Assembly (NCBI GenBank): GCA_002349525.1
Contig: DEDL01000032.1
Coordinates: 60,737 to 124,736 of the forward strand
Direction of reading: 5' to 3'
DNA from: Lachnoclostridium sp. UBA2905
Lineage (GTDB): Bacteria; Bacillota; Clostridia; Lachnospirales; Lachnospiraceae
Length of the DNA: 64,000 bases
Shown: piece after piece, positions 1 to 64,000 of the stretch
Position numbering within the stretch: the first letter of the stretch is position 1
Layout of the letters: every line of letters starts with the position of its first letter
Made by a program: the position numbers and the translations under genes
Notes under the pieces: generated by a model
The model's database searches: none
What the model was told of the DNA's origin: nothing
Seen by the model: the letters and a program-made list of their open reading frames with translations, nothing else

Positions 1-272
1 ACGTATTTTTGTCAGAAGAATTCTTTATTGAGGTCCTGCCATTTGGAGTTCATAAGGCGGCAGGTTTTCCTAAGCTTCTTGAAAGACTTGGCATTACAAA
101 GGATGAGCTTGTGTGCGTGGGTGATGGACTGAATGATGTCACCATGATTGAATATGCCGGCCTTGGTGTTGCTATGAAAAATGCCAATAAGGCCTTATTT
201 CTAGTGGCAGATTATGTGACGGATTCAAATGATGAGAATGGTGTTTTAAAGGTTATTGAGAAATTTTTCTAA
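1..272 (+). CDS. Cof-type HAD-IIB family hydrolase, C-terminal part (5' end outside window)
   Basis: HAD motif IV 'VGDGLNDVTMIEYAGLGVAMKNA' and C-terminal 'ADYVTDSNDENGV'; frame is open to the window edge. Confidence 0.85.
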   Translation, partial: VFLSEEFFIEVLPFGVHKAAGFPKLLERLGITKDELVCVGDGLNDVTMIEYAGLGVAMKNANKALFLVADYVTDSNDENGVLKVIEKFF

Positions 273-284
273 GGAGTTTTGCTT

Positions 285-2150
285 ATGTTTGTATTGGAGG
301 AGGAGCTTAAGAAGCTTCCGGATAAACCGGGAGTATATCTTATGCACGATAAAACCGGCACAATTATATATGTAGGAAAAGCAAGAGTACTTAAAAACAG
401 GGTCAGGCAGTATTTTCAGCCTGCCAGAAACGTTTCACCAAAAATAGAGCGAATGATAAGCCAGATAGCTTATTTTGAATATATAATTACGGATTCAGAA
501 ATGGAAGCTCTTGTTCTTGAGTGTAACCTTATTAAGGAACATTCACCCAAGTATAATACCATGCTTAAGGATGATAAGGGTTATCCATACATAAGAGCAA
601 CTGTGTATGAGGATTATCCACGGCTTTTATTTACCCACAACAGAAAGAAAGACAAGGCGAAATATTATGGACCATATACAAATGTTGGGGTAATGAAGGA
701 ATCACTGGAATTTTTGAGGAAGAATTTTAAGCTTCGCACCTGCAACAAAAATATAAACGGCTATAAAAAAGAGGGGCGGCCTTGCCTCTATTATCATATA
801 GGACAGTGCAGTGCACCATGCCAGGGGTACATTACCAATGAAGAATATATAAAAAACTTTAAAAGTGCTCTGGATGTTCTTGATGGTAATGTGACCAATG
901 TGGTAAATGAGCTTAAAGGCAAAATGGAGGAAGCAGCCGGGGAGCTTAAATTTGAAGAGGCTGCGACCTACAGGGACAAAATTGAAACTATAAAGAGAAT
1001 TGGATGCAGGCAGAAGGCTACAGACAGCGCTTATGAAGACAGGGATATTATTGCCATGGCATCTGCAGATGATGAGGCAGTTGTACAGGTGTTTTTTATA
1101 CGCTCCGGCAAAATGATTGGCAGGGAGCATCATTATATTACAGGCGTGGCTGGGGAAAAAACTGAAAATGTAATCGCATCATTTATAAAACAGTATTATC
1201 TTGACACACCATTTATTCCCAGAGAGCTTTTGCTGCCATGTGAGATTCCGGAATCAGAGCTGATAGAGGAATGGCTTACAAACAAAAAAGGACAGAAGGT
1301 ATATATTAAGACTCCTAAAAAAGGTGATAAGGGCAAGCTTGTGGAGCTTGCAAGAAAAAATGCAAGTCTTGTTCTTATACAGGATGGTGAACGTATCAGG
1401 AGAGAACAGGAGAGAACAATAGGAGCTATGAATGAACTTTCAAAGCTGTTGTCATTAGATGGTCTTGAGAGAGTTGAATCCTACGATATATCTAATATCA
1501 GTGGATTTGAAAGTGTAGGCTCAATGGTTGTATTTGAAAATGGAAAAGAGAAAAAGCATGATTACAGAAAGTTCCGTATACGTTCAGTAAAGGGACCGGA
1601 CGATTATGCATCCATGAGGGAAGTACTTACGAGACGTTTTGAACATGGTATAGAAGAAATGAAGGAAGCAGCCAAAAATCCTGAAATAGTAACAGGCAAA
1701 TTTTCTAATTTTCCTGATCTGATATTAATGGATGGTGGAAAAGGCCAGGTAAATATAGCATGTGAGGTTCTTGAAAAGTATGGACTTAATATTCCGGTAT
1801 GTGGTATGGTAAAAGATGATAATCACAGAACAAGAGGACTGTATTATAATAACGAAGAGATTCCTATGAAACGTAATTCGGAATGCTTCAGACTTGTAAC
1901 AAGAATTCAGGATGAGACCCACCGTTTTGCTATTGAATATCACCGTTCTTTAAGAAGTAAGGAACAGATTCACTCTATTCTTGATGATATTGAGGGAATT
2001 GGACCGGCAAGGCGAAAAAGTCTTATGAGACATTTTAAATCTATAGATGCCATAAAAGATGCATCTGTTGAAGAACTGACAGCTGTTGAAAAAATGAATG
2101 CAGAGGCTGCAAGGAAGGTATACGAATTTTTTAGAAAGCCGGATAACTGA
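285..2150 (+). CDS. uvrC: Excinuclease ABC subunit C
   Basis: GIY-YIG 'GVYLMHD...IIYVGKA', Cys-rich region, UVR coil, RNaseH-like 'ESYDISN', 'DGGKGQ', C-terminal HhH; AAGGAG RBS 8 nt before ATG285. Confidence 0.97.
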
Positions 2151-2165
2151 TAAAATTTCAGAAAG

Positions 2166-4205
2166 ATGAGGAAATACAGTATGGATTTTTTGCCTGTTTG
2201 TAAGGAAGATATGAAAAAAAGAGGATGGAAACAGTGTGATTTTGTATATATATGTGGTGATGCATATGTGGACCATCCTTCATTTGGCATGTCTATTATT
2301 ACAAGGCTCTTAGAGGCGTATGGATATAAAGTGGGAATAATAGCCCAGCCTGACTGGAAGGATGAGAAAAGCATAACAATTCTTGGTGAACCAAGGCTGG
2401 CTTTTTTAGTGTCCGCAGGAAACATGGATTCTATGGTGAATCATTATACTGTTGCCAAAAAGCACAGAAGTGTTGATGCCTATACTCCCGGCGGAGTTAT
2501 GGGCAAACGTCCGGATTATGCAGTAACTGTATATGGTAATCTTATCAGAAGAGTGTATAAACATACACCAATTTTAATTGGTGGAATTGAAGCTAGTCTT
2601 AGAAGAATGGGACATTATGATTACTGGTCAGATAAGGTGAAACGTTCAGTTCTTCTTGATTCGGGTGCAGACATTCTTATGTACGGAATGGGAGAACATT
2701 CCATGGTTGAATTGGCAGAAGCCCTGGATTCAGGAATGGATGTAAAGGATATAACTTATGTGAGAGGAACCGTCTATAGAACAAAAAGAGAAAATGTTCC
2801 TTCAGACTCCATAATTCTTCCGGATTTTGAAACTATTAAAAATGATAAGAGAGCCTATGCCGAAAGCTACAGAATACAATATGAGAATACGGATGCATTT
2901 ACTGCAAAAACAATGACAGAAATATATCCACACGGCGTATGTGTAGTGCAGAATCAGCCTGCATATCCCCTTACTATGGATGAAATGGATGATGTTTATG
3001 CAAGAAATTATGTGGGAACCTATCATCCTTCCTATGAAAAGGCTGGTGGAGTTAGTGCCATAAATGAGATCAAATTCAGTATCACAAGCAACAGAGGTTG
3101 TTTTGGAGGATGTAATTTCTGTGCCCTTACATTTCATCAGGGAAGAATTGTCCAATGCAGAAGCCACAAATCCATTATACAAGAAGCGAAGCGCATGATT
3201 GCTGATCCGGAATTTAAGGGTTATATTCATGATATTGGAGGGCCAACAGCTAATTTCAGGGCTCCTTCCTGTGAGAAACAGCTTAAAAGCGGAGTGTGCA
3301 AAAATAAGCAGTGTTTATTCCCTAAACCATGTAAAAATCTTAAGGTCGACCACAGTGATTATGTGGAGCTGCTAAGAAAGGTCAGAAATCTTCCGGGTGT
3401 TAAAAAAGTATTTATCCGTTCGGGAATCAGATACGATTATGTTATGGCTGATAAGAAGCGCACCTTTCTTAATGAGATTGTAAAGTACCATATAAGCGGA
3501 CAGCTTCGTGTGGCACCTGAGCATGTATCACCAGCTGTGCTTAATCTTATGGGCAAGCCGTCAAATGATGTGTATAATAGCTTTTGTGATGAATATGTAA
3601 AGATTAACAAGAAGAGTGGAAAGGAACAGTACGTCATTCCATATCTTATGTCATCACATCCCGGCTCTCAGATTAAAGATGCCATTATGCTTGCTGAATA
3701 TATAAGAGACCTTGGATATATGCCGGAACAGGTACAGGACTTTTATCCGACACCTTCTACAGTATCAACCTGTATGTATTATACAGGTATCAATCCGCTT
3801 ACAATGGAAAAGGTTTATGTTCCTAAGAATCCTCATGAGAAGGCAATGCAGCGTGCACTTATACAGTACAAGAGACCGGAAAATTATGAGCTTGTTAAGG
3901 AAGCACTCTTAAAGGCAGGAAGACAGGATCTGATTGGTTTCGGGCCAAAATGTCTTATACCACCACGTAAGATGAAGAATACACAGGAACACTCTGCTTA
4001 CAATAAAGGAAATACAGGAAACAGAGGAAGCAAAGTAATTAAAAATAATAATAAAACCAATAATAAAAGCAATAATAAAAGCAATAATAAAACCAATAAT
4101 AAAAGCAATAATAAAACTAATAATAAAACCAATAATAAAACCAATAATAAGACCAACAATAAAACTAATACAAGAGGCATTGCTAAAAACAGAAATAAGA
4201 GATAG
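2166..4205 (+). CDS. ygiQ: YgiQ (UPF0313) family radical SAM protein with Asn/Lys-rich repeat tail
   Basis: 'GDAYVDHPSFG' N-terminus, CxxxCxxC 'CFGGCNFC', 'QVQDFYPTP'. Confidence 0.92.
   Translation: MRKYSMDFLPVCKEDMKKRGWKQCDFVYICGDAYVDHPSFGMSIITRLLEAYGYKVGIIAQPDWKDEKSITILGEPRLAFLVSAGNMDSMVNHYTVAKKHRSVDAYTPGGVMGKRPDYAVTVYGNLIRRVYKHTPILIGGIEASLRRMGHYDYWSDKVKRSVLLDSGADILMYGMGEHSMVELAEALDSGMDVKDITYVRGTVYRTKRENVPSDSIILPDFETIKNDKRAYAESYRIQYENTDAFTAKTMTEIYPHGVCVVQNQPAYPLTMDEMDDVYARNYVGTYHPSYEKAGGVSAINEIKFSITSNRGCFGGCNFCALTFHQGRIVQCRSHKSIIQEAKRMIADPEFKGYIHDIGGPTANFRAPSCEKQLKSGVCKNKQCLFPKPCKNLKVDHSDYVELLRKVRNLPGVKKVFIRSGIRYDYVMADKKRTFLNEIVKYHISGQLRVAPEHVSPAVLNLMGKPSNDVYNSFCDEYVKINKKSGKEQYVIPYLMSSHPGSQIKDAIMLAEYIRDLGYMPEQVQDFYPTPSTVSTCMYYTGINPLTMEKVYVPKNPHEKAMQRALIQYKRPENYELVKEALLKAGRQDLIGFGPKCLIPPRKMKNTQEHSAYNKGNTGNRGSKVIKNNNKTNNKSNNKSNNKTNNKSNNKTNNKTNNKTNNKTNNKTNTRGIAKNRNKR
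4047..4166 (+). repeat. In-frame 12-bp tandem repeat x10 (AATAATAAAA[C/G]N) encoding (NNK[T/S])10
   Basis: Counted directly in the sequence. Confidence 0.97.
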
Positions 4206-4318
4206 AGTGAGGTCAATGATAATTGCAAACTGCTTCATCTCCTGCACATATCAAGCCTATGTTCACTATTCATCTATTCATCAGGTGATGGCCTGACTCC
4301 ATTAATTTTGCAAATAAT

Positions 4319-4370
4319 AAAACTCCCCTTCAGATGACAATCATTTAAGAATCATTTGAAGGGGAGTTTT
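4319..4370. terminator. Bidirectional intrinsic terminator between convergent ygiQ and PBP1A
   Basis: AAAACTCCCCTTCA / TGAAGGGGAGTTTT perfect inverted repeat with A/T tails. Confidence 0.85.
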
Positions 4371-4402
4371 GTTATGGTTGTATTTGAATTAACAAATTGT
4401 AA

Positions 4403-4485
4403 GTAAATCTATTATAGGAAACCTATTATAGTAAATCAATTACAGTAAATCTGTTACAGTAAATCTGTTACAGGTAAATCAGTTA
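4403..4485. repeat. Degenerate 14-bp tandem array (GTAAATCTGTTACA consensus), about 6 units
   Basis: Units gtaaatctattata, ggaaacctattata, gtaaatcaattaca, gtaaatctgttaca x2, ggtaaatcagtta. Confidence 0.9.
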
Positions 4486-4557
4486 TTCTTCAGCGGTGTT
4501 AACAGATGCTTCAACATCAGATGACTCTGAACCCGAATTATCATCTACATTGGTTTC

Positions 4558-7098
4558 CTAATCCGAAGCTTTATCTGTTTTGTTAACCTTAGCCTCAACA
4601 TCAGATGGTGTTTTTTCTGACTTATTAGTTACTTTTTGTGAAGTGTTGTCAGATTTTTTGGTGCCTGATGTGCTTGAGTTGGTTGAATTCGTAGAGTCAG
4701 TAGTTTCTGCTGTTGTATTGTTCTTCTTCTGTGAATGGCATGTGCAGTATTCTGTTGGCGCATTGTTATCAGTAAATATTTCCTTCTTTACGGCGCCGGC
4801 AGCTTTACATGCATCTGTTGCAAGCTTTCCACAGGAGGTACATATATATGTCTGTTTTGTGGATTCAGGAACTTCAAAATCAGTTTTTTCAAGCTGCTTA
4901 AAGCTGTGTACCTGTTCCATAATGGTTTTCCATATAGTTTTGTGATAGGTTGTATCGGCCTGATTCTTATTAAGGTCCCATCCACCCCATATACCGGCTG
5001 TATAGTATGGTGTAAAGCCTTCAAACCAAAGGTCGATATCGTTAGAGGTTGTACCTGTTTTTCCTGCCTCAGGCATATCAATTGCAGTGAAGCGGGCAGG
5101 TTTACCAGTTCCTTTTGTAACAACATCCTGCATTGCCTCTGTTAACAGGTAGGCTGTAGTGTCTTTGAAAACCTGGCGTGTTTCAGGCTTTTTCTCAATG
5201 AGCACGTTGCCGTCATGGTCAACGATTTTGGTATATAAAACAGGCTCTGTGTATACTCCCATATTGGCAATTGAGGCATATGCAGCTGTAAGCTCTATAT
5301 TGGTAACACCATCTGTAAGACCACCAAGAGCCATTGGAAGCTGGATGTCTGAGAATGTTTTACCATTCTTGTCTGTTCTTGAATCAACAAGTGTTGTAAA
5401 TCCAAGGTTGAGAAGATAATCATATGCAACCTTAGGTGTAACCTTTTCAAGAGTCTTAACGGCAATAACATTCATGGAATCTATGATTGCCTGTCTGAGT
5501 GTTGTCTTTCCACGGAAAGAAGAACGGTTCCAGTTACGTACCTCCTTATTGGTTCCAGGATAGAAATATTTCTCATCAACTTCTGTGCTTGAAAGAGTCA
5601 TGCCTGCTGTATCAAAGGCAGGAAGATAAGTTGATACAATTTTAAAGGTTGAACCAGGCTGTCTGAGAGAATCAGTAGCACGGTTAAGTGTACGTGTGGC
5701 AAGCTTTTTGCCACGACCTCCAACAAGGGCCTGAACCTGACCTGTATGCTGGTCCATAAGTACAAAGCTTACCTGTGGCTGAAGAATAAAATTAAGATTT
5801 TCTCCTGCAATTTCTCCACCCTTTTTAAGAATGTGTTTTCTGTATTTTTTGACATATGACTTGGCAAGCTTCTTGTCAGTAAAGTATATGTCAAATGCCG
5901 CGTTTTTCTTTAAATACCAGGCTTTAAGTGTCTGTTCATTGTAGTTGCTCTGGCTTCCATCAGGATTATTGATAGTAAGCTGATATGAAAGCTGGAACTC
6001 AGAGTTTGAAGGATAATATGAAGGATCATTTGTAATTGTGTCACATATATTCTGAAGATCCTTATCCTGCGTTGAATATATTGAAAGTCCGCCACGGTAA
6101 AGTGCATTGTAGGCCTGGGTTTCTGTATATCCAAGATCTTCCTTAAGGTCCTTCATAACCTGTTCATAAAGCGCATCATTAAAATATGATGAAACTGATT
6201 CGTTCTGTGATGAAGAATATCCCTCGTTGTGCTTTGCAATACGATCATAAACATTATCTGCCATTGCCTCGTTGTACTGGGCTTCATCTATATAACCCTG
6301 TTCACGCATGTAATCAAGTACAATGCTACGTTTAGCATTATTGTCCTCAGGATGTGTAATAGGGTTGTAGGCTGAAGGGTTCTGGGTGATTCCGGCAATA
6401 ACACTTGCCTCTGAAAGTGTAAGCTCAGAAACCTTTTTACCGAAATATCTTAATGAGGCAGCCTGTACACCCAAAGTATTCTGACTTAAGTTAATTGTAT
6501 TAAGGTAATATTCAAGAATAGTATTCTTGTCAAGTACCTGCTCTAACTGTATTGCCAGGTACTGCTCCTGAATTTTACGCTGAATTTTGGCAAGGTCAGA
6601 TTTCTCTGAGCCACCATTAAATACAGTATTTTTAAGAAGCTGCTGTGTTATGGTACTGGCTCCCTGACTAAGGTCGCCGTGTGTAAGAGTATTCTGTGCC
6701 GCTCTTAAAATACCACGTACGTCAATACCATCATGTTCCCTGAAACGTTCATCCTCGATTGCAATAAATGCATTCTGTACAACATCAGGTATCTCACTTA
6801 ATGGAACATAAATACGGTTTGCATTCTGTCCTATAAGAGTCTGTGTCAGATTCCCCTGGGAATCATAAATTTTTGTTGAATAACCTTCCGGGGAAACATC
6901 AATAGTATCAATGCTTGGCGCAGTATCAATAATTCCACGCAGAACACCCAGACTTGCCATTATGCCGCAGACCATAACAGTTACAAATAACACAAGAATT
7001 ATTCGAAGTGACATTACGCTTGCCTTTGACATCATACGTCTCCCGGAAGCTGTAAGTTCTTTCTGCTTTGCGGCAATGGATTTTTTATTATAATTCAT
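4558..7098 (-). CDS. Class A penicillin-binding protein (PBP1A family, transglycosylase/transpeptidase)
   Basis: TG motifs 'AIEDERF', 'GASTITQQL', 'LEYYLNTI'; TP motifs 'PGSTFK' (SxxK), 'SMN', 'KTGT'; N-terminal TM; start set to ATG7098 after GGAGTG. Confidence 0.95.
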   Translation of the reverse strand: MNYNKKSIAAKQKELTASGRRMMSKASVMSLRIILVLFVTVMVCGIMASLGVLRGIIDTAPSIDTIDVSPEGYSTKIYDSQGNLTQTLIGQNANRIYVPLSEIPDVVQNAFIAIEDERFREHDGIDVRGILRAAQNTLTHGDLSQGASTITQQLLKNTVFNGGSEKSDLAKIQRKIQEQYLAIQLEQVLDKNTILEYYLNTINLSQNTLGVQAASLRYFGKKVSELTLSEASVIAGITQNPSAYNPITHPEDNNAKRSIVLDYMREQGYIDEAQYNEAMADNVYDRIAKHNEGYSSSQNESVSSYFNDALYEQVMKDLKEDLGYTETQAYNALYRGGLSIYSTQDKDLQNICDTITNDPSYYPSNSEFQLSYQLTINNPDGSQSNYNEQTLKAWYLKKNAAFDIYFTDKKLAKSYVKKYRKHILKKGGEIAGENLNFILQPQVSFVLMDQHTGQVQALVGGRGKKLATRTLNRATDSLRQPGSTFKIVSTYLPAFDTAGMTLSSTEVDEKYFYPGTNKEVRNWNRSSFRGKTTLRQAIIDSMNVIAVKTLEKVTPKVAYDYLLNLGFTTLVDSRTDKNGKTFSDIQLPMALGGLTDGVTNIELTAAYASIANMGVYTEPVLYTKIVDHDGNVLIEKKPETRQVFKDTTAYLLTEAMQDVVTKGTGKPARFTAIDMPEAGKTGTTSNDIDLWFEGFTPYYTAGIWGGWDLNKNQADTTYHKTIWKTIMEQVHSFKQLEKTDFEVPESTKQTYICTSCGKLATDACKAAGAVKKEIFTDNNAPTEYCTCHSQKKNNTTAETTDSTNSTNSSTSGTKKSDNTSQKVTNKSEKTPSDVEAKVNKTDKASD

Positions 7099-7385
7099 GA
7101 AAATAACCACACTCCATTCATAATAAGCGCATAGATAAAGATTATTATACCAAATGTAAAGAATATGTGCAATACGAAATACTTGAATCACTATCAGCAC
7201 TCACTATCCGCGTACAGCGCACAGCGCGTACAGTTTTATAATGGAGTTTTGAACAGGTATGTGTTATTATATCAGATATGAGATGACACATATGAAAATG
7301 AAGCATATGTCAGCTTATGCTGATCAGAATCACGCACCAGGTCTTGTGTGCGTTTTATTTGAATTGATAAAATGGAGGTAAATAA

Positions 7386-8048
7386 GTGGCTAGTGCTTAT
7401 AAAATCGTATATAAAGGCGGAACAGGAGAAATAGTTGAAAAAAAGTCAAGGTTTATTGCCAATGTATTTCCTGTAACCGATGAGGAAGAAGCCCTTTCAA
7501 TTATAGAACAGACTAAGAAAAAATATTGGGATGCAAGGCATAACTGCTACGCATATATCATTGGAGAAGATGGCAGGTATCAAAGATGCAGTGATGATGG
7601 TGAACCACAGGGTACGGCGGGAAGGCCAATGCTTGATGTTATTGCTGGAGAGAAGTTATGTAACGTGCTCGTTATAGTAACAAGATATTTTGGCGGAACA
7701 CTTCTTGGAACAGGAGGACTTGTAAGGGCATATTCACAGTCAGTACGAGCCGGTATTGACGCCAGCCAGATCGTACTTAAGTCACCGGCAAGGGAAGTTC
7801 ATATATATACCGATTACAACGGTGCAGGAAAGCTGCAGTATATTATGTCCACCAATGATATTAATGTACTTGATACCATATATACAGACAAGGTGGAGAT
7901 GATTGCCCTTGTTCCGGAAGATATGTATGGAACAATAGAAAGTAAGGTGAATGAAGCTACATCAGCATCAGCTCTCATGGAGGATGCAGGAGAGATATGG
8001 TACGCCATACTTGCAGATAAAAGTGTACATGTATTCAGTGAAGATTGA
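7386..8048 (+). CDS. yigZ: YigZ/IMPACT family protein
   Basis: 'KKSRFIA', 'ARHNCYAY', 'SDDGEPQGTAG', 'RYFGGTLLGTGGLVRAY'; GGAGG RBS before GTG. Confidence 0.95.
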   Translation: MASAYKIVYKGGTGEIVEKKSRFIANVFPVTDEEEALSIIEQTKKKYWDARHNCYAYIIGEDGRYQRCSDDGEPQGTAGRPMLDVIAGEKLCNVLVIVTRYFGGTLLGTGGLVRAYSQSVRAGIDASQIVLKSPAREVHIYTDYNGAGKLQYIMSTNDINVLDTIYTDKVEMIALVPEDMYGTIESKVNEATSASALMEDAGEIWYAILADKSVHVFSED

Positions 8049-8098
8049 TGATTTATGGATTTATCTGATATTATTCTATGGAAAATGGAGTGAATGTT

Positions 8099-9415
8099 AT
8101 GGATTTATTTGAATATATGAGTGAAACGAGAAAGGAAAAAGAATCACCACTGGCATCAAGAATGCGTCCTACAATTCTTGAAGACGTGGTTGGACAACAG
8201 CATATTATAGGTAAAGATAAGCTTTTGTACAGAGCTATAAAAGCAGACAAATTAAGCTCTGTAATATTTTATGGACCGCCGGGAACAGGAAAGACTACCC
8301 TTGCCAGGGTTATAGCTAATACCACCAGTTCAAAATTCACACAGATAAATGCTACCTCAGCCGGCAAGAAGGATATGGAAGAGGTTGTAAAGGCTGCAAA
8401 GGATAATCTTGGAATGTTTGGAGCCAAGACAATACTTTTTATTGATGAGATTCACAGGTTCAACAAGGGGCAGCAGGATTATTTACTTCCATATGTAGAG
8501 GATGGAACAATTATTCTTATTGGGGCAACAACGGAAAATCCTTATTTTGAGGTGAATGGGGCACTTTTATCCAGATCTCAGATTTTTGAACTTAAACCCC
8601 TTACAGTGGATGATATTAAAATACTTCTTCACAGGGCCGTATATGATAAGGAAAAGGGAATGGGCTCATTTAATGCGGCAATAGATGATGATGCCCTGAC
8701 ATTTCTTGCTGAAGCTGCAAACGGTGATGCAAGAAATGCTCTGAATGCTCTTGAAATAGGAGTGCTTACAACCAATCCTTCAGAAGACAAGGTTATACAC
8801 ATAACATTAGATATTGCGTCTGAATGTATCCAGAAAAGGGTTCTTAAATATGACAAAAAGGGTGATAACCATTATGATACCATATCAGCCTTTATAAAAA
8901 GTATGAGGGGGTCTGACCCGGATGCGGCAGTATATTATCTGGCCAGGATGCTGAATGCAGGAGAAGAACCGGCCTTTATTGCAAGACGGATTATGATATG
9001 TGCTGCTGAGGATGTGTCCAATGCGGATCCCAATGCGCTTGTTGTGGCAACCCAGGCTTCTCTTGCTGTAGAAAGACTTGGTATGCCGGAGGGAAGAATT
9101 GTGCTTGCCCAGGCGGCGGCCTATGTTGCCTGCGCACCTAAAAGTAATTCGGCAATATGTGCCATAGATGCGGCAATGGCGGCGGCAGCAAATGACAGTG
9201 GAGTTACTATTCCGGCTCATTTAAGAGACGCCCACTATCCGGGAGCACAAAAATTAGGGCATGGAACAGAATACAAATATGCCCATGCCTATGATAAACA
9301 TTATGTTGACCAGCAGTATCTGCCTGACAAATATGCTGGTACTCATTTTTATAATCCATCGGATAATGGATATGAAAAACAGCAGCAAAACTACCTTAAA
9401 TGGATTAAGGAATGA
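8099..9415 (+). CDS. rarA: Replication-associated recombination protein A (RarA/MgsA AAA+ ATPase)
   Basis: 'PLASRMRP', Walker A GPPGTGKT, 'DEIHRFNK', 'GATTENP', 'SAFIKSMRGSDPDAA'. Confidence 0.96.
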   Translation: MDLFEYMSETRKEKESPLASRMRPTILEDVVGQQHIIGKDKLLYRAIKADKLSSVIFYGPPGTGKTTLARVIANTTSSKFTQINATSAGKKDMEEVVKAAKDNLGMFGAKTILFIDEIHRFNKGQQDYLLPYVEDGTIILIGATTENPYFEVNGALLSRSQIFELKPLTVDDIKILLHRAVYDKEKGMGSFNAAIDDDALTFLAEAANGDARNALNALEIGVLTTNPSEDKVIHITLDIASECIQKRVLKYDKKGDNHYDTISAFIKSMRGSDPDAAVYYLARMLNAGEEPAFIARRIMICAAEDVSNADPNALVVATQASLAVERLGMPEGRIVLAQAAAYVACAPKSNSAICAIDAAMAAAANDSGVTIPAHLRDAHYPGAQKLGHGTEYKYAHAYDKHYVDQQYLPDKYAGTHFYNPSDNGYEKQQQNYLKWIKE

Positions 9416-9485
9416 CTATATTTTATATATTAGCAGGAAGAGAAGCAGCCTGCCAATATCATTGACATATCAGTTTATAGTCAGA

Positions 9486-9764
9486 TTAGTGGTCAGATTC
9501 AGTTCCTTCATCACTGTCTGCTTCACTGCCTTCTTTGATCGCTTTGTTAATCATGTCTCTGTTTTCTTCTGCACGTTTTTTCTGGTGTTTGTATATCATC
9601 AGATAAACGTACATGTAAACAGGAATAACAAATGTTGCCAGGAGACTTGCCTTAAAAAGACCTGGTGTTGCTGCGGATGTGAAGATTGCTGATATAAATG
9701 TTGCCAGGTAAAGACCAGCAAGAACAGCTATTAGAAAAATTGCAATGAATCGTTTGAATTTCAT
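9486..9764 (-). CDS. Small hypothetical membrane protein (2 TM plus charged tail, 92 aa)
   Basis: GGAGG RBS before ATG9764; two hydrophobic stretches followed by a basic then acidic tail. Confidence 0.75.
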   Translation of the reverse strand: MKFKRFIAIFLIAVLAGLYLATFISAIFTSAATPGLFKASLLATFVIPVYMYVYLMIYKHQKKRAEENRDMINKAIKEGSEADSDEGTESDH

Positions 9765-9929
9765 GCTTAATACCTCCGGTGGGATGTTATATAATATCCT
9801 AATTATCATATCAGAAGAAGTTGTTAACAGCAACTTTTTTATCAAATATTTATAACACAGATAAGTGAAAAAATGATATGATGAGAACATAACTGTGATA
9901 AGATATTCAATGATTTGAAATTGGAGATT

Positions 9930-10610
9930 ATGGAAAAGAAAGTAATATTATTTGACCTTGACGGAACACTTACAGATTCCGCTGATGGTATTATAAAAAG
10001 TGTAAGCTATGCTCTTTCCAAAATGGGAATAGAACATAATCCTGAAGAGCTTGTATGCTTCGTTGGACCACCTCTTATGGATTCATTTATGACATTTTAC
10101 AAAATGGATGAGACCCAGAGCAGGGAGGCAATAAGACTTTACAGGGAAAGATATGGTGTGACAGGAATATTTGAGAATAGAATGTATGAAGATGTTCCTG
10201 AAACCATGAATAAACTTTTGAATGATGGCTACAGACTTGGTATAGCCACATGTAAGCCTGAAAAATTTGCAAAAATAGTCTGTGATAAATTTGATATGAC
10301 AAAGTATTTTGAAGCAATATGCGGTACGGCAATGGATTCCGGTGTACAGACCACCAAGGCGGAGGTTATAGCTGATGCTCTTGGAAGACTTGGCGTGAGT
10401 GCTTCGGAGACTGTCATGGTTGGTGACAGACATCATGATATTGAAGGGGCGAAAAGCCACAATATGACCAGTGTGGGAGTTACTTATGGATATGCCAGAG
10501 CCGGGGAGCTTGAGAGTGCCGGAGCAGATTATATAATTGATTCCCTAAAGGAGCTTACTGATCGGGAACTGATAACAAGAATTTGTCATGCACGATTTAA
10601 CGTATTATAA
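9930..10610 (+). CDS. HAD-IA family hydrolase (phosphoglycolate phosphatase/nucleotidase-like)
   Basis: 'FDLDGTLTDS', 'IATCK', 'MVGDRHHDIEGA'. Confidence 0.9.
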   Translation: MEKKVILFDLDGTLTDSADGIIKSVSYALSKMGIEHNPEELVCFVGPPLMDSFMTFYKMDETQSREAIRLYRERYGVTGIFENRMYEDVPETMNKLLNDGYRLGIATCKPEKFAKIVCDKFDMTKYFEAICGTAMDSGVQTTKAEVIADALGRLGVSASETVMVGDRHHDIEGAKSHNMTSVGVTYGYARAGELESAGADYIIDSLKELTDRELITRICHARFNVL

Positions 10611-10624
10611 GGGTTGTGATATTT

Positions 10625-11956
10625 ATGAAGAATAATAATGAAATGTCGACAATTGTACAATGTATGCTGGATAGTATCGACGGAATCTATGTTGTTGATA
10701 TTTACGAAAACAGTTACAGATTATGTGACGGAAAAGGTGAAAATGGTGGAAAGATAAAGGAAATATTTGGTGAGCAGGGAAGCTTTTCAAATATGGTTGA
10801 TATCCTTACCAGACATCTTTACAGGAATATTAAGAGACCTGCCGATTATTATGAGGCTTATTTGAAAAAAATTGAGAAATTCAAGGGTCAGTTAGGAGAG
10901 TTAAACCGTGTAAATGGCGGTGATGATTTCTTGTGGGTACAGCTTAATCTCTGCCCTTATGTAAATGAAGGACAGTACATTATTACCCTTTCACTTCTTA
11001 AAAACTTTGAACAGGTAGAAATCATAACTGCCAAGGAACGTGCCCAGAATATACAGGGTGGCTATCTTTTTTCAATGTATGTTGATGCTGACGAAGCAAG
11101 ATGCCACAGCATAAGCATTCCTGAGTTAGACAATGGTAATGCCAGCGACAATACAATGCCTTATGATGAATGGCGTAAAAATGTAATGTGGATGGTTGAA
11201 GAGGATAAGCGTGATGAGTTTATAAAAATAAGCGCACTTGAATACTTAAATACAGAACTCAGGTATCGTGATTCAGTATCATTTGAATGTAAAATGCGTA
11301 ATGTAGAAGGTGAATTTCTGTGGGTAAGAATTATATTCTGCAGGGCGGATGATGATGAGAGTAACCATGATTTCATATATCTGGTGCAGAATATTAATCA
11401 TAATTCACCGATGCTTGTTGAGAATGCTTTTAAATATGAGAAGCTTTCCATGAAGGATTCTCTGACGGGCCTCTATAACAGAAGAAAAATAGAAGAAATA
11501 TTTGCTGAAATTGCAGAAGAGAATGCAGAAAATGAGCAGTCAGACACTGATGATCCAGGCTATGAAGTAAGTGTCGTAATGATAGATATCGACCACTTCA
11601 AATTGGTAAATGATACCTATGGACATATAGTAGGTGATTTTGCACTTAAGAAGTCAGCTGAAATGTTTGAAAAAGCGTTTTCAAACACTGGAATGACAGT
11701 GAGCCGCTGGGGTGGAGAAGAATTTTTAGTCTTAGCCAGGGGCTATGATTCAGACAGTATATACCAGTTATGCGAAAAACTTCGTAAGGATATTATGCAA
11801 TATGAATTTGAAGAGGGATTTTCTATAAGCTGCAGCTTTGGAATAGCCAGTACAAATAAGCCTGAGGAGCTTCCAAAACTGGCTGAATACGCAGATAATG
11901 CCCTTTATGAGGCCAAGGAAAATGGACGAAACAGGGTTGTTGTCAGACAGATTTGA
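10625..11956 (+). CDS. Diguanylate cyclase (GGDEF) with PAS-like N-terminal region
   Basis: 'DSLTGLYNRR', 'DIDHFKLVNDTYGHIVGD', 'RWGGEEF', 'ADNALYEAKENGRN'. Confidence 0.92.
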   Translation: MKNNNEMSTIVQCMLDSIDGIYVVDIYENSYRLCDGKGENGGKIKEIFGEQGSFSNMVDILTRHLYRNIKRPADYYEAYLKKIEKFKGQLGELNRVNGGDDFLWVQLNLCPYVNEGQYIITLSLLKNFEQVEIITAKERAQNIQGGYLFSMYVDADEARCHSISIPELDNGNASDNTMPYDEWRKNVMWMVEEDKRDEFIKISALEYLNTELRYRDSVSFECKMRNVEGEFLWVRIIFCRADDDESNHDFIYLVQNINHNSPMLVENAFKYEKLSMKDSLTGLYNRRKIEEIFAEIAEENAENEQSDTDDPGYEVSVVMIDIDHFKLVNDTYGHIVGDFALKKSAEMFEKAFSNTGMTVSRWGGEEFLVLARGYDSDSIYQLCEKLRKDIMQYEFEEGFSISCSFGIASTNKPEELPKLAEYADNALYEAKENGRNRVVVRQI

Positions 11957-11963
11957 TAATATA

Positions 11964-12075
11964 AATTAAAAATAATATCAATTAAGGCTGCTATTAATTA
12001 ATACAGATGAAAATTAAGGCTGATATTGATTAATCCTGATATTGAATAAAGCTGATATTAATTAAAACTAATAAA
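11964..12075. repeat. Degenerate 16-bp tandem array x7 (AATTAAGGCTGATATT consensus)
   Basis: Exact 16-nt register from 11964 to 12075, ending just before the GH39 RBS. Confidence 0.88.
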
Positions 12076-12094
12076 GATTTTAGGAGGATATATA

Positions 12095-13618
12095 ATGTCG
12101 GAGGTTGTTAATGTGCATTATAGTACAAAACAGGATGCAAAGGTAGAATTCCACAATCAGGTGGATTATTGTGTGGGAACAGGAAGAGCAGGACTTGCGC
12201 TCCAGAAGGAGTATTTTGACCAGCTTGAATTTGTTCAGGAAAATATAGGCTTCAAGCATATACGTGGCCATGGACTTTTTACAGATGATATGGCTATTTA
12301 CCACCGTTATACAGATGAAAATGGCAATGAAAAATCAGAGTACAATTTCACATATCTTGATCTTGTAATGGATTCTTACAGAAAGGTTGGTCTTAAGCCA
12401 TTTCTTGAGCTTGGTTTCATGCCTGAAAAGATGGCATCCGGAACACAGACCGTATTTTACTGGAAGGGTAATGTTACACCTCCCAAAAAGTATTCAGAGT
12501 GGTGCGCCCTTGTACAGGCTGTATTAAGACATCTTATGGAGAGATACGGAGAGGAAGAAGTGCTTACATGGCCTATTGAGGTATGGAATGAGCCTAACCT
12601 TCCTGGATTCTGGAAGGATGCCGATATGGAAGAATACTTTAAGCTTTTCAAGGAATCATTTTATGCAATCAAAGAAGTAAATGAGAAGTTCAGAGTTGGT
12701 GGTCCTGCAATATGTGGTGTAAGAGATGAAGAATGGATAAGAAAATTCATGGAATTTTGCAGGGAGAATAAGATTCCTGTTGACTTTATAACAAGACATC
12801 ATTATACAACAGAATTACCTGAAAAAGATGGACACTATGAGTACCAGGAATTAACATTGCCAGAGTATGGAAAGGCTAATCTCCACACAACAAGAGAGAT
12901 TGTGGACAGCTTTGAAGAATACAGAGGAAAAGAAATTCACATTACAGAATTCAATACTTCATATGTACCAGACAATCCAATTCATGATACAAACATCAAT
13001 GCAGCATATATTGCACACCAGCTTTCATGGCTTGGAGATGATAATGAGTCATATTCTTACTGGACATTTGGTGATATATTTGAAGAAAAGGGAGTCCCAT
13101 TTACTCCATTCCACGGAGGATTTGGTATGGTTGCCAACGGAGTTATTCCAAAACCTACATTCTGGACCTTTGCATTCTTCAAGAAACTTCAGGGTCAGTG
13201 CATTTTAAGAAATGATGAGTCTGTTATCGTTAAAGGAGAAGATGGCGTTATACGTGGTCTTGTATGGAATCATGGACAAAAGAGAGAAGGAAAGCTTCTT
13301 AGCTATGTATGCGATATAGATGTTTCAGACAATGACGGTGAATATGCACTTATTACCAAAGTAGTTGATGAAAAGACATGTAACCCTCTTAAGGTATGGC
13401 ATGATCTTGGGGAACCATCATCCCTTAGTGAATCAGATAAGGAGCTTCTTCGTGAGGCTGCAAAGCCATTTGTGTCAAGTGATAATATATGTACTGTTGA
13501 TGGAAAAATCAGCATAAAGCTTTCTTTGGAAGAGTTTGGCATAACATATTTTGAGTGCAGGAAAATAAACAGGACAAGTGACAGAGGATATTCATACGAA
13601 AGAACACAGTTGTTTTAA
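12095..13618 (+). CDS. xynB: GH39 beta-xylosidase
   Basis: 'HIRGHGLF', acid/base 'EVWNEP', nucleophile 'HITEFN', 'YWTFGDIFEE', 'PFHGGFG'. Confidence 0.92.
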   Translation: MSEVVNVHYSTKQDAKVEFHNQVDYCVGTGRAGLALQKEYFDQLEFVQENIGFKHIRGHGLFTDDMAIYHRYTDENGNEKSEYNFTYLDLVMDSYRKVGLKPFLELGFMPEKMASGTQTVFYWKGNVTPPKKYSEWCALVQAVLRHLMERYGEEEVLTWPIEVWNEPNLPGFWKDADMEEYFKLFKESFYAIKEVNEKFRVGGPAICGVRDEEWIRKFMEFCRENKIPVDFITRHHYTTELPEKDGHYEYQELTLPEYGKANLHTTREIVDSFEEYRGKEIHITEFNTSYVPDNPIHDTNINAAYIAHQLSWLGDDNESYSYWTFGDIFEEKGVPFTPFHGGFGMVANGVIPKPTFWTFAFFKKLQGQCILRNDESVIVKGEDGVIRGLVWNHGQKREGKLLSYVCDIDVSDNDGEYALITKVVDEKTCNPLKVWHDLGEPSSLSESDKELLREAAKPFVSSDNICTVDGKISIKLSLEEFGITYFECRKINRTSDRGYSYERTQLF

Positions 13619-13795
13619 AGAAGAATTAAGTGCTGAATAGTTTGCAGTGTAAGGCAGACATTGATTAAGGATAATGAAGTTTTGTAGAAAAGACTTGTTT
13701 TATTACAAAAAAAATGATATTCTATGTCTTGTCGAGACGCAAATCCGGCGTCATTTGTAATAATGAATGATTATAACAATTAAGGAGTATGGGAA

Positions 13796-14305
13796 ATGAG
13801 TAATAACAGTTTATTAAAACAGTGGAGAGATCAGGCTTATGGCGAAGAGATGAACGGAGCTAAGGGTCAGGCATTCTGGGAGGATTATTTTAGAAAAGAG
13901 CAGGCTATCTACAAGGAGCTTCTTGCTGATTCTGAGAATGTTGTAAAAGGTACAGTAAGTGAGCTCGCCGAAAAATATAATCTTGATATTATGCATATGG
14001 TAGGATTTCTTGATGGAATCAACGACAGCCTTGTTAATCCTAATCCAATTGAAGAGATGACAGAGGAAACAGAGGTTAATCTTGGATTTGATCCAGAGAA
14101 GCTTTACTTCAACATGTTAGAGTGTGAAGCACAGTGGTTATATGAGCTTCCTGAATGGGATAATCTTCTTTCAGAAGAGAAGCGTGCTGAGATTACTAAG
14201 GAGCAGAAGAAGTCTAAGACTATCGTAAAACCTAAGAAGATTGGCCGTAACGATCCATGTCCTTGTGGAAGTGGAAGAAAATATAAGCAGTGCTGTGGAA
14301 AGTAA
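13796..14305 (+). CDS. SEC-C motif (zinc-binding) protein
   Basis: C-terminal '[21 protein letters not shown]'. Confidence 0.9.
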
Positions 14306-14347
14306 TTCTGACATGCGTATAGGTGGAATTTTAAGAACATAATTTAT

Positions 14348-14388
14348 GGGTCTGTCATACTGGATAATCAGTTTGACAGACCCTTTTT
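14348..14388. terminator. Intrinsic terminator
   Basis: GGGTCTGTCA / TGACAGACCC followed by TTTTT. Confidence 0.8.
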
Positions 14389-14481
14389 ATCTTATTCGAG
14401 AAGAATATGTCAGCTTATGTTGACCAGAATTACGCACCAGGTCTCACATGCCTTCGATTTGAAATACATGTATCGTTATTA

Positions 14482-15429
14482 TTATAGAGAAGTAATTGCT
14501 TCACGTTTTCCGTTATCATATTCTATTATAAGACGAAAATCCTCGTCAATATCTATGGCCTTAACTGTAGTGTTAGTGCTTTTCAAGGTAAATGAGTTAC
14601 CTGTGGTTATGCAGTGCGCCTTGAAATATTCAAGGTATTCAGGATCCCTGGCAGCCCATGCACTGGCAAGCTGCGGAAGTTCATTTATAATAGCAGTGGC
14701 AAGTTCATTTAGAGAAAATGATCTGCCAGTGGCAGCATAAAGTGAAGTTGCAATGTCCTGCAGATTGTTATCAAAATCATCAGGATTGTTAAGTACGTTA
14801 AGACCAAATCCCAGAACAACATATTCAATATTAGAGGATTCTGCCTCAATAGAGACCTCTGTTAATATTCCGGCTATTTTTCTGCCGTTTAAAAACAGAT
14901 CATTCACCCACTTTATATCAGGAGTTATCTGTGTCACATTTTCAATTGCCTTAGAAAGGGCTACAGCGGCATAGGCCGTAAGAGAAAAGGTATGCTTAGC
15001 TTGCGGACGCAGTATAACAGACATATATATGCCCTTATCCCTGACAGATTCAAATGAATGCCCCATGCGTCCCCTTCCACCTGTCTGCTCTCTTGCAAGT
15101 ACGATTGTATATTCAGGGGCTCCATCCATTGCAAGCATTTTTGCATAAGTATTTGTAGAGGTAATGCTGTCCAAAATGATAATGTTGTTGCCAAGCCTTT
15201 CATCATTAAGCTTATTCTTAATTGAAAGTGATGACAGAATGTTTCTGTCCTTGCAAAGCTTGTAACCTCTTTTTGTAACGGATTCTATCTCATAACCTTC
15301 TGCACGAAGAAGCTTTACATCCTTACATACAGCGGCACGGCTGACGTTAAGCTCTTTGCTGATTAATTCGCCGCTGATATAATTCTGTTCATTTTTCAAT
15401 AATAGTTCTAATACTTTTTCCTTTGGCAT
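14482..15429 (-). CDS. birA: Bifunctional biotin repressor / biotin-protein ligase (group II BirA)
   Basis: N-terminal wHTH 'ISGELISKELNVSRAAV', 'QTGGRGRMG', 'IKWVNDL', 'KIAGIL'. Confidence 0.95.
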   Translation of the reverse strand: MPKEKVLELLLKNEQNYISGELISKELNVSRAAVCKDVKLLRAEGYEIESVTKRGYKLCKDRNILSSLSIKNKLNDERLGNNIIILDSITSTNTYAKMLAMDGAPEYTIVLAREQTGGRGRMGHSFESVRDKGIYMSVILRPQAKHTFSLTAYAAVALSKAIENVTQITPDIKWVNDLFLNGRKIAGILTEVSIEAESSNIEYVVLGFGLNVLNNPDDFDNNLQDIATSLYAATGRSFSLNELATAIINELPQLASAWAARDPEYLEYFKAHCITTGNSFTLKSTNTTVKAIDIDEDFRLIIEYDNGKREAITSL

Positions 15430-15512
15430 AGCGGTTCTCCATCTTTTACTGGGTCATTATATATAGAGTTTATCATTCATAAGGTGTCTTGTAAACGAAA
15501 ACATGTCGGATA

Positions 15513-15544
15513 TTGTTAACCTAACACTATATATAAGTTGACAA
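15513..15544. promoter_or_regulatory. BirA operator 1 (overlaps the -35 of the bioY promoter)
   Basis: TTGTTAAC-N16-GTTGACAA matches the bioO palindrome TGTAAAC-N16-GTTTACA. Confidence 0.8.
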
Positions 15545-15566
15545 TATACATGAATGATGCTATTGT
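15538..15566 (+). promoter_or_regulatory. SigA-type promoter of bioYDA
   Basis: TTGACA-17 bp-TATTGT with extended -10 TG. Confidence 0.7.
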
Positions 15567-15594
15567 AAAACTATCACGCAATAAAGGTTTACAA
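15563..15594. promoter_or_regulatory. BirA operator 2 (overlaps -10/TSS)
   Basis: TTGTAAAA-N16-GTTTACAA. Confidence 0.8.
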
Positions 15595-15612
15595 TGAAAG
15601 GGCAAAAGTTAC

Positions 15613-16167
15613 ATGAAAAAACTTAGCATAATACAGATGACATATGTTTCCATGTTTACGGTATTGATTATAATTGGTGCATTTATTAAGGTGCCGGTAC
15701 CGGTGGTTCCGTTTACCCTGCAGTTTTTCTTTACTAATATGGCAGGAATACTTCTTGGCAGCAGACTGGGGTCCTTAAGTGTGCTTATATATATGCTTTT
15801 AGGCCTGGCAGGTCTGCCGGTTTTCTCGGCGGGCGGTGGTATAAGCTATGTATTTGTTCCCAGTTTTGGTTACATAATAGGCTTTGTTATAGGAACGTTT
15901 GTAACAGGATATATAGTTGAAAAAAGCAGAAATAAATCATTTAAGGTATATCTCATAAGTGGTTTTGCAGGACTGTTAATCGTATATCTCATGGGAATGA
16001 TCTACTATTACATCATTTCCAATTACATTATAGATGTGGCAATCGGATTGTGGCCATTGTTTTTATATTGTTTTATCCTGGCAGTACCAGGAGACATACT
16101 TTTATGTATTATCTGTTCAACTCTTGCGGGCAGACTGAAAAAAATAATGGGAGGAATAATGATATGA
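15613..16167 (+). CDS. bioY: Biotin ECF transporter S component BioY
   Basis: 'PVPVVPFTLQ', 'LGLAGLPVFSAGGG', 'PSFGYIIGF'; multiple TMs. Confidence 0.95.
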   Translation: MKKLSIIQMTYVSMFTVLIIIGAFIKVPVPVVPFTLQFFFTNMAGILLGSRLGSLSVLIYMLLGLAGLPVFSAGGGISYVFVPSFGYIIGFVIGTFVTGYIVEKSRNKSFKVYLISGFAGLLIVYLMGMIYYYIISNYIIDVAIGLWPLFLYCFILAVPGDILLCIICSTLAGRLKKIMGGIMI

Positions 16168-16847
16168 GTAAGTGTGTTTTTATTACAGGAACAGGCACTG
16201 ATATAGGAAAAACGTATATCAGTGGACTTATTGTTAAAAAATTAAAGGAATATGGAATGAATCCGGGATATTTTAAAACTGCTGTAAGTGGCAATGATAG
16301 AGATGCCGGTGGAAAGCTTATTCCGGGAGATCCATTATTTGTCAAAAAAATAAGCGGTATAGAAGAAAGCCTTGAGGACATGTGTCCATACGTATATGAA
16401 AGAGCGTATTCACCACATCTTGCAGCCAGAATTGAAGGTGGTCCTGTGGAAATAGACCGTATAAAAGAGGGCTTTGAAAGGGTGTGTGCCCAGCACGATT
16501 ATGTAACAATGGAGGGAAGCGGAGGAATATTATGTCCAATAAGATTTGATGAAGAGAAAATAATGCTTGAGGACATTATAAGGATGTTTGATCTTGGTAG
16601 CATTATTGTTGCAGATGCAGGGCTTGGTACAATCAACGCCGTAGTTCTTACTGTGAAATATATGGAGCAGGCAGGACTTAAGGTAATGGGAATTATATAT
16701 AACAATTACCAAAAGGACAATCCAATGCATGAAGACAATATATTTATGTGTGAGTATATGACTGGTGTAAAAACTATTGCAAAGGTAGCGTATGAGGCTA
16801 CTGATATTGATATTGATGAGGGGCTTTTATTATCAATGTACCAATAA
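16164..16847 (+). CDS. bioD: Dethiobiotin synthase
   Basis: 'FITGTGTDIGKT', 'EGSGG', 'GLGTIN'; ATGA overlap with bioY. Confidence 0.95.
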   Translation: MSKCVFITGTGTDIGKTYISGLIVKKLKEYGMNPGYFKTAVSGNDRDAGGKLIPGDPLFVKKISGIEESLEDMCPYVYERAYSPHLAARIEGGPVEIDRIKEGFERVCAQHDYVTMEGSGGILCPIRFDEEKIMLEDIIRMFDLGSIIVADAGLGTINAVVLTVKYMEQAGLKVMGIIYNNYQKDNPMHEDNIFMCEYMTGVKTIAKVAYEATDIDIDEGLLLSMYQ

Positions 16848-16881
16848 AAGCTATACAAAATTTGAACTCTGGAGGTTTATT

Positions 16882-18081
16882 ATGATCTGGTATCCCTATG
16901 AACAAATGAAAACGATGAAACAGCCTTATGAAATTATAGATGCAAATGGTGTCTATCTTTATACAAAGGATGCAAAGCTTATAGATTCAGTATCAAGCTG
17001 GTGGTGCATGATACACGGCTATAAGCATCCTCTTATAACAGAAGCCATTAAGAAGCAGGCAGACAAATTTTCCCATGTAATGCTTGGAGGACTTACTCAT
17101 GAGCCTGCCATAAGGCTTTCAAATAAACTGGCTGAAATCCTGCCTGGTGATCTTGACTACTGCTTCTTTTCTGATTCAGGAAGTGTTGCTGTGGAGGTTT
17201 CACTTAAAATGGCTCTCCAGTATTACATGAATAAAGGAGACACAAAGCGTACAAAAATACTTGCACTTACCCATGCCTATCACGGAGATACATTCAAGGC
17301 CATGGAAGTGGGAGATGATGAAGACTATCATTTTGTGCTTGAGGCCTATGGACCTAAAACAAATGTCATAAATATTCCTACAGAAATTGATGCCTTGTGT
17401 CAGGCATTTGAAAAATATCATGACCAGTTAAATGCATTTATTGTTGAACCTCTTTTACAGGGAGCCGGTGGAATGAGAATGTATGATATATCATTTCTTG
17501 AGAAGGCAAGGGAACTCTGCGATAAATACGGTGTACTCCTGATATTTGATGAGGTTGCAACAGGCTTTGGAAGAACAGGTAACAGATTTGTTGCAGATAG
17601 AGTTCTTCCTGACATAATAGTGCTTGGAAAAGCCCTGGTTGGAGGCTATATCGGTCATGCAGTAACTGTGGCCAACAAAAAAGTATATGATGGTTTTTAC
17701 AGTGATGATGACAGGCATGCACTTATGCATGGACCTACATTTATGGGAAATGCACTGGCGGCATCAGCTGCCCTTGCATCAATTGAAGTGTTCGAAAAAG
17801 AGAATTACATGGATAAAATAAAAGAGATTGAGAGAATTACCCATAGAGAGCTTGATGGCTTTATGGCACCGGGAATAAAAGAGGTGCGGATAATGGGTGG
17901 ATGCGCATGTATAGAGGTAAATGATCCTGAAATTTTAGAGGGCTATCAGGACTATGCCTATAAAAGAGGAGTATTTGCAAGACCATTTCTTAATTATCTG
18001 TATTCAATGGTACCTTATATTATTAAGGAAAATGAACTGGTGCAAATATTTGATACAATGAAGGAATGGTTTAACAGATAA
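16882..18081 (+). CDS. bioA: DAPA aminotransferase
   Basis: 'IWYPYEQM', 'SSWWCMIHGY', 'DSGSVAVEVSLKMA', 'DEVATGFGRTG', PLP Lys in 'LGKAL'; GGAGG RBS. Confidence 0.95.
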   Translation: MIWYPYEQMKTMKQPYEIIDANGVYLYTKDAKLIDSVSSWWCMIHGYKHPLITEAIKKQADKFSHVMLGGLTHEPAIRLSNKLAEILPGDLDYCFFSDSGSVAVEVSLKMALQYYMNKGDTKRTKILALTHAYHGDTFKAMEVGDDEDYHFVLEAYGPKTNVINIPTEIDALCQAFEKYHDQLNAFIVEPLLQGAGGMRMYDISFLEKARELCDKYGVLLIFDEVATGFGRTGNRFVADRVLPDIIVLGKALVGGYIGHAVTVANKKVYDGFYSDDDRHALMHGPTFMGNALAASAALASIEVFEKENYMDKIKEIERITHRELDGFMAPGIKEVRIMGGCACIEVNDPEILEGYQDYAYKRGVFARPFLNYLYSMVPYIIKENELVQIFDTMKEWFNR

Positions 18082-18096
18082 AACAGGATAAAAAAT

Positions 18097-18137
18097 GAGA
18101 CCCGTCGGTCTGTAAAAAATACAGGCTGATGGGTCTT
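18097..18137. terminator. Bidirectional terminator between bioA and eda
   Basis: GAGACCCGTCGGTCTGTA / TACAGGCTGATGGGTCTT stem with G-U pairs. Confidence 0.8.
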
Positions 18138-18165
18138 TGTATTAAAGTGTTATGTCGGGCTGACC

Positions 18166-19140
18166 TTATTTCTGTGAAAGATGAATCTCAAATCCGTCAA
18201 AATCGCCGTTAATATAAACAAATCTGCAATTTCCAGCTTCTGTATACCTGGCAGTATCCATATTGAAGGTAATTCCCTTAAGTCCAAGGTGGAACATTGC
18301 GCGGTCAACAGAGTTGGTTGCAACTGCTATATGACCCTTGGCACCACGTTTAACAGAATCATCAAATACAAGTTCTATTCCACTTCCACAGAAGAATCCA
18401 ACCTGTCCCGGTGCGTCACTTCTTTCGAAACCAAATATATTCTTTAAATCTGCAGCCATACCGGCAGCCTTGTCTTTGGTATCAATGTTCATACCAACAT
18501 GTCTTACCTCGAAGCCAAGCATTGTATTAACTGCTTCACGTGTAAGACGGGTAATCTCATCAAATTTGCCGGCTTTAATAAGGCTGTCCTTTACCATCCA
18601 GCTACCGCCGCATGCAATAATCTTTGGAAATGAAAGGTATTCACATATATTAGATGCGTTAATTCCGCCTGTTGGCATAAATTTAACATTAGTGTAAGGA
18701 GCTGACATAGCCTTAATCATTGGAAGACCACCACATGCTTCAGCAGGGAAGAACTTTACAATTTCAAGACCCAGTGAAAGTGCAAGTTCAACGTCACTTG
18801 GATTGGAACAGCCCGGTGTTACAGGAATATTTCTTTCAACACAGTACTTAACAACCTCAGGGTTAAGTCCCGGACTTACAATAAACTTAGCACCGGCATC
18901 AACTGCATCATCAACCTGCTTTGTTGTAAGAACAGTTCCGGCACCGACTAACATCTCTGGAAATTCTGTGGTCATATTTTTAATTGCTTCCCTGGCAGCA
19001 GCAGTTCTGAAGGTAACCTCTGCACATGGAAGACCACCCTCACAAAGAGCTTTTGCAAGTGGAACGGCATCAGCTGCATCATCAATTTTTACTACAGGAA
19101 CAATACCCATAAGTGATATTTTTTCTAAAATCTCGTTCAT
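18166..19140 (-). CDS. eda: KDPG/KHG aldolase with about 110-aa C-terminal extension
   Basis: 'EVTFRT', 'VGAGTV', 'FIVSPG', 'KFFPAE', 'FMPTGGI', 'CGGSW'. Confidence 0.92.
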   Translation of the reverse strand: MNEILEKISLMGIVPVVKIDDAADAVPLAKALCEGGLPCAEVTFRTAAAREAIKNMTTEFPEMLVGAGTVLTTKQVDDAVDAGAKFIVSPGLNPEVVKYCVERNIPVTPGCSNPSDVELALSLGLEIVKFFPAEACGGLPMIKAMSAPYTNVKFMPTGGINASNICEYLSFPKIIACGGSWMVKDSLIKAGKFDEITRLTREAVNTMLGFEVRHVGMNIDTKDKAAGMAADLKNIFGFERSDAPGQVGFFCGSGIELVFDDSVKRGAKGHIAVATNSVDRAMFHLGLKGITFNMDTARYTEAGNCRFVYINGDFDGFEIHLSQK

Positions 19141-19288
19141 GATTTATCTCCATTCATATATATAGTTTTACAAATATTATAGCCCATGAAAATAAAATGT
19201 CAATTATGTCATATGCTTGCAATATCGACGATATATAATATAATAAGAAGTGGTGTGTGAGCCAATAAACAGTGGAAGGGTTGCCAAT

Positions 19289-19522
19289 ATGGAAGATAAT
19301 GATATGAGAGAAATTCTCTTTGATATTCTGGATGCGGAAACATCAAAGGAAAAGATAGAGAAAATGCGATTTTACAGAGATGAACTGGATGAAAGGACAC
19401 TTGGGAATATTGCTGCAGCATTTGATGTTTCAGGTGACTGCCAAAGTGATGATGAATTATTTGAGCAGATTGTACAGGATCTGACTATAAAGGCCAGGTA
19501 TGAAACTGACAGGCTTAGATAA
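19289..19522 (+). CDS. Small acidic hypothetical protein (77 aa)
   Basis: GGAAGGG RBS 8 nt before ATG19289; helical acidic composition ending in YETDRLR. Confidence 0.7.
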   Translation: MEDNDMREILFDILDAETSKEKIEKMRFYRDELDERTLGNIAAAFDVSGDCQSDDELFEQIVQDLTIKARYETDRLR

Positions 19523-19631
19523 ATTGCATAAATATTTTGTATAAATTTGTGTAATACGTCAATGTTATACCTGGAAAATAAATGTTATAATGAGCCTGGT
19601 CGACGACTTAAAATATAAGATGGAAAATGTG

Positions 19632-19681
19632 TTGACAAACATATGTTTCTATAGTAAGATTTAATACAAGAACATTAGTTC
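19632..19681 (+). promoter_or_regulatory. recA promoter with two LexA/SOS-box-like sites
   Basis: TTGACA(19632)-17-TAAGAT(19655); AAAC-ATAT-GTTT (19637-48) and GAAC-ATTA-GTTC (19670-81) match the Firmicute GAAC-N4-GTTC box. Confidence 0.8.
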
Positions 19682-19696
19682 GAAAGGAGAATATTA

Positions 19697-20746
19697 ATGG
19701 CTGACAGTAATAAACTTAAAGCACTGGAATCTGCACTTGCGCAGTTAGAGAAGCAGTACGGTAAGGGAACAGTTATGAAGCTTGGTGACAAGAGTGCTGC
19801 CCTTAACGTTGAGACAATATCTACAGGATCATTGAGTCTTGATATAGCTCTTGGAGTTGGAGGAGTACCAAGAGGAAGAATTATTGAGATATACGGACCG
19901 GAGTCAAGTGGTAAGACTACAGTTGCTTTACATATAGTAGCAGAGGTACAGAAGAATGGAGGAATTGCAGGATTTGTTGATGCTGAGCATGCGCTTGATC
20001 CTGTATATGCATCTAATATAGGTGTTGATATAGATAATCTTTACATTTCACAGCCTGATAATGGTGAGCAGGCATTGGAGATAACAGAGACTATGGTACG
20101 TTCAGGTGCTATGGATGTTATTATTGTTGACTCTGTTGCAGCCCTTGTTCCAAGAGCAGAGATAGATGGAGAGATGGGTGATTCACATGTGGGATTACAG
20201 GCAAGACTTATGTCACAGGCACTTCGTAAACTTACCCCTGTTGTAAGTAAGTCAGGATGTATTGTAATCTTTATCAACCAGTTACGTGAAAAGGTTGGAG
20301 TTATGTTCGGTAATCCTGAGACAACAACAGGTGGACGTGCACTTAAGTTCTACTCATCTGTAAGAATGGATGTAAGAAGAATAGAGACTCTTAAGCAGAA
20401 TGGAGAATTTATTGGTAACAGAACCAGAATTAAGGTAGTTAAGAATAAGGTTGCTCCACCATTCCAGGAGGCAGAATTTGATATTATGTTTGGTAAGGGA
20501 ATTTCCAAAGAAGGGGATATTCTTGACCTTGCAGTTAAGAAGAATGTTGTAGAGAAGAGTGGAGCCTGGTTCTCGTACAATGGCAACAAGATTGGCCAGG
20601 GACGTGAGAATGCCAAGCAGTTTCTTGCAGCTAATCCTGCAGTAGCAGACGAGATTGAAGCAAAAGTGAGAGAATTATTTGCACCGGAACCTGATAGTGA
20701 TGGAGCAGATAGCAGAGAAATGTCACCAGATATGTTTGAACAGTAA
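19697..20746 (+). CDS. recA: Recombinase A (no intein)
   Basis: 'GPESSGKTT', 'DAEHALDP', '[12 protein letters not shown]', '[10 protein letters not shown]'; 349 aa. Confidence 0.99.
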
Positions 20747-20783
20747 GAAATAGTAAGAGATATAGGATTGATATGAATGGAGA

Positions 20784-21263
20784 GTGTATGCTATGGATGA
20801 GAACAATACTGAATACAAGCGTGCACTCTCTATTGCTTTAAGATTTATAAGTCATAGTGACAGAACGGAATATGAAGTGAGGCGCAGACTTGAGAAGGAA
20901 GAATTGGATGAGAACATTATTGAAGATGTCATTTCAAAACTTCTGAATGAAAGATTTTTGAATGATGCCAGATATGCAGAGTATTATATCACCTGTTACA
21001 GGGACAGAAGAAGTAAAAAAAGGATTATAAGTGATTTAAAGGGCAAGGGAATTGATGAAAGTATTATTATGAATTCCTTTGACAGCATAGTTAGTGAAGA
21101 GCCGAAGGCAGTATATAAGGCACTTGAGAAGCAGCTTATGAAACGTGGTATAGAAGATGCAGATAGTATGACCTACGAGGATAAGAGTAAGATATACGCT
21201 GCATTATTTAGACAGGGGTTTGATGCTGACGAGATTAATAGGGCATTTAGGAGCGATTACTAA
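20784..21263 (+). CDS. recX: Regulatory protein RecX
   Basis: Directly follows recA; 'ALRFISHSDRTEYEV', 'FLNDARYA', 'LFRQGF'. Start could be ATG20793. Confidence 0.88.
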   Translation: MYAMDENNTEYKRALSIALRFISHSDRTEYEVRRRLEKEELDENIIEDVISKLLNERFLNDARYAEYYITCYRDRRSKKRIISDLKGKGIDESIIMNSFDSIVSEEPKAVYKALEKQLMKRGIEDADSMTYEDKSKIYAALFRQGFDADEINRAFRSDY

Positions 21264-21283
21264 TACAATAGCTTACAACAAAC

Positions 21284-21312
21284 TTGACATAGTAATAAAA
21301 AACGTATAAAAT
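21284..21312 (+). promoter_or_regulatory. SigA-type promoter of rny
   Basis: TTGACA-17 bp-TAAAAT. Confidence 0.7.
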
Positions 21313-21364
21313 TAAAATGTTGTAATTACGTACAATGAAAATTTAATAAAAAGGAGGTGCTCCT

Positions 21365-22930
21365 GTGCCGGATACGAAATTTGTTATCGCAGCAATTGTG
21401 ATTGTCATAGTTTTGTTGATCATTGAAGCCCTTGTTGTGAAAAAGTTGGCAGTATCCTATCATGTTAAGGTTAGTGAGGCTAAGATAGGAAGTGCTGAAG
21501 ACAGAGCAAGAGAGATTATAGATGATGCATTGAAAGCGGCAGAGACGAAAAAGAGGGAAGCTTTACTTGAGGCGAAAGAGGAAACTCTTAAGAGAAAGAA
21601 TGAACTTGAAAGAGACGCCAAAGAGCAAAAGGCTGAACTGCAAAAGTTTGAAAAGAGAATTTTAACAAAAGAAGAGTCACTTGACAGAAAGATGGAATCA
21701 GTTGAGAAGAAGGAAGCGAAACTTGCTTCCAAGGAAGGTGAACTCGACAAGCTTATGAAGGAGACAGAGGATATCAAGGAAAGTCACTTAAGAGAACTTG
21801 AGAAGATTTCCGGAATGACCTCCGAACAAGCTAAAGATGTTTTACTTAAGAGTGTTGAAGATGATGTCAAACACGAAACGGCTGTTATGATTAAAGAGAT
21901 GGATCGTAACATCAAGGAAGAAGCAACAAAAAGAGCAAGAGATTATGTTGTTGGTGCAATCCAGAAGTGTGCAGCAGATCATGTCGCTGAAACAACTATA
22001 TCAGTAGTTCAGCTTCCAAGTGATGAGATGAAGGGAAGAATTATTGGTAGAGAAGGACGTAACATCAGAGCTCTTGAGACACTTACAGGTGTTGAACTTA
22101 TTATTGATGATACTCCGGAAGCAGTTGTATTATCAGGATTTGATCCTATCAGAAGAGAAGTTGCAAGAATTGCACTTGAAAAGCTTATTGTTGATGGAAG
22201 AATTCATCCAGCAAGAATTGAAGAGATGGTAGAAAAGGCCCAGAAGGAAGTTGAGAATCTCATTCGTGAAGAGGGAGAGGCTGCAACTCTTGAGGTTGGC
22301 GTACATGGAATTCACCCTGAACTTATTAAGTTACTTGGTAGAATGAAATTCAGAACAAGTTTTGGACAGAACGCATTGAAACATTCAATTGAAGTTTCAC
22401 ATTTATCTGGTTTACTTGCCGGAGAAGTTGGTGTGGATGTCAGACTTGCAAAGCGTGCAGGATTACTTCATGATATTGGTAAAGCAGTTGACCATGATAT
22501 GGAGGGATCACATATTCAGCTTGGTGTTGAACTTTGTAAAAAGTATAAGGAATCACCAATCATTATTAATGCTGTAGAAGCTCATCATGGTGATGTTGAG
22601 CCAGAGAGCTTTATTGCATGTCTTGTTCAGGCAGCGGATGCTATATCAGCAGCCAGACCTGGAGCAAGAAGAGAGACTCTTGAAACATATACTACAAGAC
22701 TTAAACAGCTTGAAGATATTGCCAACAGCTTTAAGGGCGTTGAAAAATCTTTCGCTATTCAGGCCGGTAGAGAAATCAGAGTCATGGTTGTACCAGAACA
22801 GATTAGTGATGACGATATGGTATTACTTGCAAGAGATATGGCTAAGCAGATTGAAGATGAATTGCAGTATCCTGGACAGATTAAGGTTAATATTATCAGA
22901 GAGTCCAGAGCAATTGATTATGCTAAGTAA
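21365..22930 (+). CDS. rny: Ribonuclease Y
   Basis: N-terminal TM, coiled coil, KH '[13 protein letters not shown]', HD 'LLHDIGK', '[10 protein letters not shown]'. Confidence 0.98.
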
Positions 22931-22952
22931 AATGTATCAGGCTTGAATCATT

Positions 22953-22990
22953 AAAATCCGTTATGCAGATTTTGCATAACGGATTTTTTT
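22953..22990 (+). terminator. Intrinsic terminator after rny
   Basis: AAAATCCGTTATGCA / TGCATAACGGATTTT plus T-run. Confidence 0.9.
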
Positions 22991-23006
22991 TGTACATATA
23001 GTATAA

Positions 23007-23984
23007 GTGAATATTGTAATATTATGGGCTGCTTTATCTATGATTAATGAGTTATGTGTGTGTACTGATAAAAATGTTGGGAAGAAAAGACATAATTACA
23101 GGCTGCACATCATTTTGAAAATTCCTGCAATTATGATTTTTTTGTCTTTTATTATCATATTGAATAATGGAATTAGATATTATTATCATATCAAAACATA
23201 TGATGGAAAAGTTGAATATTCAGGTGAGATGCGAAATATTAATATGACAGACGAAGAGGTGGAAGAGCTATATGTGCTTAGTGAGAAAACAGTAAAGACG
23301 AATAAAAGAGTTATTGCAGATATTGTATATGAAAATATGTTTAAGGCATATACAGAAGGGAACATTTTAAAAAAACAAAAACAGAATAATGTACTTTTTA
23401 GAATGTGTGTTGATTTATTTGCAAAAGAAGCATATGAAAAGTGCTATGAAATATATGAGAGCCTTATGGAAGGCAATAAGGTTTTTCCGGTTGCTACAGA
23501 TGGGAGTGATAATTCCGGGAAAAAAGTATATGGATATGAGGATTCCTGGGGTTTTGACAGAAGCTATGGTGGAGACAGAAAACATGAGGGAACAGATATT
23601 ATGTCGGCTTCCGGAATACGTGGTGAGCTTCCGCTTATAAGTATATGTGACGGCATTGTGGAAAAATGTGGTTGGTTAGAATTAGGTGGTTACAGAGTGG
23701 GTATAAGAAGTGATAATGGAGCCTACATGTATTACGCACACCTTGCACAATATGCAGACGGAATTAAAGAGGGTAAGGTGGTTAAAGCCGGTGAAGTTCT
23801 TGGAACCATGGGGGATACAGGCTACAGTAAGGTTCAGGGGACAAGTGGTAATTTTGAAGTACATCTGCATTTTGGAATGTATATAAATGATGATAAAAGT
23901 GAGATAAGCTATAATCCCTATAATATTTTGAGAGCACTTGAAAAATGCGTTAAAAAGTATATTTCAATTGACAAGATATTGTGA
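23007..23984 (+). CDS. M23 family metallopeptidase with N-terminal membrane anchor
   Basis: 'HEGTD' (HxxxD), 'YAHL', 'HLHFG' (HxH); start uncertain. Confidence 0.85.
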   Translation: MNIVILWAALSMINELCVCTDKNVGKKRHNYRLHIILKIPAIMIFLSFIIILNNGIRYYYHIKTYDGKVEYSGEMRNINMTDEEVEELYVLSEKTVKTNKRVIADIVYENMFKAYTEGNILKKQKQNNVLFRMCVDLFAKEAYEKCYEIYESLMEGNKVFPVATDGSDNSGKKVYGYEDSWGFDRSYGGDRKHEGTDIMSASGIRGELPLISICDGIVEKCGWLELGGYRVGIRSDNGAYMYYAHLAQYADGIKEGKVVKAGEVLGTMGDTGYSKVQGTSGNFEVHLHFGMYINDDKSEISYNPYNILRALEKCVKKYISIDKIL

Positions 23985-23996
23985 AATGTATATCAT
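23968..23996 (+). promoter_or_regulatory. Probable lysA promoter
   Basis: TTGACA-17 bp-TATCAT. Confidence 0.6.
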
Positions 23997-24034
23997 AATA
24001 AGGAAAAAGAGAAAATAGGAAATGAGGTTAAGAC

Positions 24035-25300
24035 ATGAAGAAACCATTCGTTACCAAGGAACAGATAGAAGAAATAGTTAAAACTTATCCAACACCTTTT
24101 CATATATATGATGAAAAAGGTATAAGAGAGAATGCAAGAAAGCTTAAGGAAGCTTTTTCATGGAATAAGGGATTCAGAGAATATTTTGCTGTTAAAGCAA
24201 CACCAAACCCATTTATAATAAACATTCTTAAGGAAGAAGGATGTGGAGTTGACTGTTCATCATTGACAGAGCTTATGTTATCAGAAGCACTTGATCTGAA
24301 AGGCAGTGACATAATGTTTTCTTCAAATGTTACTCCTGCTGAGGAATATGTTAAAGCCAAAGAATTAGGAGCATATATCAACCTTGATGACTATACACAT
24401 ATAGATTTTCTTGATGAAGTTGCAGGAATACCTGAGACAATCTGCTGCAGATACAATCCAGGTGGAGTATTTTCACTTGGAACACATATTATGGACAACC
24501 CTGGTGATGCCAAGTATGGTATGACTAAGGAGCAGATGAAGGATGCATATAAGAAGCTTATGGCAAAGGGAGCTAAGCATTTTGGTATACATTCATTCCT
24601 GGCAAGTAACACTGTAGATAACACATATTATCCAACACTTGCCAAGATATTATTTGAGCTTGCTGTATGGCTTAAGAATGAAACAGGTGCTCACATCAGT
24701 TTCATTAACCTTTCAGGTGGAGTTGGAATTCCATATACACCAGATAAAGAGCCTAATGATATTATGGTAATTGGTGAAGGTGTAAGAAAGGCATATGAGG
24801 AAGTTCTTGTGCCAGCAGGAATGGGAGATGTTGCCATCTTTACAGAGCTTGGAAGATTTATGCTTGCACCATATGGAGCACTTATTACCAAGGCAATACA
24901 TGAGAAACACATTTATAAAGAGTATATAGGTGTGGATGCATGTGCAGCAAATCTTATGCGTCCTGCAATGTACGGGGCATATCATCATATTACTGTTCTT
25001 GGTAAGGAGAATGAGCCATGTGACCATAAGTATGATGTAACAGGTTCACTTTGTGAGAACAATGACAAATTTGCTGTGGACAGAATGCTTCCTAAGATTG
25101 ACATGGGAGATTATCTTAACATTCATGATGCAGGTGCACACGGATTTTCAATGGGATATAATTATAATGGAAGACTTCGTTCAGCAGAGCTTCTTTTAGA
25201 GGAAGATGGCCAGGTCAAGATGATAAGACGTGCAGAGACACCTAAGGATTATTTTGCTACATTTGATTTCTGTGACATACTTAAAAACATGAAATATTAA
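24035..25300 (+). CDS. lysA: Diaminopimelate decarboxylase
   Basis: 'FAVKATPN' (PLP Lys), 'INLSGGVG', 'ELGRF', 'GSLCENND', 'YNYNGR'. Confidence 0.92.
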   Translation: MKKPFVTKEQIEEIVKTYPTPFHIYDEKGIRENARKLKEAFSWNKGFREYFAVKATPNPFIINILKEEGCGVDCSSLTELMLSEALDLKGSDIMFSSNVTPAEEYVKAKELGAYINLDDYTHIDFLDEVAGIPETICCRYNPGGVFSLGTHIMDNPGDAKYGMTKEQMKDAYKKLMAKGAKHFGIHSFLASNTVDNTYYPTLAKILFELAVWLKNETGAHISFINLSGGVGIPYTPDKEPNDIMVIGEGVRKAYEEVLVPAGMGDVAIFTELGRFMLAPYGALITKAIHEKHIYKEYIGVDACAANLMRPAMYGAYHHITVLGKENEPCDHKYDVTGSLCENNDKFAVDRMLPKIDMGDYLNIHDAGAHGFSMGYNYNGRLRSAELLLEEDGQVKMIRRAETPKDYFATFDFCDILKNMKY

Positions 25301-25320
25301 TTATCGATATTTATAACAGT

Positions 25321-25362
25321 AACGGGGCTGTATCATTTTATGGGAAGGACAGCTCCGTTTTT
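25321..25362 (+). terminator. Intrinsic terminator after lysA
   Basis: AACGGGGCTGT / ACAGCTCCGTT plus TTT. Confidence 0.75.
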
Positions 25363-25441
25363 GTATATTGCATATGAGAAGGCAGGGTAACAAATCTGTA
25401 TGATATGAATAATATATTATAATTTATATCAGGCAGGTGTT

Positions 25442-26362
25442 GTGATGCAGCGTGTGGCAAGTATTGTAGACCTTAAATATGCTCATGACAGAAAAATATA
25501 TGGACAGGGAATTAATGTTTGTGTAGTGGATTCAGGAATTGCACCGCATAAAGACCTTATGAACAATAAGGGACGCAGGCTTATAGCATCATATGATACA
25601 GTGAATGGTCTGTCTGACTTTTATGACGATAGTGGACATGGAACTCACGTTGCAGGAATCATTGGTGCCGGTGGTACAGCTTTCAGAGGAATGGCACCGG
25701 AATGTGGACTGATTAGTGTAAAGGTTTTGAAGGATGATGGCGGTGGAAAAATGGCAGATGTCATAAGAGGACTGGAATGGATTCTTCAAAACTGGAAAAA
25801 ATACAATATAAGAATTGTTAACATATCTGTAGGAGCAGGAAGTGAAAAATATGATAATAATTCAGATATTGTGAAAATTGTGGAGAATCTCTGGGACCTG
25901 GGACTTGTAGTCATCGTAGCAGCTGGTAACAGGGGGCCGGGACAAAGTACAGTAAGTATACCTGGTACGAGTCGCAAGATAATAACAGTAGGTGCATCTG
26001 ATGACGATATCAGAGTTTACAGCCATAGGATGAGCATGCAGCATTATTCGGGAAGGGGCCCTACGGCAGAATGTATTATGAAACCTGATATAGTGGCTCC
26101 GGGGTCAGGAATATTATCATTAAGCATGACTAAAAAAATGAGCCGATATGCTATAAAAAGCGGTACTTCAATGGCAACTCCTGTTGTAAGCGGGGCAGTT
26201 GCACTATTATTATCAAAATACCCTGAACTTAGTAACAGGGATGTGAAAATCAGGTTGAAGAATACTGTACTTGATCTTTCTCTTCCACACGAAAAACAGG
26301 GATGGGGTCTTGTAAATGTAAAAACGCTTTTAGAAGGGAAGCGGGGATCACAGACAGTGTAA
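25442..26362 (+). CDS. S8 (subtilisin-like) serine peptidase, catalytic domain only
   Basis: Catalytic triad 'VVDSG', 'HGTHVAG', 'GTSMATP'; oxyanion Asn in 'AAGN'. Confidence 0.92.
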   Translation: MMQRVASIVDLKYAHDRKIYGQGINVCVVDSGIAPHKDLMNNKGRRLIASYDTVNGLSDFYDDSGHGTHVAGIIGAGGTAFRGMAPECGLISVKVLKDDGGGKMADVIRGLEWILQNWKKYNIRIVNISVGAGSEKYDNNSDIVKIVENLWDLGLVVIVAAGNRGPGQSTVSIPGTSRKIITVGASDDDIRVYSHRMSMQHYSGRGPTAECIMKPDIVAPGSGILSLSMTKKMSRYAIKSGTSMATPVVSGAVALLLSKYPELSNRDVKIRLKNTVLDLSLPHEKQGWGLVNVKTLLEGKRGSQTV

Positions 26363-26392
26363 TGTCTGTGGGGTTCAAAAGGGAAGCTGACT

Positions 26393-28210
26393 ATGAAAAA
26401 AATAGTATTGGATATTTATAATATTATTAAATCTAATTTTAAAAGTATTTTCATTTTTGAAATTATATATAGAGTAGTATCATTAACTGTTCTGGTAAGA
26501 ATTTTTGAAATTGCAGTTGGCTATATTCTGAAAGGAAGCGGCAACAGTTATCTTAATCCTAAAAATATAGGAACAATTTTTACTAATCCTTTGACTTATC
26601 CGGTTCTGATAGGAATGATACTGATACTGATTTTAGTTGGGGCATATGAAATGGCGGTGCTTTATGAGGGCTTTAGTGCCGCAGCCACAGGAAGCAACAC
26701 AAGAATTACTGCAATGACATTTGGTGGACTTAAGAGATTTGCCAGAATGTTTTATGGGAAAAACCTGCCTGTAGTGGCACTTAATGCACTGTTACTTTAT
26801 GGTATACAGATGATTAACATATATGAATTGTCAGAATTGTCACGGCGGGGATCAGATATTATGAAGGTTATTGCAGGTACAAAGGCCCTTAGATTTCTGT
26901 GTGTTATTATTGTGGCAGCTGCTGTTGCAGGAATTGTGATTACAATGTTTGCCCTGTGTTACCAGACATATGGGGATAATACAGGTAAGCAGAGTGAGGA
27001 ACCTTCAATATATCAGAAGGGAAGGAAGTTTTACCAAAAAAGAATTTTCAGGCTTGTTTGTATATTTTTTGCAGAAATGGTGGCCTTAACCGCTTTATTT
27101 TTTCTGGCGTATTTTATATGCATGGTTGTTGTTGCCTGCCTTGTTGTAGTATTTGCTCCGGACAAGTATGAAATGATACTTGTGGATGTACTTGGACGTA
27201 ATATCAAGATGCTCCTTGTGTTTTTTAACAGTGCGATAGCGTCTTTGGTATGTGTGGGAAGTATTACAGGCATATTTTTTCATTATGAGCATGAAATAAA
27301 GGCTGAAATACCGGTTAATCCCGGTTACAAGGCTGCTCCCTGGAAGAAAAAAATGTTTAAAATAACAGGTATTGTTATTCTTGTTGGAACAGTTGTGAGT
27401 ATATTTGACGTAGTTGTTAATGGTAACAGAACAATTGACAATATATTTGGCAATGTAGCCATAACTGCCCACAGGGGAAACTCCGGGGAAGCACCGGAAA
27501 ATACAATACCTGCCATGGAAAAAGCAATAGACTCGTTTGCTGACTACGCAGAGATAGATGTGCGTGAAACAAGTGACGGTGAGATTGTTGTAATGCATGA
27601 CCTTAGTGTGTACAGGACAACTGGTGTTAGGAATAATGTGTCTGATATGACCCTTGATGAAATAGAAAAGTTAGATGCAGGGTCCTTTTATTCCAGGGAA
27701 TATGCAGGTACCGGAGTCCCTACATTGAGGGAAGTATTAAAGGAATGCAAGGGAAAGATAAATCTTATTATAGAGATTAAGACAAATAGAAAAGATAGTG
27801 ACGACTATATTCATAACATAATTGAAATGGTAAAGGATATGAAAATGGAGGAGCAGTGTATGTTCCAGTCGGGCACATATTCGGTCTTAAAGGAAATTAA
27901 AAAGGAAGACCTTGACTTGCATACAGGATATATTGTGGCGGCAGCTTATGGAGATTATTTTAAAGATGATAATGTTGATTTTTTCAGCATAAATGCTTCG
28001 TATATTAATCAGAATAATGTGGATGCTGCACATGGTTATGGAAAGGCAGTGCTTGCATGGACAGTCAATAACAGACTTGACATGATAAGAATGAAGAATT
28101 ACGGAGTGGATGGCATCATAACAGATTATCCTGCTCTTGCAAGGGAAGTAATATATGAAAATGATGATACCCAGTCACTTGTTTCATATATAAGAATGCT
28201 TATGAAGTAG
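26393..28210 (+). CDS. Glycerophosphodiester phosphodiesterase with N-terminal membrane domain
   Basis: About 7 hydrophobic segments, then 'AHRG', 'PENT', 'EIDV', 'EIK', 'WTVN', 'IITDYP'. Confidence 0.93.
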   Translation: MKKIVLDIYNIIKSNFKSIFIFEIIYRVVSLTVLVRIFEIAVGYILKGSGNSYLNPKNIGTIFTNPLTYPVLIGMILILILVGAYEMAVLYEGFSAAATGSNTRITAMTFGGLKRFARMFYGKNLPVVALNALLLYGIQMINIYELSELSRRGSDIMKVIAGTKALRFLCVIIVAAAVAGIVITMFALCYQTYGDNTGKQSEEPSIYQKGRKFYQKRIFRLVCIFFAEMVALTALFFLAYFICMVVVACLVVVFAPDKYEMILVDVLGRNIKMLLVFFNSAIASLVCVGSITGIFFHYEHEIKAEIPVNPGYKAAPWKKKMFKITGIVILVGTVVSIFDVVVNGNRTIDNIFGNVAITAHRGNSGEAPENTIPAMEKAIDSFADYAEIDVRETSDGEIVVMHDLSVYRTTGVRNNVSDMTLDEIEKLDAGSFYSREYAGTGVPTLREVLKECKGKINLIIEIKTNRKDSDDYIHNIIEMVKDMKMEEQCMFQSGTYSVLKEIKKEDLDLHTGYIVAAAYGDYFKDDNVDFFSINASYINQNNVDAAHGYGKAVLAWTVNNRLDMIRMKNYGVDGIITDYPALAREVIYENDDTQSLVSYIRMLMK

Positions 28211-28301
28211 TTGAATTTTTAATTTAAAGTTTGTATACTATACAATAATTATACCATAAAGTAGAAGACAAAGAAGAATTACGAGGCCAGGAGGGTTATA
28301 T

Positions 28302-30614
28302 ATGGATTCCATTGAATTGATGAAATCTCCGAACAATGGCAAGAAAAAGTTCGAAGAAGATGAGAAGAAGATTATTCCCCATAATTTTGAAGAACCGGAT
28401 GTACTGTTTGAAACTCTTATTAAGGAGCTTAAGAAGTATCATCCCTCTGACGAATTAGACATAATTTTGAAGGCATATGATATAGCCAGAGAAGCACATA
28501 AGGACCAGCGTAGAAAGTCTGGTGAGCCATATATTATTCACCCAATATGTGTTGCCATTATTCTTGCACAGCTTGAGATGGACAAGGAAACTATTGTTGC
28601 CGGAATTCTTCATGATGTTGTTGAAGATACAATGTATACAGTCGAGGATATAACAAGACTGTTTGGAGAAGAAATTGCACTGTTAGTTGATGGTGTTACA
28701 AAGCTTACCCAGCTCAATTATAAGGCTGATAAAGTTGAAAGACAGGCGGAAAATTTGAGAAAGATGTTCTTAGCCATGGCCAAGGACATAAGAGTAATAC
28801 TTATAAAGTTAGCTGACCGACTTCATAATATGAGAACTCTTGAATTTATGAAACCTGAAAAGCAGAAGGAAAAGGCACGTGAGACCATGGATATATATTC
28901 TCCAATTGCTCACAGACTTGGTATATCCAAGGTTAAGGTGGAATTGGATGATTTGTCCTTAAAGTACCTTGAACCGGAAGTTTACAATGATCTCAGCGAG
29001 AAACTGGACTCCCTTAGAGTTGAAAGGGAAACCTTTATAAAAGAGATAGTAAACGATGTAAGTGAGAATATTAAGGATGCTGGAATAGAAGCCACAATTG
29101 AGGGACGTACCAAGCATTTGTTCTCAATATACAGGAAAATGAAGAACCAGAATAAGACACTGGATCAGATATATGATTTATTTGCAGTAAGAATTATAGT
29201 GGAAAATGATCAGCAGTGCTACGCAGCATTGGGTGTAATTCATGAGATGTACAAGCCGATCCCAGGCAGATTTAAGGATTATATTGCAATGCCTAAACAG
29301 AATATGTACCAGTCACTGCATACAACACTTATAGGACCTAAGGGCCAGCCTTTTGAAATACAGATACGAACCTACGACATGCACAGAACTGCTGAATATG
29401 GTATCGCAGCCCATTGGAAATATAAAGAGGGAATTGACGGTAAGGAAAGCAGGGACAACGAAGAGGCAAAGCTTACCTGGCTCAGGGAAATATTAGAGTG
29501 GCAGCATGAAATGTCAGATAATAAGGAATTCATGAGTCTCTTAAAAAGTGACCTTGATCTTTTCTCTGACAGTGTATATGCATTTACACCAACAGGAGAT
29601 GTTAAAAATCTTCCGGCTGGTTCTACACCAATAGATTTTGCATACAGTATTCATAGTGCTGTAGGTAATAAGATGGTTGGAGCAAGGGTTAATGGAAAAC
29701 TGGTTACAATTGATTACCAGATTCAGAATGGAGACCGAATTGAGATAATAACATCCCAGAATTCCAAGGGACCAAGCCGTGACTGGCTTAACATTGTTAA
29801 AAGTACCCAGGCCAAGAACAAGATTAATCAGTGGTTTAAAAGAGAATTTAAGGAAGAGAACATTGCCAGGGGTAAGGAGCTTGTTCTCACATATGCTAAA
29901 AATAAGGGAATACCGATTTACGATATACTTAAGCCTGAATATCAGGAAAAATGTCTGAGAAAATATGGTTTCAGAGATTGGGATGCACTTCTTGCATCAA
30001 TTGGACATGGCGGACTTAAGGAAGGCCAGATAGTTAATAAGCTGTATGAGTCATATAAGAAGAAAAATATTGAAAATATGACTAACAAACAGGTGATTGA
30101 GCAGCTTGAAGAGAATAACATTAAGGCTCAGGAGAATTCAGGCAGCAAATCACACAAAAAGAGTGGAATAATTGTAGAAGGAATTGATGACCTTGCAGTA
30201 AGATTTTCAAAATGCTGCAGTCCTGTTCCGGGAGATGAGATTATTGGATTTGTTACAAGAGGAAGAGGAATATCAATTCACCGCACTGACTGTGTTAACA
30301 TTATGAACCTTCCGGCAGAAGACAGAAAGAGATTTATTGAAGCTGAATGGAGAACTTCAGAGAACAAATCTGATAAAGAGATGTATGCTACAGAAATTGT
30401 GGTATACTGTAATAACAGAAGTGGTATTTTATTTGATATTACAAAGATATTTACCGAAAGGGAAATAGATGTCAAGTCAATGAATGTGCGAACATCGAAA
30501 AAGGGCACAGCAACAATTAACATTGGTTTTGAGGTTGAAAGTAAGGAATACCTTAGAAGCCTTGTTGAGAAAATAAGAAACGTGGAAAGTGTTATTGATA
30601 TACAGAGAGCATAA
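28302..30614 (+). CDS. relA: Long RSH (p)ppGpp synthetase/hydrolase
   Basis: HD 'RKSGEPYIIHP...LHDVVED', SYNTH 'GRTKHLFS', 'YQSLHT', TGS and ACT domains. Confidence 0.98.
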   Translation: MDSIELMKSPNNGKKKFEEDEKKIIPHNFEEPDVLFETLIKELKKYHPSDELDIILKAYDIAREAHKDQRRKSGEPYIIHPICVAIILAQLEMDKETIVAGILHDVVEDTMYTVEDITRLFGEEIALLVDGVTKLTQLNYKADKVERQAENLRKMFLAMAKDIRVILIKLADRLHNMRTLEFMKPEKQKEKARETMDIYSPIAHRLGISKVKVELDDLSLKYLEPEVYNDLSEKLDSLRVERETFIKEIVNDVSENIKDAGIEATIEGRTKHLFSIYRKMKNQNKTLDQIYDLFAVRIIVENDQQCYAALGVIHEMYKPIPGRFKDYIAMPKQNMYQSLHTTLIGPKGQPFEIQIRTYDMHRTAEYGIAAHWKYKEGIDGKESRDNEEAKLTWLREILEWQHEMSDNKEFMSLLKSDLDLFSDSVYAFTPTGDVKNLPAGSTPIDFAYSIHSAVGNKMVGARVNGKLVTIDYQIQNGDRIEIITSQNSKGPSRDWLNIVKSTQAKNKINQWFKREFKEENIARGKELVLTYAKNKGIPIYDILKPEYQEKCLRKYGFRDWDALLASIGHGGLKEGQIVNKLYESYKKKNIENMTNKQVIEQLEENNIKAQENSGSKSHKKSGIIVEGIDDLAVRFSKCCSPVPGDEIIGFVTRGRGISIHRTDCVNIMNLPAEDRKRFIEAEWRTSENKSDKEMYATEIVVYCNNRSGILFDITKIFTEREIDVKSMNVRTSKKGTATINIGFEVESKEYLRSLVEKIRNVESVIDIQRA

Positions 30615-30659
30615 TAAGTGCTGTATGCGTGACCGGCATTGTTTCTTTGGAAATGAGGA

Positions 30660-31286
30660 ATGGAATTGTATCTTAAAAGAATAGTTGTTGGAGATATAGG
30701 AACGAATTGTTATGTTGCAGGTAAAGCTGACACAGATGGATGTGTAATAATAGATCCGGGTGCAGATGCAGATAAAATAGCATCTGTGATTCTTGCTGAT
30801 GGCAGGAAGCCGGAGGCTATATTGCTTACCCATGGTCATTTTGACCATATTGGCGGAGTAAAGGAACTGAAGGAAAGAATGGATATTCCGGTAGTTGCCT
30901 GTATAGACGAAAAGAATACACTTATTGACCCCGACATAAATCTTTCAGCAGCATTTGGCAGAGCTTTTGCGTCGGATGCTGATGTATGGGTTAAGGATAA
31001 GGACGTTATAGAATATGCAGGACTTACCTTTGTGGTTTATCAGACTCCGGGACATACGATTGGCAGTGTCTGCTATTATGTTGAAAGCGAAGGGCTTCTT
31101 TTTTCTGGAGATACACTCTTTGAGGGCTCAGTTGGAAGAACGGATTTTCCAACTGGAAGCAGCAGAATGCTGGCAGACTCAATTAAGAAAAAGCTCTTTT
31201 TGCTGCCTGATGAGGTTGATGTGTACACAGGACATGGTGGATCAACCAATATCGGTGAAGAGAAAAGATCAAACATGTATATCTGA
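30660..31286 (+). CDS. MBL-fold metallo-hydrolase (glyoxalase II-like)
   Basis: 'THGHFDHIGG', 'TPGHT', 'FSGDTLF', 'GRTD'. Confidence 0.92.
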   Translation: MELYLKRIVVGDIGTNCYVAGKADTDGCVIIDPGADADKIASVILADGRKPEAILLTHGHFDHIGGVKELKERMDIPVVACIDEKNTLIDPDINLSAAFGRAFASDADVWVKDKDVIEYAGLTFVVYQTPGHTIGSVCYYVESEGLLFSGDTLFEGSVGRTDFPTGSSRMLADSIKKKLFLLPDEVDVYTGHGGSTNIGEEKRSNMYI

Positions 31287-31330
31287 TAAGAAAATTTTAA
31301 TATAATAAGATTATTACGCAGGTTTAAGAT

Positions 31331-32902
31331 ATGATTAGGATGTTTTGTAATTCCCAGAGAAATGAATATGACATAAGGCCGCTTATAATGTCATTTTTCC
31401 CGGGAGAGACTTTGGAATATGAGGTTAAGGATTTATCAGCATGTGAGAATATATCTGATATTATCGAAGAACTTGAAAAGAATATACATAGCGGCGAGGT
31501 AGTAACCGGAGAAGACACAGTGATTCTCGGGGCGTTTTGTGATGGAGTAATATGGTGTAAGCTTATAGAAAAAGATGGCAGACAAACCTGGGAGAGCCAG
31601 ATACTCAATGAAAACATCACAGACAAGTGTTACAGAGATACACTTAAAAGATTCATATACAGAGTACTTAAGGAGGGTCTTAAGAGAACTGTAAAGTGGG
31701 GAACACTTACAGGAGTCAGACCTTCAAAGGTCCCAATGAAATATCTTTTGGAGGGGCTTGATGAGAAGTCGACGGTTTCAAAGCTTATGGACGAATATTA
31801 TATGTCCGAAGAGAAGGCTCATTTGTCCACAACTGTAGCGAAAAATGAGCTTGCTGTACTTGAAAATACCGGTTATGAAACCGGCTACAGTGTATATATT
31901 GGAATTCCATTTTGTCCTACAGTATGTAATTACTGTTCATTTTCCTCAATATCCTTAGCAAAGCTTAAGGATGGAGAAAAATTAATGTTGGACTACCTGG
32001 CTGCGCTTAAAAAAGAGTGTCAGGCAGTTAAGGAAATGATGCAGGGAAAAAGGATGACATCACTTTATGTGGGTGGGGGAACGCCTACAGCCCTTAACGA
32101 AGAAGGACTTAAGCTCCTTATGGATATGATACGTGAGAACTTTGACGTGGATGGTTCATGTGAATTTACTGTTGAGGCAGGAAGGCCTGACAGTATAAAT
32201 GAGGAAAAGCTTAGAATTCTTAAGGATGCCAGGGTTACGAGAATATCAGTTAATCCCCAGACCATGAAGGATGACACACTGAAAATAATGGGAAGAAACC
32301 ATACGGTCTGTCAGGTTAAGGAAGCATTCCATATGGCAAGAAGAATGGGATTCGATAATATTAATATGGATCTTATTGCCGGGCTTATGGATGAAAGTGT
32401 ATTTGATTTTGAAAATACCATGAAGGAGATTATGGCCTTAGGGCCTGATTCATTTACTGTGCATTCGCTTGTTGTAAAACGAGCTTCAAGATATAGGAAT
32501 GAACAGGAAAAGAATAAACATGAGGGTGCCACAGACCAGATAGCAGATGATAAGGGCTTTAGCAATGATACGGTGGAGGATATGCTTTCCATAGCAGAAA
32601 AGTGTGCAGGCGACAATTCATATGAACCGTATTATATGTACAGACAGAAAAATAAGGCAGGGCTTGGATGTAATTCAGTCCTTGAAAATGTGGGTTATTC
32701 AAAAAAAGGCAAAGAGGGCTTGTACAATATTCTTATAATGGAAGAAATGCAGTCCATAATTGCCCTGGGAGCAGGTGCTTCCAGTAAGCTCCTGTTTGGA
32801 GACAGGATAGAGAGGGTTGCTAACGTGAAGAATGTATATGAATATATTAGCAGAATAGATGAGATGATAGAACGCAAGAGGAGAGGCCTTAATGATGAAT
32901 AA
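31331..32902 (+). CDS. hemZ: HemZ-type radical SAM protein (HemN family)
   Basis: 'WGTLTGVRPSK', 'CPTVCNYC', 'GGGTPT', 'EAGRPD', 'YMYRQK'. Confidence 0.9.
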   Translation: MIRMFCNSQRNEYDIRPLIMSFFPGETLEYEVKDLSACENISDIIEELEKNIHSGEVVTGEDTVILGAFCDGVIWCKLIEKDGRQTWESQILNENITDKCYRDTLKRFIYRVLKEGLKRTVKWGTLTGVRPSKVPMKYLLEGLDEKSTVSKLMDEYYMSEEKAHLSTTVAKNELAVLENTGYETGYSVYIGIPFCPTVCNYCSFSSISLAKLKDGEKLMLDYLAALKKECQAVKEMMQGKRMTSLYVGGGTPTALNEEGLKLLMDMIRENFDVDGSCEFTVEAGRPDSINEEKLRILKDARVTRISVNPQTMKDDTLKIMGRNHTVCQVKEAFHMARRMGFDNINMDLIAGLMDESVFDFENTMKEIMALGPDSFTVHSLVVKRASRYRNEQEKNKHEGATDQIADDKGFSNDTVEDMLSIAEKCAGDNSYEPYYMYRQKNKAGLGCNSVLENVGYSKKGKEGLYNILIMEEMQSIIALGAGASSKLLFGDRIERVANVKNVYEYISRIDEMIERKRRGLNDE

Positions 32903-33545
32903 TGGAGAAAATAACATGATCAGTGATATGGTTGTGGACTTTTCAGAGGCAATTTCTCATGGTATGATAGTAAGCAGGTTTGCAGTTCTTGTTTCAAAAG
33001 AATTAGGACTATCTGATGAGTTTTGTGATAAAATAGCTATGGCAGGTTTTCTTCATGATATCGGAAAATTGAGGATATCTGAGCAGCTTCACCTTGACAG
33101 GTCCAAGGCCATGGTAGTAGAAAAGATGAAATATGTAAGAATGCATGCGACCTTTAGCAGGGATATTCTTGCTGAACAGGGTTTTGATGGGGAGATATGC
33201 GATATTGTATATCATCATCATGAAAATAATGATGGAAGTGGTTATCCCTGCAATATATCAGGAGATGACATTCCTTTGGGAGCAAGAATTATCAGGGTTT
33301 GTGATGTTTATACGGCACTGATATCCAAAAGATCGTATAGAGAAGCATTCTCAAAGAAAGTTGCTGTTGAACTGATGATAGAAGAAGCAAAGCATTTTGA
33401 TATGAAAATATTCCTGGCATTTTTAAGAGTGCTTCACTCGGAGGATAACAAGAGCATAGAAAAGCTTCTTGAAAAGTCCATAGAAAAAGATGCCGCAGAT
33501 TATTTTAAAAAATATATTACAGGTGAGACAAATCTCACATCATAG
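32892..33545 (+). CDS. Stand-alone HD-GYP domain phosphodiesterase
   Basis: 'LHDIGK', 'HHHENNDGSGYP', 'ARIIRVCDVYTA', 'RSYR'. Confidence 0.88.
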   Translation: MMNNGENNMISDMVVDFSEAISHGMIVSRFAVLVSKELGLSDEFCDKIAMAGFLHDIGKLRISEQLHLDRSKAMVVEKMKYVRMHATFSRDILAEQGFDGEICDIVYHHHENNDGSGYPCNISGDDIPLGARIIRVCDVYTALISKRSYREAFSKKVAVELMIEEAKHFDMKIFLAFLRVLHSEDNKSIEKLLEKSIEKDAADYFKKYITGETNLTS

Positions 33546-33622
33546 CAGGAGTACCTGGTATTCCAGAGCAGATAATGAGTCTGAAAACTATGAAATAAAA
33601 GATGAAAGGACAGGTTTTAGTT

Positions 33623-35452
33623 ATGGCTGAATCAATGAAAGGAATGCACAGAACCCATAGATGTACAGAGCTTTCCGTTGCCAATGTCGGAGAGAAAGTT
33701 ACAGTAATGGGATGGGTGCAGAAGAGTAGAAATAAGGGAGGAATCATCTTTGTAGACCTTCGTGACAGGAGTGGAATCCTTCAGATAATATTCGAAGGAA
33801 AGGACATAGATGAAGCTGGATTTGCAAAGGCTGAAAAACTTAGAAGTGAATATGTAATCGCTGTTACAGGTATTGTTGAGTCAAGAGGTGGACAGGTTAA
33901 TGAAAACCTTGCAACAGGAGCAATAGAAATACGTGCCAATGATATCAGAGTATTATCAGAATCAGAGACACCACCATTTCCAATTGAAGAAAACAGCAAG
34001 ACAAAAGAAGAATTAAGACTCAAATATCGTTATCTTGATCTTAGAAGACCTGATATTCAGAAAAACCTTATTATGAGAAGCAAGGTTGCTACACTTATAA
34101 GACAGTTCCTTTCTGATGAGGGATTTCTTGAGATAGAAACACCTATTCTTAATAAGAGTACACCAGAGGGAGCAAGAGATTATCTTGTACCAAGCCGTGT
34201 TCATCCGGGAGAATTTTATGCACTTCCACAGTCACCACAGCTTTTTAAACAGCTTCTTATGGTGTCTGGGTACGACAGATATTTCCAGATAGCAAAGTGC
34301 TTCAGAGATGAGGACCTTCGTGCTGACAGACAGCCTGAGTTTACACAGGTGGATATGGAGCTTTCATTTGTTGATGTTGACGACGTTATTGAGGTAAATG
34401 AGCGTCTCCTTAAGAAGATGTTTAAGGAGACAATTGGTGTAGAGGTTTCTCTTCCAATCCAGAGAATGACATACAAAGAGGCTATGGACAGATTTGGTTC
34501 TGATAAGCCTGATACAAGATTTGGCATGGAGCTTACAGACGTTACTGGGGTTGTTAAGGGATGTGGCTTTGGAGTATTTACCGGTGCGATTGAAAATGGC
34601 GGAAGCGTACGTGGTATTAACGCAAAAGGCTGTGGCCAGATGCCTCGTAAGAAAATTGATGCACTTGTTAATTTTGCCAAGGATTTTGGAGCAAAGGGAC
34701 TTGCATATATCCAGCTTCAGGATGATGGCAATGTAAAATCATCATTTGCCAAATTTATGACAGAGGACGAGATGAAAGCACTTATTGATGCAATGGGCGG
34801 AGAAAAAGGAGACCTTCTTTTATTTGCCGCTGATAAGAATAAGGTTGTATTTGATGTACTTGGTAATCTTCGTCTTGAGCTTGCAAAACAGCTTGATATT
34901 ATACCTAAAGATAAGTTTAATTTCCTCTGGGTTACAGAGTTCCCACTTTTCGAGTGGTCAGAGGAGGAAAACAGATATACAGCGATGCATCATCCATTTA
35001 CAATGCCTATGGAAGAGGATCTTGACAAGCTTGATACTGATCCGGGCAGTGTTCGTGCAAAGGCTTATGATATTATCCTTAATGGTAATGAAATCGGTGG
35101 AGGTTCAGTAAGAATCCATCAGGATGATATTCAGGAGAAGATGTTTGAAAAGCTTGGTTTCACTAAGGAAGAGGCGTACAGCCAGTTTGGTTTCCTTATG
35201 ACTGCATTTAAATATGGAGTACCACCACACGCAGGACTTGCATATGGTTTTGACAGACTTATTATGCTTATGGCAGGAGTTGACAGTATCCGTGAGGTTA
35301 TTGCATTCCCTAAAGTTAAGGATGCATCATGTCTTATGTGTAATGCACCAAGTCCTGTTGCTAAGAACCAGCTTGAGGAGCTCGGAATAGAGCTTACAGA
35401 GGAAGCAGAGGAAGAGCTTAGTGAAGGTGGTGCAGAGGAAAGCGCAGAATAA
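33623..35452 (+). CDS. aspS: Aspartate--tRNA ligase
   Basis: 'FVDLRDRSG', 'LRLKYRYLDLRR', 'EGARDYLVP', 'FRDEDLRADRQPEFTQ', 'PPHAGLAYG'. Confidence 0.99.
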   Translation: MAESMKGMHRTHRCTELSVANVGEKVTVMGWVQKSRNKGGIIFVDLRDRSGILQIIFEGKDIDEAGFAKAEKLRSEYVIAVTGIVESRGGQVNENLATGAIEIRANDIRVLSESETPPFPIEENSKTKEELRLKYRYLDLRRPDIQKNLIMRSKVATLIRQFLSDEGFLEIETPILNKSTPEGARDYLVPSRVHPGEFYALPQSPQLFKQLLMVSGYDRYFQIAKCFRDEDLRADRQPEFTQVDMELSFVDVDDVIEVNERLLKKMFKETIGVEVSLPIQRMTYKEAMDRFGSDKPDTRFGMELTDVTGVVKGCGFGVFTGAIENGGSVRGINAKGCGQMPRKKIDALVNFAKDFGAKGLAYIQLQDDGNVKSSFAKFMTEDEMKALIDAMGGEKGDLLLFAADKNKVVFDVLGNLRLELAKQLDIIPKDKFNFLWVTEFPLFEWSEEENRYTAMHHPFTMPMEEDLDKLDTDPGSVRAKAYDIILNGNEIGGGSVRIHQDDIQEKMFEKLGFTKEEAYSQFGFLMTAFKYGVPPHAGLAYGFDRLIMLMAGVDSIREVIAFPKVKDASCLMCNAPSPVAKNQLEELGIELTEEAEEELSEGGAEESAE

Positions 35453-35515
35453 TCTGCAGAATACTTTACAGAACACTCTGCAGAATACTTTACAGAATAC
35501 TCTGTAGAAGATTAT
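35432..35515 (+). repeat. 12-bp tandem array spanning the aspS stop ([G/A]CAGAATACT[C/T]T), with a 24-bp higher-order repeat
   Basis: gcagaataatct gcagaatacttt acagaacactct gcagaatacttt acagaatactct gtagaagattat. Confidence 0.9.
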
Positions 35516-35668
35516 CTATTGTTACTTAAGAACAGGATAATATGCCCCAGACCGTGGTAAAGATTACAGATTCGGTCTGGGATTACGCGTAAAACAAATA
35601 ATGTCAAGAGGCTCAGAACGAGGTAGAGCTTACAGACCAAGTCTGGGGTCAAAATAAGGAGAATTGAT

Positions 35669-36721
35669 ATGGGAATAAAGACGGATGTATTTGGTAAAAC
35701 AGCGGAGGGAACACAGGTTTATAAAATAACACTTTGCAATGACAATGGAATGAAGGTTTCATGTATTAATTATGGAGCCAATATTGTCAGCATTGAAGTT
35801 CCTGACAAGTCAGGAAAGACAATTGATGTCTGCCTTGGTTTTGACAGTGTTGAAGAATATGAAGTGAACCCACCATTTTTCGGAGCATTTATTGGAAGAT
35901 GTGCAAACCGTGTGGGTGGTGCATCATTTACAATCAATGGAAACACCTACCAGCTTGCAAAGAATGAAAAGGACAAAAACACACTTCACAGTGGCGCACC
36001 TTTTTATCATAAGGTGCTGTACGATTACAAGGATGTATCAGCAGATGGAGTAAGTGCAGTTTGTCTTTCAAGATTAAGTCCGGATATGGAGCAGGGATTT
36101 CCGGGAAATCTTGATGTAAGTGTAACATACAGCCTTACCAATGATAATGAGCTTATTATCGAATATGGTGCCCGGTCGGACAAAGATACGGTTGTGAACT
36201 TTACAAACCATTCATACTTTAACCTTGATGGCAATGCAAGTGGTAATGTTGAGAATCATAAGGTGTATATTAATGCTGAGAAATATACTGCGACAACATC
36301 TGAGCTTATTCCAACAGGTGAGCTTGCAGATATTAAGGGAACCCCACTTGATTTTACAAGTGAAAAGCGTGTAGGCGAAGACATAGACAAGGATATGGAT
36401 ACACTTAAGTATGGAAAGGGCTATGATCTTAATTATGCAATAAATAAGCCATTGGGTGAATTTGGACTTGCTGCAAGAGCAAAGGGAGAAAATGGTCTTG
36501 TAATGGAAGTATACACAGACCTCCCTGGTGTACAGTTCTATACCGGTAATAACATTGGAGCTGGCCTTAAGGGTAAAGCTGATTGTACATATGGACCAAG
36601 ATCAGGACTCTGCTTTGAAACACAGCAGTTCCCTAATGCCTGCAATATAGACAGCTTCCCATCCTGTATTCTTAAGGCGGGAGAAAAATTTGTTTCAAAA
36701 ACAATGTACAAATTTCTGTAA
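35669..36721 (+). CDS. galM: Aldose 1-epimerase (galactose mutarotase)
   Basis: 'GRCANR', 'LHSG', 'GFPGNL', 'NFTNHSYFNL', 'CFETQ'. Confidence 0.93.
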   Translation: MGIKTDVFGKTAEGTQVYKITLCNDNGMKVSCINYGANIVSIEVPDKSGKTIDVCLGFDSVEEYEVNPPFFGAFIGRCANRVGGASFTINGNTYQLAKNEKDKNTLHSGAPFYHKVLYDYKDVSADGVSAVCLSRLSPDMEQGFPGNLDVSVTYSLTNDNELIIEYGARSDKDTVVNFTNHSYFNLDGNASGNVENHKVYINAEKYTATTSELIPTGELADIKGTPLDFTSEKRVGEDIDKDMDTLKYGKGYDLNYAINKPLGEFGLAARAKGENGLVMEVYTDLPGVQFYTGNNIGAGLKGKADCTYGPRSGLCFETQQFPNACNIDSFPSCILKAGEKFVSKTMYKFL

Positions 36722-36820
36722 ATAATTATATTAGAAATTGATTGTCAAATTGAATAACAATCCTATTATCAGGTGAATATTATATCATAGTATTCTTGAA
36801 AAGTAGGATTGGAGACAGGG

Positions 36821-37273
36821 ATGTTAAGTATATTTGGCAAGCTTTTATGCAGGGAACTTGGTAAAGAAAGATATGATATATATTTTGAGAATTATAGTTT
36901 TGGAAGCAATAAGAATGACATAATATTTGGTGATATATATAAGTTTCTTATGAAGGAGGATATAGAATCACTTCAGTGTATGCTTGAGAGACTTCTTGCG
37001 GCTACGAATCTCACCCTGCGGGTATGCAGACAATACATTTTTGTCTGGCTGGGCACAGTTGTAACAATTATATGTATGTTTATACTTGCCCTGCCAGGCA
37101 TTTTGCGTACTGCAGGTATTGTTTTAGTACTGGCAGCATTTGGCTATAAAAGTATTGTGTATATGATTAACAGATTCTGTTACGTGGATGCCAATATAAC
37201 TCTGATATATAAGACGGCACTGTATCACAGGATACTTACTGTCAATATGAATAAGATAAAAACAATAAAATAA
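36821..37273 (+). CDS. Hypothetical membrane protein (2 TM)
   Basis: Clean ORF with a hydrophobic hairpin; start uncertain (TTG36809 or ATG36821). Confidence 0.7.
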   Translation: MLSIFGKLLCRELGKERYDIYFENYSFGSNKNDIIFGDIYKFLMKEDIESLQCMLERLLAATNLTLRVCRQYIFVWLGTVVTIICMFILALPGILRTAGIVLVLAAFGYKSIVYMINRFCYVDANITLIYKTALYHRILTVNMNKIKTIK

Positions 37274-37645
37274 AAGCTGCGGTTGATATCAACCACAGCT
37301 GAATTTTTCTATAGGAGAGATTGGGACTCTCCTATTTTGAAAGAGTAAAAGAGGAGTTCTGCAAGTATTTCCTGCAGTTTATTTATGAAAAAACTAATAA
37401 GCAAAATAAAATATCAATTGGGAAGTCATCATGTTTATTGGCACTCCCTCATTTGATGTATTCATTGTACAATAAGTTTTGTGATTATGTGTGTATAGTT
37501 TATGAACATACTGTAACAAAAAAGCAAGAAAAAATTGAATAAGTTATGTGATTTACGGTACATAGAAAAGGTAGAAAAAATAAAAAAAATATGATAAAAT
37601 ATTAAACATAAATATTTGTTGAATACGATACAGGGGGTGCATAGT

Positions 37646-38245
37646 ATGAGTAATAAAATAGTATTAATAGACAGACAGTATGGAAGTGGTGGACGAGAAG
37701 TTGGCAAGATAATTGCTGATAAAAAGAATATACCTTTTTATGATGGTGAGATGCTTTTTATAGCCGCTGAGAAATATGGTTTTAATCCTGGTGTCATGCA
37801 GGAATATGATGAGAAGAATGTTAAGAGTATGATATATATGATTGCGATGACAGCAGAATACAATGGAATAACAAGAGGAGCATCTACACTTCCACAGAAC
37901 ATGTATAATGCAATGTCTGATACAATTATGAAGCTTGCAAAAGAAGGCCCATGTGTTATTATGGGAAGGTGTGCTGACTATATATTGAAGGGTTATGCGG
38001 ATTATGTATCTGCTTTCATATATGCTTCGGATATGGAAGAGAGGGTTAAGAGAGCAATTGAGGTTGATAATGTATCACCTAAGGATACAGAATCTTATAT
38101 TAAAAAGAAAGATAAACAAAGGAGAGACTATTATAACTTCTATACAGATGGAAAGTGGGGAGAGACTGTTAATTATGACATATGTCTTAACACATCTGCT
38201 ATAGGTTATGCAAAATGTGCAGACATTATTATGGAGTTAATGTAG
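37646..38245 (+). CDS. Cytidylate kinase-like family protein
   Basis: 'IDRQYGSGGREVG', 'VIMGRCADYIL', 'YDICLNT'. Confidence 0.88.
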   Translation: MSNKIVLIDRQYGSGGREVGKIIADKKNIPFYDGEMLFIAAEKYGFNPGVMQEYDEKNVKSMIYMIAMTAEYNGITRGASTLPQNMYNAMSDTIMKLAKEGPCVIMGRCADYILKGYADYVSAFIYASDMEERVKRAIEVDNVSPKDTESYIKKKDKQRRDYYNFYTDGKWGETVNYDICLNTSAIGYAKCADIIMELM

Positions 38246-38267
38246 ATCAGATATTGAATACTCCGAG

Positions 38268-39056
38268 TTGCAGAATGCATTTAAGGTTACTAATAGATTA
38301 ATATGTATTATGTTGAAAAGAGGAATTAGAGACGGAATACCTATTGCACTGGGTTATTTTTCAGTATCATTTTCATTTGGAATACTGGCAGTAGCCAATG
38401 GTTTTTCAGTGCTCGAAACACTGCTTATATCAATTACTAATCTTACATCAGCAGGTCAGTTTGCCGGAATTACCGTTATGGCAACAATGGGAAGCTTTAT
38501 TGAGATGGCAGTTACCCAGTTTGTGATTAATCTCAGGTATTCACTTATGGCCATATCCTTGTCACAGAAGGTGGATTCCAAATTTACGGGAATATACAGG
38601 GCAATCCTGGGAGTAGGAATTACTGACGAGATATTTGCAGTTGCCATGGGTAACAGGAATGAAGTGTCCAGAAGATATTTTCTTGGACTTATGACACTTC
38701 CTTATCTTGGCTGGAGTTTTGGAACTCTGGCTGGAGCGGTTTGTGGCAATGTATTGCCAAAGATTGTGTGTGATTCGTTGGGAATTGCTCTTTATGGTAT
38801 GTTTATAGCCATTGTGGTTCCGGATATGAAGAAGGATATGAAAAAGGTCATAGTAGTATTTACTGCTATTGCTATAAGCTGTATCTTATATTACATACCA
38901 TTATTTAAGTTTGTATCATCAGGCTTTGCAGTTATAATAAGTGCAATAGCAGCTTCACTTGTTGGAGCATATCTATCTGTAAAGGATAAGAAAACACAAA
39001 CTGATTCACATACAAAAGTTCAGAATTTGGGAGAAAATATTGATGGAAACATATGA
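38268..39056 (+). CDS. azlC: AzlC family branched-chain amino acid exporter permease
   Basis: 'PIALGY', 'SAGQFA', 'NLRY', 'TDEIFA'; start uncertain (ATG38310 possible). Confidence 0.9.
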   Translation: MQNAFKVTNRLICIMLKRGIRDGIPIALGYFSVSFSFGILAVANGFSVLETLLISITNLTSAGQFAGITVMATMGSFIEMAVTQFVINLRYSLMAISLSQKVDSKFTGIYRAILGVGITDEIFAVAMGNRNEVSRRYFLGLMTLPYLGWSFGTLAGAVCGNVLPKIVCDSLGIALYGMFIAIVVPDMKKDMKKVIVVFTAIAISCILYYIPLFKFVSSGFAVIISAIAASLVGAYLSVKDKKTQTDSHTKVQNLGENIDGNI

Positions 39057-39357
39057 TTTTATACTTTTCTTAAAATATTTGGCTGTAATGGCAGGGGTAA
39101 CATATCTTATAAGAGCCCTGCCATTTATAGTTTTTCGTAAAAAAATAGAAAATGCCTTTATCAGTGCTTTTTTGGATTATATTCCATATGCTGTACTTGC
39201 AGCAATGACAGTACCTGCCATTTTCTATTCTACAGCATCTGTACCTGCATCAGTAGCAGGCTTTGTAGTGGCAGTTATTCTGGCTTACAGGGAAAAGAGT
39301 CTTATTGTCACTTCTCTTTGCGCAAGTGCGGCAGTCTTTATTGTTTTGCTATTCTAA
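39040..39357 (+). CDS. azlD: AzlD family protein
   Basis: Overlaps azlC; 'TYLIRALPF', 'YIPYAVLAA'. Confidence 0.88.
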   Translation: MMETYDFILFLKYLAVMAGVTYLIRALPFIVFRKKIENAFISAFLDYIPYAVLAAMTVPAIFYSTASVPASVAGFVVAVILAYREKSLIVTSLCASAAVFIVLLF

Positions 39358-39396
39358 AAAAATCCTAAAAATGAGGTTTGTCAAAATTTTATCAAA

Positions 39397-39432
39397 ACGT
39401 GTCTTGTCACATGAAAAGACATGTGCTATACT
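39397..39432 (+). promoter_or_regulatory. nadABC promoter with putative NiaR operator over the -35
   Basis: TTGTCA(39404)-17-TATACT(39427); near-palindrome ACGTGTCTTGTCACATG; niaR is in the same cluster. Confidence 0.6.
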
Positions 39433-39464
39433 TCTGCAAAACAAGTAGTAAAGTGCCAGTGCAT

Positions 39465-39528
39465 GTAAAATCTGAAACATGTAAGATCTGAAATGTGTGA
39501 AATCTGAAATATGTAAGAGCTGAAACTC
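39465..39528 (+). repeat. 16-bp tandem array x4 in the nadA leader (GTAA[A/G]ATCTGAAA...)
   Basis: gtaaaatctgaaacat gtaagatctgaaatgt gtgaaatctgaaatat gtaagagctgaaactc. Confidence 0.88.
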
Positions 39529-39556
39529 ATAAGATTAATATGCACCAGCTTACGCA

Positions 39557-40507
39557 ATGATTATTAAGAAGGATAAGATTACAATTATGACAAAAACAGA
39601 AAAGATTGAAAAGATTAAAGAACTTAAAATTAAAAAGGATGCAGTTATTCTTGCACATTACTATGTAAGTGATGAAGTTCAGGAAATTGCTGACTACATA
39701 GGTGATTCATATTTTTTGAGCAAAAAAGCTACAGAGCTTACTAACAAAACAATCGTATTTGCAGGAGTATCATTTATGGGAGAAAGTGCAAAGCTTCTTA
39801 ACAGTGAGAAAACTGTTCTTATGCCTGATATGACAGCAGACTGTCCAATGGCTCATATGGTTACTAAGGAAGTAATTGATAAGGCAAGGGCAGAATATGA
39901 TGATCTGAGTGTTGTATGCTATATCAATTCAACCGCTGAGATAAAATCCTGGTCTGATGTGTGTGTAACATCAGCCAATGCTGTTAAAATCGTAAAAAAC
40001 CTTCCTAACAAACACATTTTATTTATTCCTGATAAGAATCTTGGACATTATGTAGCAAAGATGGTACCTGAAAAGGAATTTGTATTCAACGACGGATATT
40101 GCCCACGCCATGAGTTTATGAAGGCTGATGAGGTGAAGGAGCTTATGAGTGAGCATCCTGGAGTGAAGGTACTTGCTCATCCTGAGTGTAACAGTGAAAT
40201 ACTTGAACTTGCAGATTACATAGGTTCAACAACAGGAATTATTAATTACAGCAGGGACAGTGAAGATAAGGAATTCATTATATGCACTGTTATGGGTGTT
40301 AATTATGAACTTAAAAGATTAAGACCTGATGCAAAATTTTATTTTACAAAGACACCTCCTGTGTGCGTTAACATGATGAAGAACTCATTGGAAAAAATAA
40401 TTGATGTCTTGGAAAATGGTAAAAATGAAATGGAACTGCCTGAAGAAGAAATTGGAGAAAAGGCTAAACTTACGTTGGATAGAATGCTTGAACTTGCTGC
40501 CAGATAA
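39557..40507 (+). CDS. nadA: Quinolinate synthase
   Basis: 'ILAHYY', 'IGDSY', 'DCPMA', 'CYINST', 'CPRH', 'AHPEC', 'CVNM'; start may be ATG39587. Confidence 0.96.
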   Translation: MIIKKDKITIMTKTEKIEKIKELKIKKDAVILAHYYVSDEVQEIADYIGDSYFLSKKATELTNKTIVFAGVSFMGESAKLLNSEKTVLMPDMTADCPMAHMVTKEVIDKARAEYDDLSVVCYINSTAEIKSWSDVCVTSANAVKIVKNLPNKHILFIPDKNLGHYVAKMVPEKEFVFNDGYCPRHEFMKADEVKELMSEHPGVKVLAHPECNSEILELADYIGSTTGIINYSRDSEDKEFIICTVMGVNYELKRLRPDAKFYFTKTPPVCVNMMKNSLEKIIDVLENGKNEMELPEEEIGEKAKLTLDRMLELAAR

Positions 40508-40548
40508 AAAGAATGTAATGGCAGATATAAACCGGAAAGGATGATATT

Positions 40549-41751
40549 ATGAAAACTATTAACTGTGATGCTGTAATCGTAGGTTGTGGTGTAGGAGGAC
40601 TGTATACCGCACTTAATCTTCCAAAGGACATGAAAATAATCATGCTGTCAAAGGAAGATGTAGAAAGCTGTGATTCCATGCTTGCACAGGGTGGAATATG
40701 TGTTTTGAGAGATGAGAACGATTATGATTCATATTATGAAGACACTATGAGAGCAGGACATTACGAAAATCGTGCAGAAAGCGTTGACATTATGATTCGC
40801 TCCAGCAGGAATGTTATAAATGATCTGCTTGACAAGGGTGTCCGCTTTGCTAAGGATGAAAATGGAGAGCTTATGTACACAAGAGAAGGTGCACATTCAA
40901 GACCACGTATATGTTTTCATGAAGATATAACCGGAAAAGAGATAACAACCACACTTCTGTCACATGTAAGGAAGCTTTCAAATGTAACTATTATGGAATA
41001 TACAACCATGACTGATATTATTGAGGTTGCAGGAGAGTGCGCCGGTGTAATTGCCAAAACCAAGGAAGGCGAAAAATTACATATTAAGGCACCGGATACC
41101 ATTATGGCAACAGGTGGAATCGGTGGATTATACGAATATTCAACCAACTTCCCATGTCTTACAGGGGATGGATGCAAAATCGCAGAAAAACATGGTGTAG
41201 AGCTTGAACATATGGATTATGTACAGATTCATCCAACAAGCCTTTACAGTGAAAAACCTGGAAGAAGCTTTTTGATATCAGAATCAGCAAGAGGTGAGGG
41301 AGCCCTTCTTTATAATCACAAGGGAGAAAGATTCGTTGATGAGCTTTTACCTAGAGATGTTGTTACAGATGCAATACATGCTGAAATGGAGAAGGAAAAT
41401 GTTCCTTATGAATATCTTTCGTTTGAAAATGTGAGTAAGGAAACTATTATGAAGCATTTTCCAAATATATATCACAAGTGTCTTGAAGAGGGTTATGATA
41501 TATTGAAGGAGCCTATACCGGTTGTTCCGGCCCAGCATTATTTTATGGGTGGGGTTCACGTGGATAGCGACTCCATGACAACAATGAATCATTTGTACGC
41601 AGTTGGAGAGACCAGTTGTAATGGTGTTCATGGTAAAAACAGACTTGCAAGCAATTCACTTTTGGAAAGTCTTGTATTTGCAAAGCGTTCAGCGGTAAAA
41701 ATTGTAAGAGAGCGCAGCGCAGACAGCAAAGAAGCTAAGAAAATAATATAG
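40549..41751 (+). CDS. nadB: L-aspartate oxidase (short clostridial type)
   Basis: 'VGCGVGGL', 'SMLAQGGI', 'TREGAHS', 'QIHPT', 'HGKNRLASNSLLE'. Confidence 0.95.
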   Translation: MKTINCDAVIVGCGVGGLYTALNLPKDMKIIMLSKEDVESCDSMLAQGGICVLRDENDYDSYYEDTMRAGHYENRAESVDIMIRSSRNVINDLLDKGVRFAKDENGELMYTREGAHSRPRICFHEDITGKEITTTLLSHVRKLSNVTIMEYTTMTDIIEVAGECAGVIAKTKEGEKLHIKAPDTIMATGGIGGLYEYSTNFPCLTGDGCKIAEKHGVELEHMDYVQIHPTSLYSEKPGRSFLISESARGEGALLYNHKGERFVDELLPRDVVTDAIHAEMEKENVPYEYLSFENVSKETIMKHFPNIYHKCLEEGYDILKEPIPVVPAQHYFMGGVHVDSDSMTTMNHLYAVGETSCNGVHGKNRLASNSLLESLVFAKRSAVKIVRERSADSKEAKKII

Positions 41752-41810
41752 ATACAGTTAAATACAAACAAATAATAAAATAGAAAATATATTATGTAAG
41801 GAGAATTAAT

Positions 41811-42686
41811 ATGAATCAGATTACAATGCAGTTAGTTGCAGATAAATACATAAAAATGGCATTAGAAGAGGATATTAACAGTGAGGATGTAACAACTAAT
41901 GCTGTTATGCCTGAAGCAAAACAGGGAAAGGTCAATCTTATATGTAAGGAAGACGGTATCATTGCAGGTCTTGGTATATTTGAAAGGGTATTTAAAATAC
42001 TGGATGAAAAGACTGACGTATCATTTATGAAAAAAGAAAATGGAGAAGCCTTCAAAGATGGTGACCAGGTTAAAAAGGGTGACTTGTTAGCTGTAGTATC
42101 AGGTGATATAAGAGTTCTTCTTTCAGGAGAAAGAACAGCACTTAACTACCTTCAGAGACTTAGTGGAATTGCTACATATACACATCAGGTGTCATCACTT
42201 CTTGAGGGATCAAAGACAAAGCTTCTTGATACAAGAAAAACTACACCATGTATGAGAATATTTGAAAAATATGCTGTTAAGATTGGTGGCGGACATAATC
42301 ACAGATACAATCTTTCTGATGGTGTTCTTCTCAAGGATAATCATATAGATGCAGCAGGTGGTGTTAAGGAAGCTGTGGCAGCAGCAAAGGAATACGCACC
42401 ATTTGTAAGGAAAATTGAAGTCGAAACAGAAAATCTTGAAATGGTAAAGGAAGCTGTAGAGGCCGGAGCAGATATTATCATGCTTGACAATATGACTTAT
42501 GAAGAGATGGCAGAGGCAATTAAGGTAATTGATGGAAGAGCAGAAACAGAATGCTCAGGTAATATTACAAAAGAAAATATTGCAACAATAACAAGACTTG
42601 GTGTAGACTATGTATCAAGTGGTGCACTTACACATTCAGCACCTATTCTTGATATAAGTCTTAAAAATCTTACTGTTACAGAATAG
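41811..42686 (+). CDS. nadC: Quinolinate phosphoribosyltransferase
   Basis: 'ERTALNYLQ', 'DTRKT', 'HRYNLSD', 'KDNH', 'IMLDN'. Confidence 0.97.
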   Translation: MNQITMQLVADKYIKMALEEDINSEDVTTNAVMPEAKQGKVNLICKEDGIIAGLGIFERVFKILDEKTDVSFMKKENGEAFKDGDQVKKGDLLAVVSGDIRVLLSGERTALNYLQRLSGIATYTHQVSSLLEGSKTKLLDTRKTTPCMRIFEKYAVKIGGGHNHRYNLSDGVLLKDNHIDAAGGVKEAVAAAKEYAPFVRKIEVETENLEMVKEAVEAGADIIMLDNMTYEEMAEAIKVIDGRAETECSGNITKENIATITRLGVDYVSSGALTHSAPILDISLKNLTVTE

Positions 42687-42762
42687 CTTGTATTATTTAT
42701 AATTTATATATAATATAGGTCAGGTCTGGAACTGATAATATCTGAAAAAGGGGGAAGAACAT

Positions 42763-43314
42763 TTGGAAAAAGAGTTAACAGGTGAAGAACGAAGATGTGA
42801 GCTGCTTAATATACTTAAGAACAGCAATCTTCCCGTATCAGGGGCTGAGCTTGGAAAAAGAGTTGGAGTAAGCAGACAGGTTGTAGTGCAGGATATTGCA
42901 CTGTTAAGGAGCAAGGGCATAGATATAACATCTACTGCCAGAGGATATATTGTTAATATGCTTAACGATTCTGACATGGCTACAAGAGTTATAAAGGTAT
43001 GCCATACGAGTGAACAGGTGGCAGAAGAGCTTAACATTATTGTGGACAATGGTGGATGTGTAGCAGATGTAATGGTTAATCACAGAGCTTATGGCAAGGT
43101 AAGGGCAGGTCTTAACATAAAAAATCGACGTGACGTCAAAAAATTTGTGGAAGAGCTGGAATCAGGAAAGTCGACACCTTTGCTTAATGTTACCTCCGGC
43201 TATCATTTTCATACGATTATGGCTGATAGCGAAGAAGTACTTGATGAAATAGAAAATGAACTGGCAGAAAAAGGTTTTCTTGCTGAAGTCCTTCCTTATG
43301 AGAAGGTTAATTAA
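42763..43314 (+). CDS. niaR: Niacin-responsive repressor NiaR (HTH + 3H domain)
   Basis: 'VSRQVVVQDIALLR', His motifs 'CHT', 'NHRAYG', 'HFHT'; adjacent to nadABC. Confidence 0.92.
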   Translation: MEKELTGEERRCELLNILKNSNLPVSGAELGKRVGVSRQVVVQDIALLRSKGIDITSTARGYIVNMLNDSDMATRVIKVCHTSEQVAEELNIIVDNGGCVADVMVNHRAYGKVRAGLNIKNRRDVKKFVEELESGKSTPLLNVTSGYHFHTIMADSEEVLDEIENELAEKGFLAEVLPYEKVN

Positions 43315-43372
43315 ACAGAATAATAATTAATTAATATATGAGGTTAATTATGCCCTTTCAACCAGAGTGCTA

Positions 43373-43401
43373 TTGACAACATCATGGCTTATAATTATAA
43401 T
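43373..43401 (+). promoter_or_regulatory. Consensus SigA promoter driving the leader and por operon
   Basis: Perfect TTGACA-17 bp-TATAAT. Confidence 0.9.
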
Positions 43402-43429
43402 TGACTTTAATCGGGCTAATTAATATGTA

Positions 43430-43582
43430 AAGACTACGACGGAGACAGTAGATTTTTTCTGAAAGTCAAAGAGAGCCACGTTGCTGGAAAGTGGTACCGG
43501 TAGGATCTAATTGAACATCCCTCCCAAGTTGCAGTGTCGAAAAGCAATGAGTAGATGCTGACGGAAACCAACCGTAATCATG
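43430..43582 (+). ncRNA. T-box-like leader RNA (Stem I, II, IIA/B), probable Ile (AUC) specifier, with no recognisable T-box/antiterminator
   Basis: GGAG/CTCC base helix, AGTA (43447) opposite GAAC-ATC (43513-19), AGAGAG box (43470), GCTG box (43483); Stem II CAGTGTC/GATGCTG with GAAA and AGTA; ACGG/CCGTAATCA F-box. Confidence 0.8.
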
Positions 43583-43630
43583 GTCGCATATGATAGTATG
43601 TTGTTGGATTGTTGATATAATTGATATTTT

Positions 43631-43668
43631 AACTCCTGCTGTCTATGGATAAGATAGCAGGAATTTTT
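43631..43668 (+). terminator. Leader terminator upstream of porC
   Basis: AACTCCTGCTGTCT / AGATAGCAGGAATT plus TTT. Confidence 0.85.
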
Positions 43669-43713
43669 AGTTTTGATTTAGTATTGAATTGAATGAAAGG
43701 AAGGTAATACATA

Positions 43714-44289
43714 GTGAAAAACACAGTTGAGATCAGGTGGCATGGAAGAGGTGGACAGGGTGCCAAAACAGCTGCACTTCTTCTTGCAGACGTTGCATTT
43801 AAGGCCGGAAAATATGTTCAGGGATTTCCTGAGTATGGTCCTGAAAGAATGGGTGCACCTATTACGGCATATAACAGAATCAGTGATGAGAAAATTACTG
43901 TTCATTCCAATATATATGATCCTGATTATGTAGTGGTTGTAGATGAGGGACTCCTTGACAGCATTGATGTTACTGCAGGACTTAATCCTGAGGGAGCAAT
44001 TGTTGTTAATTCAGCAAAGCCTGCATCAGAGATTATACCAAAGCTTCACGGATATACAGGAAAAGTTTATACAGTAGATGCTCATAAAATATCAGTTGCA
44101 GCACTTGGAAAATATTTTCCTAACTCACCTATGCTTGCAGCAATCGTTGCAGTATCAAAGGTAATGGATAAGGAACAGTTTCTTACTGAGATGGAGGGCT
44201 CTTATAAACACAAATTCAGTAAAAAGCCTGAAGTCATTGATGGTAATATGAAAGCACTTCGAATGACACTTGAGGAGGTTTTAGTATGA
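43714..44289 (+). CDS. porC: 2-oxoacid:ferredoxin oxidoreductase gamma subunit
   Basis: 'EIRWHGRGGQG', 'YGPERMGAP'. Confidence 0.93.
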   Translation: MKNTVEIRWHGRGGQGAKTAALLLADVAFKAGKYVQGFPEYGPERMGAPITAYNRISDEKITVHSNIYDPDYVVVVDEGLLDSIDVTAGLNPEGAIVVNSAKPASEIIPKLHGYTGKVYTVDAHKISVAALGKYFPNSPMLAAIVAVSKVMDKEQFLTEMEGSYKHKFSKKPEVIDGNMKALRMTLEEVLV

Positions 44290-44576
44290 TAAGCGACAGA
44301 ATTAATGAACAGTCATCCTGGAGAGACCTTACAGAAGGTAATAAGATATATGAGCCTGCAACATCAGTGCAGTTTAACACAGGAGAGTGGAGAACACAGG
44401 CGCCTGTACATGATGAAGCAAAATGTAAACAGTGTTATCTTTGTGTGCCTGTCTGTCCTGATCTTAGTATATCAGTAGGTGACAATGATAAAATAGTATT
44501 TGATATGGATCATTGCAAGGGCTGTGGAATCTGCTCTAAGGTATGTCCATTTGATGCAATAAGGATGGAGGAATAA
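44286..44576 (+). CDS. porD: 2-oxoacid:ferredoxin oxidoreductase delta subunit (2x4Fe-4S)
   Basis: 'TGEWR', CKQCYLCVPVCP and CKGCGICSKVCP. Confidence 0.93.
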   Translation: MISDRINEQSSWRDLTEGNKIYEPATSVQFNTGEWRTQAPVHDEAKCKQCYLCVPVCPDLSISVGDNDKIVFDMDHCKGCGICSKVCPFDAIRMEE

Positions 44577-44580
44577 GATT

Positions 44581-45765
44581 ATGGCAATTAGAGAGAGATT
44601 ATCAGGAAATGAAGCAGTTGCATACGCAATTAAGCAGATAAATCCGGATGTAATGCCGGCATTCCCTATTACACCATCAACAGAAATTCCACAGTATGTG
44701 GCTACATATATTGCTAATGGTGAGATTGATACGGAGTTTATTCCGGTAGAAAGTGAACATAGTTCAATGAGTGCAACAATTGGTGCATCAGCAGCAGGAG
44801 CAAGAGCTCTTACTGCAACCTCATCATGTGGTCTTGCTCTTATGTGGGAAGAATTATATGTTGCAGCATCAAACCGTTTTCCAATAGTACTTGCACTTGT
44901 TAACAGGGCTCTGTCAGGTCCAATTAATATTAATGCAGATCATTCAGATAGTATGGGTGCCAGAGACAGTGGATGGATTCAGATATATGCAGAATCTAAT
45001 CAGGAGGCATATGATAACTTCCTCCAGTCCTTCAGAATATCAGAGCATAAGGATGTTATGCTCCCTGTTATGATATGTCAGGATGGATTTATTACAAGTC
45101 ATGGTGTTGAGAATATTGAACTTGTTGAGGATGAGCTTGTTAAGGATTTCGTTGGAGAATATAATCCTGAACATTATCTTCTTAATTCAAAGGAGCCAAT
45201 GGCAGTAGGTCCTTATGCAGTATCTAATTACTATATGGAGTCAAAAAGAGCTCAGACAGAAGCACTTAAGAATGCCAAGAAGGTAATACTTGAGGTTGCA
45301 GAAGAATTTGAAAAAATGACTGGAAGAAAATATGGATTCTTTGAAGAATACAAGCTTGATGATGCAGATTATGCAATTGTTATAATCGGTTCAGCAGCAG
45401 GTACATGTAAGGCTGCAGTTGATGATATCAGAGAAAGAACTGGTAAAAAGGTTGGTATTCTTAAGATAAGAGTATTCCGTCCATTCCCTGAAGAAGAAAT
45501 AGCACATGCTCTTCGTAATGTTAAATCAGTTGCAATTCTTGACCGTTCAGAGATGTTTGCTGCAACAGGCGGACCACTTGGTGCTGAGGTAACAGCTGCA
45601 CTTTATAGAGCAGGACAGAATAAGGAAGTGGTTAACTACTTATATGGTCTTGGTGGAAGAGATATTACAGTAACTGAATTTGAAGACGTATATAATGAGC
45701 TTGAAAGAATGGCCGAAACACATGAAGTACGTGATAATTTCAAGTATATCGGACTTAGAGAGTGA
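44581..45765 (+). CDS. porA: 2-oxoacid:ferredoxin oxidoreductase alpha subunit
   Basis: 'SGNEAVA', 'FPITPST', 'ESEHS', 'TATSSCGL', 'NRA'. Confidence 0.95.
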   Translation: MAIRERLSGNEAVAYAIKQINPDVMPAFPITPSTEIPQYVATYIANGEIDTEFIPVESEHSSMSATIGASAAGARALTATSSCGLALMWEELYVAASNRFPIVLALVNRALSGPININADHSDSMGARDSGWIQIYAESNQEAYDNFLQSFRISEHKDVMLPVMICQDGFITSHGVENIELVEDELVKDFVGEYNPEHYLLNSKEPMAVGPYAVSNYYMESKRAQTEALKNAKKVILEVAEEFEKMTGRKYGFFEEYKLDDADYAIVIIGSAAGTCKAAVDDIRERTGKKVGILKIRVFRPFPEEEIAHALRNVKSVAILDRSEMFAATGGPLGAEVTAALYRAGQNKEVVNYLYGLGGRDITVTEFEDVYNELERMAETHEVRDNFKYIGLRE

Positions 45766-45775
45766 GGTGCAGACA

Positions 45776-46732
45776 ATGGAGAATGCGAATAAACCATATA
45801 ATTTTAAAGAAGAAATGAAGGCAATGGATAAAAAGGACAGGCTTGCAGCAGGACACAGAATGTGTGCAGGCTGTGGTGGAGCTATCACAGTACGTTCCGT
45901 ACTCCGTTCACTTCATGAAGAAGATAAAGCAGTAGTTGGTAATGCAACCGGATGTCTTGAAGTATCAACATTTATGTATCCATATACATCATACAAAGAC
46001 AGCTATATCCACAATGCCTTTGAGAATGCGGGTGCAACAATGTCAGGTGTTGAGACAGCATATAATGTTCTTAAGAAAAAGGGCAAAATTAATGATACAT
46101 ACAAATTCATAACATTTGGTGGAGACGGTGGAACATACGATATTGGATTCCAGTCACTTTCAGGTGCTATGGAAAGAGGTCATGATTTCGTATATGTATG
46201 TTACGATAACGGAGCTTATATGAATACAGGTACACAGCGTTCATCTGCAACACCAAAGTTTGCAGATACGACAACAACACCTGCAGGAAAGGCTTCATCA
46301 GGAAAGGTACAGATAAGAAAAGATCTGGCTGCAATTATGGCTGCCCATCAGATTCCATATGTTGGACAGACAACATTTATAGGTAATTTTAAGGATATCT
46401 ATACTAAATCTGAAAAGGCTATCTATACACCAGGTCCTGCATTTCTTAATGTATTATCACCATGTCCAAGAGGATGGGGATATGATCCATCTGATATGAT
46501 GAAAATATGTAAGCTTGCAGTTGATACATGTTACTGGCCAATGTTTGAGGTTGTTGATGGAAAATGGATTCTTTCATATGAACCAAAGAACAAACTGCCA
46601 ATCGAAGATTTCCTTAAACCACAGAGGAGATTCAAGCATCTTTTCAAACCTGGAAATGAGGGACTTATTGAAGAATTCCAGCGTATGGTAGATGAGCAGT
46701 GGAATAATCTGCTTGTAAAATGTAACGCATAA
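45776..46732 (+). CDS. porB: 2-oxoacid:ferredoxin oxidoreductase beta subunit
   Basis: 'GHRMCAGCG', 'TGCLEV', TPP motif 'GGDGG...YDN', 'NTGTQRS', 'SPCPRGW'. Confidence 0.95.
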   Translation: MENANKPYNFKEEMKAMDKKDRLAAGHRMCAGCGGAITVRSVLRSLHEEDKAVVGNATGCLEVSTFMYPYTSYKDSYIHNAFENAGATMSGVETAYNVLKKKGKINDTYKFITFGGDGGTYDIGFQSLSGAMERGHDFVYVCYDNGAYMNTGTQRSSATPKFADTTTTPAGKASSGKVQIRKDLAAIMAAHQIPYVGQTTFIGNFKDIYTKSEKAIYTPGPAFLNVLSPCPRGWGYDPSDMMKICKLAVDTCYWPMFEVVDGKWILSYEPKNKLPIEDFLKPQRRFKHLFKPGNEGLIEEFQRMVDEQWNNLLVKCNA

Positions 46733-46787
46733 GTGTAGAATAAGAATATTAGGCAGGAATAATTATTATCATAAGGAGGGGCAGACC

Positions 46788-48212
46788 ATGCTTAAGAAAA
46801 CAAAGATGGACCTCGGTTCCAATAATTCAGATTTATTTGACAAACTGGTAAAATATTGTATGGCATCAGGAGCTATTAATCTTGACCTGTATGCTGAATA
46901 TGATGTTAAGAGAGGACTTAGAGATTCTAACGGAAAGGGTGTACTTACCGGACTCACAGAGATTTCCGATGTATTATCCTATAAACTTGTAGATGGTAGG
47001 AAAATTCCTTGTGATGGTGAATTGTATTATCAGGGTTATAATATTGAAGACCTTGTAAAGGGTTTTGAAAATAAAGATTATGGATTTGAAGAAACAACAT
47101 ATCTTCTGTTATTTGGTGAGCTTCCAACAGAGGAACAGCTTGCTACTTTTAAAAACCTCTTAGCAAGTATGCAGGAGCTCTCAGCCAGATTTATTAGAGA
47201 CGTCTTAATGAAGGCACCATGTAATAACATTATGAATGCTCTTCAGAAGGGTATTCTTACACTGTATTCATATGATTCCAATCCAGATGATATATCTGTT
47301 GAGAATGTACTTAGACAGTCACTTGAGCTTATAGCAAAGATGTCACTTATTGCTGTATATTCATATCATTCATACAGACATTTCGAAATGGGTGAAACAC
47401 TTGTAATACGTAATCCGGATCCTAACCGTTCAATTGCTGAGAACCTTCTTAGAATGCTTAGAAAAGATGGAAAATATACTCCACTTGAGGCAAAGGTTCT
47501 TGATATATCACTTGTTCTTCATGCAGAGCATGGTGGTGGTAATAACTCATCATTTACCACACATGTTGTAAGTTCAAGTGGAACTGATACTTATTCTGCA
47601 ATTGCTGCTTCAGTAGGTTCTCTTAAGGGACCTCGTCATGGTGGTGCCAATATGAAGGTTCAGCAGATGTTTGCTGATATTAAGGCTCATATTGATGACT
47701 GGACAGATGAAGATAAGATCAGGGAGTATCTTGTTAAGATTCTCAATAAGGAAGCATTTGACGGTGCAGGACTTATATATGGTATGGGTCATGCTGTTTA
47801 TACATTATCTGATCCAAGAGAGAAAATTCTTAAGGAATATGCTAAGAAGCTTTCCAAGGAAAAGGGAAAAGAAGACGAGTTCAGATTATATGACACAGTT
47901 GAACGTATTGCAGCTGAAGAGGTTATGAAAGCAAGACAGTTATTCAAACCTGTATGTGCCAATGTTGACTTTTACAGTGGTTATGTATATTCAATGCTTG
48001 AGATTCCTGAAGAATTGTACACTCCAATATTTGCTATATCAAGAATATCAGGATGGAGTGCTCACAGACTTGAGGAACTTGTTAATAAAGGTAAGATTAT
48101 AAGACCGGCATATAAGTATGTTGGTGTTCATAAGGCGTATGTGCCAATGAAAGACAGACATGAGCCTGAAGAAGAAGCTGCTACAGCTAAGAATGCTGAA
48201 ACAGATAAGTAG
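46788..48212 (+). CDS. gltA: Citrate synthase (citrate/2-methylcitrate synthase family)
   Basis: 'LHAEHGGGNNS', 'GPRHGGAN', 'YGMGHAVY', 'NVDFY'. Confidence 0.93.
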   Translation: MLKKTKMDLGSNNSDLFDKLVKYCMASGAINLDLYAEYDVKRGLRDSNGKGVLTGLTEISDVLSYKLVDGRKIPCDGELYYQGYNIEDLVKGFENKDYGFEETTYLLLFGELPTEEQLATFKNLLASMQELSARFIRDVLMKAPCNNIMNALQKGILTLYSYDSNPDDISVENVLRQSLELIAKMSLIAVYSYHSYRHFEMGETLVIRNPDPNRSIAENLLRMLRKDGKYTPLEAKVLDISLVLHAEHGGGNNSSFTTHVVSSSGTDTYSAIAASVGSLKGPRHGGANMKVQQMFADIKAHIDDWTDEDKIREYLVKILNKEAFDGAGLIYGMGHAVYTLSDPREKILKEYAKKLSKEKGKEDEFRLYDTVERIAAEEVMKARQLFKPVCANVDFYSGYVYSMLEIPEELYTPIFAISRISGWSAHRLEELVNKGKIIRPAYKYVGVHKAYVPMKDRHEPEEEAATAKNAETDK

Positions 48213-48239
48213 TTTTTAATAGTATATTTAATGTATATG

Positions 48240-48273
48240 ATCAAGCAGGTGTCTGCACCTGCTTGATTTTTTT
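48240..48273 (+). terminator. Intrinsic terminator after gltA
   Basis: ATCAAGCAGGTG / CACCTGCTTGAT plus T-run. Confidence 0.9.
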
Positions 48274-48300
48274 ACTTACCTACAGGAGGTGATGGGAAAA

Positions 48301-50133
48301 ATGAGTCTTTTAGTTATGGAAAACCTTACGAAATCATACACCGGAAGAAAGATCTTTGATGACGTTTCATTTAGCATAAATGAAGGTGAAAAAATAGGTG
48401 TTATAGGAATTAATGGAACCGGTAAATCAACTCTTCTGAAAATTGTGGCAGGAAAGGAAGAGGCAGATGGAGGAAGTATTGTAAAAAGAAGAAATCTTTA
48501 TATTCGTTATCTGCCACAGACACCGGAATTCGTAAGTGGAGATACTATTCTTGAAAGTATTGTCAGGGATAATTCAGATGAACCCTTGTTTAGTTCAAGA
48601 GAAGAAATTGAGGCAAGTGCAAAAAGTATTCTTACAAGGCTTAATATAAAGGATTTTGACAGAAAAGTTGACAATCTCTCAGGTGGTGAGAAAAAAAGGA
48701 TTGCTTTAACAAGTGTTCTTATCTCAACTGCAGACCTTCTTATACTTGATGAGCCGACTAATCACCTTGACAGTAATATGGCAGACTGGCTTGAGGATTA
48801 TCTTAAGCGTTTCAGGGGTGCACTGCTTATTATAACCCATGACAGATATTTTCTTGATAGTGTAACCAATAGAATAGTAGAAGTTGATAAGGGCAGATTA
48901 TACAGTTATCAGACGAATTATGAGGGCTTTGTAAAGGCCAAGGCTGAAAGGCTTGATAATGCCATATCTGCTGAAAAAAAGAGGCAGAATATACTTAGAA
49001 TTGAGTTAGCCTGGATGAGAAGAGGGGCAAGAGCACGTTCAACTAAGCAGAAGGCGCATATTGGAAGATATGAGGCACTGCGTGATATGAAGGCTCCGGA
49101 ATTTGATAAAGATGTCTGTATGGAATCCCTGTCAACCAGACTTGGAAGAACAACTATAGAGATAAGGGAGCTTTGCAAATCATTCGGCGACAGAAACCTT
49201 ATAAAGGATTTTACTTATGTCTTTGGACGCAATGACAGAATTGGAATTGTTGGTCCTAACGGCTGTGGTAAATCAACTCTTATGAAAATAATATGTGGAA
49301 TTACTGAGGCTGATTCCGGTACTGTGGAAATAGGCCAGACAGTTAAGTTTGGTTATTTTTCACAGGAAAATGAGATGCTTCCTGAGAATGAGAGGGTTAT
49401 TGATTATATTAAGGATATTGCTGAATTTGTCAGGACAAAGGATGGGTATGTGAGTGCAAGTCAGATGCTTGAGCGTTTTTTATTTGAACCGGAAAAGCAG
49501 TACACGGTAATCTCAAAGCTGTCAGGTGGGGAAAAGCGCAGATTATACCTTTTGAGTATTCTCATTAGCGCACCTAATGTGCTTATACTTGATGAGCCTA
49601 CGAATGATCTTGATATAAGGACTCTCACAATACTTGAAAATTATCTTGATAATTTTGATGGAATCGTTATTACTGTATCCCATGACAGATATTTTCTGGA
49701 CAGGGTCGTAAGGAGAATATTTGCCTATGTTGGTGATGGGGTTATTGAGCAGTATGAGGGTGGTTTTACTGATTATCAGGTTTCATATGCCTTAAGACAT
49801 CCTGAGAGTGAAGAGGCTCTGGCAATTTCAGGCAAAAAAAATACTGAGGATACAAAGGATAGTAAGAAAACTGCTGACAGAGAGCATAGCAGGAAACTGA
49901 AATTTTCTTACAAGGAAGAAAGAGAATGGGAAACCATAGAGGATGATATTGCAGCTCTTGAAGAAAAAATATCAGAGCTTGAAGAGGCTATGACGGAAAC
50001 TGCAACTGATTTTGTAAGGTTAAATGAACTTTCAAAGGAAAAAGATGAAACAGAAGCTCTTTTGGAAGAGAAAATGGAAAGATGGGAGTATCTTAGTAAT
50101 CTGGCTGAAGAGATAGAAAAACAGAAAAAGTAA
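48301..50133 (+). CDS. ABC-F family ATPase (Uup-like)
   Basis: Two NBDs (GINGTGKST, GPNGCGKST; LSGGE x2; DEPTN x2), linker, C-terminal coiled CTD, no TMs. Confidence 0.93.
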   Translation: MSLLVMENLTKSYTGRKIFDDVSFSINEGEKIGVIGINGTGKSTLLKIVAGKEEADGGSIVKRRNLYIRYLPQTPEFVSGDTILESIVRDNSDEPLFSSREEIEASAKSILTRLNIKDFDRKVDNLSGGEKKRIALTSVLISTADLLILDEPTNHLDSNMADWLEDYLKRFRGALLIITHDRYFLDSVTNRIVEVDKGRLYSYQTNYEGFVKAKAERLDNAISAEKKRQNILRIELAWMRRGARARSTKQKAHIGRYEALRDMKAPEFDKDVCMESLSTRLGRTTIEIRELCKSFGDRNLIKDFTYVFGRNDRIGIVGPNGCGKSTLMKIICGITEADSGTVEIGQTVKFGYFSQENEMLPENERVIDYIKDIAEFVRTKDGYVSASQMLERFLFEPEKQYTVISKLSGGEKRRLYLLSILISAPNVLILDEPTNDLDIRTLTILENYLDNFDGIVITVSHDRYFLDRVVRRIFAYVGDGVIEQYEGGFTDYQVSYALRHPESEEALAISGKKNTEDTKDSKKTADREHSRKLKFSYKEEREWETIEDDIAALEEKISELEEAMTETATDFVRLNELSKEKDETEALLEEKMERWEYLSNLAEEIEKQKK

Positions 50134-50185
50134 TTATTTGATGGTTTATTTGAAAAAAAATGGGCATTATAACAAAGAAGAAGGT

Positions 50186-50256
50186 TAATTCAAATCGAAC
50201 GCAGGCGAGATTTGTTATTACTCACCACTTGCAGGAGTGGGAGTCTTCTCGATTGA
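50186..50256. mobile_element. Orphan IS200/IS605-type end hairpin pair, no transposase
   Basis: Bulged hairpin ACTCACCACT-tgcagg-AGTGGGAGT plus CAAATC/GATTTG hairpin; the minus strand reads GAGAAGACTCCCACT..AGTGGTGAG, resembling IS200/IS605 ends as I recall them (not database-verified). Confidence 0.5.
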
Positions 50257-50279
50257 TATAAAATACCAGGAGGTATTGT

Positions 50280-51425
50280 ATGAAAATTGTAATAGCCATT
50301 GACTCATTTAAAGGAAGTATGTCTTCGCTTCAGGCAGGCGAAAGTGCCGGAAGAGGTGTCAGCCGGGTTTTTGGTGATGCGGACATAATTATAAGACCTC
50401 TCGCTGATGGAGGAGAGGGAACGGTGGATGCCCTTACTCTGGGATGTGGAGGCAGGCTGCAGAAAAGCAGGGTGACGGGACCTTTAGGCAAAAAGGTGTC
50501 TTGCCAGTATGGAATTGTTGAAGAGAGTAAAACAGCCATAATTGAGATGTCTGCAGCAGCAGGTATTACCCTTATTGATGAAAATGAGCGCAATCCCCTT
50601 AATACAACAACGTATGGAGTTGGGGAAATGATTAAGGATGCCATTAAAAAGGGGTGTAGAAACTTTCTTATAGGAATAGGAGGAAGTGCCACAAATGATG
50701 GAGGCGCAGGCATGCTGCAGGCACTGGGATTTGATTTCCTTGATAAGGATGGCAATCAGGTTCCATATGGGGCTAAGGGTCTTGAGGTTCTTGAAGAGAT
50801 AAATGATGATAATATTTTACCGGAACTTTCGGAATGTTCATTTCAGATTGCCTGCGATGTTACTAATACGCTTTGTGGAGAAAAAGGCTGCAGTGCAATA
50901 TACGGACCACAAAAGGGGGCCACACCTACAATGATAATGCAGATGGATAAGTGGCTTGCATATTATGCTAAGCTTGCAAAGGAAAAATATCCAGATGCAG
51001 ATGCCAGATATCCGGGAGCGGGTGCAGCAGGTGGTTTAGGCTTTGCCTTTATGACCTTTCTTAATGGAAAATTATGTCCGGGAGTAGATATTGTTCTAAG
51101 GGAAACAAGGCTTGAAGAATATATTAGAGATGCTGATATGGTTATAACAGGAGAAGGACGTCTTGATGGCCAGACTGTTATGGGAAAAGCTCCGGCAGGG
51201 GTTGCCAAAATTGCAAAAAAATATAATATTCCTGTGCTTGCTTTTGCAGGCTGCCTTAAAGAGGACGCCATTTTATGTAACGAAAACGGTATTGATGCAT
51301 TTTTTCCTATACTTAGAAATGTGGTGTCCTATGAGGATGCAATGAAGGTTCAGAATGCCATGAACAATATGGAGGCGGCAGTTGAACAGGCCATGCGTCT
51401 TATAAAAGCAGTAAGAAAAGAGTGA
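50280..51425 (+). CDS. garK: Glycerate kinase
   Basis: 'IAIDSFKGS', 'LADGGEGT', 'GIGGSATNDGG', 'GAGAAGGLG', 'TGEGRLDGQT'. Confidence 0.95.
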   Translation: MKIVIAIDSFKGSMSSLQAGESAGRGVSRVFGDADIIIRPLADGGEGTVDALTLGCGGRLQKSRVTGPLGKKVSCQYGIVEESKTAIIEMSAAAGITLIDENERNPLNTTTYGVGEMIKDAIKKGCRNFLIGIGGSATNDGGAGMLQALGFDFLDKDGNQVPYGAKGLEVLEEINDDNILPELSECSFQIACDVTNTLCGEKGCSAIYGPQKGATPTMIMQMDKWLAYYAKLAKEKYPDADARYPGAGAAGGLGFAFMTFLNGKLCPGVDIVLRETRLEEYIRDADMVITGEGRLDGQTVMGKAPAGVAKIAKKYNIPVLAFAGCLKEDAILCNENGIDAFFPILRNVVSYEDAMKVQNAMNNMEAAVEQAMRLIKAVRKE

Positions 51426-51457
51426 AAATATAATATAGTGTGTGAAAGGAATAAAAT

Positions 51458-52714
51458 ATGGCATTATTTACTACATGGGGAGCGGTTATTAGTCTTGTAA
51501 TAGCTATTGTACTGATTATCTGGAGGGTTCATCCAGCCTATAGTCTTATTCTGGGTGCGCTTATTGGGGGAATATGTGGCGGAGGTGGTCTTGTGACCAC
51601 GGTGGATACCATGATATCCGGAGCCCAGGGAATGATGTCATCAGTTCTAAGAATTCTTACCTCCGGTGTGCTTGCCGGTGCGCTTATAAAGACTGGTTCA
51701 GCAGAAAAAATAGCCGAGGTTATAGTGTCAAGGTTTGGAGAAAAGCTGGCAGTTTTTTCCCTGGCATTTGCGACAATGATAATATGTGCAGTTGGTGTAT
51801 TTATTGATATTGCCGTAATTACAGTGGCGCCAATTGCCCTGGCAATCGGTCAAAAATCGGGCTATAATAAAGCATCAGTTCTTCTTGCCATGACTGGTGG
51901 AGGAAAGGCTGGAAATATCATATCACCTAATCCTAATACTATTGCAACGGCAGAAGCATTTGGAGTTGACCTTACAGGTCTTATGATAAAAAATATCATA
52001 CCTGCAATAGCTGCCCTTGCTGTAACTGTTATACTTGCAGTTTATTTGTCAAAGAAAGAGGCAGCACCTGTTACGGATGGCGATATAGAACGTAATACGG
52101 AAAAAACTCTTCCTGGATTCCTAAAGGCAGTCAGTGGTCCGGCTCTTGTTATTATTTTGTTGGCATTAAGGCCGCTTTTTGGAATAAGTGTGGATCCCCT
52201 TATAGCCCTTCCGGCTGGTGGTCTTGTATGTATTCTTATCACATCACAGGGAAGAAATATTGTTTCTTATCTTGAATATGGTATATCAAAGGTACTTGGA
52301 GTTTCTATACTTCTTATTGGAACGGGAACCCTGGCAGGAATAATAAAGGCTTCCAATCTCCAGTATGACCTTATTAGTATTCTTAATGCAGGCAATATGC
52401 CAACATTTTTGCTGGCGCCACTGTCAGGAATACTGATGGCTGGGGCAACGGCATCTACTACAGCTGGAGCAACCATTGCTTCACAGACATTTTCACAGAC
52501 CCTTGTTAATGGAGGTGTGGCGGCAATTTCGGCAGCGGCAATGATACATGCCGGAGCAACAGTAATTGACTCACTTCCACATGGCTCATTTTTTCATGCC
52601 ACAGGGGGAGCGGTGAATATGAAATTCAAGGACAGATTAAAAATTGTACCTTTTGAGGCATGTGTGGGACTTACAAGTGTAGTGGCAGCAGTGATTATAT
52701 ACAAAATTTTTTGA
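51458..52714 (+). CDS. GntP family permease (probable glycerate transporter)
   Basis: Multi-TM protein; 'ISPNPNTI', 'DSLPHGSFFH'; follows glycerate kinase. Confidence 0.88.
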   Translation: MALFTTWGAVISLVIAIVLIIWRVHPAYSLILGALIGGICGGGGLVTTVDTMISGAQGMMSSVLRILTSGVLAGALIKTGSAEKIAEVIVSRFGEKLAVFSLAFATMIICAVGVFIDIAVITVAPIALAIGQKSGYNKASVLLAMTGGGKAGNIISPNPNTIATAEAFGVDLTGLMIKNIIPAIAALAVTVILAVYLSKKEAAPVTDGDIERNTEKTLPGFLKAVSGPALVIILLALRPLFGISVDPLIALPAGGLVCILITSQGRNIVSYLEYGISKVLGVSILLIGTGTLAGIIKASNLQYDLISILNAGNMPTFLLAPLSGILMAGATASTTAGATIASQTFSQTLVNGGVAAISAAAMIHAGATVIDSLPHGSFFHATGGAVNMKFKDRLKIVPFEACVGLTSVVAAVIIYKIF

Positions 52715-52856
52715 CAATGAAAATAGTAGTTTTACCTTATGTAACAGGGTACAGTTATTGACTGACCCTGTTATATTCATTTATAATGAAAAGAAATTTA
52801 AAGTGCAGGATAATAATTGCAGAAGATGCAATAAGGGATATTACAGGAGGAGAAAA

Positions 52857-53558
52857 ATGTATAGTTTTGATACACGTGTTAGGTATAGTGAATGTAATTA
52901 TAAGGGGGAGGCAACGCTGGCATCAATTCTTGATTATCTTCAGGATTGTTGTACATTTCAGTCGGAGGATCTTGGTATCGGCGTTGAATACTTAAAGAAT
53001 ATAAACAGGGCATGGCTTCTTAGCAGCTGGCAGGTGGATATAATCAGATATCCTGTTATGGGAGAATCTATTATCATAAAAACAATTCCTTATGAGATTA
53101 AGGGCATATATGGTCTCCGTAATTTTATGATTGAAACTGCCCGGGGTGAAGAAATTGTCAAAGCTAATTCGATCTGGGTATATGTGGATACTGTGACAGG
53201 AAGGCCTGCCAAACCGGATGACGATATTAAGTGTAAATATCCTATGGAAGAAAAGATTGATATGGAGTACCTTGGAAGAAAGCTTCCTAAGTTTAGCGGT
53301 GGGGAAGCAAAGGAGAAAAAGGTGGTGCCACATTATTTTATTGATACAAACCATCATGTTAATAATTCAAAATACATATTGTTTGGGGAGGAATATCTTC
53401 CAGAGGATTATACGGTTCACAGAATATGGGCTGAATATAAAAATGCAGCTATGCTGGGGGATAATATACAGGCTCTTGTAGCAGATAATGAAAAAGGTAT
53501 ATATGTTTCTGTTACAGATGGAGAAGGAAATGTTTTTGCCAACATTATATTTGAATAG
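52857..53558 (+). CDS. Acyl-ACP thioesterase
   Basis: 'VRYSEC', 'YLQDCC', 'DTNHHVNNSKY'; AGGAGG RBS. Confidence 0.9.
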   Translation: MYSFDTRVRYSECNYKGEATLASILDYLQDCCTFQSEDLGIGVEYLKNINRAWLLSSWQVDIIRYPVMGESIIIKTIPYEIKGIYGLRNFMIETARGEEIVKANSIWVYVDTVTGRPAKPDDDIKCKYPMEEKIDMEYLGRKLPKFSGGEAKEKKVVPHYFIDTNHHVNNSKYILFGEEYLPEDYTVHRIWAEYKNAAMLGDNIQALVADNEKGIYVSVTDGEGNVFANIIFE

Positions 53559-53572
53559 AATGGAGTGGGGTT

Positions 53573-54727
53573 ATGAAAATATTTCACCTGTCAGATCTTC
53601 ATATTGGTCTTAGGCTTTATAACAGGGATTTGAGGGAAGATCAGGAGTATATATTTGATAAGATAATTGAATATGCTGTTTTGGAGAAGCCGGATGTGAT
53701 TGTAATTGCCGGAGATATATTTGATAAGGCAATGCCGTCTGCCGAGGCTGTCAGAGTTTTTGACTGTTTTATAACAAAGCTTTCAAGGGCAGCTAAGGAA
53801 ACTGCAATTATGATGATAAGCGGTAATCATGACAGTGGACCACGAATTGACTGCTACAGGAATATTTTATCAGCCAGCAATATATATGTGGTGGGAATTC
53901 CCCCGGTAAATGAGGATGAATATATTGAGAAGGTTACTGTAAATGATGAATATGGTCCTGTTAATTTTTATCTGCTTCCATTTGTTAAGCCGTCAATGGT
54001 TAGAAATATTGTGAAAAGCGAAGAGGGAAGTGTGTCTTATGATGAGGCATTACGAACACTTATTGCCCGGGAAAGCATTGATAAAAACCAACGTAACGTC
54101 ATAGTCAGCCATCAGTTTTACCTGCCATCAAAGACAGATGCATCACAGGTTGCAAGAATGGATTCAGAAATAGTTACGGCAGGTAATATAGATGTGGTAG
54201 GCAGTGATGTTTTAGAAGAATTTGATTATGCCTGTCTTGGTCACATTCACAAGCCTATGACAGCAGGTGATGAGAAGCTTAGATATTGCGGAACTCCTCT
54301 TTGTGTTTCAGTAAGTGAAGCCGGTCAGGAAAAGAGCATAATAGAGGTCAACTTAAATGAACCGGGAACAAGAGCAGTTACAAGATGCCTTCCACTTAAG
54401 CCACTTCGTAATGTAAGAATCCTGAAGGGAGAGCTTGAAGATGTGTTAAAATCTCCTTCTGATGATTATGTATCGGTTGTGCTTACAGACAAGGAGGACT
54501 TTAATACATTTGATATGAAGGAAAGACTTCATGATGCTTTTCCTAATATTCTCGAGATAAGAATAGAAAATATCAGAAAATATGAGGAAAGAAGGGGACA
54601 GCTTCCATCGCCTGGAAAAATGTCTCCTTATGATATGTGTATGGCATTTTTGGGGGAAGATGGCATGGATGAAGAAGACAGAAAGCTTATAATGGATGTT
54701 ATAAACAGTGTAAAGGGGGCCTTGTAA
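53573..54727 (+). CDS. sbcD: Nuclease SbcCD subunit D
   Basis: 'HLSDLHIG', 'AGDIFD', 'SGNHD', 'LGHIH', 'YCGTP'. Confidence 0.95.
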   Translation: MKIFHLSDLHIGLRLYNRDLREDQEYIFDKIIEYAVLEKPDVIVIAGDIFDKAMPSAEAVRVFDCFITKLSRAAKETAIMMISGNHDSGPRIDCYRNILSASNIYVVGIPPVNEDEYIEKVTVNDEYGPVNFYLLPFVKPSMVRNIVKSEEGSVSYDEALRTLIARESIDKNQRNVIVSHQFYLPSKTDASQVARMDSEIVTAGNIDVVGSDVLEEFDYACLGHIHKPMTAGDEKLRYCGTPLCVSVSEAGQEKSIIEVNLNEPGTRAVTRCLPLKPLRNVRILKGELEDVLKSPSDDYVSVVLTDKEDFNTFDMKERLHDAFPNILEIRIENIRKYEERRGQLPSPGKMSPYDMCMAFLGEDGMDEEDRKLIMDVINSVKGAL

Positions 54728-54728
54728 T

Positions 54729-57700
54729 ATGAAACCAGTAAGGTTAACAATGACTGCATTTGGTTCCTACGGAAAAGAAACAGTAATAGATTTTACTAAA
54801 AATAATCAGAACATTTTTCTGATTACAGGAGATACCGGAGCCGGAAAGACAACAATATTTGATGCCATTGTTTTTGCACTTTACGGTGAAGCAAGCTCTG
54901 GTACCAATAAGAAGAATGGAACTGAGCTTCAGAGCCACTATATGGGATATGATACAAAGCCTGGTGTAACACTTGAATTTCTTCTGCCATCAAAAAGTGA
55001 TGACGTATATGTTGTTACAAGAGTTCCAAGACATGTCAGGAAGCTCAAGAAAAAATCAGGTAAGTCTGACAATACCACAAAAGAGGAAAATGGTTCAGTA
55101 GAGCTTATAGTACCGGATGGAATGGTGTATACCGGAAAAGAAGCAGGTATTAAGATTAGTGAGCTAATTGGTCTTACCAAGGATCAGTTTATGCAGGTTG
55201 CCATGATTGCTCAGGGCGAATTTATGGATATGCTGCGTAAGAAATCCGATGATAAAAAAGAAATATTCAGAAAGCTTTTTGCTACCGGTATATATGAGAA
55301 CATAGGAAAGAGGCTTGGTGACCTTAAGAAGGATAACGAAAAGGAGCTTGATATAATTAAAACCCGTTGCAGCGAGATAGTTCAGTCGGTTAAAGTGCCT
55401 GATGAATACGAGGAAAAGGAAGATTTTGAATACCTTCAGAATGAGGTGAGCGCAGGAAAACTTCATTTGTTAGAAGCTTACATGGAAAAGCTTCAGGAAG
55501 TGTCACTATACATTAAAGATAAACTGTCCATTGTTCAGGAAGAAAAAAACCTTGCCATGGCTGAAAGAGATCTTGCAAATGAGCAGTATATTAAGGGAGA
55601 AAATCTTGTCAGCCAGTATGAAAAACTGGAAAGCATCATTAGGACAGAAAAAGAGCTTGAGGATAGAAAAACTGATATTGAACATATTGAGAAGCTTCTA
55701 AACAGAGTTTTAATGGCTTATGAGGTCAAGGAAAAGGATGGCTATGTAAAAGAAGCCAATGATATGCTTTTAAGAGAAAAAAATAGTCTTAGTGATGCCC
55801 AAAAAAGGGCTGATGAGGGAAGAAAAAGACTTGATGATATGAAGGCCGAGGCAGAAAAGTATAAAAATGCATATGAGGAAGCAGGTGCAGCATATCATAA
55901 AACAGAAGAAAAAACGGATAAGGCAATAAAGCTTTTAAGAGAGAGGGAAAGCCTTTTAAAGGATTATAAAGCAAGTAAAACAGCCTATGATAATTCAGTT
56001 AAGGTTCATGAGATAAGCAAGGGCAAATTAGAGGGTATTAAAAAGCAGATCAATCTTGCAAAGGATGCTCTTTCCCAGTATGACAATGCAGAGGTTACAT
56101 ATGCAAAATGGGAGAACAGCTTCAGGCTGCTTGAAGCCATGAGTAAAGAGATTAAAGTCCTGGCTGATGATGCGGCAGAGGTTTGTAAGCTTGAACAAGA
56201 CCTTGAAAATAGTAAAAATGAATATGTAACAGCAAATAAGGCCTTTACCTATGTAAATGATCAATATCTTAGGGCATACCAGTTGTTTCTTGATAACCAG
56301 GCTGGAATACTTGCCAAGAAACTGGAAGATAATATTCCATGTCCTGTGTGTGGTTCAATCAACCATCCACACCCGGCAGAGTTTAAGGAAGTAAAAAGGA
56401 TAGCCACCAAAGAGGAGCTTGATGAACTCTTACATGAAGCAGACATGGCTAAGAAGAAACAGGAAAAAATCGCCAGAGATAATGAGACAATGAAGGCTAA
56501 GCTTAATGCAAGGTCAGAGGAGAATGCTAAAAAATATGAGGAACTCATAAAAAGATGTATCAAAGAGGGTGTCGTGGAAAACACCAGCTTTTGTATGGCA
56601 GACGATAAAGATAATGAGTTTGTCCGTAAATGCGCTGAAGATCTTCTTAGTAGCATTAATATCTGTATAAACAAGACTTCTATGGCTGGAGAGGCTTATA
56701 AAAAGGCTGTAGATGATAAGAAAAAATTATCAGATATGCTTGTTGGCTATGAAACCTCCCTTTCTAAGCTTGAAAAAGAAGCTGAATTAAGACTGGATGT
56801 AATGAATGATTCATATTCATTATATGAAAAAGCCAAGGCAAAATATGAAAGCATGGATGAAAATGTCAGCTATTCCACGATAAATGAAGCAGAAAATGAC
56901 CTTAACGAGGCAAAGAAGGTTTATAACAGTGCTAAAAATCGTTATGAAGAGGCTGAAAAAAAGGTTGAGGTTATTTCTAAGGATAAATCTGAGGCAGAGG
57001 GTATTATCAGAAAGTGTGAAAAGGATATTCCGGAAAGAAATAAACAGTATGAGAATAGACTGGCTGAATACGAAGAACTGGTCTTTAGATATGGTTTTGA
57101 GGAGATAGAATGGCAGGAACTTGTTGATACATATTCAAGGGAAAGCTGTGATATATGGGAAGAAGAAATATCCTCATATAAAACTAAGGTTACAGAGAAT
57201 AAGAGCAGCAAAAAAACTGTTCTGTCTGCAATTGGTGATGAGAAGCTTCCTGATATGAATGAGCTTGCCCTTGCAAAGCAAAATGCAGATGATGTATTGG
57301 AAAAAGCACTTGAGGTATATGATTATTATAATAATATTTACAAGAGTGACAATGAAAGCTATAATAAGTTGAGCAAAAATCTTAATAACCGTCAGGATAC
57401 CATTATGAAGCACGAACGCATAAAAAGATTATACGACTGTATAACAGGAAAGGTGTCTGGTGCCAGAATGGATCTTGAAACCTTTGTGCTCAGAAAATAT
57501 CTTGAGAGAATTCTTTTTGCAGCCAACAAAAGGTTCAGGGAGATGACCCTGGGTGAGTTTGAACTCAGAATGATCTCACTTGATGATGCTGGTACCGGGA
57601 AAAATAAGGGACTTGACCTTATGGTGTATTCCAATATGACCGGACGTGAAAGGGAGATTCGTACTCTTTCGGGAGGAGAATCATTTATGGCGGCATTGTC

Positions 57701-57959
57701 ACTGTCCCTTGGAATGGCTGATGAGATTCAGGCTGAAAGCGGAGCAATAGGGCTTGACGTTATGTTTATTGATGAGGGCTTTGGTTCTCTTGATGACCGG
57801 GCAAGAAATGAGGCTGTAAAGGTACTTAAGGAAATGGCTGGAAGTCAAAGGCTTATTGGAATCATTTCTCATGTTTCTGAACTTAAGCAGGAGATTGACA
57901 GTAAGCTTATTGTTAAAAAAGACGATAATGGCAGCAGTGTTTCCTGGGTTATTAACTAG
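54729..57959 (+). CDS. sbcC: Nuclease SbcCD subunit C (SMC-like ATPase)
   Basis: 'GDTGAGKTT', long coiled coil with CPVCGS zinc hook, 'LSGGE', 'FIDEGFGSLD'. Confidence 0.95.
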   Translation: MKPVRLTMTAFGSYGKETVIDFTKNNQNIFLITGDTGAGKTTIFDAIVFALYGEASSGTNKKNGTELQSHYMGYDTKPGVTLEFLLPSKSDDVYVVTRVPRHVRKLKKKSGKSDNTTKEENGSVELIVPDGMVYTGKEAGIKISELIGLTKDQFMQVAMIAQGEFMDMLRKKSDDKKEIFRKLFATGIYENIGKRLGDLKKDNEKELDIIKTRCSEIVQSVKVPDEYEEKEDFEYLQNEVSAGKLHLLEAYMEKLQEVSLYIKDKLSIVQEEKNLAMAERDLANEQYIKGENLVSQYEKLESIIRTEKELEDRKTDIEHIEKLLNRVLMAYEVKEKDGYVKEANDMLLREKNSLSDAQKRADEGRKRLDDMKAEAEKYKNAYEEAGAAYHKTEEKTDKAIKLLRERESLLKDYKASKTAYDNSVKVHEISKGKLEGIKKQINLAKDALSQYDNAEVTYAKWENSFRLLEAMSKEIKVLADDAAEVCKLEQDLENSKNEYVTANKAFTYVNDQYLRAYQLFLDNQAGILAKKLEDNIPCPVCGSINHPHPAEFKEVKRIATKEELDELLHEADMAKKKQEKIARDNETMKAKLNARSEENAKKYEELIKRCIKEGVVENTSFCMADDKDNEFVRKCAEDLLSSINICINKTSMAGEAYKKAVDDKKKLSDMLVGYETSLSKLEKEAELRLDVMNDSYSLYEKAKAKYESMDENVSYSTINEAENDLNEAKKVYNSAKNRYEEAEKKVEVISKDKSEAEGIIRKCEKDIPERNKQYENRLAEYEELVFRYGFEEIEWQELVDTYSRESCDIWEEEISSYKTKVTENKSSKKTVLSAIGDEKLPDMNELALAKQNADDVLEKALEVYDYYNNIYKSDNESYNKLSKNLNNRQDTIMKHERIKRLYDCITGKVSGARMDLETFVLRKYLERILFAANKRFREMTLGEFELRMISLDDAGTGKNKGLDLMVYSNMTGREREIRTLSGGESFMAALSLSLGMADEIQAESGAIGLDVMFIDEGFGSLDDRARNEAVKVLKEMAGSQRLIGIISHVSELKQEIDSKLIVKKDDNGSSVSWVIN

Positions 57960-57989
57960 TTTTTACATAATAATTTACGATAAGGAGGC

Positions 57990-60392
57990 ATGGATAATAT
58001 GGAAATGACTCTTGATAAGCTTGTCTATAATCAAAGTGGCAGGATAGTAAGTGTTAAGGGTAAGGGTGCCCTGCACAATCATCTTCTTGATATGGGACTT
58101 ACCCCTGGAACAGAGGTCACACTTATTAAGAGAGCACCAATGGGTGACCCAATCGAATTTGAGTTGAGAGGTTATGAGCTCACAATAAGACTTTCCGAAG
58201 CTGAAAATATTGTAATAGAGCCAGTTTTAAGGGCTGCATCAGAAAATAATAAGGAAAAGCATATCAGAAAAAAACTGATGGATCATCCTGGTGTGGGTGA
58301 ATCCCTTAAGGCCGAAAGTTATCATGCAAGAAAAATTGGAAAAACTATAAATAAGGGAATGCCCCTTTCTTTTGCCCTGGTGGGAAACCAGAACTGTGGA
58401 AAGACAACACTTTTTAACCAGCTTACCGGTTCTAACCAGCATGTAGGCAACTTCCCGGGTGTTACTGTAGATAAAAAGGAAGGCATAATAAGGAATCATC
58501 CTGAAGCAAGTGTAACTGACCTTCCGGGAATATATTCTCTTTCACCATATTCAAGTGAAGAGATTGTTACCAGAGAATTCCTTATGAATAATGACCTGAC
58601 AGGAATAATCAACATTGTTGACGCATCTAATATTGAACGTAACCTGTATCTTACAATACAGCTTATGGAGTTAGGTATTCCGATGGTTTTAGCCCTTAAC
58701 ATGATGGATGAGGTAAGGAGCAACGGCGGAAGTATCAGGATAAATGAACTTGAAAGCATTCTTGGTATTCCTGTAGTGCCTATATCTGCTGTGAAAAATG
58801 AAGGAATAGATGAACTTATTGACCATGCAATTCATATTGCAAGATATAGAGAAGCTCCTGGCCGTATAGATTTTTGTGAGGACAGTGGAAAGACAGGAGA
58901 TAAGGTTGGAGCGGTGCACAGGTGCATACACTCGGCAGAACATCTTCTGGAACCATATGCAATGACAGCAGGACTTCCAAAAAGGTATGCATCCACAAAA
59001 ATGGTGGAGGGTGATGAGCTTATTAAGGAAGCTCTTAATGTACCTGAGGATGAGTTAAAGATTCTTGACAGTATTATTGATGTAATGGAAAAAGAGAGTG
59101 GACTTGAAAGAGAGGCTGCTCTTGCGAATATGAGATTTGTCTTTATTGAAAAGGTCTGTAAAAATACAGTTATAAAGCCTCACGAAAGTAAGGAACATAA
59201 AAGAAGCGTCAGTATAGACAGAATTCTTACAGGACGTTATACGGCAATCCCATGCTTCCTTTTAATAATGGCTTTTGTCTTTGCCATGACATTTAGCTTT
59301 ATCGGAGGTTTTTTATCTGATCTTATGGCAAAGGGTGTCGACTACATAATAAGTCTAATTGACGTGGCACTTACTAAAGCACAGATAAATGAGGTTGTTC
59401 ATTCCCTTGTTATTGACGGTGTCTGTAATGGAGTAGGAAGTGTTTTAAGCTTTCTTCCGGTAATAGTTACATTATTTTTCTTCCTGTCAATACTTGAGGA
59501 TACAGGTTATATGGCCAGAGTTGCATTTATTATGGACAGACTTCTTAGAAAAATTGGACTATCAGGAAGAAGCTTTGTTCCAATGCTTATTGGCTTTGGA
59601 TGTTCAGTTCCGGCGATTATGTCAACAAGAACCTTGTCCAGTGAAAGAGACAGACGTATGACAATATTTCTGACACCTTTTATGAGCTGTAGCGCCAAGC
59701 TTCCAATATATGCATTATTTACGACTGCATTTTTTGAAAAGCAGTACAGGGTGCTTGTTATGATAAGTCTGTATCTGCTTGGTATAGTGTGTGGTATTAT
59801 ATATGCACTTATTCTTAAGAAAACAATGTTTAAGGGTGAGCCGGTTCCTTTTGTAATGGAACTTCCTAACTACAGACTTCCAAGTGCGAAAAGTGTTGGA
59901 TTTCTCTTATGGGAAAAGGCAAGAGGATTTATACAGAAGGCATTTACAATTATCCTGCTTGCAACCTTGATAATATGGTTCCTTCAGACTTTTGATATCA
60001 GATTTAATATAGCAGAATCTACAGATTCAAGTCTTCTTGCATTGGTAGGCGGTATTATCGCACCTATATTTGCCCCACTTGGATTTGGAGATTGGAGAGT
60101 GTCAACAGCTCTTATAACAGGATTTACTGCCAAGGAAAGTGTTGTGTCAACAATTACAGTACTCCTTGGAGGAGATGTATCGGTGCTGAAGACATTATTT
60201 TCACCGGCATCAGCCTATGTATTTTTGATATTTACACTTCTCTACACTCCTTGTGTTGCTGCAATTGCAACTGTTAAAAGGGAAATGGGCGGTCATAAGG
60301 CTGCAATACTGACAGCATTTTTACAGTGCCTTATTGCATGGATTGTGGCATTTTTGGCAAGATGTATTATGCTTGCACTTGGAATGCAATGA
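57990..60392 (+). CDS. feoB: Ferrous iron transporter FeoB with fused N-terminal FeoA domain
   Basis: FeoA 'LLDMGLTPG...APMGDP...LRLSEA'; G-domain 'GNQNCGKT', 'GNFPGVT', 'DLPG'; Gate TMs; 'LYTPCVA'. Confidence 0.95.
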   Translation: MDNMEMTLDKLVYNQSGRIVSVKGKGALHNHLLDMGLTPGTEVTLIKRAPMGDPIEFELRGYELTIRLSEAENIVIEPVLRAASENNKEKHIRKKLMDHPGVGESLKAESYHARKIGKTINKGMPLSFALVGNQNCGKTTLFNQLTGSNQHVGNFPGVTVDKKEGIIRNHPEASVTDLPGIYSLSPYSSEEIVTREFLMNNDLTGIINIVDASNIERNLYLTIQLMELGIPMVLALNMMDEVRSNGGSIRINELESILGIPVVPISAVKNEGIDELIDHAIHIARYREAPGRIDFCEDSGKTGDKVGAVHRCIHSAEHLLEPYAMTAGLPKRYASTKMVEGDELIKEALNVPEDELKILDSIIDVMEKESGLEREAALANMRFVFIEKVCKNTVIKPHESKEHKRSVSIDRILTGRYTAIPCFLLIMAFVFAMTFSFIGGFLSDLMAKGVDYIISLIDVALTKAQINEVVHSLVIDGVCNGVGSVLSFLPVIVTLFFFLSILEDTGYMARVAFIMDRLLRKIGLSGRSFVPMLIGFGCSVPAIMSTRTLSSERDRRMTIFLTPFMSCSAKLPIYALFTTAFFEKQYRVLVMISLYLLGIVCGIIYALILKKTMFKGEPVPFVMELPNYRLPSAKSVGFLLWEKARGFIQKAFTIILLATLIIWFLQTFDIRFNIAESTDSSLLALVGGIIAPIFAPLGFGDWRVSTALITGFTAKESVVSTITVLLGGDVSVLKTLFSPASAYVFLIFTLLYTPCVAAIATVKREMGGHKAAILTAFLQCLIAWIVAFLARCIMLALGMQ

Positions 60393-60400
60393 TTGTAAGA

Positions 60401-60490
60401 AAAAATAGTTATAAAAATAGTCACAAAAAGCCGTCATAAAAACGGCGATAAAACAACAAAAATAGTAAGAAGAATAATAAGAAAAATAAT
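60401..60490. repeat. Degenerate ~12-bp A-rich tandem array after the feoB stop
   Basis: aaaaatagttat aaaaatagtcac aaaaagccgtcat aaaaacggcgat ... aaaaatagtaag. Confidence 0.6.
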
Positions 60491-60786
60491 ATTTTCATTG
60501 TGTGATGCATTTCTTATATTTCCTTTATAATTATATGCATAAATTTTAACATATAACAGATTCTGCTTTCAATGATATTTTGAATTCATTTATTTTATAA
60601 TGAATTTTGAAAATTTTCTTAAGAGAACGCATAGAAGTATATTATATTTAAGACATTATTAATTAAATATTTATGAAATAAACATAAACAGATTCGAATT
60701 GTATTATATAATATAAGTATTGAATTTTTGCTTTGAAATGATTAAATTCAGGCGAAGGTTCGGAAAAGAAATGGAGGACACATATT

Positions 60787-63045
60787 ATGAAGAGAAAGGA
60801 AATTTTAGCGGGAGCTCTTGCCATGGCAATGACCGTTTCAATGCTTGGCGGTATTAACACAGGCATGAGCGCTTCTGCAGCTAAGGCACCTAAACTTAGC
60901 GCAAAATCAAAAAGTGCTGAAGCAGGCACATCATTTACTCTTAAGGTAAAGAATAACGGCACAAAAATTGTTAAGACAACATGGAAGACAAGCAAGAAGA
61001 AGTTTGTCACAATCAGCAAGAAGAAGAAAACATCAGTAAAGGTCAAAGCGAAGGCCGAAGGTTCCAGTGTTGTTTCTGCAAAAGTGAAGTTTAAGGCAGG
61101 AAAGAAAACTGCAACCAGGACTCTTAAGTGCAAGGTAAAGGTTGTAGCTGCTGAAGCAAAACAGACTACACCAACACAGGCACCTGCAGGTGGTCAGGTG
61201 ACTACACCAACACAGGCATCTGTACAGGCTAACCCAACAGCTGAGCCAACACCAACTCCAAAACCGGATTATTATGAATATGATTATTTTGGAATGTATG
61301 ATGGAAGTAAGGCTACATCACCTGAGAACATCTATGTTAACTTCGTATTATCTGATTCATGGCAGACTAATACAAAGCTTTCAGCTATCGAATCTGTTGA
61401 TCTTAAGATGGATTCAAGCCAGAGCTTTGATGTAGATGTTTACGTAGCTGAGTATGACTGTGATATTAACAGCAATGGTAAAAAGATAGCAACTATAACA
61501 CTTGATGGTACAAAGGGACAGGAAATTTCATTAACTGATGAGATTAAGGGTAACAAAGAGATAGCAGCATTTGACAGTACAGGAAACGGAAGAATTTCAT
61601 TCGGTTTTGCTCCTGCAGATGGCAAAGGCAAATTTGTTATTCATGACATGTATGTAAATTATCACAATAATAATACTAATGAGATATCACATCACAAGGC
61701 TGCAATCAGCGTTGAGACAAGTTCAATCGGTGCAGCTAAGACTAAGTACAATGAGGATAAGAAGGCTGCTGAAGATGCAGAAGAATCATTTAGCAAAACC
61801 TTGAATGATTATATTGCAGAGTACCCTGCAGGACTTATCGAGGTACGTCCTAAGGATGCAACTGATGCAATCAATAATTATTCAAGTATGGCTGAGCTTA
61901 CAGAAGCAAAGGGATATAAGTTTGGTACATGTGTTACATATAACCTTATTAAGAACGATCCTGAGTTCTGTAAACTTCTTGCACATCATTGTGACAGTAT
62001 AACTGCAATGAACGAGTTCAAGGCATATTCACTCCTTGACTATGATGCTTCTGTTGCAGCATATACAGATGAAACCTCAATGCCTGTTATGAGATATCAG
62101 AAGGCTGATGAGATATGTGAATGGGCAAGAGCCAACAATCTTAAGATTCGTGGTCATGCACTTGTATGGGATAACTCAATGAAGGAGTGGTTCTTTAAGA
62201 AGGGCTTCAGCAAGGAAGATAATGCTGAATTCTCATCAAATGATGTGTGCCGTGAACGTCTTAAATATTATGTTGACCAGGTAATGCGTCATTTCCAGGA
62301 GAAGTATCCTGATGTTGTATACTGCTGGGATGTTGTTAATGAAGGAATTGACGAGAACAGTGGTGACAAGCTTAAGATAAGACAGAACCGTGGAGCACAG
62401 AACTTATTCTATTATCACTGCTCATCCAAAGCTAATGGCAAGGGTGAGAACTATGTTAAGTTTACATTCGACTGTGCATATGATACACGTGAAGCAATGA
62501 TTAATGAAGGTTTACTTTCAGAAAGATCAAAGATTGAACTTGTATACAATGATTATAATGTAATTGAAGCCAATAAGCGACCATATATCAAGAAGCTTGT
62601 TGAATCACTTAACAGTGATCCAAACAGACAGATATGTGACTCAGTAGGATGCCAGGGTTACCTTGGTGCTTACCAGAAACAGCAGGGTTGTCTGACTCAG
62701 GACTGGGTAGACAAGACAACAACAACTATTAAAGAGTTCTCATCAATGTCACCAAGCGTACATGTACAGCTTACAGAAATGGCAATGAGAAACTTTGACT
62801 GGGATGCTCTTGATGATCATGGAACATTTGCAGCTAATCTCTTTAATGCACTTGCTGATATTAACTCAGAGACTGACAATTCATTTACAAGTATGTCAAT
62901 ATGGGCATTCATCGACGACCCTGTAATGAACAAGGTTGAGGAAAGCTTTGACTACTGGCAGTACGCTCCATTCAGTGGACTGTTTGATGATGTTTACAGA
63001 GTAAAGCCTGCATTTATCAATGCACATGAAATACTTAGTAAGTAA
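60787..63045 (+). CDS. Secreted modular GH10 endo-1,4-beta-xylanase
   Basis: Signal peptide; Lys-rich Ig-like N-domain; P/T linker; GH10 motifs 'TAMNEFK', 'IRGHALVW', 'WDVVNE', 'YNDYN', 'GCQGY', 'QLTEM'. Confidence 0.93.
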   Translation: MKRKEILAGALAMAMTVSMLGGINTGMSASAAKAPKLSAKSKSAEAGTSFTLKVKNNGTKIVKTTWKTSKKKFVTISKKKKTSVKVKAKAEGSSVVSAKVKFKAGKKTATRTLKCKVKVVAAEAKQTTPTQAPAGGQVTTPTQASVQANPTAEPTPTPKPDYYEYDYFGMYDGSKATSPENIYVNFVLSDSWQTNTKLSAIESVDLKMDSSQSFDVDVYVAEYDCDINSNGKKIATITLDGTKGQEISLTDEIKGNKEIAAFDSTGNGRISFGFAPADGKGKFVIHDMYVNYHNNNTNEISHHKAAISVETSSIGAAKTKYNEDKKAAEDAEESFSKTLNDYIAEYPAGLIEVRPKDATDAINNYSSMAELTEAKGYKFGTCVTYNLIKNDPEFCKLLAHHCDSITAMNEFKAYSLLDYDASVAAYTDETSMPVMRYQKADEICEWARANNLKIRGHALVWDNSMKEWFFKKGFSKEDNAEFSSNDVCRERLKYYVDQVMRHFQEKYPDVVYCWDVVNEGIDENSGDKLKIRQNRGAQNLFYYHCSSKANGKGENYVKFTFDCAYDTREAMINEGLLSERSKIELVYNDYNVIEANKRPYIKKLVESLNSDPNRQICDSVGCQGYLGAYQKQQGCLTQDWVDKTTTTIKEFSSMSPSVHVQLTEMAMRNFDWDALDDHGTFAANLFNALADINSETDNSFTSMSIWAFIDDPVMNKVEESFDYWQYAPFSGLFDDVYRVKPAFINAHEILSK

Positions 63046-63081
63046 TCCTGTATGATGCATAATAAGATACGGAAATAGTAG

Positions 63082-63133
63082 ATTCCCTTTACGGTTTAAG
63101 GCTTCATAAAAGCTTGCTGTAAAGGGAATTTTT
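63082..63133 (+). terminator. Terminator after GH10
   Basis: ATTCCCTTTAC / GTAAAGGGAAT plus T-run. Confidence 0.75.
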
Positions 63134-63153
63134 GCTGTAAAACAAAAAAACAC

Positions 63154-63182
63154 TTGACGTAAATATTATCAAAAATTATAAT
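63154..63182 (+). promoter_or_regulatory. SigA promoter of the small RHH gene
   Basis: TTGACG-17 bp-TATAAT. Confidence 0.8.
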
Positions 63183-63227
63183 GTTAATATGTAGTTGTAA
63201 ACAGAATGAAATGGGAGATGATTAAGG

Positions 63228-63407
63228 ATGGCGAGAACTGGCAGACCAAAGGGAACTAACAATAAGAATGTGATCTGTTCATTAAGAATGGATGAGGCTA
63301 CAAAGACCAGACTTGAAGAATATTGTAAAAGAATGAAGGTCGTTAAGTCAGCGGCTTTAAGACACGCAATTGATTTGCTTGCTGAAGAAGAGGAAAAGAA
63401 CAAATAA
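63228..63407 (+). CDS. Small ribbon-helix-helix (CopG-like) DNA-binding protein, 59 aa (absent from ORF track)
   Basis: Translated by hand: MARTGRPKGTNNKNVICSLRMDEATKTRLEEYCKRMKVVKSAALRHAIDLLAEEEEKNK; has its own promoter and terminator. Confidence 0.78.
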   Translation: MARTGRPKGTNNKNVICSLRMDEATKTRLEEYCKRMKVVKSAALRHAIDLLAEEEEKNK

Positions 63408-63447
63408 TACAGCATTTTCTTTTCTATTTGACGGAGATAAACGGAAG

Positions 63448-63491
63448 ATGAGCTGATACTTAAGCGAAGATGCTTAGGACAGCTCATTTTT
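63448..63491 (+). terminator. Terminator after the RHH gene
   Basis: ATGAGCTG / CAGCTCAT with inner TAAGC/GCTTA pairing, plus TTTT. Confidence 0.65.
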
Positions 63492-63562
63492 ATCTCATTG
63501 ATTTAAAGACTTATTATAAGCCTTACCTACTGTATGATAAGGCATGGTATGGGAGAATAGTT

Positions 63563-64000
63563 ATGTATGACGTAACTTCTATGAAGGCAGAGGAGTTTAT
63601 CTGCCATGAAGAGATATTGGAATCATTGAAGTATGCTGATGAGAATAAGGATAATATTCCGCTGATAGATTCCATAATTGAAAAGGCAAAACTTAGAAGG
63701 GGACTTAATCACAGAGAGGCTTCTGTTCTTTTAGCCTGTGATAAGCCGGAAAAGATTAAAGAGATATATGATCTGGCAGAACAGATCAAGAAGGATTTTT
63801 ATGGTAACAGGATAGTAATGTTTGCGCCACTTTATTTGTCCAATTATTGTGTTAATGGATGTGTATATTGTCCATATCATGCTAAGAACAGACATATTCC
63901 AAGGAAAAAGCTTACGATGGAGGAAGTGAAGAAGGAAGTAACCGCACTCCAGGATATGGGACATAAGAGACTTGCCATAGAGGCAGGGGAAGACCCTGTG
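63563..64000 (+). CDS. hydG: [FeFe]-hydrogenase maturase HydG (ThiH/HydG radical SAM), 5' part
   Basis: Translated by hand: MYDVTSMKAEEFI...'FYGNRIVMFAPLYLSNYCVNGCVYCPY'...'GHKRLAIEAGEDP'; runs off the window. Confidence 0.88.
   Translation, partial: MYDVTSMKAEEFICHEEILESLKYADENKDNIPLIDSIIEKAKLRRGLNHREASVLLACDKPEKIKEIYDLAEQIKKDFYGNRIVMFAPLYLSNYCVNGCVYCPYHAKNRHIPRKKLTMEEVKKEVTALQDMGHKRLAIEAGEDPV

Follow-up and report, generated by a model that had tools for sequence, protein, structure and literature searches.

Introduction

The discriminator of a canonical T-box is composed of Stem III, helices A1 and A2 and a 7-nt UGGN bulge, and its Stem III is flanked by a purine string, 5′-RRRxG-Stem III-AA-3′ (PMC7583486). 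Pairing of the bulge with the tRNA NCCA end is regarded as the defining and universal readout of aminoacylation, and the T-box databases and covariance models rest on it. The translational ileS T-boxes of Actinobacteria, whose Stem I is reduced (structures 6UFG and 6UFM, cited in PMC7583486), show that T-box modules can be lost or remodelled. The TBDB database also holds 48 entries with a specifier and no detectable UGGN, given as a count rather than as a class (PMC7778990). In the searchable literature, neither a bulge-less T-box class nor a por operon under T-box control was found described.

Here, we analysed a leader of about 260 nt from a gut Lachnospiraceae bacterium, which precedes the porCDAB operon and ends in a hairpin followed by a U-run. 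All coordinates are positions in the window, that is, the whole 64-kb stretch of DNA that was analysed. The leader shares with the canonical T-box (RF00230; tyrS and glyQS of B. subtilis) the specifier loop and platform of Stem I, the Stem II S-turn, Stem IIA/B and Stem III, as well as a terminator opposed by an alternative helix and a place before an amino-acid-related operon. In contrast to the canonical T-box, the window copy has neither the 7-nt UGGN bulge nor an A1/A2 antiterminator, its alternative helix is made from the Stem III strand itself, and its codon is followed by C and not by a purine. Because the UGGN bulge is the defining T-box feature and is absent, the element was set apart from the canonical members as a variant. 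The 48 UGGN-less TBDB entries resemble it, being T-box-like leaders without a canonical UGGN. The actinobacterial ileS T-boxes are likewise Ile-specific and structurally reduced, but they keep UGGN, lose distal Stem I and act on the Shine-Dalgarno sequence, whereas in the window the opposite module was lost and control is by a terminator. We read the leader as a T-box-derived, tRNA-Ile-dependent transcription attenuator that would control porCDAB through a non-canonical expression platform, and we give this reading a probability of about one half.

Locus and Operon Context

A sequence-only reading of this DNA had proposed a T-box scaffold between a consensus promoter and a strong terminator, with no obvious promoter over the roughly 45 nt before porC. 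These elements were all recovered. The sigma-70-type promoter of the leader-porCDAB transcript lies on the + strand at 43373-43401 (TTGACA, 17-nt spacer, TATAAT); it agrees with the consensus at 12/12 positions and is the same in the strain variants L201-L206. The intrinsic terminator occupies 43634-43668 (+ strand). Its stem of 11 bp, 5 of them GC (43634-44/43652-62), closes the loop AUGGAUA, is followed by AUUUUUAGUUUU with the U-run at 43664-68, and has a computed stability of -16 to -17 kcal/mol. Lying on the sense strand 5′ of porC, it has what characterizes a rho-independent terminator, namely a GC-containing hairpin, then a U-run, upstream of a gene. The gap between terminator and porC is 45 nt. 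No promoter-like site was detected on the + strand of 43668-43713, from the terminator to porC, and a second promoter ahead of porC was thus rejected.

The segment 43699-43716 (+ strand) holds GGAAGG (43699-43704) as ribosome-binding site, and porC starts there with GTG at 43714. The porCDAB operon (43714-46732, + strand) consists of porC (43714-44289), porD (44286-44576), porA (44581-45765) and porB, which ends at 46732. Matches to NCBIfam TIGR02175, TIGR02179, NF040682 and NF008819 identify the product as a four-subunit 2-oxoacid:ferredoxin oxidoreductase of the POR/VOR family. The 5′ neighbours of the leader are nadA, nadB, nadC and the gene of a NiaR-like regulator, and genes for a citrate synthase and an ABC-F protein lie 3′ of porB. 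The citrate synthase gene was rejected as a conserved member of an Ile regulon, as it adjoins porB in the two closest relatives only. For a leader peptide, the sole candidate is a 20-codon ATG ORF (43590-43652) without a run of Ile.

The T-box Body

When the leader was searched with Infernal, RF00230 aligned to 43427-43646 with 61.1 bits (E 7e-13). The gathering score of this model is 93 bits, and no sequence in the 64-kb window attains any Rfam gathering score. The gathering score is a weak criterion here because several canonical Ile T-boxes of Lachnospiraceae likewise stay below it, with just 63-85 bits. Posterior probability in the alignment was high for Stem I, Stem II and Stem IIA/B and low for Stem III and the antiterminator.

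The 5′ body of the T-box, with Stem I, Stem II, the IIA/B pseudoknot and Stem III, extends over 43432-43603. Stem I (43432-43530, + strand) was placed by the Rfam alignment; its helices 1-6 covary, and it carries the AGUA/GAA S-turn of the specifier loop, the AG bulge AGAGA (43470-74) and the distal loop. The 3′ side of the specifier loop reads GAA-C-AUC-C (43513-43520), with the specifier AUC at 43517-43519 followed by C43520. AUC is also the preferred Ile specifier according to TBDB (PMC7778990), in agreement with the window. The pattern GAA-N-AUC-C is kept in all relatives, and the invariance of the AUC codon marks tRNA-Ile as the predicted ligand. Stem II (43532-43560, + strand), likewise placed by the Rfam alignment, contains the GAGUA S-turn at 43549-53, and its helix 7 has compensatory changes in 4/4 pairs. 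Stem IIA (43561-64/43572-75) and the IIB pseudoknot (ACCA 43567-70/UGGU 43581-84) follow within 43561-43584 (+ strand). Helices 7-9, which make up Stem II and IIA/B, are 95-100% paired with compensatory changes; the pseudoknot helix 9 is 100% paired among 35 leaders, and three of its four pairs are compensatory.

It had been suggested from the sequence that a small hairpin at 43577-94 binds the tRNA end through its UGGU. This proposal did not survive the comparison, as the hairpin occurs in no relative and the UGGU is the covarying strand of the pseudoknot. The Stem III hairpin, CGCAUA-UGAUAG-UAUG(U)UG, was placed by homologous alignments at 43585-43603 (+ strand). It is weak in the window (-3.8 kcal/mol) and its flanks deviate: the 5′ flank is AUGGU-CG vs AGAGGA-CG in relatives, and the 3′ flank is UUGG vs UAAA or UAGA, so that the 3′ AA was lost in the window copy.

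Relatives were collected by PorC homology, which yielded 80 Lachnospiraceae loci, and by a scan for a hairpin 3′ of Stem IIA/B, which yielded 120 further loci. When 35 homologous leaders were aligned, 95.5% of the cells of the T-box fold, pseudoknot included, proved to be paired. Compensatory changes were found in 28/41 pairs, a value matched by 0/500 shuffles and from which slid controls were far off. The covariation thus supports the T-box fold. We read the element as a T-box derivative, one that very likely continues to bind tRNA-Ile and to gate por via the terminator.

Leaders Without the UGGN Bulge

A regular-expression search of the window leader found no GGUGGNACC-like motif between Stem III and the terminator, and the T-box bulge motif is absent from 43604-43633. 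The single GGUGGNACC-like match of the leader, GTGGTACCG, sits in distal Stem I, as the sequence-only reading had stated. All of the por leaders from the nearest Lachnospiraceae species, found via PorC homology, are also without the bulge (18/18), and homologous alignments show a variable loop at its site. Some ileS leaders are bulge-less too. A simple deletion in the window copy, next to relatives with an intact T-box and combined with a new promoter, had been named beforehand as the contrary case; the nearest relatives turned out to be bulge-less and no second promoter was seen.

These data bear on the explanation that the leader is simply a canonical T-box with a missed or somewhat divergent T-box sequence. 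This leader shares its place under the threshold with many canonical Ile T-boxes of Lachnospiraceae, which score 63-85 bits. However, the stretch from Stem III to the terminator contains neither GGUGG nor a UGGN-ACC-like motif, posterior probability is low in the 3′ part of the Infernal alignment, and the homologous positions form the variable loop in the 18 relatives. The explanation was rejected on the regular-expression search, the Infernal alignment and the homologous alignments, and we see next to no chance for it.

The Stem III motif CGCAUAUGNUGGUAUGNCG is common to the Ile T-boxes of Lachnospiraceae, Syntrophomonas, Oscillospiraceae and Clostridiaceae. According to the sequence 3′ of this motif, the leaders were divided into "class A" and "class B", labels coined in this analysis. 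Class A is canonical (..CGU-AAUAGG-UGGUAUA-GCGAA..), with the order A1, UGGUAUA and A2 (..AGGUGGUAUAGCGAA..), and is found upstream of por (in Syntrophomonas, Dorea and others), ileS and a citramalate/IPM-synthase-like gene. Class B is without UGGN and precedes porCDAB in Lachnospiraceae, a PNP_UDP_1-family gene and part of the ileS genes. By the criterion of class B, a homologous 5′ domain before porCDAB or ileS without the UGGN bulge, the window leader belongs there, and its 5′ domain is 80-85% identical to those of the nearest class-B relatives. The class-A Ile T-boxes of Clostridia share with it the 5′ domain and Stem III (CGCAUAUG..GUAUG.CG), and some control the same operon; they differ in the A1 - UGGUAUA - A2 order and in Stem III loops that are mostly of GNNA type or large insertions.

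Because the por leaders of Dorea, which like those of Syntrophomonas are more distant from the window leader, belong to class A, the comparison of leaders indicates that several lineages use an Ile T-box for por and that the bulge was lost within Lachnospiraceae. On a distance tree the class-B leaders of ileS and those of por form the most distant groups, which suggests that the bulge was lost more than once. Genomes were also scanned with the 15-mer AGTAGATGCTGACGG in order to sample leaders independently of Stem III; the matches were mostly random, and four were real leaders. The current Rfam threshold misses the bulge-less leaders together with many canonical Ile T-boxes of the same family.

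The Class-B Antiterminator and the Stem III Loop

A 9-bp helix, CGUARAUGG:CCGUUURCG, was identified as the class-B antiterminator (about -12 kcal/mol). It pairs the 9 nt after Stem III with the terminator apex. The duplex of each strand with its own partner has -10.2 kcal/mol, vs -8.6 kcal/mol for cross pairings, and the own partner is favoured at 56 of 65 loci (P 2.6e-7). Compensatory sets within the helix include UGG:CCG, UGA:UCG, UAG:CUA and GAU:AUC. The antiterminator fold was estimated at about -14.5 kcal/mol, vs -19 to -28 kcal/mol for the terminator fold; the terminator fold of class B is thus the more stable one, as in canonical T-boxes, where the tRNA tips the balance. Judged by these comparative criteria, class B is a functioning switch.

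The Stem III loop of class B was then compared with that of bulge-carrying leaders, using gene-anchored samples (PorC loci and IleS loci) and not leader-anchored ones. In curated counts, in which kinship is ignored, the loop contains UGGU in 22 of 23 bulge-less leaders vs 5 of 68 leaders with a bulge. The association between bulge absence and loop UGGU gave a Fisher P of 1e-10 in the raw regular-expression table, where phylogeny is not accounted for. The loops of bulge-carrying leaders are mostly of GNNA type or swapped for long insertions. The class-B consensus loop is UGNUGG, which is followed by U and so yields UGGU, and UGG is found in 18/18 por relatives. The bulge of the class-A relatives likewise has the sequence UGGU, which matches A73, the expected discriminator base of tRNA-Ile. 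Precedents for a hairpin loop that receives a CCA end are found in RNase P and the ribosomal P-loop. The UGGU loop of class B may have taken over the pairing with the tRNA ACCA end. Since Stem III abuts A1, a single stack with the acceptor stem of the tRNA is conceivable, in which the acceptor stem, ACCA:UGGU, Stem III and A1 could be arranged like the canonical 'central spine' (PMC7583486).

The Rebuilt Expression Platform of the Window Copy

The nearest class-B leaders share with the window leader the absence of the UGGN bulge and the same operon. Their UGNUGGU loop and covarying CGUARAUGG:CCGUUURCG helix correspond in the window to UGAUAGU and to a vestige of the helix, and the terminator there is rebuilt. 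The Stem III loop reads UAGU and not UGGU, as G43595 is replaced by A (UGAUAG-U), and C75 of the tRNA would face A43595. A vestige of the 5′ strand of the family antiterminator remains at 43602-43611 (+ strand; CGUAGAUGG in the family, UGUUGGAUUG in the window), and the vestigial A1 pairing with 43639-47 has -3.1 kcal/mol, vs -9.8 kcal/mol in the relative L006. The window copy thus has neither of the class-B hallmarks, the UGGU loop and the A1 helix. RNAfold places an AU/GU-rich inner hairpin at 43603-43633 (+ strand) in each of the two alternative folds; this predicted hairpin is peculiar to the window and not conserved in relatives. The only two UGGA motifs, at 43605-08 and 43646-49, were rejected as substitute ACCA receptors, being mismatched to A73 and not conserved, and no plausible ACCA-binding site that fits A73 is left in the window leader. 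The sequence-only reading had offered a decayed switch, an sRNA or a non-canonical switch. The covarying antiterminator and terminator favour the non-canonical switch at the level of the family, but the window copy has lost the UGGU loop and A1.

A candidate antiterminator of 16 pairs was found in the window (43583-43650, + strand), in which the Stem III strand (43583-43600) pairs with the 5′ arm and loop of the terminator (43636-43650). It is incompatible with both Stem III and the terminator and differs from a canonical A1/A2. With the 3′ arm of the terminator blocked, the computed fold has -19.3 kcal/mol, vs -26.9 kcal/mol for the terminator fold. The duplex between Stem III strand and terminator arm has -13.3 kcal/mol, vs about -7 kcal/mol for the first terminators of relatives; compared with shuffles and the genomic background its P value is 0.017-0.05, which is marginal taken alone. 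A like layout was seen in at least 12 relatives with a single or second terminator, where the duplexes have -14 to -18.6 kcal/mol. The 5′ arm of the second terminator of relatives, which is the sole one in L029, L032 and L115, is complementary to GCAUAUGNUGG; the register of this pairing is constant among relatives, and the loop N position covaries. Because the same design recurs in relatives, the helix between Stem III strand and terminator arm in the window is probably not due to chance. A metagenome scan for window-type Stem III variants gave one contig, which is identical, and thus added no covariation data on the window-specific helix. In these folding models, the best-supported anatomy of the window copy is one in which two uses of the Stem III strand compete, its own hairpin and the duplex with the terminator arm.

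Taken naively, the model of the window helix predicts that a tRNA-stabilized Stem III leads to termination, opposite to the logic of T-boxes. The leader could be a charge-blind sensor with altered logic, in which tRNA-Ile on Stems I and II stabilizes the pseudoknot and Stem III, so that the terminator arm is freed and termination follows. Without bound tRNA, the terminator arm would be taken up by the Stem III strand, and read-through would result. The weakness of Stem III (-3.8 kcal/mol, vs -13.3 kcal/mol for a competing helix that can form before the 3′ arm is transcribed), the overlap of this helix with the 3′ strand of the pseudoknot (43583-84) and the missing ACCA-pairing site are consistent with such a sensor. 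However, the canonical por leaders of Syntrophomonas and Dorea imply induction by uncharged tRNA-Ile, and a repressor of this kind would be off nearly always because tRNA is abundant. It also has no known precedent. We consider a charge-blind sensor improbable.

The rates of change along the leader were compared next to those of the coding region. Between the window and L006, the distance is 0.92 at four-fold synonymous sites of porC, 0.16 in the 5′ domain and 0.65 in the 3′ platform; between L006 and L003 the platform distance is just 0.03. Relative to synonymous sites, the 5′ domain on the window branch evolved at about 0.18× and the 3′ platform at about 0.8×, which is near neutral. The 5′ domain is equally constrained on the window branch and among relatives. 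Of the 95 columns that are at least 90% conserved in the por class B, five differ in the 5′ domain of the window, vs 0-5 in the other members, and two of these five deviations, 43478 and 43492, form a compensatory pair. As the terminator is perfect despite the near-neutral change of the platform, the comparison speaks for a platform that was remodelled and not left to decay.

The main rival to a working attenuator is a half-dead relic. In such a relic the body persists, the 3′ sensing module is lost, and a leaky constitutive terminator sets a low basal level of por. The loss of both hallmarks in the window (loop UAGU, A1 at -3.1 kcal/mol), the near-neutral rate of the platform on the window branch and the contigs that both stop at and cross the terminator agree with it, and degenerate first terminators also occur in the relatives L029, L032 and L209. 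However, the 5′ domain of the window branch is as constrained as in relatives and shows compensatory changes, the terminator is a perfect 11-bp hairpin without decay, and its 5′ arm has gained complementarity to Stem III in the register of the relatives. Moreover, a strong terminator behind a dead switch, with no second promoter, would silence an intact and widespread operon. A relic accordingly appears somewhat unlikely, though it is the alternative that we weigh most heavily. Because the UGGU loop and the A1 helix are lost, sensing in the window species may have partly decayed. The leader is nevertheless a non-canonical T-box derivative that is probably still regulatory.

Proposed Mechanism

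The following course of events would account for the working attenuator that we prefer. A lineage of Ile T-boxes in Lachnospiraceae would have dispensed with the UGGN bulge while retaining Stems I, II and III and the IIA/B pseudoknot. The 9-bp antiterminator directly after Stem III would, among the relatives, compete with the terminator apex, and the UGGU of the Stem III loop may pair with the ACCA end of the tRNA. In the window, the tRNA-binding body is intact, the family antiterminator is vestigial and the 5′ arm of the terminator is complementary to the Stem III strand. The putative choice therefore has two outcomes: Stem III forms its hairpin alongside the terminator, or its strand pairs with the terminator arm, which would lead to read-through. 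Binding of tRNA-Ile to the 5′ body would be expected to bias this two-state choice.

A wider reading, which we hold tentatively and with clearly less confidence than the attenuator itself, is that a T-box lineage works without NCCA-bulge pairing. In most members a P-loop-like UGGU loop would take the ACCA end and stack on the antiterminator, and in the window species strand exchange between Stem III and the terminator arm would serve as readout. The bulge-less leaders are conserved, retain the body that binds anticodon and elbow as well as a switch of covarying terminator and antiterminator, and precede por operons, and part of the ileS genes, in abundant gut Lachnospiraceae. They imply either that charging is read by another element, for which the near-invariant UGGU of Stem III is a candidate, or that T-box regulation proceeds without charge reading. 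If true, the strand exchange between Stem III and the terminator arm would mean that a tRNA-sensing RNA uses an expression platform with a new logic.

We infer that porCDAB serves isoleucine supply, which would tie a POR/VOR-type 2-oxoacid:ferredoxin oxidoreductase to the supply of isoleucine in gut and syntrophic Clostridia. The chemistry of por would then be the reductive carboxylation of 2-methylbutyryl-CoA or propionyl-CoA.

Metagenomes and RNA-Labelled Contigs

One RNA-labelled contig covers 43426-43670 and ends at the U-run, and several others span the terminator; depth is low and the runs may contain DNA, so that these contigs are suggestive at best on termination vs read-through. The first of them also bears on the explanation that the leader is a stand-alone RNA, about 260 nt long, that binds tRNA as a sponge or an anticodon sensor and whose terminated product is itself functional. 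A consensus promoter, a strong terminator and a conserved tRNA-binding domain would suit such an RNA. However, every relative has its leader immediately 5′ of porC or ileS and oriented like the gene, antiterminator and terminator covary, and porC has no promoter of its own. Every attenuator, moreover, yields terminated leaders as a by-product. A stand-alone RNA is therefore very unlikely.

The identical PorC protein was found in hundreds of gut metagenome assemblies, and many gut metagenomes have the same leader. In six contigs the leader departs from that of the window by at most 3 SNPs. One of these strain differences, 43586 G>A, replaces a G.U pair of Stem III by A-U.

Isoleucine T-boxes in front of por and other genes

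The genes behind the leaders gathered for comparison (loci numbered with L) were analyzed. Canonical Ile T-boxes, with the UGGN bulge (class A), were found to precede homologues of porCDAB, which encodes a four-subunit 2-oxoacid:ferredoxin oxidoreductase of the POR/VOR family, in several Clostridia lineages. These included Syntrophomonas (L082, L085-L087, L090, L095, L100, L159, L180 and L185), Dorea (L051, L065 and L070) and two further loci (L111 and L172). This arrangement implies that the enzyme is induced by uncharged tRNA-Ile, and its likely role is the reductive synthesis of a 2-oxoacid precursor of Ile. Such induction was not found described in the papers searched. Other genes were also observed behind bulge-less Ile T-box leaders (class B, the lineage to which the window leader belongs). 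A phosphorylase-superfamily protein of ~255 aa (PF01048, PNP_UDP_1) was encoded at L101, L120, L158, L179 and L190, and a GNAT-family ORF came first behind the leader at L094.

The Rfam model scored poorly on some canonical leaders. The ileS T-boxes of Lachnospiraceae L344, L383, L401, L377 and L398, in which the GGUGGU bulge is clear, reached only 63-85 bits with RF00230, below its gathering score of 93, indicating that Rfam-based annotation would miss them.

Conserved Stem III and its complementarity to a second terminator

Most descriptions of T-boxes treat Stem III as variable. Here, one 19-nt form of it, CGCAUAUGNUGGUAUGNCG, recurred unchanged in T-boxes with an Ile specifier from Lachnospiraceae, Syntrophomonas, Oscillospiraceae and Clostridiaceae, as seen in the set L081-L200; Stem III of the window lies at 43585-43603. 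In ileS-anchored leaders, the stem base CAUAU..GUAUG alone was retained, and the loop was variable or carried large insertions.

Many por leaders (L049, L071, L074, L079, L088, L117, L142, L168 and others) showed a second terminator-like hairpin 25-60 nt past the first terminator. Its 5′ arm is complementary to the 5′ strand and loop of Stem III (GCAUAUGNUGG with CCRNCURUGC), with predicted duplexes of -14 to -18.6 kcal/mol in a constant register, in which the loop N position covaries. In L029, L032, L150, L186 and L115, the terminator complementary to Stem III was the sole terminator.

The nucleotide after the specifier also distinguished the leaders. While T-boxes normally have a conserved purine directly 3′ of the specifier codon, an invariant C (AUC-C; position 43520 in the window) was found in por class B leaders. 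Where class A leaders precede por or ileS, the sequence is mostly AUC-A.

Genomic neighborhood of the window leader

Immediately upstream of the leader promoter lie nadA, nadB, nadC and a NiaR-like regulator with HTH_11 and 3H domains (39557-43314). In other metagenome contigs with identical PorC, the upstream neighbor was an FtsX-family gene (L203 and L206) or a transposase (L205). The breakpoint falls a short distance 5′ of the promoter region, which is conserved. Downstream, a citrate synthase gene (46788-48212; NF010635) starts 55 nt past porB. Apart from the window, this arrangement was seen in no loci but those of the two closest relatives (L195 and L173); at the remaining por loci examined, no such gene was found within ~5-7 kb past the leader. 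It is followed by an ABC-F family ATPase gene (48289-50133), for which the top NCBIfam match was a ribosomal-protection-like ABC-F model, with an EttA-like model scoring close behind.
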